From Mustelus asterias (Eukaryota), in NCBI RefSeq assembly GCF_964213995.1, contig NC_135808.1, positions 12,896,001 to 12,960,000 of the forward strand: DNA of 64,000 nucleotides. The letters run 5' to 3'. This document shows, in pieces, positions 1 through 64,000 of this stretch (its first letter is position 1; each line of letters starts with the position of its first letter). The notes beneath the pieces are model-generated. The model saw only the letters and a list, made by a program, of their open reading frames with translations. It was not told where the DNA came from and searched no databases. The position numbers and the translations under genes were made by a program.

Positions 1-708
1 ACTCTGCACAGACAGCGGCCCAAGATGGGAGTTGAACCCAGGTCCTGATGCTGTGAGGCAGCAGTGCCCCCTATTGTGCCTCCCTATTATGCCATCATGC
101 CGTCCATGGTAAATATGTGAGGTTAAGGGGACAGGGGCTGGGTGGGTTGGTTATCGGTGCAGGTTTGATGGGCTGAATGGCCTCCTTCTGCACTGTAGGG
201 ATTCCATAATTCTATGATCAATGCTCCCATCCCCTTTCTCTTGGGCCTTCATAAATGCAAAACATCTTTGAACATTGACGTTTGTGTCAATTCTCAGTGG
301 GATCAGGTTACTCTGCCACAGAAATGGAATTAGGGGAACATTTGCAAGAATTCCTGAGCTTTTGGGGCCAGTAGTGAGGGCCAGAGCAGATCGCAGTGAG
401 ATAGAGACTTATCAACATAGCTGATGGACAACTGTACTCTATATATTAATATGGAGTGAGGTTGTAACGCTGGAGGTCATGAAGCCACAGTTACATGGGG
501 CTACATGTGGACACTCCACATTTAAAAAGTGTTCAATTCCTCAAGACTCAATTTGAATATGAATGCAGAAGGATTAGAATTGTGGAAAATATTTAATATG
601 GGTCTAGCAGAAACATGCACGGCCAGACTGGCAGAGCTTGTAGAAATAAGTAGGATCATTCTTTCTGAAACGACCCTGTCTAATCCTGTTAGAATTGTAT
701 AAGTTTCT

Positions 709-1085
709 GTGAAAGGGGATCTCATAGAAACGTATAAGGCTCTAACAGGACTAGACAGGATAGATTCAGAAAGAATGTTCCTGATGGTGGGGCAATCCAG
801 AAGTAGGGATCATAGTTTGAGGATAAGTGGTAAACCTTTTAGGACTGAGGTGAGGAGAAATTTCTTCACCCAGAGGGTGGTATGTGGAATTCACTACCAC
901 ACAATGTAGTTGAGGCCAAAACATTGTGTGATTTCAAGAAGAGGTTAGATACAGCTCTTGGGGCTAATGGGGATATGGGGGGAGACGTGAGCAGGATATT
1001 GAAGTTGACGATCAGCTATGATCAAAGTTAATGGTGGAGTGGGATTGAAGGGCTGAATGGCCAACTCCTGCTGCTAGTTTCTATG
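709..1085 (+). mobile_element. CR1 LINE 3' fragment (degenerate)
   Basis: Translates to the CR1 ORF2 C-terminus (GDLIETYK..GLDR..FRTEVRRNFFTQRVV), followed by CR1 3' UTR GGGCTGAATGGCC..CTGCT..TTTCTATG. Confidence 0.85.
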
Positions 1086-1527
1086 TCCTTCGCTGAGGAA
1101 CATCAGAGGTAGCTTGACAAGCTTGGAGAATGGGCTAACAAGTGTTAATGCGGGAAGACTGGTCAAAAATAGACAGATTTTTGCAGGAATTGCTGGGGTC
1201 GCAAGATTGAGAATGAGTGGAAATTATTCATTACAGTTGATTCCAATTTCTTCAGAAATGCAATGAGGGTATAAAAGTCGATGGGAGCAGTTCTGAAGGA
1301 ATTTCCAAACTTAGTGGGTCTTTTGCAAAAAAAAAATTTTTTTGATTCCAGTCCGCAAAGCAACAAGTTGATTGAGGTTAAATTCATGGTTTGGCAAAGT
1401 AAGATTGGAGCTCACCCAAATTCTCGGTCTGCAACATATTAAACTGGTATTTGCTGCATTGGAACGTAGTGTATTGTAGAAGTATAATTACCAACTGGGA
1501 ATAAGGAAACAGGAGCACATACAGTAC

Positions 1528-1611
1528 CTTCAAGCCATATCCAATACCCAAGGATGACGACAAGAGGCAAATACTGCACAATTTGGAGTAGATTTTCAAA
1601 TAACTCACAAA
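1528..1611 (-). CDS. Putative exon of the Ig-superfamily gene encoding a second hydrophobic/TM segment (xCELFENLLQIVQYLPLVVILGYWIWLE)
   Basis: Good acceptor ttcttattgttccAG, donor AAG|GTACTG, 84 nt phase 1-1 like the upstream Ig exons; non-repetitive sequence. Confidence 0.45.
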
Positions 1612-1672
1612 CTGGAACAATAAGAAAATTTGTATTAACAGCATTTGAATTAAGAACATTTACATATTCAAA

Positions 1673-2199
1673 TAGCACAGTGGTTAGCACTGCTGCCTCA
1701 CAGTTCCAGGGACCTGAGTTCAATTCCAGCCTTGGGTGAGTGCCTGTGTGAAATTTGCACGTTCTCCCCATGTCTGCGTGGGTTTCCTCCGGGTGCTCCG
1801 GTTTCCTCCCACACTCTAAAAGATGTGCGGGTTAGGTTAATTGGCCATGCTAAAATTGCCCCATAGTGTCAGGGGGATTAGCAGGGTAAAAACATGGGGT
1901 TACGGTGGGCAATAGGGTCAGGGTGGAATTGTGGTCGGTGCAGACTCGACGGGCCAAATGGCCTCCTCCTGCACTGTAGGGATTCTAAAAAAAAGGGTTA
2001 CGGGAATAGGGCCTGTGTGGGATTATTGTCAGTGCAGACTCAATGGGCCGAATGGCCCCCTTCTGCACTGGAGGAATTCTAAGATTCTATGAAATGAATC
2101 ACTCAGGGTTAATGGGGTTATGGGGATATGGGTGGGTTTGTCGTCGCTGCAGACGTGATGGGCTGAATGACCTCTTTCTGCACTGGAGGGATTCTATGA
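1673..2199 (+). mobile_element. V-SINE (HE1-like) with triplicated CR1-derived 3' tail
   Basis: tRNA-derived head TAGCACAGTGGTTAGCACTGCTGCCTCACAG, V core GTGGGTTTCCTCCGGGTGCTCCGGTTTCCTCCCAC; tail TGCAGAC..GGGC..AATG..CC..CTGCACTG..GG..ATTCTA present three times (~1940-1987, 2033-2091, 2148-2199). Confidence 0.85.
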
Positions 2200-2293
2200 T
2201 ATAAAGGAGCACATTTGACATGACACAGGCATCATATTTACATTTTTCACAGAGTCTCCATCATTAAATTGTAAAATTTTTAAAGTTTCAACA

Positions 2294-2423
2294 CCAAACT
2301 CTGCAAAAAGCAAATCTGTCTTTCTTGAGCTGGCCTTCAAGAAGGAAATGATCTTCAAGGCGAAGGCAACAACAGCAGTTATCAGTGCAACGATGGATAA
2401 TGGCATTGCATAAAAATGCAAAT
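2294..2423 (-). CDS. Transmembrane exon of the Ig-superfamily gene (DLHFYAMPLSIVALITAVVAFALKIISFLKASSRK...); 3' boundary uncertain
   Basis: Acceptor ttctctatttcAG with the exon starting at 2423 in phase 1, matching the IgC2 exon donor; hydrophobic helix followed by basic residues. Donor not clearly identified (weak G|GTGTTG candidate). Confidence 0.65.
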
Positions 2424-2652
2424 CTGAAATAGAGAACATAGTTTAAACTTATGCTATTTTGAAAGGGGTTGACAAGCTGGGGTTTCCTCTTCCTTATTAA
2501 TTTGGTTATCAAGGGTCTTGAGTTTTGGAGATACAACTTCTCCCAGTAGGCGTCCAATGTGACTTTCAGGGTCCATCCCCAACCCCTCAAGGTGAGGTTC
2601 CATCCACTTAGACACTGTCTAAAGTACTCTCAACTCTGTCCCGACAATGTTT

Positions 2653-2968
2653 CATAGAATCCCTACAGTGCAGATGGAGGCCATTCAGTCCACCGAACCT
2701 GCACCAACAACATCCCACAGTCTCTATCCCCGTAACCCCATGTATTTACCCTGCTAATTCCCCCCTGACACTAAGGGGCAATTTAGCATGGCCGACCCAT
2801 CTAACCCGCACATCTTTGGAGTGTGGGAGGAAACCAGAGCACCCGGAGGAAACCCATGTAGACACGGGGAGAATGTGCAAACTCCACACAGTCACCCGAG
2901 GGCGGAATTGAACTCGGGTCCCTGGAGGGTGAGGCAGCAGTGTTAACCACTGTGTCACCGTGCTGCCC
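2653..2968 (-). mobile_element. V-SINE (HE1-like), full length, CR1-type tail
   Basis: Reverse complement of GGGCAGCACGGTGACACAGTGGTTAACACTG head through ..CTGCACTGTAGGGATTCTATG tail. Confidence 0.9.
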
Positions 2969-3055
2969 TTCAACTCCAAGATGAGACGAGTGTATCATAC
3001 CGCACCAGTGTTCCAGTTCCCCGATTGTGTGATCTGTCTGTGAAATTAAAATATG

Positions 3056-3140
3056 GGGCGGGATTTTCTGGCTGCACTCGCCGCAAAACTGGCCCCCCGC
3101 TACAATTCCTATGGCGGACAGGACAGGAAAATTGCACCCA
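3056..3140. mobile_element. Short non-autonomous DNA transposon (MITE-like) with GGGC..ATTTT / AAAAT..CCC terminal inverted repeats
   Basis: GGGCGGGATTTT...AAAATTGCACCC. Related GC-rich copies with similar termini at ~3682-3876, 24486-24609, 47755-47878 and 62467-62604. Confidence 0.5.
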
Positions 3141-3353
3141 TGGTTTTCCACTTTGGCATTCCCGGTAAATGGTCAGGAATATATAATCGGGGAAATGAAC
3201 TTGTGATTTTCCATCTTTATCCCCCTCTACCTATCATGAAAACATACAAAGTTCTTCCAATATTAACATCTTTAGTGGGGCAGGGTGTAAGATATATTAG
3301 GTGCTGTATCCTTTTTGACTAATAAATGGAATAGACTGACAGACAAGGCTCAC

Positions 3354-3617
3354 CGTAAATTGCAAGAGGATAGGAAACGTTCTTCTGGCTAACAGGGTTC
3401 TCCACGGTGCAAGTGTAGATTCCGCAGCCTGATAATGTAGCATCTGAAATAATCAACATGCTGTTGCCTTGCACCAACCAATAACGTTCAGCATTTGTGA
3501 TCATTTTCTCATCCTTCTGCCACTGAATGGAACTCGCTTTCCCCGCAGATACCTGACAGGCCAGTTTGATGGCGGTATGCACATAGGTAACATTGATGAA
3601 AGGCTCTGACAGTGGCT
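3354..3617 (-). CDS. Ig C2-type domain exon of a CD2/SLAM/HEPACAM/CEACAM-like receptor
   Basis: Acceptor ttttccctctcccacAG, donor G|GTGAG, 264 nt phase 1-1. Encodes EPLSEPFINVT..IKLACQVSAG..IQWQKD..SMLIISDATLSGCGIYTCTVENPVSQKNVSYPLAIY (C-W-C, YTCxxxNPVS hallmark). Confidence 0.9.
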
Positions 3618-4044
3618 CTGTGGGAGAGGGAAAATGGTCAGATTAACAGGTCTGAACATGAGAACATCGTTGCTGCTCACTGAATTTTCCAACCGTTCTC
3701 ACCAGCGGGGTCTTCCAGTCTCACCGAACGGCGAACCCCTGCCGCAGACTTCCCGGCAGTGGGAGGGATGCATAGAACTGGAAACCCCGGTGGGATTGGA
3801 AGATCCCACCACCAACTAATGGTGGGCTGCCTCTGCGAAACATGTCGCCAGACGGGAGGTGTGTAAAATCCTGCCCGTTATGTTAATATAGTTAACTAAC
3901 AAGAACTCTGTCCTTCACAGGTACGTCATCATCACATCAATGATAACATCAACGCTGAGATGAACTTAAAAAGCCTTCATCTGATCACAAAGGCTGTTCA
4001 ACTCCAAGATTATCTGACACTGCTCCTACTTCAGCCTGGCTTTT

Positions 4045-4373
4045 TTAATTCATTGGTGGGACATGGGTGACACTGGCTGGTCAGCATTTATTGCCCATCC
4101 CTAGTTGCCTGAGGACAGTTGCAAGTCAACCACAGGCTCTGGAATCACATGTAGGTCAGACCAGGTAAGGATGGCAGATTTCCTTCCCTGAAGGGCATTA
4201 GCGAACCAGATGGATTTTTCTGACAATCGAAAATGGCTTCATGGTCATCAGTAGATTCTTAATTCCAGATTTTTAAAATTGAATTCAAATTTCACCATCT
4301 GCTGCGGTGGGATTTGAACCCTGGTCCCCAGAATTAATAATCAAGTGGTAATACCACTAGGCTATTACCTCCC
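4045..4373 (-). mobile_element. tRNA-derived SacSINE1/DeuSINE-like SINE
   Basis: Family motifs GGTTCAAATCCCACC..GCAGATGGTGAAATTTGAATTC, CCTTACCTGGTCTG.CCTACATGTGA.TCCAG and tail GGGCAATAAATGCTG. Other copies ~7365-7727(-), 14530-14860(+), 21575-21905(-), 25090-25300(-), 45174-45500(+), 60930-61290(+). Family name is from recall. Confidence 0.7.
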
Positions 4374-5756
4374 CTTAGCTACTGCTGGAATTCTCACCCA
4401 TCATCCTTCTCACACCCAGACTCCATTATTCTAATGCTCAGTTTGCTGCCTCCGAAGACCACATCCTTCATCTCATCTGAAACTTTGCTGTTCACTTTCT
4501 ATCCTGTACCATCTCTCAGTCACACGTCACCCCTGTCCTCACCGACCTGCATTTGCTCTTGTCCCTCAATATCTTAAACTTAAAATTCTCAGTCTCATGT
4601 TTAAATTTATGTTATCTTATGAATCTTATATTCTTATGTTCTTATGTTAAATGGTTTGGTTCCCGGCTTGGGTCACTGTCTGTGTGGAGTTTGCACGTTC
4701 TCCCCATATCTGTGTGGATTTCCTCCGGGTGCTCCGGTTTCCTCCCACTGTCCAAAGATGTGCAGGTGAGAAACATAGAAGATAGGATCAGGAGGAGGCC
4801 ATTTGGCCCTTCGAGCCTGCTCCGCCATTCGTTACAATCATGGCTGATCATCCCTAATCCTGCCTTCTCCCCATTACCTTTGATCCCATTCGCCCCAAGT
4901 GCTATATCTCGCTGCCTCTTGAATACATTCAATGTTTTCGCATCAACCACTTCAATGTTTTGGCATCAACAACTGAGTTAGGTGGATTTGCCAAGCTAAA
5001 TTGCCCCTTAAGTATCCCAAGATGTGTGGATTAGGGGGATTAGTGGGGCAAATGTGTGGGTTACGGGGATAGGGCTGGGGGATTAGGACTGGATAAGATG
5101 CTCGATTGGAGAGTCGGTGCAGACTCGATGGGCCAAATGGCACTGTAGGGATTCAATGATTTTATGATTTCTTGACTCTCTCCATTTCTGTAAACTCCCT
5201 CAATCCTTCAAACTTTTCCTGACACCCCCCCACCAACATCTCCTCTCCGACCTCTTACACTCCACGATTGATGCTTTCAGCCAGCTATACAAAAAAGTCC
5301 CTCCATTAACTCTCCTTCTGCTGCTCCACCCCTCTGCCACAGAAACATAAATACAGTGCACAGAATGAAGCCATTCAACCATCGTCTCCATGCTGGCCAG
5401 AGAAGAACTATCCATTCTAATATTGCCTTCTAACTCTTAGTCTGCATGGCACACGAGTACATATCTAATTATTTTTAAACTGTGATGATGCTTTCTGCCT
5501 CTATTATCCTTTTATTCTTTCATGGGATCACTGGCTAGGCCAGCATTTATTGCCATCACTACTTTCCCTTGAGAAGGTGCTGGTGAGCTACGTTTTTGAT
5601 TCGCTGCAGTCCTTTTGGTGTAGGTATACCCACAGTGCTGTTAGGGAGGGAGTTCCAGCATTTTGGTCCAGTGACAGTGAAGGATCTCTTAATTCTGAAT
5701 AAAATTGTGACACTGACAAAAGATATCTCAGAAAGGACAGTTTTGCATTTTGTTGC

Positions 5757-6866
5757 ATTTTGCTAAGACAAACCAGGGCAGGACTTACACAATTAATGGT
5801 AGGGGCCTGGGGAGTGTTGTCGAACAGAGAGATGTGGGGGATGCAGGTACATAGTTCCTTAAAAGTGGTGTCACATATAGACAGGGTAGTGAAGAAGGCA
5901 TTTGGCACACTTGCCTTCTTCGGTCAGAGAATTGAGTACGGGAGCTGGGACATTATGTTACAACTGTACAAGACATTGGTAAGGCCACACCTGGAGTGTA
6001 CAATTCTGGTCACCTGCTATAGGAAGGAATATGTTAAACTGGAAAGGGTGCAAAAAAGATTGACAAAGATGTTACCAGGACTGGAAGGTTTGAATTTTCA
6101 GGAGAGGCTGGATAGGCTAAGACTTTTTTTTTACTGGAGCGTAGGAGGATGAGGGGTGACCTTATGGAGTTTTATAAAATCTTAAGGGGCCTAGATAAGG
6201 TGAACAGTCAAGGTCTTTCCACAGGGTAGGGGAGTACAAAATTAGAGGGTAGAGGTTTAAGTTGAGAGGAGAAAGATTTAAAAGGGAAATGAGGGGCAAC
6301 CTTTTGATAGAATCCCTACAGTACAGAAAGAGGCCATTCGGCCCATCGTGTCTGCACCGACCACAATCCCACCCAGGCCCTACCCCCATATCCCTACATA
6401 TTTTACCCACTAATCCCTCTAACCTATGCATCTCAGGACACTAAGGGGCAATTTTAGCATGGCCAATCGACCTAACCCGCACATCTTTGGACTGTGGGAG
6501 GAAACCGGAGCACCCGGAGGAAACCCACGCAGACACGAGGAGAATGTGCAAACTCCACACAGACAGTGACCCAAGCCGGGAATCAAACCCAGGTCCCTGG
6601 AGCTGTGATGCAGCAGTGCTAACCACTGCGCTAGCGTGCCGCCCAGAGGGTAGTGTGTGTATATGGAATGAGCTGCCAGAGGAGGTGGTAGAGGCAGGTA
6701 CAATTGCAACATTTAAAAGACATTTGGTCGGCTACATGGATAGGAAAGGTTTAGAGGGATATGGGCCAAATGCAGGCAAATGGGACTAGTTCAGTTTAGG
6801 AAATCCTTTGGGCCTGGACGGGTTGGGCCGAAGGGCCTGTTTCCGTGCTGTATATCTCTATGACTC
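5757..6866 (+). mobile_element. CR1 LINE 3' fragment interrupted by a minus-strand V-SINE (~6307-6644)
   Basis: ORF2 motifs QVHSSLKV..VVKKAFG..LYKTLVRPHLE..LERVQKR, then WNELPEEVVEAGTIATFKRHL after the SINE; CR1 tail GGGCCGAAGGGCCTGTTTCCGTGCTGTA. Confidence 0.9.
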
Positions 6867-8681
6867 TCATAAATCACATAAAATAAATCAAGCTATATTT
6901 ACAATTCACTTTGGTGGTCAAAATAGGTTCCCCTGCTGTGCTAATGCATTTGTCAGTCTTGGCTCTCAGCCAAGCTTTCATCATGCACAAAGATGGAGAA
7001 TTCTTTCAGTTGAAACAGACGGCCTCTTAGAAATTCTCTCAGAATCTTTCCCAAAGATTTGCTCAACCACCAAATTCAGACTAAAATAAAAACAAAATTT
7101 TGTGGATGCTGCAAATTTGAAATAAAAACAGTTCTATAAACTGAGCAAGTCTGGCAGCATCTGTGGAGCGAGAAACAGATTTAACGTTCCAAGATCAGGC
7201 TGACTGGCCTGTAATTAGTGGGGCTATCCCTTCCTCCTCACTTAACAATACAAAGTTAGCATTCCTCTGGCATCTCCACATCATCACACCTGTAGCCAGA
7301 GAGGACTGAGAAATGATTTGTCAGAGCCTCACTTGCTTTCCTTATACATTTCATCCAGTTTTTTTTTATTTGTTCAGGGGATGTGGGTGTCGCTTCCTGG
7401 ACCAGCATTTATTGCCCATCCCTAACTCTCCTTAAACTAAGTCGCTCGGCCATTTCAGAGGGCAGTTAAGAATTCACCACATTGCTGTGGGTCTGGAATC
7501 ACATGTAGGCCAAACCAGTTAAGGATGGTAGATTTCCTTCCCTCAAGGACATTAGTGACAATTGACAATGGTTTCATGGTCATCAGTAGACTTTTAATTC
7601 CAGATTTGTATTGAATTCAAATTTCACCATCTGTCATGTTGGGATTCGAACCCGGATCCCCAGAACATTACATTGGGTAGCTGGAAAACTAGTCCAGTGA
7701 CAATACTACTTTGCCGCTGCCACCCCTCAAGGATGCTAATCACTTTCCTGCTTCCTCCTTCACTGTGTTCATTCAATTCAATGTTTTGTATTCCTCCTCT
7801 AATTGTAATGACTGATTTGTCCCTCTCTCTTGCAAAACAGACACCAAGGAACAGATTTTTGTTCTTAAGGCAGGCATCACGAGTTGGGAAATTTCACAGC
7901 TCAGCACAGCTACTTCGAGAGAGCCTCCTCCCAATTGTGGGATCATCGCTCTGGGGGAGAATGAGTACGGGAAGAGTTGGGCCCATTGCCCCAGGATAGA
8001 AGTGGTCACAGGGGTCACCGAAGCACAGAGACAGGCTGGATAGAAGGCTCTCTTCAGTTCTCTGGGAGTTTGGCCCAGTAGCTTGCTTATATTTTAAGCC
8101 CTTTAACTCTCACCCTAGCTATGACTGTAACACTACATTCTGAAGCCTCTGTTTTCCTTCTCCCCTATGTATTCTATGAAGGGTATGTTTTGTCTGTATA
8201 GTGCACAAGAAACAACACTTTTCACTGTATACCAATACAGGTGGCAACAATAAATCACATCAAATCAAAATCACCCATCACACCCCCTCACCGCACCCCC
8301 CCCCACCACCCTCACCCGACCCCCCCAAGATCCTTCATACCCTCCATGCCAACTCATATCTCCCCAGCCACCTCGTCCTTGCCCCTCATACCCTCCATGC
8401 CAACCACCCACCTTCCATGGCTCCTCATATTCTCCATTCTAACTCATGTCGCACAGTCAGCCCACATGCCCCTCATGCAGCCCATGCCAGCTCATGCTTC
8501 CTACTCATACCCAAGGCCCCTCATGCCCAACTCAAAGCCCTCCTAAGCTCATTCCCCCACTGGATAAAACCCTGTACAAAACCAATGAACCCTACCAATA
8601 AAACCTACCATTGTTGGAGAAGGTATGCTGTGCACAGCTTGCAAGAAGTCGCCTCGCTCTGGCGCCATCTTGAGAAAAATG

Positions 8682-9072
8682 TAGCTCAATCCATCACACA
8701 AACCAGCCTCCCATCCATTGAATCTGTCTGCACTTCCCGCTGCATCAGCAAAGCAGCCAGCATAATCAAAGACCCCATGCACCCCGGACATACTCTCTTC
8801 CACCTTCTTCCATCGAGAAAAAGATCCAAAAGTCTGAGGTCACATACCAACCGACTCAAGAACAGCTTCTTCCCTGCTGCCATTAGATTTTTGAATGGAC
8901 CTACCTCACACTAAGTTGATCTTTCTCTAAACCCTAGACTGTAACACTACATTCTGCACTCTCTCGTTTCCTTCTCTGTGTACGGTATGCTTTGTCTGTG
9001 TAGCGCGCAAGAGACAACACTTTTCACTGTATACTAATACATGTGACAATAATATATCAAATCAAATCAAAA
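8682..9072 (+). mobile_element. Rex1/Babar-type LINE 3' fragment
   Basis: AQSITQTSLPSIES..SRC..KAASIIKDP.HPGHTLFHLLPS.KR..SLRSHTNRLKNSFFP.AIR.LN C-terminus; tail GTGACAATAAT..(ATCAA)n. Extra tail copies at ~8110-8270(+), 40702-40768(-), 62606-62840(-). Confidence 0.8.
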
Positions 9073-9355
9073 ACAATCATAAGTTTAATTGAAAAAATTG
9101 TTCTGCTACATAACACTTTTAAAAATGTTGTCCAACCAGATCTTTGTACGGCCAAACCTATAATTACTTGGCAATGCCTTATCCTGTATAAATAAACACT
9201 AAAGCCATTGACAAAAGCGATCAAAGATAAAAGAGTTTATCACCATAACTGTTCACCTTCTCCCTAACTGTGTTATCAACACAATTAATCCTTTTATGGG
9301 AGGCTGAGCTGTCAGCTAATTCTCATTAGGAATTGGGAAGGGTTTAAAATAACTT

Positions 9356-9544
9356 TGTAAGAAGTTTAACAACACCAGGTTAAAGTCCAACAGGTTTATT
9401 TGGTAGCAAACGCCACACAAGCTTTCGGAGCCCCAAGCCCCTTCTTCAGGTGAGTGGGAATTCTGTTCACAAACAGGGCTTTAACCTGGTGTTGTTTAAC
9501 TTCTTACTGTGTTTACCCCAGTCCAACGCCGGCATCTCCACACC
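9356..9544 (-). mobile_element. Short Penelope-like element insertion with inverted tail and 13-bp TSD (TTTAAAATAACTT)
   Basis: TSD at 9343-9355 and 9545-9557; PLE terminal repeat GTAAGAAG..AACACCAGGTTAAAGTCCAACAGG; inverted segment ending CCAACGCCGGCATCTCCAC. Confidence 0.85.
9416..9452 (-). ncRNA. Minimal type I hammerhead ribozyme motif (Penelope-associated)
   Basis: Minus strand reads cac-CUGAAGA-aGGGGC-uuggg-GCUCC-GAAA-gc-UU-gug: intact core, stems I and II, and palindromic AGCU stem III. Confidence 0.75.
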
Positions 9545-10092
9545 TTTAAAATAACTTAGCAGGGGTTGGGCACCAGGAGGTAAAATTAGAGAGGAAATCC
9601 AAGGTACTCAAAGATTTAGGAGAGACAGAGATAACACTGAAGAAAGAAATAATAAAGCAGAGTCAGAGTAAGAGGGAATAGAATGCTATATTTTGTTGCA
9701 GCTATGTGAATGCCTGGAGTGTGGTAAATAGGTTGGTGCAGGCACGGCTAGCCAAATGGGAATCTGTCTGATGATAATGCAGACCTGGGTCAAAAAAGGG
9801 CAAGAATGGGTAGCAAATAATCTGGGATACAGCAAAGACCAGAAAGGAGAAAAAGATGGAGAGTTGGCAGTGATGGAGGAGAGAGGGTGTCCCATTGGGA
9901 TTAAGGTCAGTTCATTAGAGTGAAGAAACAGTACAGGTACCAATACACCACTGGACGTACATTATAAAATCACCAAGTCAAGATATAGAGGAAGACATTT
10001 ACAGAAGTGCAAAGAATATTTAGTATAAAACAGGGGCTTGAATGAAGACTAAGATAGCAACAATGTAAAGGGCAAAGTGGTGAAGAGTTTAA

Positions 10093-10390
10093 CTTTTAAG
10101 TTTATTTATTAGTGGCACAAGTAGGTTTACATTAACACTGCAATGAAGTTACTGTGAAAATCCCTAATCGCCACACTCCAGGTACACTGCTCAGGTACAC
10201 TGAGGGAGAATTTAGCATGGCCAATGCATCTAACCAGCACGTCTTTTGCACTGTGGAAGGAAACCGGAGCACCCGGAGGAAACCCACGCAGACACGGGGA
10301 GAACGTGCAAACTCCACACAGATAGTGACCCAAGCTGGGAATCAAACCCGAGTCACTGAGCTGTGAGGCAGCAGTGCTAACCACTGTGCC
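10093..10390 (-). mobile_element. V-SINE with alternative (non-CR1) 3' tail
   Basis: V-SINE head and core plus tail TTCTCCCTCAGTGTACC..GTGTGGCGA.TAGGG.ATTTTCACAGTAACTTCATTGCAGTGTTAATGTAA.CCTACTTGTG.CACTAATAAATAAAC. Same tail at ~13325-13643, 28993-29270, 29889-30150, 30165-30463, 37666-37964, 45618-45915, 49655-49948, 54943-55238, 55335-55576, 61895-62177. Confidence 0.85.
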
Positions 10391-10911
10391 AAGCCCCTGT
10401 TTCTGACATGTGTTCAGGAAATTTTCTTTTATATTAGTTGGTTTCCAGTCCATTGTGGATGGAGACATTGCCTCCTGATCCGTCAGAATCAGAACCATTT
10501 TTCCCCAGAGGTACAATGTTAAAAATGGGTGATTGGTTTGTGAACTCATGTTACTATCCAAAACTTTTGGCTTTTTTGTGTATCTGCTTGGCAGTCCAGG
10601 CACTGGTAAGCTATTTGTCTGAAGGTATTCGTCAGCCAGCAGGTCACTGTCAGAGATTAAACTGCACGGATACGCTAAAAGATGAGCCTAGTGTGATGAT
10701 AGCATATTTACTGTGCTCTCGGTGTTAGTAAACTAGGTGCACAAAACCCAGGTATCACTGCTTCCTCAGCTCCACTGCTCCCTCTGCCTGTCATCCTATC
10801 TGTCTCTGTACTGTCAGGCCACATTTTTACCACAAAATCGAAGGGGGGTTTCTCCACCTCCACAGGATCATTCGGGGGTCAGACAGACCCGGAAAAGAGT
10901 CATAAGGTTGG

Positions 10912-11420
10912 AATCATAAGACCACAAAGTGAGACCATAAGATATAGGAGCAGAATTAGGCCATTTGGCCCATCAAGTCTGTTCCGCCATTCAACCATGC
11001 CTGATAAGTTTCTCAACCACATTCTCCTGCATTTTCCCCGTAACCTTTGATCCCCTTACCAATCAAGAACCTATCTATCTCTGTCTTATATACACTCAGT
11101 GACCCGGCCTTCACAGCCTTCTGTGGTAATGAATTCCACAGATTCACCACCCTCTGGCTGAAGAAATTCCTCTTCATCCCGGTTCTAAAGAGTCATCCCT
11201 TTACTCTGAGGCTGTGCCCTCGGATCCCAGTCTCTCCAACTAATGGGAACATCTTCCCCACATCCACTCTATCCAGACTTTTCAGTATTCTGTCATTTCC
11301 AATGAAATCCACCACCGCCCCCTCCCCCCCCCCCGCCCCTCCCCATCCTTCTAAACTCCATGGGTTACAGACCCAGAGTCCTCAAATGTTCCTCATACGT
11401 CAAGCTCTTCATTCCTGGGA
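10912..11420 (-). mobile_element. CR1 LINE 3' fragment
   Basis: Reverse complement of the CR1 C-terminus (FFSQRVVNLWNSLPQKAVKA) and (CTTATG)n-like tail. Confidence 0.85.
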
Positions 11421-11746
11421 CCCGGAAACCAGAGCTGTGAAGCTGAAACAGGGTGCAAATTTATAAATGTCATAAATGCCAAATCGAGCGTTGTAAAGTT
11501 GAGGTCTGCATGTACTGAGATCAATAGATTTTTTCTGTTGGGTAATAGATGTGGGAGATTAAGTAAGAAAGACAGATAAATTCAGGGGCGAAGCAGATCA
11601 ACCACAATTTAATAGAATAACAGATTAGGCTTGAGGGGTTGACTACAATGTGTGTGTTCCTATTCGTGGTTGTTCTTATGTAATGAACAGTTAATGAGCT
11701 GAAACGTTTGTCATTCCCAAAGTAATAAAGCATTGAAAGCACTTAC

Positions 11747-12052
11747 CTATGAGTTCCAAAATGATACTCCCTTTCCAGACTCCACCTACAGTGATAGTAT
11801 AAACCCCTTGGTCACTGGGTTGTAAATTGTTCAACATCAGAGACCCATTGGATGTAATAAATAATAAACGTGATCTGAAGTTTTTGTTTGGTTCCTCTTG
11901 CGGGAAACCTGGTACATAATCCAAAATAGGAACAGGTTTTCCATCACTGTCAGTGAACTCCCATATAACCTCACTGTTGTTCAGAGCTGCTCCATATTCA
12001 GGGTCCAGTAACACTGAGGAACCAATGGCACCAAACATGTTCTTCCTTCCAT
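11747..12052 (-). CDS. Ig V-set (CD2/SLAM-type, disulfide-less) domain exon
   Basis: Acceptor tttctgttttctgtatatcAG, donor ATAG|GTAAGT, 306 nt phase 1-1. Encodes GAIGSSVLL..EVIWEF..ILDY..FRSRLLFITSNGSLMLNNLQPSDQGVYTITV (W, R, SL, DxGxY, no cysteines). Splices in frame to the IgC2 exon. Confidence 0.9.
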
Positions 12053-12867
12053 CTGATATACAGAAAACAGAAAGTTAACTCCTCTGAACTGTGCCAGTAA
12101 AATCCTGACATGCAATTTCAAAAAATATGAAAAAAAGCAACAACGGGTGTAATAGCGATTCCACTCCTTTAGGTGCCTCAGGGCAGAGGGATGACACATC
12201 TCTCCCTCTCTCTCTCCTTCTCATAGTAAGGGGCCAAGTAGTCAGTGAGAAGGGTAAGGACAAGGGCTGCACAGGGTCAAAAACCATCGCTATCATCCCC
12301 CTCTTCCCTATCCTCACATGGTAGAAAGAGACTGAAACTGTCCCTTCCAAGAGGAAAGCCAATCCCAGGGAAAGAAGGTAAACAGATACAGAATTGGGAA
12401 GTAACAGAGATAATGGGCATGTCCTCAAATTAGCAGAATATAACATGTTGTATCACTCAACCCCCTCCCTCAGGTGTCCATAAAAGGTAGCAATAAATGC
12501 TGGCCTAGCCAGTGATGCCCACATCCCATAAAATAAATTCTAAAAATGTTTTTTGCAGAATATGATTCCACTTTGTGCTCATAGCATCTTACAATTTGAT
12601 AACAAAAGCATACAAAACATCAGAATAATGCATATGTTTACACAGTTAGTGAAATTTTCTTTTCCATTAACTATCCAACTATTCCATTTGGTGCAAACAT
12701 GGTCCTTGGATATCTTACAAAGGCACAAATCCAAAAGATTGAACTATGAATGTTCAACTCCCCGGATATAACTGTGATGTGGGTGTTAGCTCTTCGCTGG
12801 CACCTCTTGATCTCATTGCTTATACAGGATTCGAACATGTCCCAAACTAATAAGCTACATTCTTTGC

Positions 12868-13790
12868 ATAGAATCATAGAGGTTTACAGCATGGAAACAG
12901 GCCCTTTGGCCCAATTTGTCAATGCCGCCCTTTTGTTCAACCACTATGCTAGTCCCAATTGCCCACATTTGGCCCATATCCCTCTATACCCATCATACCC
13001 ATATAACTGTCTAAAAGACAAAATTGTACCCGCCTCTACTACTACCTCTGGCAGCTTGTTCCACTCACCACCCTCTGTGTGAAAAAATTGCCCCGCTGGA
13101 CCCTTTTGTATCTCTCCCCTCTCACCTTAAACCTAAGCCCTCTAGTTTTAGACTCACCTACTTTTGGGAAAAGATGTTGACTATCTCGCTGATCTGTGCC
13201 CCTCATTATTATATGGACCTCTATAAGATCACCCCTCAGCCTTCTAAGCTTCAGGGAAAAAAGTCCCAGTCTATCCAGCCTCTCCTTAAAACTCAAACCA
13301 TCAAGTCCCGGTAGCATCCTAGTAAAGTTTAAAGTTTTAAAGTTTATTTATTAGTGTCACAAGTAGGCATACATTAACACTGCAATGAAGTTACTGTGAA
13401 AATCCCCTAGTCGCCACATTCCGCAGCCTGTTCGGGTACACCAAGGGAGAATTTAGTATGGTCAATCAACCTAACAAGCACATCTTTGGACTGTGGGAGG
13501 AAAGTTGAGCATCCAGAGGAAACCCACGCAGACATGGGGAGAACGTGTAAACTCTGCACAGACAGTGACCCAATCCGGGAATCGAACCCGGGTTCCTGGC
13601 ACTGTGAGGCAGTCGTGCTAACCATTGTGCTACCGTGCCGCCCCGATCTTGGTGTCATCTGCAAACTTAGTAACTATAACCTCCTAAATTCCCATCCAAA
13701 TCATTAATATAAATGACAAATAAGAGTGGACCCAGCAGTGATCCCTGAGGCACACCGCTGATCACAGACCTCCAGCTTGAAAAACAATCC
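12868..13790 (-). mobile_element. CR1 LINE fragments with a nested V-SINE (~13325-13643)
   Basis: LPGLDGLSFKERLDRLGLFSL..RRLRGDLIEV and [22 protein letters not shown] motifs. Confidence 0.85.
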
Positions 13791-15926
13791 TCTACATAGG
13801 CTATCATGATGGCTATTCCATACATTATTGATCCATAACTCCACTGCATCTTCATGCATCTAACTATTGTTACAGTACACTTGAAAAAAGCTCCTTCAGG
13901 GAACGTGATGTTCATTTGAAAATTACTATAGGCTTTAATTTAATTCTCTTTGTCACGGAGGCGAGTGCCATTGTGAAATGTGTCTTCTCTTGTTCCCAGT
14001 AGAACTGTTTCAGACTCTTTCCATTTCATTGTTTGGTTGCTGGACATATCAAAATTTACAGAAGCTTTATCCATTTTGGTGATGTGAATTACTAGGTACC
14101 TGTGGTTTTTTTTACTGCTGTCTGATAATCGATGAAAACATTACTTTCACATTGAGGTCTTTTGGTAGTCTTTGAGCAACCTTGGTTTTCAGTTTCTACA
14201 CTGAACTGTTTCATTCCCTAAGTCGGCCACATCAACTTGGTCTGAAATCTTTGCTGGAGTCTGGGTTCAATTTGGCTAACACTTAAGTGTGTTTTAACAC
14301 ATTTCATTCCTGGTGACGATGTAAAACTGCTCCAATGATTTGAAAACGCATTCCAATATTTGCTTCTCAAGACCAGGCCACTGGCTGGTCCCTTTTTGAT
14401 GGCACATTTGGTTTTGGGCATTCTCATCAGGTCGGATTGCTTTTTTCTTCCATTCTCACACCAGTTTTTCCACTGCAGTTGAGTTATTTGACGAGTTAGC
14501 AGAAAGCAGCTTCAGACTGTTTTGGAAATGGGGAGGCAGTGGCGTAGCGGTATTGTCGTTGGACTTCAGAGACCCAAGGTAATGCTCTGAGGACCTGGGT
14601 TCAAATCCCACCACGGCAGATGGTGAAATTTGAATTCGATAAAAATCTGGAATTAAAAGTCTAATGATGACCATTGTCGATTGTTATAAAAACCCATTTG
14701 GTTCACTAATGTCCTTTCGGGAAGGGAATCTGCTGTCCTTACCTGGCCTACATATGACTCCAGACCCACAGCAATGTGGTTGACTCTTAAATACCGTCAG
14801 GGTTGGGCAATTAATGCTGGTCCAACCAGCGACACGCTCATCCCATGAGCAAATTTAAAAAAAATATTTCTGTTTGTCATTCACTATTCCTATACACTCT
14901 ATTCTTCGCAATCTGAAACTGCCGCTTATCTTTGCAACAAAGCAAAGAACATGAATGTTTTTCATGTTCCGACTACCGTATCAGGTAAATGTAAAACATG
15001 CATTTCTGCAGTGAAAAAGTGAGGTTACTAATAGAAGTCTAGAACCATAAAAAGCAGAGCGGGGTGGAGGGTCAACTTATATATTAAGCATGTGCAAAGG
15101 CATGATTTTTGGTACCAAAAATTGAGTCATAATTTTTGCAGTGTTAACTTGTGTGCCCTGGTCTGTGGTACTTCACAAATTTATGCAAAACTATTTCAAA
15201 ATCTTTGAAAAGGGGAGGAATTCTCAGCAGCTTCTGGAAAAGAAATGACTGGCCAAGAACGTCCCATGGTTCATTTTCTCAGTCGACCTCACAACAGGGA
15301 CAGCTGATGCAGCAAGAACCTTATTACTGTTGAAGTCTTATGTTGATTGTAGGAACCTGTTGCCAGTTTGGAGTCCTCACATTTGGTACCAGGATTGAAC
15401 AGCCAACTGATGTCCTGTAAATAGATGTCTTTGGGGGGAAAGGGTGGGGCACTCAAAAGTCAGCCATACTGCAACAGATGATTTTGCTAATTTATTTTTT
15501 GCTTGCATGGTCTGCAGCTCCTGTCACTGCTCTCCAGCGCTTAACATTTTGTTTCAAACTATGGAGGGCCCAGACATTTTGGTCCTGATGCTGAGCTACA
15601 TTTGTGTTCTCATTATGCCCTGGTAACCCACCCAGAATATTTGGATGAGACCAAACAACAACCTTGGTTTGAGCCTTAGGCTGGAGCCTATGCACAGGTA
15701 CAGCACTCACATCTGAAATGAGCATCCCAGTTGAAAGTTAGCCCCCGCTGAACCCTGGCTATGAGGAGACTAGCTGACGTTAGGGACTGTGGGGACAAGG
15801 ACAGTCAGCTAAATAACAGTGGTGTCAAAATTAATTTGGGATAAAATTAGTTGACATTTGAAAAAGCATGGAGTAATAAATAAAAACATGTCTTGGTTAA
15901 AGGCAAAGAATGTTTGACTAACTTGA

Positions 15927-16267
15927 TCATAGAATCATAGAATCCCTACAGTGCAGAAGGAGGCCATTCGGCCCATCGAGTCTGCACCGACCACAATCCC
16001 ACCCAGGCCCTACCCCCACATATTTTACCCGCTAATCCCTCTAACCTACGCATCTCAGGACTCTAAGGGGCAATATTTAACCTGGCCAATCAACCTAACC
16101 CGCACATCTTTGGACTGTGGGAGGAAACCGGAGCACCCGGAGGAAACCCACGCAGACACGAGGAGAATGTGCAAACTCCAGACAGACAGTGACCCGAGCC
16201 GGGAATCGAACCCAGGACCCTGGAGCTGTGAAGCAGCAGTGCTAACCACTGTGCTACCATGCCGCCC
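15927..16267 (-). mobile_element. Young full-length V-SINE (CR1-type tail)
   Basis: Near-identical to the copy at 26200-26540(+); tail (ATTCTATG)2. Confidence 0.9.
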
Positions 16268-16346
16268 ATGATAAAGTTCTTTGATGAAGTAACGGAGCAG
16301 GTTAATGGGATTAACGAGATAGTAATAGCACGGATACATGATTATT

Positions 16347-16636
16347 GTAAGTAGTCTCACAACACTAGGTTAAAGTCCAACAGGTTTATTTGGCACTAGC
16401 ATTCGGAGTCTCAGACTCCTTCATCAGGTGAGTGAGGACTTGTGTTCACAAACAGGTCATATACAGACACAAACTCAATTTACAAGATAATGGTTGGAAT
16501 GCGAGTCTTTACAGGTAATCAAGTCTTAAAGGTACAGACTATGTGAGTGGAGAGAGGGTTAAGCACAGGTTAAAGAGATGTGTATTGTCTCCAGCCAGGA
16601 CAGTTAGTGAGATTTTGCAAGCCCAGGCAACTCCAC
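16347..16636 (-). mobile_element. Penelope-like element terminal fragment with 12-bp TSD (TACATGATTATT)
   Basis: TSD at 16335-16346 and 16637-16648. Degenerate hammerhead CUGAUGA-aGGAGUC-uga-GACUCC-GAAU. Residual inverted tail CTCCAC. Confidence 0.85.
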
Positions 16637-18134
16637 TACATGATTATTAACAGTACAGACCGGTAAAGAGTAGGGTAAACAGTTAGTTCTCAGACTGATG
16701 GAGGTATTCAGTCGTATTCTCCAAGTTATTTGAAATATTGCTCTTTTTGATTAATATTAATAATCCAGACGCGATAATTTCATGGTTTACAGATGACGCA
16801 AAATTCGGAAATGTAGTAATCAATGTGGCAAATAATAGACATGAGGAAGGTGTTTACTGGTAAAATGGCAGACACATGGCAAATTAAATTTAGCATGGAT
16901 GATCAAACAGAAGTGTGAAGTGGTGCATTTTGTTAGGAAGAATATAGAGAGACAACTTGAATGAAACAGTGCAATTTGGAATGGAATGCAAGAACAGAGA
17001 AACTTTGGGTCTATGTACAGAAATCTTTCAACATTTGACAGTGGTTTTAAAATAGCCTTTTATTACTCCAGAAATAAAATACGAAAGCAAGGAGGAATTA
17101 AGAGAGAGTGGAAGTTACATGATACTTGACACAACTACCAGACCTATCAAAGCACTTTGCTGCCAATGGAGTACTTTTTGGAGTGTAGCCACTGTTGTAT
17201 ATAGGACATATAGCTGCCAATGTGTGGCTTTGTTTAACACCTCATCTGAACGTCAACACCTCTGACAGTGCAGCTTCCCCAGTAGTGCACTGGGATGTCA
17301 GTCTAGATTTTTGTGCTCAAGCACTAGAGTGGGATTTGAACCGACCAATTGAGCCACAGCGGACATATAAACTAATGTTAACCTTTATAAAATACTGGTT
17401 AAACTTTTACTATATTCTGTTCTCCAAGATAATAGAAACACTCTCCTTTTTGATAAATATTAATGATCTGGACTTGGGCACCGTATTTGCAGAAGGATGA
17501 CAGAGTCTTCGGGTTTGTGCAGAAAATATTTACTAAAATACCACCAACGTCAAGGGGACGACAGTTATGTGGAGAAATTCCAGAAACTAGAGTCCTTCAT
17601 CTTAAACAGAAAGTTAAATGGAGATTTGATTGTGGTGATTGTGGTGTTCAAACTCATAAATGGTTTTGATTGAGTAAAGAAGGAGTCGTTGAGGAGACTT
17701 TGCGCAGCGCAGAAGAGAAGGTACAAAGGAAAAGAACAAACAAAGAACCAACACAACCACTTTGGTAAACTCCTGTAACCTGCCACGTGGAAAGCTGCTG
17801 GTCTTGAAGAGACAATGAGAGACAATGAGGTTAAACCCAGGTCGGTAATCAAAATGTTTGGGGAGGCTTTGTTCAAGCCCTTTCTGTTTCTTGTCAGCTT
17901 GTGGTTTCCAAAACTCTTACAATGGCTTTATCATCAGCTACTATTTCTGGCAGGGCAGGTGGCACTAAAAACACCGCTAAATAAACTCTTCTATGTTTTA
18001 TTTTACAGGGTTGCTTGGAAGAAGGGGCCATTCACTGGGTAACTCTAATCCCCACCAAATGCTTCCACATTAAGAATACTGGGAAATCACTACATCAGTT
18101 TTCTTGTTAACATAACAAAAACTAATTTAAATAC

Positions 18135-18470
18135 TGACAGGCGACCTGATGGAAATTTATAAAATGAGAGGTATAGATAGGGTGAACAGGTGGAAGTTTT
18201 TTCCCAGGGCAGAAATGACAATTACAAGGGGGCACAAGTTCAAGATAAGGGGTGAAAGGTTCAGTGAAGATGTGCAGGGAAAGTTTTTTACATAGAGGGT
18301 GGTGGGAATGTACTGTCAAGTGATGTGGTTGAGGCAGTTACAATAGCCACATTTAAGACTTATCTTGATAGGCAGATGAACAAATGGGGAATGAAGGAAT
18401 ATAAACGTGATTGGCACAGGCTTGGAGGGCCAAAGGGCCTGTTCCTGTGCTGTACTGTTCTTTGTTCTAC
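18135..18470 (+). mobile_element. CR1 LINE 3' fragment
   Basis: GDLMEIYK..DRVN..FP..RGHKFKIRG..FF..RVV remnants and tail GAGGGCCAAAGGGCCTGTTCCTGTGCTGTACTGTTCTTTG. Confidence 0.8.
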
Positions 18471-18975
18471 TGTGATTGACTGTACAATTGTTTAATTCTA
18501 TTCTATGTGACTTTGCACTCTTGTCTTTTGAAAGGACTTCCGGAACATTGTATATTTGAGCTTCTGACACTTACACTGAATTTTACACTAAACCACATTT
18601 CCATTCCTGCTTGCAATTTGTCCTGGGTAAATGTGATTGAGAGATGGCTTGATGGGAAACTGTGGTCTGCGCATTAATTGATCCCAAATGTTTAAAAGGA
18701 ACCAAATGGTAAAAAGCTAAACTTCAGTAGAAATTTAATGTGCATGAAAACATGTGAAAACCATTAGATAAACACACCTTTGTAAAATTCCAGACACCAA
18801 TACAGGGCAGAGAAGACAATAATACTTTGAATCTCAATCAGCTGAATGACATATATTCCTGGCTTTTACTATTCACTAGCATTGAAATGATAATTAACTA
18901 ATAACAGTCCGAGAATAGCAAAAATACAGACGACATTCAGGGTATGAAACAGTGATCAGGCCTGAGTGTTCAGAA

Positions 18976-19850
18976 GGGCAGCACGGTAGCACAGTGGTTA
19001 GCACTGCTGTCTCACAGTGCCAGAGACCCGGGTTCGATTCCTGCCTTGGGTCAAGCTGTATGGAGTTTGCACATTCTCCCTGTGTCTGCATGGGTTTCCT
19101 CCAGGTGCTCTGGTTTCCTCCCACACTCCAAATGTGTGCGGGTTAGGTTGATTGGACATGCTGAATTGCCTCTTAGTGTCTGGGTGATTAGCAAGGATAA
19201 ATATGTGGGATTATGGGGATATGGCTCAAGTGGGATTGTCGGTGCAGGCTCGATTGGGTCAAATGGCCTTTTTCTGCACTATAGGGTATCTATGATTGGT
19301 ATACGGCATCTACTAGAACTGGGCTCAAATCATAGCTTTCGGTTAAATTGGTCTCCAAAGGCTTTGCAGTATTTTAAGGATGTTAGAAAGGCATTTATGA
19401 TATGTTTGACCAAGAGGTTCAGGGCCATTCTGCAGATGAACCATTGTGGAAGTATGAGCTGGTGGAGGGACCATACATCTACATAGCACATTGACTGAAA
19501 CGACTGAGCAGCACGGCGGCACAGTGGTTAGCATTGCTGCCTCACAGCTCCATGGACCTGGGTTCGATTCCTGGCTTGGGTCACTGTCTGTGTGGAGTTT
19601 GCACATTCTCCACATGTTTACGTGGGTTTCCTCCAGGTGCTCCAGTTTCCTCCCACAGTCCAAAGATGTGCAGGTTAGGTTGTTTGGCCATGCTAAATTG
19701 CCCCTTAGTGTCCCGGGATGTGTATCTTAGAGAGATTAGTAGAGTAAATATGTGGGGTTTTGGGGATAGGGCCCGAGTGGGATTGTTGTCGGTGCAGACT
19801 CGATGGGCCGAATGGCCTCCTTCTGCACTGTAGGGATTGTATGATTGTAT
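18976..19850 (+). mobile_element. Two neighbouring V-SINE copies (~18976-19296, ~19507-19850)
   Basis: Both have the tRNA head, V core and CR1-type tail. Confidence 0.85.
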
Positions 19851-22781
19851 GTATGACTATGCTCGGAACACGACAGTTGTGTGCAGTTATGTGGTAATCC
19901 ATCCAGGACTTCATGGAAACAAAGTTTCATACCTCTTAATCTTACTGATAACGAATGAAATATAACCACTGTCATTCATTTGGTATCACTGAATCATTTC
20001 ACAACTTGAAGCGGGGGCAGATTTAGGACTGAGTTGAGGAGGAACTTCTTCACACAAAGGGTTGTGAATCTGTGGAATTCCCTGCCCAGTGAAGCAGTTG
20101 AGGCTACCTCATTGAATGTTTTAAAATAAATTTTTGAACAGTAAAGGAATTAAGGGTTATGGTGAGCGGGCGGGTAAGTGGAGCTGAGTCCACAAAAAGA
20201 TCAGCCATGATCTTATTGAATGGTGGAGCAGGCTCGGGGGGGACGGGGGGACGGGGGGGGGGGGGCAAATGGCCTACTCCTGCTCCTAGTTCTTATGTTT
20301 TTTATGTTCTTATGTTGAGGAGGAGCTGGGGCTGCCGGCGAAGGCCGTTGTGGGTGGGTGGAATTGGGTGCTGGCGGGTGCTGACTCAGACTGTGGATGT
20401 GCGGTGGAAGGGGGATAGAGAAGTGATGACTCTGATCAAGGGTGGGTAGGGGAGCCCCTTAGACCACTGGGGGTGGTGGGGGGCGGATTTACTCAGGTTT
20501 TGATTGGGGTGCCCTTTAGCAATAGCGATCAGATCTCTATGCAGCCGGGTTTTACCAGCGTGTTTAGGCCCCAGCCCCTGTATGATAGGTGAAACACGCG
20601 CCCTTGATTATTTTTTGGCAGCATGTCCTACGATCTGGAGAACAACACATCACTTTCCTTGCTGGAGACAGTTTTTGGTTAGATTTAGCCCATGGTCTCA
20701 AGATATGGGTTAATAGTTAGAATTGAAATGAGAAATCTCTTCATTCAGACAGCTGTGAATCTTTGAAATTCTCTTCCCCATGGTGCTGTGAATGCTCAGT
20801 CGATGCATATACAAAGTTGAATGAAATTTTCTCAACCAGAAGAAATAAGGGATGTGCCGCGGTGCTCTAGATGAAGGCACGAGCACCAGTTGACTACACC
20901 CATCCTACAATGGGCGCAGAGCTTGAAGAACCGGACCCAACACTTAAATGTCTCAAGAGGCTCTCGAGGCGAGTGAACCCCCAAGGTTTCTTGGACCTCA
21001 AGGGGGAGGGAAGTAATGACTACGATGTGGACCTCTTAGAATACGAGCTCCCTTATTGGGTCAGCAATGGCTTGTCCAATCAGGGATCCCTGCATGTGTA
21101 CATAATATGGAGTGCCAGTGTTACTGGCACTCTGCGTTTATACTCCATATAAGGTAGTACCTGTCTGAGTGTTGCCAACTATGTAAACAAATCTAAAATT
21201 GGTGAAAACTGGCCTCGGAGGAGTTATTACTCCATTGATAAATTAGAGTGCAGTTCAGCATGTAGAACTGTAAGCTCATCTACACTGGACCTAAGAAAGA
21301 TCAGAGTACAGAGTATTTTCAAAGTTGCGAGCAGCCAGGAATCATGAATGAGCCCAGAGATTTAGGCATCTAAATACAAAAATCACTAACAACTGGTGGA
21401 CGGGTACAAGAAGGAATTTAAAAGGGATGTTAGTGCTTAGAACTGGAATACTGAGCTCTGCTTAGACCGACAATAATATTGTGTTCAGTTGTTGGTCCTA
21501 CCTGAAATAAAGATAAAATTGCCTTGGGTGAGCACAGATTTAGCCGAGTGATACCTGGGCAGACTTTTTTTCAAATTCTTCATTCGTGGGATGTGGGCAT
21601 CGCTGGCTGGGTTTATTAGTCATCCCTTGAACCGAGTTGCTTGCTAGGTCATTTCAGAGTTAAGAGTCAGTCACATTGCTGTGGATCTGGAGTCTCATGT
21701 CGGCCAGACCAGGTAAAGGTGGCAGATTTCCTTCCCTTAAAGGACTTTAGTGAACCAGACAGGTTTTCCCAGCAATTGACAATGGCTTCATGGTCATCAT
21801 TGGACTTTTAATTCCAGATTTTATAGGATTCAAGTTTCAGGGGGGATTCAAAGCCAGGGCTCCAGAGCTTACCCGAATGTCAATACCATTGCACCACCAT
21901 CTCCCCATGCCTACAAAGGATAGGCCTAAATTATTCCAAATAGAAAACTGAGGGAAGATCTAATTGACATGTTTACAATGATTAACAGGTTTGATAGGAT
22001 AGCGTTATGATGGGCAGTTAAGGTATGGCAAATGTCGAGAAATCCGTTCCAAAATTTACTTTTTTAAACCTTGGACTGAGTTGAAAAACTATTTTCAAAA
22101 TGGGCTCCAAGGCTTAACTGATTTTCTCCTTGTGGAGTCAAACTGGAACATCTCCTGAAGTGTCAGAGAAGACATTCTCATAAATATAAAACTTTTAAGT
22201 TCAATGAACTTTCTACAAGTGTAAATAAAATCCACTGACTTAATGGCTTTCCTTCAAGTGCAAAAAGGTATTTCCCCTGACACGAAAGGGCAATTTAGCA
22301 TGGCCAATCCACCTAACTTGCACATCTTTGGACTGTGGGAGGAAACCGGAGCACCTGGAGGAAACCCATGCAGACACGTTGAGAATGTGCAAACTCCACA
22401 CAGACAGTGACTTGAGGCTGGGTCCCTGACGCTGTGAGGCAGCAGTGCTAACTACTGTGCCACTGAGTTTGGATTGTTGAAACGGAATTCCCATTTACCC
22501 AAATGGAACATGATTCAGAATTTGTTCAAAAACAAGTGGTGCAATGACTACCTTTGCTTGCCTGCCAACAAATAACACAAAAGGCAGGAAAAGCTGCCTA
22601 GAGGCATTGCAAAACACCTGAAAACCAAACATGATCTTCATTTAACTTGCACATCTTTGGACTGTGGGAGAAAACCGAAGCACCTGGAGGAAACCCACGC
22701 AGACACGGAGAGAACGTGCAAATTCCGTACAGACAGTGACCCAAGACCAGAATTGAACCTGGGTCCCTGGCACTGTGAGGC

Positions 22782-23728
22782 CATGATGTAGAGATGCCGG
22801 CGTTAGACTGGGGTAAACAGAGTAAGAAGTCTCACAACACCAGGTTAAAGTCTAACAGATTTATTTAGTAGCAAAAGCCACTAGCTTTTGGAGCGCTGCC
22901 CCTTCATCAGGTGAGTGGGATTTCAGTTCACAAACAGGGCATATAAAGACACAAACTCAATTTACAAAATAATGGTTGGAATGCGAGTCTTTACAGGTGA
23001 TCAAGTCTTAAAGGTACAGACAATGTGAGTGGAGAGAGGGTTGAGCACAGGTTAAAGAGGTGTGTATTGTCTCCAGCCAGGACAGTTAGTGAGATTTTGC
23101 AAGCCCAGGCAAGTCGTGGGGGTTACAGATAGTGTGACATGAACCCAAGATCCCGGTTGAGGCCGTCCTCATGTGTGCGGAACTTGGCTATCAGTCTCTG
23201 CTCAGCGACTCTGCGTTGTCGTGTGTCGTGAAGGCCACCTTGGAGAACACTTACCCGAAGATCAGAGGCTGAATGCCCGTGACCGCTGAAGTGTTCCCCA
23301 ACAGGAAGAGAACACTCTTGCCTGGCTCGCACCAACACAGAGTCGCTGAACAGAGACTGAAAGCCAAGTTCCGCACACATGAGGATGGCGTCAACCGGGA
23401 GCTTGGGTTCATGTCACACTATCTGTAACCCCCACGACTTGCCTGGGCTTGCAAAATCTCACTAACTGTCCTGGCTGGAGACAATACACATCTCTTTAAC
23501 CTGTGCTCAACCCTCTCTCCACTCACATTGTCTGTACCTTTCAGACTTGATTACCTGTAAAGACTCGCATTCCAACCATTATTTTGTAAATTGAGTTTGT
23601 GTCTTTATGTGCCCTGTTTGTGAACTGAAATCCCACTCACCTGATGAAGGAGCAGCGCTTCAAAAGCTAGTGGCTTTTGCGACCAAATAAATCTGTTGGA
23701 CTTTAACCTGGTGTTGTGAGACTTCTTA
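22782..23728. mobile_element. Penelope-like element: inverted (palindromic) pair of 3' terminal regions inserted into a V-SINE
   Basis: Left arm (minus) encodes a GIY-YIG C-terminus (VGEHFSGHGHSASDLRVSVLQGGLHDTRQRRVAEQRLIAKFRTHEDGLNRDLGFMSHY). Right arm (~23345-23728) is the reverse complement of ~22821-23200. Flanked by duplicated (A)CTGTGAGGC. Confidence 0.9.
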
Positions 23729-26199
23729 CTGTGAGGCAGCAGTGTTAACCTCTGTGCCAGCAAGTTTCAATTGTTGAAGGGGATTCCCATTTATATGATA
23801 TGGAACACGATTCAGCATGAACATGATTGTTACAAAACAAATGCTGCAATAACTACCTTTCTTTCCTTGCCTGCCAACAAATAATACAAAAGGCAGGAAA
23901 AGCTGCCTCGAGGCATTGCGTAACATCTGAGAACCAAACATTTAAGGTCGTGACATCCACAGAGTAGGCCGCCATCTGTTTGTGTAACTGGGTGGTTGTA
24001 AGTGCCACACCTGCAGTACCCTACAAGGGTGCCCCATACCCTGTTGTATCCCCTAACATCCAGTGGAAACTATCACAGCTGCTGAGGCAATCCTACCCTT
24101 CACTTCAGACATCTCAATATGTAGGTCAGATCTGCTTCAAACAATTGATTCAAATTTTATGCATCTATTTTTTTAATCTCAAATTAATCTTTGTGTGTGA
24201 GTCATACACTTTCCTTAGTAACACGCAGAGAAAGTATGAACAAGTAAAGCAACCTTTCATTTACAGGATGTGGGAGGCCTATATTTATTGCCTATCTCTA
24301 ATTGCCTGTCATTTAAGAGCAACCACATTCCTGTGGATCTGGAGTCACATGTATCAGAAAATCATAGAATTCCTACAGTGCAAAAAGAGGTCTTTCAGCC
24401 CATCAGGCTTGTACTGACAACAATCCCACACAGGCCCTTAACCTGTAACCCTATATATTTACCCTGCTAATTTCCTCGACACCAAGGGTGGAATTTTCCC
24501 GTTCCACCCACGATGGGAATCGTCACAGGCAGGACAGGGCAATTCAAAGGCTCGTTGACCTCAGGCGGGATTTTCCAGTCTTGGGCGAATGTGGCTGGAA
24601 AATCCTGCTTTATGGATCAATTTAGCATGGCCAATCCATCTAACCTGCACATGAAACTTATAATCATAGAATCCCTACAGTTCAGAAGAAGGCTATTCAG
24701 CCAATCGAGCTTGCTCCAACTACAACCCACCCAGCCCCAATCCCCATAACCCCATGCATCTTACCCGGCTAATCCCCCTAATTTATAAATCTTGGGACAC
24801 GAAGAGGCAATTTAGCATGGCCAATCAACCTGCACATCTTTGGACTGTGGGAGGAAACCGGAGCACCTGGAGGAAACCCACAGAGACACGGGGAGAACAT
24901 GCAAATTCCACACAGCCAAGGCTGGAATTGAACCTGGGGCCCTGGCGCTGTGAGGCAGCAGTGCTAACCACTGTGCCACCATCTTTGCACCATCTCGCAG
25001 ACGTGAGGAGAATGTGCAAACTCCACACAGACAGTGACCCAAGGCAGGAATTGAACCCAGGTCCCTGGTGCTGTGAGGCAGCAGTGCTAATCACTATGCC
25101 AAGGCCAGGCCAGGCCAGATGAGAATGATAGATTTTCTACTCTAAAGGGCACTCCAGATTTACGACATTGGTTCATGGTCATCATTAGACATTTAATTCC
25201 AGATTTGCCTTGAATTCAAATTCCACCATCTGCCATGGTAGGATTTGAACCCAGGTCCCCAGAGTTTGACTCTGGTTCTCTGGATTCTTAGTCCCGTGAC
25301 AATATCACCCTTTGTTGCTGGGTTATTTTCAATTGACGCCCTCACTCCAATGATAAGAAACCCAGGTTCAATCCCGGCCTTGGGTGACTGCCTGCATGGG
25401 GTTTGCACATTCTCCTATTAACATCCAAATTACACTGACTGACGGGGGAAAGATGTCGTAGAGCATTTAACCCCCACATGACCACAACCACAAACCAGAA
25501 GTTTGTTAGGTCAGGTGTTAGCTCACTCAGGATTCAAATTTCTACATTGATGGAGTGGGATGCATTAATTGCGGATCCTTGAGAGGTGTCGATAGCACTC
25601 CTAACTTCCTGTTGGATTGCTTTACTCAATGGGCATGACTTCCCAGTTTGGTTACTGTGGAAATGGGTTGGTCCCCAATTTGTCCCAATGCACATCGGAT
25701 ACCGTTGCTCGCAGGTGGTTGGTTAGCTTTGGAGATTCCTCATAAACCTCGCCATCGCTTTTAAGAAAACATGTAAACCCCACCTATTCACCAACTCTGT
25801 TTCAATAGTCCAGAACCAGGGGGTCATTGTTTGAGGATAAGGGGCAAACCTTATAGAACTGAGGTGAGAAGAAATTTCTTCACCCAGAGGGTGGTGAATG
25901 TGTAGAATTCATTACCACAGGAAGTTGCTGGGGCCAAAACGTTGTGTGATTTCAAGAAGAAATTAGATATAGCTCTTGGGGCTAAAGGGATCAAGGGATA
26001 TGGGGGTAAGCGGGGATCAGGATAATTGAATTTGATGATCAGCCATGATCAAAATTAATGGCAGAGCAGGCTTGAGGGGCTGAATGGCCTACTCCTGCTT
26101 CTAGTTTCTTTGTTACAATATCTCCGGTTACAGCTTACTGTTAAGATAATAATCAGAGGAAACAGCTTGTGAAGTTCTACCACATTAAATTGCAGCACG

Positions 26200-26540
26200 G
26201 GGCGGCACGGTAGCACAGTGGTTAGCACTGCTGCTTCACAGCTCCAGGGTCCCGGGTTCGATTCCCGGCTCGGGTCACTGTCCGTGTAGAGTTTGCACAT
26301 TCTCCTCGTGTCTGCGTGGGTTTCCTCCGGGTGCTCCGGTTTCCTCCCACAGTCCAAAGATGTGCGGGTTAGGTTGATTGGCCAGGTTAAAAATTGCCCC
26401 TTAGAGTCCTGGGATGCGTAGGTTAGAGGGATTAGCGGGTAAATATGTGGGGGTAGAGCCTGGGTGGGATTGTGGTCGGTGCAGACTCGATGGGCCGAAT
26501 GGCCTCCTTCTGCACTGTAGGGTTTCTATGATTTCTATGA
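26200..26540 (+). mobile_element. Young full-length V-SINE
   Basis: GGGGCGGCACGGTAGCACAGTGGTTAGC (A box), GGTTCGATTCCC (B box), V core, CR1 tail. Confidence 0.92.
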
Positions 26541-26885
26541 GATACAAGTTGTTGAGGAAAGGGCGTCCAGAGGGTCGGAAGAAAACCCACACTTTGTTCA
26601 ATAATTTTTTAATGATGTTTTTATGAACTTTTTATGTTGTTATTTCTCTTTTATTGCCAAGGCTAAGTTGCAAAGAATGACAATCTATTGTGGAAAATGT
26701 CAAAAGGCGATTGTTAAAAGTGGTTAAACCCACTGCGGTTGTTAAATAATGTGATTAAGCAAACTGGAACAAGATATAGTAGTTAAGCAGTTCACAATCT
26801 AATCATTGTCTGAAGTTATGCGGAGTTACCAATTACATCATATGTTGGTTTATAACATGCTGAAGTTTAAGGAACAAGTCATTAT

Positions 26886-28740
26886 AAGAACATAAGAACA
26901 TAAGAAATAGGAGCAGGAGTAGGCCATCTAGCCCCTCGAGCCTGCCCCGCCATTCAATAAGATCATGGCTGATCTGACGTGGATCAGTACCACTTACCCG
27001 CCTGATCCCCATAACCCTTAATTCCCTTACCGATCAGGAATCCATCCATCCGCGCTTTAAACATATTCAGCGAGGTAGCCTCCACCACCTCAGTGGGCAG
27101 AGAATTCCAGAGATTCACCACCCTCTGGGAGAAGAAGTTCCTCCTCAACTCTGTCTTAAACCGACCCCCCTTTATTTTGAGGCTGTGTCCTCTAGTTTTA
27201 ACTTCCTTACTAAGTGGAAAGAATCTCTCCGCCTCCACCCTATCCAGCCCCCGCATTATCTTATAAGTCTCCATAAGATCCCCCCTCATCCTTCTAAACT
27301 CCAACGAGTACAAACCCAATCTCCTCAGCCTCTCCTCATAATCCAAACCCCTCATCTCCGGTATCAACCTGGTGAACCTTCTCTGCACTCCCTCCAATGC
27401 CAATATATCCTTCCTCATATAAGGGGACCAATACTGCACACAGTATTCCAGCTGCGGCCTCACCAATGCCCTGTACAGGTGCATCAAGACATCCCTGCTT
27501 TTATATTCTATCCCCCTCGCAATATAGGCCAACATCCCATTTGCCTTCTTGATCACCTGTTGTACCTGCAGACTGGGCTTTTGCGTCTCATGCACAAGGA
27601 CCCCCAGGTCCCTTTGCACGGTAGCATGTTTTAATTTGTTTCCATTGAGATAGTAATCCCATTTGTTATTATTTCCCCCAAAGTGTATAACTTCGCATTT
27701 CTCAACGTTATACTCCATTTGCCATATCCTCGCCCACTCACTCAGCCTGTCCAAATCTCTCTGCAGATCTTCTCCGTCCTCCACACGATTCACTTTTCCA
27801 CTTATCTTTGTGTCGTCTGCAAACTTCGTTACCCTACACTCCGTCCCCTCCTCCAGATCATCTATATAAATGGTAAACAGTTGCGGCCCGAGTACCGATC
27901 CCTGCGGCACGCCACTAGTTACCTTCCTCCAACCGGAAAAACACCCATTTATTCCGACTCTTTGCTTCCTGTCGGATAGCCAGTCCCCAATCCACTTTAA
28001 CACACTACCCCCAACTCCGTGTGCCCTAATCTTCTTCAGCAGCCTTTTATGGGGCACCTTATCAAACGCCTTTTGGAAATCCAAAAACACCGCATCCACC
28101 GGTTCTCCTCCATCAACCGCCCTAGTCACATCTTCATAAAAATCCAACATGTTCGTCAAGCACGACTTTCCCCTCATGAATCCATGCTGCGTCTGATTGA
28201 TCGAACCATTTCTATCCAGATGCCCTGCTATCTCCTCTTTAATAATGGATTCCAGCATTTTCCCTACTACAGACGTTAAGCTGACCGGCCTATAGTTACC
28301 CGCCTTTTGTCTCCTTCCTTTTTTAAACAGCGGCGTAACATTAGCCGTTTTCCAATCAACCGGCACTACCCCAGAATGCAACGAGTTTTGATAAATAATC
28401 ACTAACGCATCCACTATTACCTCTGACATTTCTTTCAATACCCTGGGATGCATTCCATCCGGACCCGGGGACTTGTCCACCTTCAGTCCCATTAGTCTAC
28501 CCAGCACTGCCTCTCTGGTAACATTAATCGTATTAAGTATTTCTCCTGCTGCCAACCCTCTATCGTTAATATTTGGCAAACTATTTGTGTCCTCCACCGT
28601 GAAGACCGACACAAAAAACTTATTTAAAGACTCAGCCATATCCTCATTTCCCACTATTAACTCCCCCCTCTCGTCCTCCAAGGGTCCAACATTCACTCTA
28701 GCCACTCTATTCCTTTTTATATATTTATAAAAACTTTTAC
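26886..28740 (-). mobile_element. Young 5'-truncated CR1 LINE with uninterrupted RT ORF (26984-28705, 573 aa)
   Basis: KSPGPDG, NYRPVSLTS, QHGF, DFQKAFDKV, GVPQGSVLGP and FADD motifs, no stops; (TTCTTATG)n tail; no endonuclease domain. Confidence 0.97.
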
Positions 28741-28761
28741 TATTATGATTTAGTTAATTCA

Positions 28762-29520
28762 GTCATGGGATGTGGACAATACTGACTAAGCCAGTATTTA
28801 TTGCCCATCCCTTCTTTCCCTGAGAAGGTGGTGGTCTGTGGCCTTCTTGCACTGGTGCAGCCCATTTGGTCTCGGTACACCCAAAGTGCTATTCGGGAGG
28901 GAGTTTCAGGATTTTGACTGAGGGAAGGAACATGGGTTTAGAAGATGCTATCTAAGAAACCTTGCTGAGTTCCTGCAGTGCGTCTTGTAGGTGGGCGGCA
29001 CGGTAGCACAGTGGTTAGCACTGCTGCCTCACAGCGCCAGGGACCCAGTTTCGATTCCCAGCTTGGGTGCGGAGTCTGCGCGTTCTCCCTGTGTTCACGT
29101 GGGTTTCCTCCGGGTGCTCCGGTTTCCTCCCACAGTTCAAAAGACGTGCTGGTTAGATGTGTTGGCCATGCTAAATTCTCCCTCGGTGTATTTAAACAGG
29201 CGTCAGAGTATGGCTAGGGGATTTTCACAGTAACTTCACTGCAGCCTACTTGTGACATAATAAACTTAAACTGAAATGGTATACACTGCTGCCGCTGCGC
29301 TGGTGGTGGAGGGAGTGAATGTTTATGATGGGCTGCCAATCAAGCAGGCTGCTTTGTCTTGGATGGTGCTGAGTTCCTTGAGTATTGTTGGAGCTGCACT
29401 CATCCAGGCAAGTGCAGAATATTCCATGACTTGTGCCTTGTAGATGGTGGACAGGCTTTGGAGAGTAGGGGGTGAGTTACTCGTCGCAGGATTCCTAACC
29501 TCAGACCTGCATTTGAACGG
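28762..29520 (-). mobile_element. Degenerate L2/CR1-like LINE 3' end (interrupted by a V-SINE) whose tail resembles the SacSINE tail
   Basis: Minus strand remnants SALAWMSAAPTILKELSTIQDKAA; tail GGGCAATAAAT.CTGGC..AG.CAG..CCACATCCCATGA. Related fragment at ~62850-63300(+) (MEYSPLAWMSA..LNTIQDKA). Confidence 0.7.
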
Positions 29521-31709
29521 CTAGTCCAGCCGTCCTTAATCGTTAATGAAATCTATGACAGACAACATGCCATGCACACATGCATGTCACACATCCACCA
29601 CTCACACACACATGTGTGCAGCACACGCACACAAACACACACACCACACAAATACACAGTACTTAAGTTCTCACCACCTTCCCCCAACCCTGGTCAACAC
29701 CTTTCTCTCATTCTGAAAACCCCCCAAACTCATCCCAAAACAAAACATGTCCGGTTTCATCACTGGTGTCCCAACTCCCCTTGAACATTCCACCCCGGTC
29801 AACCCCTCACCAGCACCCAACTCAACTCCTGCAAAACAACCCACTCCAGTCTCGCAATCCACCACCTCTCTAAACCATAAACCACCTGGGGTGGCACAGT
29901 CGTACAGTGGTTAGCACTGCTGTCTCAGGGGCCTGGGTTCGATTCATGGCTTGGGTCACTGTCTGTGCAGAGTCTGCACATTCTCCCAGTGTCTGCGTTG
30001 GTTTCCTCCACGTGCTCCGGTTTCCTCCCACAGTCTGAAAGACATGCCGGTTAGGTGTATTGGCCGTGCTAAATTCTCCCACAGTGTACCCGAACAGACA
30101 CCAGAGTGTGCCGACGAGGAGATTTTCACAGTAATTTCATTGCAGTGTTAATTTTTTAAAAATTATTTATTAATCTCACAAGTAGGCTTACATTAACACT
30201 GCAATGAACTTACTGTGAAAATCCCCCAGTCGCCACACTCCGGCACCTGTTCAGGTACACTGTGGGAGAATTTTAGCATAGCCGATGCACCAAACCCACA
30301 CTCGGCTGTGGAAGGAAACCGGAGCCCCCGAAGGAAACCCACGCAAACACGGTGGAGAATGTGCAGACTCCGCACGGCCCGCAGTGACACAGACCGGGAA
30401 TCGAACACAGCTCCCTGGTGGAGCTGAGTCAGCAGTGCTAACCACTATACTACCATACCGCCCATGTGAGCCTACTTGTGACAATAATAAATAAACTTTA
30501 AACTTCAGCAGCAGATGCGCAAAGACAGGAGTAGAATCCGGCGATATTGCGGACATGGAGATAGACAGCCTCAGTGATGGTGCTGATAAACTCTCTTCAC
30601 AGCTGCATGTGACACCAAGACTGCAAACTGTCTAGTTTAGCTTCAGACTATCGCCAGGGAGAGGGAGAGAGTCAGTAACTGGGATCGAAGAATGACATCC
30701 CTCTCCCCTGTATTTAGCTGGAAGAAATTTCTGCTCAATGAGGCTCGGCATTGAGACCCCAGCCTCAATGCAGGCTGACAATTTAGCATTGAGGAAGGAG
30801 TGGGGAGAGCAAGTATAGCTACTCAGGTATAGCTGGGGGTGATCCGCCCACGTGTGTAAAGTGCTCTCTGACATGTGTTTGCATACTAACTGCATTCAAC
30901 AACATTGGATCAGGTGGCCGGATGTACAAGTTTAAAGCCTTTAGCTTAAAGGCAACAGCAATTTCACAAGAGAACGCTCCCTGTCCTGATCTTCCTCTGC
31001 ATTCCCGACCCCTGGCTTGGCTCACATTCAGCCCCCCAGACTCGACCCCAATGTTAACCTCGTCCCCCCAGTCAGCAATGTACCTGTTTCACCGACAGAA
31101 CGGGGACTGAGATGCTCCAACAGCAGAAGGATGAAGGGCAGAACGTAAAGAGTGAATCGATAATTCATCTCGATTCCAGCAAAATCCAAGACAAGCTTCA
31201 CGGGGACAACATCTTACTTTCCATCTCCCACAAAACGTTGTTTCCCCCGTTTCAGACCCGCCCCGAAATGTCACTGCTGTCGAAAGCGGATTTCCTAAAG
31301 ACAGGAAGTACTTTTGTTATTGTTTTTTTGTAATGCGAATCTCATTAAAATGTATCAGCGCAAAAGACCATTCTGCCCGTCGTTTCTCGGCTAGCTCTTC
31401 CAATGAACGATACTATTCCCCCCTCCCCCCCTCCCCACCTCCGGGATGACCCTGCACATTTTTTCTTTATACAACAGAATTCAATTCCCTCCTGAATGCC
31501 TCGATTGAACCCGTCTCTGTTAAACTCTCAAACAGCACTTTCCAGATCTTAATTACTTGCTAAGTACTTAGAACAAAGAAAAATACAGCACAGGAACAGG
31601 CCCTTCGGCCCTCCAAGCCTGCACTGACCATGCTGCCCTAACTAAACTGAAAAAAACCTTCTGCCCTTACTCAGTCCGTATCCCTCTATTCCCTCCCTAT
31701 TCATGTACC

Positions 31710-32345
31710 TGTAAGGGGAAAAATACAAGGGAGCACACTTTAAAATGGCTGCCTGGCACATAAAGGGTTAACTGGGAAAGAAGCCAGAAAAGCAGACACA
31801 GGCTCCTGCTGTTCAGAAATCACTTTAAGTCAAAACCTAACAGACAAGCCATTTCCAAATCACAGACAGCGACTCATAGCAAACAAACACCTCAGGAAGC
31901 CAAGCCAAGGGTCAAAACATCTTTTAAGATAAGGAAAACCCGAAACAAAGAGCTTAGATTAACGTTAGAGGAACGCAGGAAAATATGAATGCGAGGGAAC
32001 CGATTAGCACCTGAATGAGACGAAACTAGCCATTGATAGATACAGACATAAGGAGATGTACCCATTCATAAAATGTTAAATGTCTATCCCTGTTTGTACT
32101 TATGTAAACATGAGGAAATGTACCCATTCATAAAATGTTAAATGCTTGTACTCACTTAAACGATGTGATAATGTTCGAATCACCGGTTTACCCATTGTGT
32201 AAAGGGTATAAAAATGAACCGGTCCCGACATACTAGTGAGAGAAGGTTTGCTACAGACATGTGCCTTGTCTCCACGGTGCTCCGTTTAATAAATCATATT
32301 TTCTGAATCTTGAAGTCTGACTACTAGTGGATTTTTCCCACAACA
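31710..32345 (+). repeat. ERV 5' LTR
   Basis: TGTAAGGGG...CCCACAACA; internal direct repeat ATGTACCCATTCATAAAATGTTAAATG x2; TATAAAA ~32207; AATAAA ~32288. Confidence 0.95.
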
Positions 32346-32347
32346 AA

Positions 32348-32366
32348 TGGCGTAGTCGGCTAGGAT
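32348..32366 (+). promoter_or_regulatory. ERV primer binding site, tRNA-Ser
   Basis: TGGCGTAGTCGGC(T)AGGAT, 2 nt after the LTR, complements the vertebrate tRNA-Ser 3' end ATCCTGCCGACTACGCCA with a 1-nt insertion. Confidence 0.85.
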
Positions 32367-33069
32367 CCTATTACTGGTGAGACCGATTGGCCACGGTCGC
32401 AACCGGGGTAGAGATCGCGGAATCTGTGAGAGTCGGACTGGATCGGAAAATACGTTTATAAGGGGGAAATATTTGTACTGTGTATTTGTGATAGTATTTT
32501 GTTATAGTGATAAGTACTAACTGCTGATAGTAACAAATAACTGTGATTTGTGCTGATCGACAAAAGGACAAGGTAGTGCCTGTCTCAAAACCTCTGCCTT
32601 AGACTGGCTATTAAGAGCAGAAATCTGCCACGTGAAGGTCAGGAATTGAAGTGAGTGAGAGACACCAAGGGCACTAAAGGATTGTGAAGCACAAAAGGGC
32701 AGAAGTCGGTTTAACATCACCCTCTGTAGTGGCGAACAGACGCAGAGGTGCCACCTGATTGCATTAAAGTATTGAAAAGTTGGGAACTGTACTGTCAATG
32801 TTGTGAAAAGCGGGGCGGAACAGGAGTTTGATCAACTCTGACCTAAACCGGACTCCGGTGGAGAAGCACATTGCCGAAGTGGTAATCGTGGAAGCCGTGA
32901 GTATAACTTAAAACCCTGTAACAGCAGTGAAACACGGTGTGAGAATAGCAATAGTGGCCGGGGGTAGTGAAGTCCCTATGGTAGAGAGCACACTTTGCTA
33001 AGGGTAGTAATAGTGGCCGGGGGTAGTGAAGTCCCTACGGTAGAGAGCACACTTTACTAAAGAATAATC

Positions 33070-34132
33070 GTGGCCGGGGTTAGTGAAATCTGCGAAATAG
33101 CAGATAGTGAAGTTAAAAGGGGATCTGCAGGTTCCCTGATTGAAATCTACATGACAGACAGGAAGGAGTTAATAAAGAGAATGCAAAAGGATGGCTGGGA
33201 TACTTCTCAAACCTTAGAGCAGCAGAGAAAGTGGATAGATAAAAAAAAGAAACAGAACGAAGAAAATAGGAATAATGTTAACACATCAGTTAGCAGGTCT
33301 AATTGAACAAATAGTTTCCTCTACGAGGAAATGGAGGGAAGATAAAGAAAGAATTAGAGAATTAGAATCCTGAGTGAGGGAACTGGAAAAACAAAATCAG
33401 GTTTTAGAAAGGCAAGGGGGAGGAGAAACTGATCCTCTACCTTCTTATGAGTCTACCCAGCAAGGACCAACCGCTCCCTCAGAAAAATGGGAACAGCTGG
33501 AACACAACTTAGCGCCCATAACTAGAGGGGGGACAGCAGCGCGACCAAAGGCAAATTATAAACCCTTTACCCCAGGTGAGAGACAGCAGATAATGGCTTC
33601 CCTGGGCAAATTACAAACTAGAAGCGCGAACACTACATTCTGGGAAGAATTAGACACAATCTGGGTAGGACATCAATTATACCTAAGAGACATACACCAG
33701 CTGGTCAGGGCAGCCTGTCCAGTGGATAAGTGGAGGCAGGTAGCAGGGGGACTCGTTGCCCCTATAGCACAGGACTATAATGGGGGATGGTGGACACATG
33801 TAATTCCCCTAACAGCAGAGATAGATGCCCAACAGGCACCCTTCTTACAGTTTAAAGAAGAAATTCAGAGGGTCTTAGGGAATGCTCCCACTAACTGGAG
33901 CAGAATTATCACCACAAAGCAGCTAAAAGGAGAAGGAGTCTCTGAGTACGGGGAACGGTTGTTCCAAATATACCAAGAGTGCTCAGGACAAGGGAATCCA
34001 GGGCGAGGAGATCGAGCGTTCATCCAGGCTTTTAAGGATGGACTCTCTAGTTCTCACCAGGTCATCCTAAAAATGGGAGTGATTATGTCCCAAGATTACG
34101 ATGAATTGGTTTCCTCGGAGCTTTATCTCTAG
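33070..34132 (+). pseudogene. gag: ERV gag (disrupted; capsid region open 33374-34132)
   Basis: Late-domain-like LPSY and PTAP; MHR-like KQLKGEGVSEYGERL; FIQAFKDGL. One frameshift in an A-run (~33245) and one TGA (~33371). No nucleocapsid. Confidence 0.8.
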
Positions 34133-34719
34133 GGGGGTCAGCCGGGGTAATTGGAGCAAAGAATAGAAACCATATTGTTTGTGGACTAACAATCCTGGGA
34201 AACAGCACTTCAAAAGCATTGGAGGCTGTTAACCAAGAAATGGCTGAACTAAGATTGTATGCTCAGCAGACACGATACACAGTGGACTACCAGTTAGCAC
34301 AACAAGGGGGAGTATGTGCAATCATAGGCAACAAATGCATAACCCATGTCACAGATGAGTCTTACAATATTACACAGGTTATCAATGACATCAGGACGCA
34401 ACTTGATAACTTTAGACAGGGACCCAGGAGAGGAAGTAGTTGGCTGGCACGGCTGGTGGGAGAATCCTGGGAATCGTACCCGTTACATGGATTGGTCATA
34501 CTCATTGTCATTATAATTGTCTGTTGTCTGACTGTGGGATGTCTTAAAGTCTGTTTTAAAATAATGTTGACAAGAATTGTGCCAGGAGCCAGTGTGTACA
34601 TCGAAGAAGAGCCCCTAATGAAGATCCCCGAAGACGTCAGAAGAAATGAAGATACTGGAAGAAATGAAGACATCAAAAGAAGCAAAGAAGGAGAGAAGAA
34701 CGAAGACCTGTATATGTGA
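34108..34719 (+). CDS. env: ERV env transmembrane subunit only (gamma-type TM), open reading frame
   Basis: Fusion peptide GFLGALSLGGSAGVIG, heptad ALEAVNQEMAELR, ISD-like QQTRYTVDYQLAQQGGVC, CX6C (CAIIGNKC), TM LVILIVIIIVCCLTVGCL, cytoplasmic tail. Confidence 0.85.
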   Translation, partial: GFLGALSLGGSAGVIGAKNRNHIVCGLTILGNSTSKALEAVNQEMAELRLYAQQTRYTVDYQLAQQGGVCAIIGNKCITHVTDESYNITQVINDIRTQLDNFRQGPRRGSSWLARLVGESWESYPLHGLVILIVIIIVCCLTVGCLKVCFKIMLTRIVPGASVYIEEEPLMKIPEDVRRNEDTGRNEDIKRSKEGEKNEDLYM

Positions 34720-34776
34720 ATGTATGATTGTTGGTCTGGGGATTGTTCAAGCTATAATCCGACCAAAAAGAGGGAC

Positions 34777-35411
34777 TGTAAGGGGAAAAATACAAGAAAG
34801 CACACTTTAAAATGGCTGCCTGGCACATAAAGGGTTAACTGGGAAAGAAGCCAGAAAAGCAGACACAGGCTCCCGCTGTTCAGAAATCACTTTAAGTCAA
34901 AACCTAACAGACAAGCCATTTCCAAATCACAGACAGTGACTCATAGCAAACAAACACCTCAGGAAGCCAAGCCAAGGGTCAAACATCTTTTAAGATAAGG
35001 AAAACCCAAAACAAAGAGCTTAGCTTAACGTTAGAGGAACGCGGGAAAATATGAATGTGAGGGAACCGATTAGCACCTGAATGAGACGAAACTAGCCATT
35101 GATAGATACAGACATAAGGAGATGTACCCATTCATAAAATGTTAAATGTCTATACCTGTTTGTACTTATGTAAACATGAGGAAATGTACCCATTCATAAA
35201 ATGTTAAATGCTTGTACTCACTTAAACGATGTGATAATGTTCGAATCACCGGCTTACCCATTGTGTAAAGGGTATAAAAATGAACCACTCCCAACATACT
35301 AGTGAGAAAAGGTTTGCTACAGACATGTGCCTTGTCTCCACGGAGCTCCGTTTAATAAATCGTATTTTCTGAATCTCGAAGTCTGACTACTAGTGGATTT
35401 TTCCCACAACA
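34777..35411 (+). repeat. ERV 3' LTR preceded by PPT AAAAAGAGGGA
   Basis: Direct repeat of the 5' LTR; polypurine tract at 34765-34775. Confidence 0.95.
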
Positions 35412-37110
35412 TACCCATCCAGATGTCTCTCAAAATGTTGCTCAAGTGCCTGCTTCCACCACCTCATCTGGCAGCGCGTTCCAGACTTCCCCTGCACATC
35501 TCCCTTAAACTTCCCCCTCACCTTGAACCTGTGCCCCTTACAAATGACACTTCCACCTTGGAAAAAAAATCTCTTGACTTTCCACCCTGTCTATGCCTCT
35601 CATAATTTTGTCGACCTCTATTAGGTCTCCCCTCAGCCCCCGTCTTTCCGGTGAAAACAATCCCGGTTTATTCAACCTCTCCTCATAACCAACACCCTCG
35701 AGAGCAGGCAACAGCCTGATGAACCTTCTTTACACTCTCTCCAAAGCTTCCACGTCCTTCTGGTAGTGTGGTGACCAGAACTGCATGCAATACTCCAAAT
35801 GCAGCCTAACCAACGTTTTCTATAGCTGCAACATGATTTACAAAGAACAAAATGAACAGTACAGCACAGGAACAGGCCCTTCGGCCTTCCAAGCTGCGCC
35901 AATCATGATGCCTGCCTAAACTAAAACCGTATGCACTTATGGAGTCCATATCCTTCCAGTCCCATCCTCATCATGTAATATTTTAGTTGCCCCTTAAATG
36001 CTGTTATCGTACCTACTCTCACCACCTCCCCAGGCAGCGCATTCCAGACATTCACCACGCTTTATGTAAAAAACTTGCCTTTAAACTTTTCCCCATGCAC
36101 CATAAACTAATATCTCCTCATACTTGACTTTTCTACCCTAGGAAAGAGCATCTAGCTATCCACTGTCCACGCCACTCATAATTTTTTAAACCTCTATCAG
36201 GTCACCCCTCAACCTCCGTCTTTCCAGTGAGAACAAATCGAGTTGATCCAACCTCTCCTTATAGCTAAGTAAAGGCTATTTCCCAACTCTTGTACTCAAT
36301 GCCCCAGTGGATGAAGGCAAGCATGCCATATGTCTTCTTAATCATCTTGGCCACCTGTGTTGCTGCTTTTAGGGAACTGTGGACCTGCACACCCAGACCC
36401 CTTTGTGTGTTAATGTTCCTAAGAGTTCTGCCATTTACAGTATAATTGACACCTAAAATTAATTCTCCAAAATACATCACCTCGCATTTGTCTGGATTAA
36501 ACGCCATCTGCCATTTCTGTGCCCAAGTCGCCAATCTATCTATATCCTGTTGTATACTCTGACAACCCTCAGCACTATCAGCAACTCCACCAATCTTTAT
36601 GTCATCCGCAAACTCACTAATCAGACCACCCACTTTTGTACTAGTCTGCCATGTGGGACCTTGTCAAATGCCTTTCTAGTGTCCATATAAACTATATCCA
36701 CAGCCCTTCCCTCATCAATCATCTTTGTCACCTCTTCAAAAAACGCAATCAAGTTGGTGAGACATGACCTTCCCCGTACAAAACAATGCAGCCTGTCACT
36801 AACTGGTCCATTTTCTTCCAAATGTGCAAATATATCCTGTCCCTCAGTATCTTCTCCAAAAGGTTCCCCACCACAGACATCAGGTTCACCGGCCTATAAT
36901 TTGCTGGATTATTCCTGCTTCCTTTCTTAAACAAGGGAACAATAACATTGGCTATTCTTCAGTCCTCTGGAACCTCGCCTGTGGTCAAAGAGGATCTGAA
37001 GATATCTGTTAAGGTCTCAGATATTTCTTCCCATCCGGCCCAGGGGATTTATCTACCTTGATGCAATTTAGGATACCCAACACTCCCTCCTTCGATATAT
37101 TGACATTCTC
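35412..37110 (-). mobile_element. Degenerate nested CR1 LINE fragments (3' tail at ~31570-31709, split off by the ERV)
   Basis: KSPGPDG, NYRPVNL, RGRSCLTNL, KAFDKVPH, FADD and IEYKSW fragments with frameshifts. Confidence 0.88.
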
Positions 37111-38561
37111 TGGAGCATTCTTAATTAATCTTAATTTGTAAATCCTTCCCAGAGAATGGTGAATATTAATGTGACATTCTCCAGATAATCTTTCTGACTC
37201 ATAGTCAGGGAACATCTCACTAATGAATGGGTTTGAGTGAATTGAATTTGTGAATCTGGATTTGATCAGATTATAGTTTGATAACACATAATAATCCCAG
37301 TCTGATACAACACAGAAGGAGTCCATACCGTTCAGCGAACCAACTCATCTTTAAAGATCAAAGTCCCCACTTCTTGGGTCATTTTTAATAGCAAATTCTT
37401 TTCTGCAGCAGTGAGATTCAACATATCCCAGAAACTTACTGCACCCACAATGAATTACTCACAAGGTGCAGGAACTGCCGTTATGTAGGGAGATTGTCAC
37501 AAATGACAGAAACTTCCCAGATTTTCCATGTATTGAAATGAAAATCACAGCTGGGCTGTGTAAGGGGTGTCCACATCCCCCTGGCCAGATTGTTCTTTCT
37601 GTGCTCCACACAGGAGCTGTTTAACACCCAGGCAGTAACAATAAAACCAAGGTGTACAAGATTACCACAGTGGTTAGCACTGCTGCCTCACAGTACCAGA
37701 GACCCAGGTTCAATTCTCGGCTTGGGTCACTGTCTGTGCGGAGTCTGCATGTTCTCCCTGTGTCTGCATGCGTTTCCTCCTGGTGCTCCAGTTTCCTCCC
37801 ACAGTCCGAAAGACATGCTGGTTAGGTGTATTGGCCATGCTAAATTCTCCCTCAGTGTACCCAAACAGGCGTCGGACTGTGGCAACTAGGGGATTTTCAC
37901 AGTAACTTCATTGCAGTGTTAATGTAAGCCTACTTGTGACACTAATAAATAGACTTTAACTTTAAGATTTTGAGGGACATGGACAGAGTGGATAAGGATC
38001 AGCTGTTCCCCTTAGTTGAAGGGTCAGTCATGAGGGGACATAGGTTCAAGGTAAAGGGCAGGAGGTTTAGGGGGGGATGTGAGGAAAAACCTTTTTGCCC
38101 GGAGGGTGGTGAGGGTCTGGAATGCGCTGCCTGGAAGGGTGGTAGAGGCCAGTTGCCTCACACCTTTAAGAAGTACTTGGATGAGCGCTTGGCACGTCAT
38201 AACATTCAAGGCTACCCAAGTGCTGGTAAATGGGATTAGGTGGGTGTTCACATGTTTCTAATGTGTCGGTGCAGACTTGATGGGCCGAATGGCCTCTTCT
38301 GCACTGTATGATTCTACGATTCTATAAAAATCCCTCTAACCTACGCATCTCAGGACTTTAAGGGGCAATTTTTAACCTGGCCAATCAACCTAACCCGCAC
38401 ATCTTTGGACTGTGGGAGGAAACCGGAGCACCCGGAGGAAATCCATGCAGACACGAGGAGAATGTGCAAACTCCACACAGACAGTGACCCGAGCCGGGAA
38501 TCGAACCCGGGACCCTGGAGCTGTGAAGCAGCAGTGCTAACCACTGTGCTACCGTGCCGCC

Positions 38562-39002
38562 CTCTCCGGGTACGCGTTCTCCAAGGCGGCCTTCACGACA
38601 CACGACAGCGCAGAGTCGCTGAGCAGAGACTGATAGCCAGGTTACGCACACATGAGGACAGCCTCAACCGGGATATTGGGTTCATGTCACGCTATCTGTA
38701 ACCCCCACAACTTGCCTGGATGTGCAAAATCTCACTAGCTGTCCTGTCTGGAGACAATACACCTCTCTAACCTGTGCTTAATGCTCCCTCCACTCACATT
38801 GTCTGTACCTTTAAGACTTGATTAGATGTAAAGACTCACATTCCAATCATTATTCATGTAAATTGAGTTTGTGTCTTTGTGCCCTGTTTGTGAACAGAAC
38901 TCCCACCCATCTGATGAAGGAACAGCCTGTTCCGAAAGCGAGTGGCTTTTGCGACCAAATAAACCTGTTGGACTTTAACCTGGTGTTGTTAGACTTCTTA
39001 CA
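38562..39002 (+). mobile_element. Penelope-like element 3' end (GIY-YIG C-terminus plus terminal repeat with hammerhead remnant)
   Basis: LRVRVLQGGLHDTRQRRVAEQRLIARLRTHEDSLNRDIGFMSRYL*; CUGAUGA-aGGAAC-agccu-GUUCC-GAAA at ~38911-38937. Confidence 0.88.
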
Positions 39003-39261
39003 GACTCTGTGATGCACAGAGTGCCAGAAATTCATCCCACTAAGCACACCCCATAAAAAAGGCAGGAAAATCTGTTTTTTGAGGGAAAATTGCCCCCATC
39101 AACTCTTCCCCACAAATTCCAATCAATCTGTTGAGTTTTTGGATCATTGCCAATGCATTGTGAGGGATTTCAGAGAAAAGAACTACCTATTGCAGCGCCT
39201 TCCATTAGAAAATGATCAATCCCTATTTTGTATTAATGCAGTCTCCCACTATCATAAATTA

Positions 39262-39387
39262 CCACTCATCTGATGAAGGAGCAGCTCTCCGAAAGCTGTG
39301 ATTCCAAATAAACCTGTTGGACTTTAACCTGGTGTTGTGAGACTTCTGACTGTGCCTACCCCAGTCCAAAGCCGACACCACGTCATG
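39262..39387 (+). mobile_element. Short Penelope-like terminal fragment with hammerhead-like motif
   Basis: CTGATGAAGGAGCAGCTCTCCGAAAGCT..AATAAACCTGTTGGACTTTAACCTGGTGTTGTGAGACTTC..CCCCAGTCCAA. Confidence 0.8.
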
Positions 39388-39780
39388 ACCACAAATTTTG
39401 CAACCGAGCATCTCCCAAGGTGTTCAGAACCAAAACTCATTTTAGAATCATTTGTTTCTGGGAGAATCATTTGTTTCTGGATGAATGTTTTTTTAAAAGT
39501 CAATCGCATCTCCTCTAATTTCTCTAGTTCATGATAAAAAAGTACAGTATCATCCTGTGCCTACTGACGCGAGCAGACAAGCTGAGAAAATCTGCAGATG
39601 TCAGCGTGAATGAAAAATAACAGAATGAACATTCTTTTAAAGAAGTAATTCAATATTACAAACTAAAAGCAAAACATTGCAAATTCAAACAAACTTCAGA
39701 ACAAAACTGAGAGCACATACAAGTCTATGCTTAGCATTTCACATCAGGATCGCCTAGATCCAGCAAAGAAAAATTGAACT

Positions 39781-39793
39781 TCTGTTTTTGATG
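39781..39793 (-). terminator. snRNA 3' box-like signal
   Basis: Minus strand ATCAAAAACAGA about 8-20 nt downstream of U1 resembles the 3' box GTTT(N)AAARNNAGA. Confidence 0.55.
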
Positions 39794-39800
39794 ATGAAAT

Positions 39801-50178: not shown

Positions 50179-51820
50179 TTAACGATAGTCAACATGGTTT
50201 TGTGAGAGGGAGGTCATGCCTCACTAACCTGGTGGTGTTTTTTGAAGAAGTGACCAAAATGGTTGACGAAGGAAGGGCCGTGGATGTTGTCTATATGGAC
50301 TTTAGTAAAGCGTTTGACAAAGTCCCTCATGGTAGGCTAGTGAAAAAGGTTGGATCCCATGGGATAAAGGGGGAGGTGGCTAGATGGGTGGAGAACTGGC
50401 TTGGTCATAGAAGACAGAGGGTGGTAGTGCAAGGGTCTTTTTCCGGCTGGAGGCCTGTGACTAGTGGTGTACCGCAGGGCTCTGTATTGGGACCTCTGCT
50501 GTTTGTGATTTATATAAATGATCTGGAAGAAGGAGTAACTGGGGTGATCAGTAAGTTTGCGGACGACACAAAACTGGCAGGACTTGCAGATAGTGAGGAA
50601 CATTGTCAGAGGCTACAGAAGGATATAGATAGGCTGGTAATTTGGGCAAAGAAATGGCAGATGGAGTTCAATCCTGATAAATGCGAAGTGATACATTTTG
50701 GTGGGAATAATGTAAGGAGGAGCTACACGATAAATGGAAGAACCATAAAGGGTGTAGAGACGCAGAGGGACCTGGGTGTGCAAGTCCACAGATCTTTGAA
50801 GGTGACGTCACAGGTGGAGAAGGTGGTGAAGAAGGCATATGGCATGCTTGCCTTTATAGGACGGGGCATAGAGTATAAAAGTTGGGGTCTGATGTTGCAG
50901 ATGTATAGAACGTTGGTTCGGCCGCAATTGGAATACTGCGTCCAGTTCTGGTCGCCACACTACCAGAAGGACGTGGAGGCTTTGGAGAGAGTACAGAGGA
51001 GGTTTACCAGGATGTTGCCTGGTATGGAGGGGCTTGGGTATGAGGAGAGATTGGGGAAACTGGGGTTGTTCTCCTTGGAAAGACGGAGGATGAGGGGAGA
51101 CTTAATAGAGGTGTATAAAATTATGAAAGGCATAGATAGGGTGAACGGTGGGAAGCTTTTCCCTGGGTCGGTGGTGACGTTCACGAGGGGTCATAGGTTC
51201 AAGGTGAAGGGGGGGAGGTTTAACACAGATATCAGAAGGACATATTTCACACAGAGGGTCGTGGGGGCCTGGAATGTGTTGCCGGGCAAGGTGGTGGAGG
51301 CGGACACACTGGGAACGTTTAAGACTTATCTAGACAGCTATATGAACGGAGTGGGAATGGAGGGATACAAAAGAGTGGTCTAGTTTGGACCAGGGAGCGG
51401 CGCGGGCTAATTGTTCCTTGTTTCTCGTGGAAGTGGAAATGACTAGGGTTGGGAAGCATTTTCCGATCAGGGCCATTGTGATCTCCTGGACTCGTTTCGA
51501 TCGCCTCAGGGGGTCGGAGAGGAATTTCCCAGATTTTTTTTTCCCCATATTGGCCCTGGGGTTTTTCACTCTGGGTTTTCGCCTCTCCCTGGAGATCACA
51601 TGGTCTGGAATGGGGGGGTGGGGGTGAGTTAATAGGTTGTAATGAACAAAGCATCGTAGCTGTGGGGGACAGCTCGGTGGATAGGATATTGGTATGTAGA
51701 TAGGCTGGAAAATTGGGCGGGGATCCTGGATTCAGGATTCAATCCTGGACCGGGGAGCGGCGCGGGCTTGGAGGGCCGAAGGGCCTGTTCCTGTGCTGTA
51801 TTGTTCTTTGTTCTTTGTTT
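50179..51820 (+). mobile_element. Young 5'-truncated CR1 LINE (open RT ORF 50202-51383) with extended 3' UTR
   Basis: DFSKAFDKVPH, GVPQGSVLGP, FADD; tail (TTCTTTG)n; nearly identical to the inverted copy at 55.85-57.87 kb. Confidence 0.96.
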
Positions 51821-53439
51821 GTTGGTGCGCTCTCTCAATCAGCAAAAAAGCTGAAAACCTGTACATTGTAACAAGTTTAAAAATATTCTAATAAAGACAG
51901 ATTTACAGCATCATTGTTTTAACATTTGCAGGATTAGTGAGGTGAATCGCTCAATTTCCGTATCTGCTGCTACCCTGTCTATCGGAAAGTTCAAAGGTCC
52001 TTTACAGTACACAGCGTGGAGAGAAATAATAGACTCCATTAATCCCAGTAAAACTCATGTTAATTTTCCTGATTATGAATCCAGTTATAAATAAACTAAA
52101 CGGGCTCCATGATCCCAAATGAAATACTCGCATTGTCGGTTGTTAACCGTCGGGACTCTCTCCATTCTCAAATTTTACTTTCTGTGGGGTTTTTTGGGTA
52201 AATGTCTGAAGCCCTCCACCTGTCAAAGCAGCGAAGGGATCTGGATAACCAGAGGAACAGAGCACCAATCTCAGGATCTGAAATAGAATTGCTCCAGGAG
52301 ACTGGATTGGTCTCGTCTGTCATTCTGGGAAACATTGTTTATCATGAAGCCATACAGACATTAGAGAGGCAGGATTTTACAGTCTTATCCATCCTGAAAC
52401 TGGAAAATCCCACCCGAGTTCAATGGACCTTCCCATTGCGGCACGGTGGCTCAATGGTTAGCGCTGCTGCCTCACAGCGCCAGGGACCCAGTTTGATTCC
52501 ACCCTTGGTCACTGTCTGTGTGGAGTTTGTACATTCTCCCCGTGTCTGCGTGGGTTTCCTCCGGGTGCTCCTCCCACAATCCAAAGATGTGCGGGTTAGG
52601 TTGATTGGCCATGCTAAAAATTGACCCTGGTGTCAGGGGGATGAGCAGGGTAAATGCATGGGGTTACACGAATAGGGCCTGGGTGAGATTATGGTCATAC
52701 AGACTTGATGGGCTGAATGGCCTCCTTCTGTACTGTAGTGGTTCTGTCTGCCCCTCACCCACTCTGATACCCGGGGCGGGCAGGTTTGTAAAATTATGGC
52801 ATAAATGTTTAACGGCAGATAATTTGTTTGGTGGAATTGTCACCTTACTCAAGAAGAGGGGCTACAGAGACTGTGAGCCTGCATTGGATAAGGGAGGCAG
52901 TGTGGTGATCTTATTGAAATGTTCAAGGTTCAAAACAGAAGAGAGAATGTAAACGTCCACAGGTTTAACATATTCACAGAGTCGAGATCAGGCATAGCTT
53001 TAAATCTAGAGTGGGGAGGGTGACAAGGCAGTTTGGATTGAGTGAGGTTGAGTTTTTGAGTGACTCCATCGAGGTAGTGAGCCAGTGAACCCACCGCTCA
53101 CTCTATGGATTTGATCAGAGGCCCAATCCATTCTCAGGGCTGATCTTCAGAACAATTTCACTGGGCGGTCTCTCAGGGGTTTGCAGTGTGGGAGGTGATC
53201 GGAGACAAGAACTCCTCCCCCGGCTCCGGTGAGTTGGCGGGGGTGGTGCGGGCGGTGGGTGGAATATGAATATACAGAGGGGGTGAGAGAGGGAATATTT
53301 ATTATTATTTATTAACTTCACATTAACATTACGCAGTTACTGTGACAATCCCCAAGTGGCCACAGTCTGGCGCCTGTTCGGGTGCACTGGCGGAGAAGTT
53401 AGCATGGCACTCATGCACTCACTATCCCACACTATCTGC

Positions 53440-53810
53440 CACCTAACTGCTCTCTATTCGCTGCACTCTCAAACCTTTGTGCTCTCGCTCACCCTCTCTC
53501 TCATTCCCCTCTCAATCTGCCTCTTTACTGCTCCCTCCACTCCCACTCGCTGCTACCCTGTTTTCTCTCTTCCCATCTGCACCAACCCACCTCCCTTCAC
53601 TTTCTCTCTCTCTCTCTGACGTTCCCCTTATTCCTTCCCTTCTGCTCTCTCCTCACTTCTCTCCCCCCGCTCTCTCTATGTTCCCATCCCATTCCTGCTG
53701 TCTCACCCCTATCCCTCATTCTCCTCTCCCCGTCAAAAACCTTTCCCCTCTCTTCCTCCTTCCTCACACTCTCTCCCGTCCTCACTCCCTCTCTCTGAAT
53801 CACTGACTGT
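53440..53810 (+). repeat. Pyrimidine-rich (CT) low-complexity tract upstream of the PRY/SPRY exon
   Basis: Almost exclusively C/T with (CT)n runs. Confidence 0.8.
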
Positions 53811-54007
53811 GTTACTTTAATGTTCCTCCAGCTCCAGCCTCTCTTACTCTGGATCCGAGCACAGTGCATCCTCAGCTCATCCTGTCTGAGGGCTGGACTA
53901 GCGTGAGACGCGGAGAAAAACAACAGCGGCTTCCTGACACCCCGGTGAGATTTGATTACTGGGAATTTATCCTGGGATCAGAGGGATTCACATCAGGGAG
54001 ACATCAA

Positions 54008-54310
54008 GGGCGGCACGGTGACACAGTGGTTAGCACTGCTGCCTCACAGCGCCAGGAATCCGGGTTCGATTCCCGGCTTGGGTCACTGTGTGGAGTTTGC
54101 ACATTCCGTGTCTGCGTGGGTTTCCTCCGGGTGCTCCGGTTTCCTCCCACACTCCAAAGATGTGCGGGTTAGGTCGATTGGCTATGCTAAATTGTCCCTT
54201 AGTGTCAGGGGTCTTCCTAGGGTAAATGCATGTTGTTATGGGGATAGGAGCTGTGAGGTGCAGACTCGATGGGCCAAATGGCCTCCTTCTGCACTGTAAG
54301 ATTCTGTGAT
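54008..54310 (+). mobile_element. V-SINE inserted inside the TRIM PRY/SPRY exon
   Basis: Splits the conserved SGRH|YWEV motif. Confidence 0.92.
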
Positions 54311-55849
54311 TACTGGGAGGTGAAGGTAGGGGAGAAGACAGAGTGGATTCTGGGAGTGGCCTGAGAGTCTGCGAACAGGAAAGGGTTTATGTCCCTGAGA
54401 CGGGATTCTGGATTGTGGAGCTGATTCCTGGAAGAGGTTATTTTGCCTCCACCTCCTCCTCACGGACCCCCCTCACCCCGAGTATGAATTCTCGGAAGAT
54501 CGGAGTTTTCCTGGATTGTGAGGGTGGACAGGTGTTATTTTACAATGCGGCAACATGTCCCATCTCCACATTTTCACCCACACTTTCACTGAGAGAATCT
54601 TTCCCATCTTCAGTCTGGAAGAGAATTACACCTGGAAAAACTCCGCATTGCTGACAATCTGCAGGATGAAAGGTCACTTACAGATCCATCCCATAATCTC
54701 ACACCGTCTCCCTGCCTCCTGCCAGCTGTAAACTGATGAAACCTGTTCATATTGTGGTTATTATATAGAATTATAATTTACGCTGGCGGCTACATTTGTA
54801 AAATGATTCTATAAACAGAACAATCTGAGAACCACTGGAATAGAAACAGTTTTTTTGGGGATAGGTGGACGGGCCTGGGTGAAATTCTCTTTCCGGGAGT
54901 CAGTGCAGATTTAGGCTGAATGGCCTCTTTCTGCATTGTAGGTGCACGGTGGCACAGTGTTTAGCACTGCTGCCTCACAGCGCCAGGGATCCCGGCTTGG
55001 ACCACTGACTGTGTGGAGTCTGCACGTTCTCCCCATGTCTGCGTGGGTTTCCTCCGGGTGCTCCGGTTTCCTCCCACAGTCTGAAAGACGTGCTGGTTAG
55101 GGTGCATTGGCCATGCTAAATTCTCCCTCAGTGTACCCGAACAGGCACCAGAGTGTGGCGACTAGGGGATTTTCACAGTAACTTTGTTGCAGTGTTAATG
55201 TAAGCGTACTTGTGACACTAGTAAATAACTTTAACTTAGACAGCTTAGAGAGGATTGTTTTCTTTGGAGGAGAGAAGGTTGAGAGGGTCTGGAAAAACTG
55301 GTGTACTGGTGGAAGGATTGAGCACTGATTTTAAAATTTATTTATTAGTCACAAGTAGGCTTACATTAAAACTGCAATGAAGTTACTGCGAAAATCCCCT
55401 AGTCACCACACTCTGGTGCCTGTTCAGGTACACTGAAGGAGAATTTAGCACGGCCGATGCACCTAACCACTGCAGTCTGCAGAGTGATAGAGTCTGCAGA
55501 GTGACCCAAGCTGGGAATCGACCCCAGGTCCCTAGCGCTCTGAGGCAGCGGTGCTAACCACTGTGCCACCGTGCCACCTGTATCTATGTAACTGAAGTTG
55601 CTGATCGCTGGAACCATTCTCACGTTTCGTTTCTGCACTCTCGCCAGTGCCTTCACATCCTTCCTAAAGTGTGTCTTCCACAACTGGATGCAGTACTCCA
55701 ATTCAGGATGAATCAATGTTTAAACAAGTTTGACATAAACTCCTGTAACTCTATGCCCCTATTAATAATTCCCGGGATACTGCATGTTTTTTTATAAGCA
55801 TACTCTCAACCTGTTCTGCCACCATCAACGATTTATCCACACAGGTCAA

Positions 55850-57875
55850 AAGAACAAAAGAACAAAGAACAATACAGCACAGGAACAGGCCCTTCGGCCC
55901 TCCAAGCCCGCGCCGCTCCCCGGTCCAGGATTGAATCCTGAATCCAGGATCCCCGCCCAATTTTCCAGCCTATCTACATACTAATATCCTATCCACCGAG
56001 CTGTCCCTCACAGCTACGATGCTTTGTTCATCACAACCTATTAACTATCCCCCACCCCCCCATTTCAGACCATGTGATCTCCAGGGAGAGGCGAAAACCC
56101 AGAGTGAAAACCCCAGGGCCAATATGGGGAAAAAAAAACTGGGAAATTCCTCTTCGACCCCCTGAGGCGATCGAAACGAGTCCAGGAGATCACACTGGCC
56201 CTGATCGGAAAATGCTTTCCAACCCTATTCATTTCCACTTCCACGAACACCATATGAATTCCCTGCCCCCGAGACAGGTTCCCAACTATCCACAGTCTCG
56301 CTCTGTACTGGCACCAGCAAGATGATCATAGAATGAAGCCTTGAAACGAGAAACAACGAACAATTAGCCCGCGCCGCTCCCTGGTCCAAACTAGACCACT
56401 CTTCTGTATCCCTCCATTCCCACTCCGTTCATATAGCTGTCTAGATAAGTCTTAAACGTTCCCAGTGTGTCCGCCTCCACCACCTTGCCCGGCAACACAT
56501 TCCAGGCCCCCACGACCCTCTGTGTAAAATATGTCCTTCTGATATCTGTGTTAAACCTCCCCCCCTTCACCTTGAACCTATGACCCCTCGTGAACGTCAC
56601 CACCGACCCGGGGAAAAGCTTCCCACCGTTCACCCTATCCATGCCTTTCATAATTTTATACACCTCTATTAAGTCTCCCCTCATCCTCCGTCTTTCCAAG
56701 GAGAACAACCCCAGTTTCCCCAATCTCTCCTCATAACCAAGCCCCTCCATACCAGGCAACATCCTGGTAAACCTCCTCTGTACTCTCTCCAAAGCCTCCA
56801 CGTCCTTCTGGTAGTGTGGCGACCAGAACTGGACGCAGTATTCCAAATGCGGCCGAACCGACGTTCTATACATCTGCAACATCAGACCCCAACTTTTATA
56901 CTCTATGCCCCGTCCTATAAAGGCAAGCATGCCATATGCCTTCTTCACCACCTTCTCCACCTGTGACGTCACCTTCAAAGATCTGTGGACCTGCACACCC
57001 AGGTCCCTCTGCGTCTCTACACCCTTTATGGTTCTTCCATTTATCATGTAGCTCCTCCCTACATTATTCCCACCAAAATGCATCACTTCGCATTTATCAG
57101 GATTGAACTCCATCTGCCATTTCCTTGCCCAAATTTCCAGCCTATCTATATCCTTCTGTAGCCTCTGACAATGTTCCTCACTATCTGCAAGTCCTGCCAG
57201 TTTTGTGTCGTCCGCAAACTTACTGATCACCCCGGTTACTCCTTCTTCCAGATCATTTATATAAATCACAAACAGCAGAGGTCCCAATACAGAGCCCTGC
57301 GGTACACCACTAGTCACAGGCCTCCAGCCAGAAAAAGACCCTTCCACTACCACCCTCTGTCTTCTATGACCAAGCCAGTTCTCCACCCATCTAGCCACCT
57401 CCCCCTTTATCCCATGAGATCCAACCTTTTTCACTAGCCTACCATGAGGGACTTTGTCAAACGCTTTACTAAAGTCCATATAGACAACATCCACGGCCCT
57501 TCCTTCGTCAACCATTTTGGTCACTTCTTCAAAAAACACCACCAGGTTAGTGAGGCATGACCTCCCTCTCACAAAACCATGCTGACTATCGTTAATAAGT
57601 TTATTCCTTTCTAAATGCGCATACATCCTATCTCTAAGAATCTTCTCCAACAACTTCCCCACCACGGACGTCAAGCTCACCGGCCTATAATTACCCGGGT
57701 TATCCTTCCTACCCTTCTTAAATAACGGGACCACATTGGCTATCCTCCAATCCTCTGGGACCTCACCTGTGTCCAGTGACGAGACAAAGATTTGCGTCAG
57801 AGGCCCAACGATTTCACCTCTCGTCTCCCTGAGCAGCCTTGGATAGATTCCATCAGGCCCTCGGGATTTGTCAGT
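55850..57875 (-). mobile_element. Young 5'-truncated CR1 LINE (open RT ORF 56391-57734), same subfamily as 50179-51820
   Basis: NYRPVSLTS, QHGF, DFSKAFDKV, FADD; same extended 3' UTR, here about 105 bp longer. Confidence 0.96.
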
Positions 57876-59588
57876 CGCCCTGCTCCTGCTCCCACTTTCG
57901 AATGGTACCCTTTATTTTATATTGTCTCTGTGCACATGGGCGGAACAGTGGTTAGCACCGCTGCCTCACAGCGCCAGAGACCTTGGTTCAGTTCCAGCTT
58001 TGAGTGTCAGTCTGTGTGGAGTTTGCACGTTCTCCCTGTGTCTGTGTGGGTTTCCTCCGGGTGCTCCGGTTTCCTCCCACAGTCCAAAGATGTGCGAGTT
58101 AGGATGATTGGCCATGCTAAATTGATTCTTAGTGTCAGGGGGATTAATAGGGTAAACATTTAAGGTTCCGGGGATAGGGTCTGGGCGGGATTGTTGTTGG
58201 TGCAGGCTCGATGGGCCGATTGGCCGCTTCCTGCACTGTAGGGATTCTATGATCTCTTTAAAAAAAAGCAAACTGCCTTTAATTTCAGCTGCCACTTGTC
58301 TGCTCATTGCACCAACCTGTCCACGACAGTCCTTTTGAAATGCTCCACTATCCTCCTCACACTGCACGATGCTTCCAAATTTCAAAATTCATGCACCATA
58401 GACTAAGATCTCGGTCATTAAAATATATCAGAAAAGCAAGGGTCCCAACATTAACTCCTGGGGAACTCCACTACAACCCTCCTCCAGTCGGAAAAGCATC
58501 CAATAAGCATCATCCTCTGTTTCTCAGTCAGTTTTGTACCCATGTTGTTACTTCCCCTTTTATTCCATGTGCTCCACCTCTGGTCACAAATGTGTTGTGT
58601 AACACTGTTTCAATTGCCTTTTGGAAGTCCATGAACACCATATCAACTCTCTGCTCAGAATTCTGCTGAACAGGCATTGCAGGATTTCAAGGTTCCTGGG
58701 ATCCGGGGCGGCTCAATGGCACAGTGGCTAGCACTGCTGCCTCACAGCTCCAGGGACCTGAGTTCAATTCCCAGCTTGGGTCACTGTCTGTGCGGAGTTT
58801 GCACGTTCTCCCCATGGATGCGTGAGTTTCTTCCAGGTACTCCGGTTTCCTCCCACAGTCCAAAGATGTGCGGGTTAGGTTGATTGGCCATGCTAAATTG
58901 CCCCTTGGGGTCCCGGGATGTGTAGGTTAGAGGGATTAGTGGGGTAAATGTGTGATGTTGTGGGGATAGGACCGGGGGGTGGGATTGTTGCCAGTGCAGA
59001 TTCGATGGGCCGAATGACCTCCTTCTGCACCGTAGGGATTCTAAAGCAGCTTTGGTATCCCCTAATACCCTGCTGAGTCTGTCCATGGTGCATTCATTTA
59101 TTGGCTGTGATAGTCTGAGGATGTGAATCACAGCATAGTCTTTGTACTTCATGCTGGCTGCTTTACATGGAAGTTACAGCACTGAAGCATAACAGTAGCA
59201 GGTAATGGTAGAAGTTGCACAGAAGTAGGCCATTCGGCCCACCTCACCTATGTTTACGTTCCACATTAGCCTCCTTCATGTTTACACTATCAGGGTAACC
59301 TTCAGCTTCTTTCTTCAGCGTCTGTTAATCAAGTTGCTTGAATGTATCTGTACTAGAATCATAGAATGGTTACAGCACAGAAGGAGGCCACTCAGCACAT
59401 TTTCTTCACATTAGTTGTCTGCAACTGCAGCTCAGCTAGTCCCACTCCTCGACCTTTTCCCTGTAGCCCCCAGTTGGATCTGTCTCCACCACACGCTTGG
59501 GTAGTGCATTCCAGATCCAAAACACTTGTTGCATGAAGAAGTTTTTCCTCATGTCACCTCTGGTTCTTTTGTTAATCACCTTAATGTT

Positions 59589-59883
59589 TGTGGTGAACCA
59601 TCGTTGGTTCACCACTGGGGTTTGTTACCATGTTACTGTTGGGCTAGGGTGTTATTACTGTGGGGGTTGTACTATGTTGTTGGGTTAGGGTGTTTACCTG
59701 TTATGAGAGTTATCGTGGCACATTCCAGTGGGGTTCCGCCTCCGGTGGCAGGGTATAAGACCCCCTGCTCCGGCAGGACCCCTTCAGTCTGAACTGGTGT
59801 ATTCGTGTTAGTAGTTCCCTTGTTACTGTATTAAAGCCTTCAATACCAAAGCCTTGATTCCATGTGCTCATTGACGCGCATCA
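59589..59883 (+). mobile_element. Solo Gypsy-type LTR with 5-bp TSD (ATGTT)
   Basis: TGTGGTGAACCA...ATTGACGCGCATCA, termini matching the 41-kb Gypsy LTRs; TATAAG and ATTAAA present; TSD at 59584-59588 and 59884-59888. Confidence 0.88.
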
Positions 59884-60034
59884 ATGTTCTTGACCTTCTG
59901 CCGATGGTTTCTCCCCATTTACACCATCCAGATCCTACATGGCTTATTTGAACACGTCTAACAAATCTTCTCTCCACTTTCTCTTCTCCAAGGAGAACAG
60001 CCCCAATTTATCCACATTACTGAAGTCTCACATC

Positions 60035-60550
60035 AAAGAACAAAGAACTGTACAGCACAGGAACAGGCCCTTCGGCCCATCAAGCCTGTGCCGATACGTG
60101 GTTTCTATCCCTCTGTTCACCTCCCGTTCATGTATCTATAAAGATACACCTTGAACATTGCGAACGTGCCTGCTTCCACCACCTCCACTGGAAATGAGTT
60201 CCAGGCACCCACCACCCTCTGTGTGAAAAACCGTCCCCGCATGAGTCCCCTAAATTTGCCACCTCTCACCTCAAACCTGTGCCCTCTTGCAGTCCACCCT
60301 TCGACCCTGGGAAGAAGCCTCTGACTATCCACCCTATATATGCCTCTCATAATTTTCTGTCAGGTCACCCCTCAGCCTCCATCTTCCCAGTGAAAACAAT
60401 CCGAGTTGATCCACCCCTCCTCATACCTCCAGACCAGGCAACATCCTGGTGAACCTACTTTGCACCCTCACAAAGCATCCACATCCTTCTGTTAGTGTGG
60501 CGACCAGAACTGCGTGCAATATTCCAAATGCGGCCTAATTAAAGTTTTAT
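60035..60550 (-). mobile_element. CR1 LINE 3' fragment
   Basis: RGHRFEVRGGKF..FFTQRVVGAWNS..VVEAGT and CR1 tail. Confidence 0.85.
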
Positions 60551-61795
60551 ATCAGATGCATTCTTGTAAATCTTCTTTGCAGCCTTTCAAAGAGGCTCAC
60601 ATCCTTCCCACTGAGGCTGAGCCAGTGTTTTATGAAGGTTTATAAATTAATTGCTTTTGTACTCTGTGCTACTATTCATACAACCCAAGATTCAATATAA
60701 TTTATTAACTACTTTCTCAACCTGCCTGCCACCTTCAAAGATTTATGCACATTTACACCCATGTCCCTCTACTCCAGTATTTCCGTGCAAATCGTCCCCA
60801 TTATTTTATGTTGCACTTCCCAGTTCTTCTCATTAAAATGTATGATATTGCATTAAATGCCATCAGCTAGGTGTCTGCTCATTCCACCAGCCTGACTATA
60901 TGCTCGTGGAGTCTATCCTTATCCATAGCAGGGGAGGCAATGGCCTAGTGGTATTATCGCTATACTATTAATCCAGAAACTCAGTGAATGTCCTGGGGAC
61001 CCGGGTTTGAATCCCGCCACGGCTGATGCTGAAATTTGAATTCAATAAAAAATATCTGGAATTAAGAATTTACAGATGACCATGTAACCATTGCCGGTTG
61101 TCAGAAAAAACCCATCTAGTTCACTAATGTCCTTTAGGGAAGGAAATCTGCCATCCTTACCCGGTCTGGCCTCCATGTGGCTCCAGAGCCACAGCAATGT
61201 GGTTGACTCTCAACTACCCTCCAAGGGCAACTAGGGATGGACAATAAATGCTGGCAAGCCAGCAACGCCCATGTCCCGCGAATGAATAAATAAAAGTTCA
61301 CAATGCTTTCGCAAAAGTCTTGCACCATCTTCACATTTTGAAATTGTGCCGTGTACTTCCAAGGATTATAGACCCCTACAGTGCAGAAGGAGGCCATTCA
61401 GCCCATCGAGTCTGCATCAACCACAATCCCACCCAGGCCCTATCCACATACATTTACCCTAGCTAGACCCCTGACATTAGGGGCAATTTAGCATGGCCAA
61501 TCCACCTAACCCATTATCAATATACAACTGCAAAAGCAGTGATCCCTCTATGCATCATCCCCTGGTCAGAAGTAGAGATTTCTATAATTCATGTTTAAAA
61601 TAGGCTTGACTTAGATATTAAAATGTTGCATGAAGAAGTTTTAGCTCTGCTAAAGACTAATGGTCAGAAATATCACACGGTTTGAAATGAAATGCCGACC
61701 AGCACTAATACTTTTCCCTTAAAAAGCATTGTTTTACTGATGTTTGGCAACTCAAATGATTAATACATGGGAATAGAAATAGAAGATTTAGAAAA

Positions 61796-61834
61796 AGCTC
61801 TGATGAAGGGTCATCCTGACTTGAAACGTTAGCT
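61796..61834 (+). ncRNA. Minimal hammerhead ribozyme motif of a second PLE-derived repeat family
   Basis: agcu-CUGAUGA-aGGGUCA-ucc-UGACUU-GAAA-cg-UU-agcu, followed by CTCTCTCCACAGATGCTG.CAGACCTGCTGAG. Degenerate copy at ~62266-62385; partial inverted copy at ~7085-7190. Confidence 0.72.
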
Positions 61835-63526
61835 CTGTTTCTCTCTCCACAGATGCTGTCAGACCTGCTGAGTTTCTCCAGCATTTAAAAGTTTTAAGTT
61901 GAAATTTATTTATTAGTGTCATAAGTAGGCTTACATTAACACTGCAATGAAGTTACTGTGAAAATCCCCCGGGCCACACTCCGGCATCTGTTCGGGTACA
62001 CTGAGGGAAAATTAAGCATGTCCAATGCGCCTAACCAGCACTTCTTTCGGACTGTGGGAGGAAACCCATGCAGAAACGGGGAGAATGTACAGACTCCACA
62101 CAGGCAGTGACCCAAGCCGGGAATCGAACCTGGGTCCCTAGCGCTGTGAGGCTTCAGTATTAACCACTTTGTCACCATTTTCTTAGAGCTTCAGCACCTC
62201 AGAATTTGACACTACACTCCTGACTACCTCCTTATTGTCAATCTGAAACCCTTAAAAGTGCTGACGCTCTGACAAAGGGTCGTCCAGACTCAAAACGTTG
62301 GTTCTGTTCTCTCTCCACAGATGCTGTCAGACCTGCTGAGATTTTTCCAGTGTTTTTTGTTTTTGTTTCAGATTCCAGCATCCGTTTTTATTTTAGTTGA
62401 GGGAGGAGCCAGTTACGAGCTTATCAACTTCCTAACTTTCAACTGTAAAGCAAAGAAAGAGATAAGGGCCGGAATTTTCTGACTGTTCATGCCAGCGGGA
62501 TTTTCCCATCCTGCCACAGTGAACGGAAATTTGGCTGTGTCACCGATTTCTCCATCTTCGCTGCAGGGGGAGCGTGACATGAACGGGCGGTAAGATCGTG
62601 CCCAAGGATTTGATTTGACTTGATTTATTATTGTCATATGTATTAACATACAGTGAAAAGTAATGTTTCTTGCGCTCTATATAGACAAAACATACCGTTC
62701 ATAGAGAAGGAAACGAGAGAGTGCAGAATGTACAGTAATAGCTAGGATGAAGAGAAAGTTCAACTTAATGCAAGGTAAGTCCATTCAAAAGTCTGATGGC
62801 AGCAAGGAAGAAGCTGTTCTTGAGTTGGTTGGTACGTGACACTATTAAAGCAGTCCAGGTTCAAATGCAGCCCGACCTGGACAACATTCAGGTTTGGGCT
62901 GATAAGTGGTGAGTAACATTCACATCACATAAATGCCGTGCTGATCATGTCCATGAAGAGAGAATCTAACCATCTCCCACGGAGGTTCAATTACCTTCAC
63001 CAAATTCCCCACTATCAACACCCTGGGAATTATCATTGACCAGAAACTGAACTGGACCAGTCATATAAATACTGTGGCTACAAGAGCAGGTCAGAGGCTG
63101 GGAATTCTGGGTGGAGTAATCCACCTCCTGACTCCCTAAAACCTGTCTGCCATCGACAAGGCACAAGTCAGGAGTGTGATGGAATACTCTCCACTTGCCT
63201 GGATGAGTGCCACAATACTCAAGAAGCTCAACACCATCCAGGACAAAGCAACCCCGTTGTTTGACAACCCATCCACCACACTAAACATTTACTGCCTCCA
63301 CACTGATTATAAAATTCCTACAGTGCAGAAGAAGGCCATTCAGCCCATTGAACCTGCACCAACAGCAATCCCACCCAAGCCTTAATCCCATGTGTTTACC
63401 CGACTATTCCCTTTTACCTACACATCTTGGAACATGCAGGGGCAATTTAGTGTGGTTAATCCAACTAACTTGCAAATCTTTTGATTGTGGGAAGAAACTG
63501 GAGCACCCGAAGGAAACCCATGCAGA

Positions 63527-64000
63527 CAAAGAACAAAGAGATTTACAGCACAGGAACAGGCCCTTCGGCTCTCCAAGCCTGCACCGACCATGCTACCCGA
63601 CTTAACTAAAACCCCCTACCCTCGCACCTTAAACCTATACCCCCTAGTAATTGACTCTTCCACCCTGGAAAAAAGCTTCTGACTATCCACTCTGTCCATA
63701 CCTCTCATAATCTTGTAGATTTCTATCAGGTCTCCCCTCAACCTCCGTCGCTCCAGTGAGAACAAATCAAGTTTCTCCAACCTCTCCTCATAGCTAATGC
63801 CCTCCATACCAGGCAACATCCTGGTAAATCTTTTCTGTGCCCTCTCCAAAGCCTCCATATCCTTCTGGTAGTGTGGCGACCAGAATTGAACACTATATTC
63901 TAAGTGCGGCCTAACTAAGGTTCTATCAAGCTGCAACATGACTTGCCAATTTTTAAACTCAATACTCCGGCCAATGAAGGCAAGCATGCCGTATGCCTTC
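63527..64000 (-). mobile_element. CR1 LINE 3' part (runs off the window end)
   Basis: MLAFIGRSIEFK..LVRPHLEYSVQFWSPHY..RRLRGDLIEIYKIMRG; internal deletion before the tail. Confidence 0.9.

Follow-up and report, generated by a model that had tools for sequence, protein, structure and literature searches.

Described ENEs and CR1 3' untranslated regions

ENEs bind poly(A) as U-A.U triples by means of opposed U-runs between helices (PMC7583470, in part). The ENE of Evade contains four U-tracts with G-C pairs alongside; it raises mobility, and its deletion lowers both RNA stability and mobility (PMC12501189, in part). In the available portion of an ENE review, stickleback retroviruses are the only animal transposon ENE named. 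CR1 elements are the dominant retrotransposons in most vertebrates (PMC13343379, in part), and the examined CR1 papers, as far as their excerpts extend, describe 3' UTRs with a terminal hairpin and a microsatellite only. A search of the open-access literature revealed neither an ENE nor the core fold described below in CR1.

Analysis of a 64,000-nucleotide stretch of DNA from the shark Mustelus asterias (the window) revealed a CR1-type element with an insert in its 3' UTR. We consider the chances evenly balanced that this 440-nt insert carries an ENE-like poly(A) clamp and was gained once, recently, by a CR1 master, likely from the 3' UTR RNA of an older CR1 lineage.

The predicted core of the insert resembles the double-domain ENE of plant and fungal transposons, such as the rice hAT element TWIFB1, and the Arabidopsis Evade/Copia93 ENE in its two U-rich internal loops with a short duplex between them, in its short 3'-strand bulges, and in its location within a mobile element, between the ORF and the 3' end (PMC7583470, PMC12501189, and PMC13541005, each in part). 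Unlike these ENEs, it belongs to an animal non-LTR element that encodes neither poly(A) nor a signal, it is built on a three-way junction, and its lower loop is short and carries AA on the 5' side. The junction and an invariant hairpin (P2) are not described ENE hallmarks. The stem/U-run/stem hairpin of the KSHV PAN ENE and of the MALAT1/MENbeta triple helices is a further parallel, to which tandem units in tetrapod-type homologues (see below) come closest; unlike those RNAs, the shark element has no downstream A-rich tract and no Rfam match to MALAT1 or PAN. Stringent LINEs of the CR1/L2 type likewise have structured 3' UTR RNA, namely, a conserved 3' hairpin with a microsatellite (PMC4316615 and PMC4176376, in part). 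Unlike that terminal hairpin, the core is a separate, dispensable part some 210 nt before the end, and the element has its own tail at 51769-51818.

Host element and insert

The window is part of a 3.68-Gb genome and is rich in tRNA-type SINEs and LINE ends. Two copies of the subfamily were found in it, with the following features.

50181..51383, + strand: 3' part of the CR1-type ORF2 (reverse transcriptase) of copy 1; 400 open codons; Pfam RVT_1, E value 3e-26
51386..51408, + strand: 5' 23-bp repeat, two bases past the ORF2 stop; A allele, as in the insert-less ancestor
51409..51477, + strand: 5' part of the insert, variable; copy 1 is without 103 nt that most copies have
51478..51599, + strand: conserved core, 122 nt, from the predicted fold, pair counts, and covariance model
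51600..51745, + strand: 3' part of the insert, with a 25-nt ORF2-like piece at 51694-51718
51746..51768, + strand: 3' 23-bp repeat; G allele
51769..51818, + strand: ordinary CR1 3' tail with hairpin (51770-51791) and TTCTTTG-type microsatellite, common to other CR1s in the window
55850..57911, - strand: copy 2, same subfamily; 506 open codons (56391-57911), long-form insert, core at 56074-56193

Copy 1 is 5' truncated, and its ORF2 stop lies at 51381-51383. Its hairpin and microsatellite tail is also present on five other LINE ends in the window. The host element shows the hallmarks of CR1-type non-LTR elements, namely, the RT domain, the 3' hairpin plus microsatellite tail, and 5' truncation. 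We tentatively place it in the CR1 clade on comparison by eye with the supplement of PMC4316615 (in part). Copies 1 and 2 also form an inverted pair (50179-51428 and 56346-57595) that is 98% complementary over 1,250 nt, with the copies 4.9 kb apart.

The 23-bp direct repeats that the original prediction placed after the ORF2 stop were confirmed in copy 1 and found in copy 2 as well (56388-56366 and 55927-55905, minus strand); the rough chance expectation for such a pair is 3e-5. In 30 genome copies, every exact 5' repeat carried A (16/16) and every exact 3' repeat carried G (19/19). This result indicates that the A/G mismatch belongs to the master element, as had been proposed. The insert, predicted at about 340 bp, measures 337 nt in copy 1 and about 440 nt in its usual form, and the five other CR1 tails in the window are without it. 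Copy 2 was claimed to hold the same module and mismatch, and both are present there; the length differs, owing to the 103 nt that copy 1 is without. This deletion, which spares the core, was found in 5 of 90 copies in total.

The 23-bp duplication suggests that the insert entered by way of reverse transcriptase, either as a nested insertion or through a template jump. The 25-nt piece near the 3' end of the insert shares 23 of its 25 bases with the ORF2 of the element itself, and a looser collinear ORF2 match around it spans about 150 nt (score of 89 versus 81 for the best of 500 shuffles). This piece would fit template jumping. The 5' part of the insert was considered as the end of a donor ORF2 and rejected, the match being no better than with shuffles.

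Predicted fold of the core

Folding of positions 51455 to 51615 gave a predicted energy of -68.8 kcal/mol (z = -3.5), and 2 of 200 shuffles were equally stable. In a sliding-window scan of the sense strand, the best folding scores were those of the core (z = -3.1) and of the terminal tail region (z = -2.7). The following parts, all on the + strand, were predicted.

51478-89/51588-99, + strand: helix P1
51498-505/51510-16, + strand: helix P2
51517-22/51582-87, + strand: helix P3
51523-27/51576-81, + strand: lower U-rich loop
51528-33/51570-75, + strand: helix P4
51534-42/51562-69, + strand: upper U-rich loop
51543-47/51557-61, + strand: helix P5

In this predicted structure, P1 closes a three-way junction from which a short hairpin (P2) and a long arm (P3 to P5) with two U-rich internal loops emerge. 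The nested helices that had been paired by eye are contained in the minimum free energy fold, with mean pair probabilities of 0.80-0.91. The helix at 51498-51516, which makes the base a three-way junction, and both U-rich internal loops had been missed. The description of the module as highly structured holds for the 122-nt core and not for the whole insert.

The upper loop of the predicted fold opposes a run of 8 to 9 U's to one of 4 to 5, and the lower loop opposes 3 U's to 4. G-C pairs close three of the four U-tract sides, the upper loop being closed below by A-U. An AA dinucleotide is positioned between the 5' U-run of the lower loop and P3. Only the young subfamily has two loops split by the 6-bp P4; the tetrapod-type rows have a single loop.

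The basis of the ENE-like reading is that U-runs face each other between G-C-rich helices close to the 3' terminus of a mobile-element RNA. In the proposed course of events, a CR1 master would have gained the 440-nt insert once, between a 23-bp duplication in its 3' UTR, and the likely template of the insert would have been 3' UTR RNA from an older CR1 lineage. The predicted 122-nt core, with its three-way junction and two U-rich internal loops, would likely bind the transcript's poly(A) tail through these loops as U-A.U triples, and clamping of the poly(A) would slow deadenylation and decay. Triplex formation, RNA stabilization, and any gain in retrotransposition from the core are predicted only.

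Several features argue against this reading. The lower loop has only 3 U's on its 5' side in the young element, and the invariant AA there might form pairs with the U's across the loop. The upper loop, canonical in appearance, is missing in the tetrapod-type rows and decayed in two old homologues (L214 and L180). The element has no encoded A-rich partner (longest run, 4 A's) and no polyadenylation signal; such a signal occurs in the 500 nt downstream of 9 of 28 copies. Since CR1s end in a microsatellite, a poly(A) tail in reach of the core is an assumption. The adenosine triad and the 3- to 4-nt lower bulge of the TWIFB1 type (PMC13541005 and PMC7583470, in part) are not matched, as 51478-51599 holds no AAA and the bulge measures 2 nt. 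The predicted anatomy is ENE-like but should not be called a TWIFB1-type double ENE.

The original prediction had named a ribozyme or a nuclease-resistant fold, but no ENE-like U-rich loop element, among the possible functions and had pointed to a crossing pair between 51468-75 and 51551-58. The complement exists; 6 bp of loop pairing could form (-10.8 kcal/mol for the duplex), and changes in either strand are G-U compatible. However, a nested partner at 51601-51606 competes for its 5' strand (p = 0.8-0.9), it shares two bases with the top helix, no compensatory changes were seen in it, and the pairing is not evident in L214, L180, or the tetrapod-type rows. The folding program cannot model pseudoknots, so that the crossing pair is unsupported rather than excluded. 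The proposed Rfam scan (Rfam 15) matched only a U1 RNA in the window and nothing in the insert. With five loci and E values of up to 10, nothing came near a gathering score, ribozymes, xrRNA, SECIS, and MALAT1 included. No core string of the hammerhead, HDV-loop, or twister type was found on either strand. Cleavage at this site would moreover separate the ORFs from the 3' tail, which stringent LINEs require (PMC4176376, in part, on zebrafish L2). We regard a self-cleaving ribozyme or an Xrn1-blocking pseudoknot formed via the crossing pair as highly improbable.

Homologues of the core and its probable donor class

Searching the shark's own genome with a pattern in which P2 was changed gave 36 matches; of 30 fetched, 29 were young copies, and one was the old homologue L180. 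A genome search with L180 then revealed the second old homologue, L214. The core of L214 lies about 120 nt behind a same-strand remnant of a CR1 ORF2 C terminus (profile E value of 3e-4; the best of 270 shuffled frames reached 2.2). More ORF2 remnants lie upstream at 34 to 37% identity, and a tail-like stretch was recognized by eye behind the core. This context points to an older, distant CR1 lineage as the donor class; the direct donor of the insert was not among the old homologues recovered in the genome. The ORF2 remnant of L180 is weak (E value of 0.24). Immediately 3' of the old core of L180 starts a piece of a different repeat family that contains RT-like remnants. No further old homologue was present in 428 kb of genome sequence, 200 kb of which was arbitrary.

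Among contigs of other organisms, those of organisms A and B span the whole insert and those of organism C span most of it, and those of organisms D and H do not cover it. The contigs of organisms E and G contain the core only, one of them differing at 11 positions over 159 nt and having dissimilar flanks. Since these contigs match no other part of the insert, only the 122-nt core is conserved. In one run recorded as RNA, a contig spans 135 nt of the core.

Pattern searches of metagenomes gave 37 matches, of which four (L036, L037, L042, and L065) are homologues and 33 are chance matches. The four form one multi-copy family in vertebrate-type DNA, presumably bird-like as judged by a CR1 tail, and have the single-loop version of the motif, which is followed in this tetrapod-type family by tandem units of about 172 nt. 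A covariance model built from three shark rows scored them at 27 to 32 bits (E values of 3e-6 to 6e-5), compared with 53 bits for L180 and at most 12.9 bits for the remaining 33 loci. A shark profile based on sequence only did not set the tetrapod-type loci apart from chance matches, so that the link to them rests on structure.

The original prediction had suggested a likeness to a motif in turtle and amphibian CR1 3' UTRs. The four vertebrate-type contigs partly bear out such a tetrapod link, but no CR1 is evident around the motif in these loci. An ORF2 match in L036 was considered as the host of the motif and rejected; it belongs to a separate CR1 ending about 740 nt upstream. The Xenopus consensus CR1-2_XT contains 14 nt identical to the tetrapod-type 3' strand, positioned at the trimmed ORF2/UTR border (supplement of PMC4316615, in part), and this identity is a hint only of a tetrapod CR1 link. 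Tetrapod-type patterns gave 0, 0, and 1 match in the shark's own genome versus 2 control matches. Viral contigs gave 0, 26, and 0 matches, the 26 being chance-like by eye and by fold energy. GTDB contigs gave 13 matches, none of which was prominent in the sequence profile, and the supplement of PMC11303007 gave none.

In L036, L037, and L042, the second tandem unit is a stem/U5-7 loop/stem hairpin without P2 and is nearer to a single-domain ENE than the shark core is. It is possible that the tandem units represent an ENE array in a vertebrate repeat or long noncoding RNA.

Compensatory changes and conservation

Comparison of the young element with L214 revealed three compensatory pairs, one in P1 and two in P2 (16 of 500 shuffles). 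When L180 and the tetrapod-type rows were added, four such pairs were found, two in P2 and two in P3; P3 was 100% paired, and slid controls were lower. P1 was left out of the count for the tetrapod-type rows because its columns are out of register there. Related rows can beat shuffles in this statistic, and as there are about three independent lineages, the covariation counts as support for helices P1 to P3, not as a significance test. The original prediction had taken the module for a conserved structured element acquired by young CR1s and had held that it would be a neutral captured fragment if homologues outside the subfamily and covariation were lacking. Both homologues and compensatory changes were found, which upholds the former view.

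The opposed U-runs are kept in all 7 homologue rows (2 to 4 U's and 4 to 7 U's), and the letters kept best across the rows are those of P2, P3, and AA. The latter, together with the short lower loop and an element without an A-rich partner or signal, would suit a functional RNA that forms no triplex with poly(A) and instead serves as a protein-binding, export, or translation element relying on the junction, AA, and invariant P2 bases. The U-runs would then be hinges or protein sites, perhaps with a contact between the P2 loop and the apical loop; by eye, several rows have 3 to 4 bp of complementarity linking the top of P2 with the apical loop. No covariation accompanies that contact, and it breaks down in L065 and L214. 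The conservation of opposed U-runs between G-C helices in 7/7 rows speaks against a triplex-free function, as do the tandem units of L036, L037, and L042, which retain only the hairpin with the U5-7 loop and have no P2. We consider this alternative rather unlikely.

In 90 young copies, common variants affected 9 sites in the 5' flank and 4 in the 3' flank; within the core they were confined to the P2 loop and the upper U-run and spared every stem except for one selected-for site, these copies having been picked by core patterns. Four of the 90 (L096, L113, L167, and L168) have a 14-nt deletion between short repeats. It takes away the 3' side of the upper loop, so that only one loop would be left.

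Copy number and history of the insert

A 30-mer from the core had 8,977 exact matches in the genome, and a looser pattern had 9,608; reversed controls had none. The insert is carried by about 9,000 to 9,600 genome copies. The sister CR1 without the insert (one repeat, A allele) gave 5,417 exact junction matches, compared with 6,707 for the filled 5' junction. A tree was built from 312 nt near the ORF2 end of 56 rows (33 filled, 21 close empty, and two older empty). The 33 filled copies formed one clade (100/98) nested among the 21 close empty copies, with the two older empty elements outside, in a tree whose bootstrap is not fully settled and whose root is a midpoint root. The median distance from the group majority was 0.6% for filled copies and 2.5% for empty copies. 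The single nested clade and the lower divergence of its members indicate that the insert was gained once, recently, and that it marks the youngest subfamily sampled. The module had been called swappable; this holds only in the sense of one gain from another lineage, and loss of the insert between the repeats was not seen (none of the 21 close empty copies lay within the filled clade). At L005, an old empty element, and at L116, the end of an older CR1 without the insert is immediately followed, in the same orientation, by a filled copy.

In ORF2, filled and insert-less forms show about 97% identity, and the insert is accompanied by 21 other differences within 636 nt at the ORF2 end. Because of these differences, and because the insert-less sisters also reached thousands of copies, an advantage conferred by the insert is hypothetical. 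The empty sisters transposed without the core, which is dispensable for transposition. The single gain, the prolific empty sisters, and the co-traveling ORF2 changes would also be expected of a passenger, that is, a structure functional in its donor and hitchhiking here with a master that succeeded for other reasons. Loss of 14 nt from the upper domain in 4/90 copies and the carrying along of unstructured flanks fit this as well. Against it stand the absence of common variants from stems versus 13 in flanks, a modest signal in copies picked by core patterns, the shared 103-nt deletion that spares the core, and the presence of the insert in all of the youngest copies sampled. We judge a passenger to be unlikely.

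A wider form of the poly(A) clamp reading is tentative and in our estimate falls short of probable. The core would belong to an uncatalogued motif family that predates the split of sharks and land vertebrates, resides in the 3' UTRs of CR1s, is exchanged among LINE lineages and arrays of host repeats, and acts as a poly(A) clamp. It would be the first ENE of an animal LINE, and its capture would have let one subfamily replace its ancestor. If true, ENE biology would extend from viruses, long noncoding RNAs, and plant and fungal elements to animal LINEs, and a conserved stability element would be a reason for one subfamily outrunning another. The genome offers a natural filled/empty pair as well as single-loop and deletion variants for direct comparison.

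Two other features of the window were observed. The U1 match at 39801-39964 (minus strand) is a full-length U1 snRNA gene or a recent copy (158.9 bits in Rfam). An inverted repeat at 22818-23218 and 23333-23733 has arms of 401 nt that are 96% complementary with 114 nt between them, and a related arm is located at 38563-38768.
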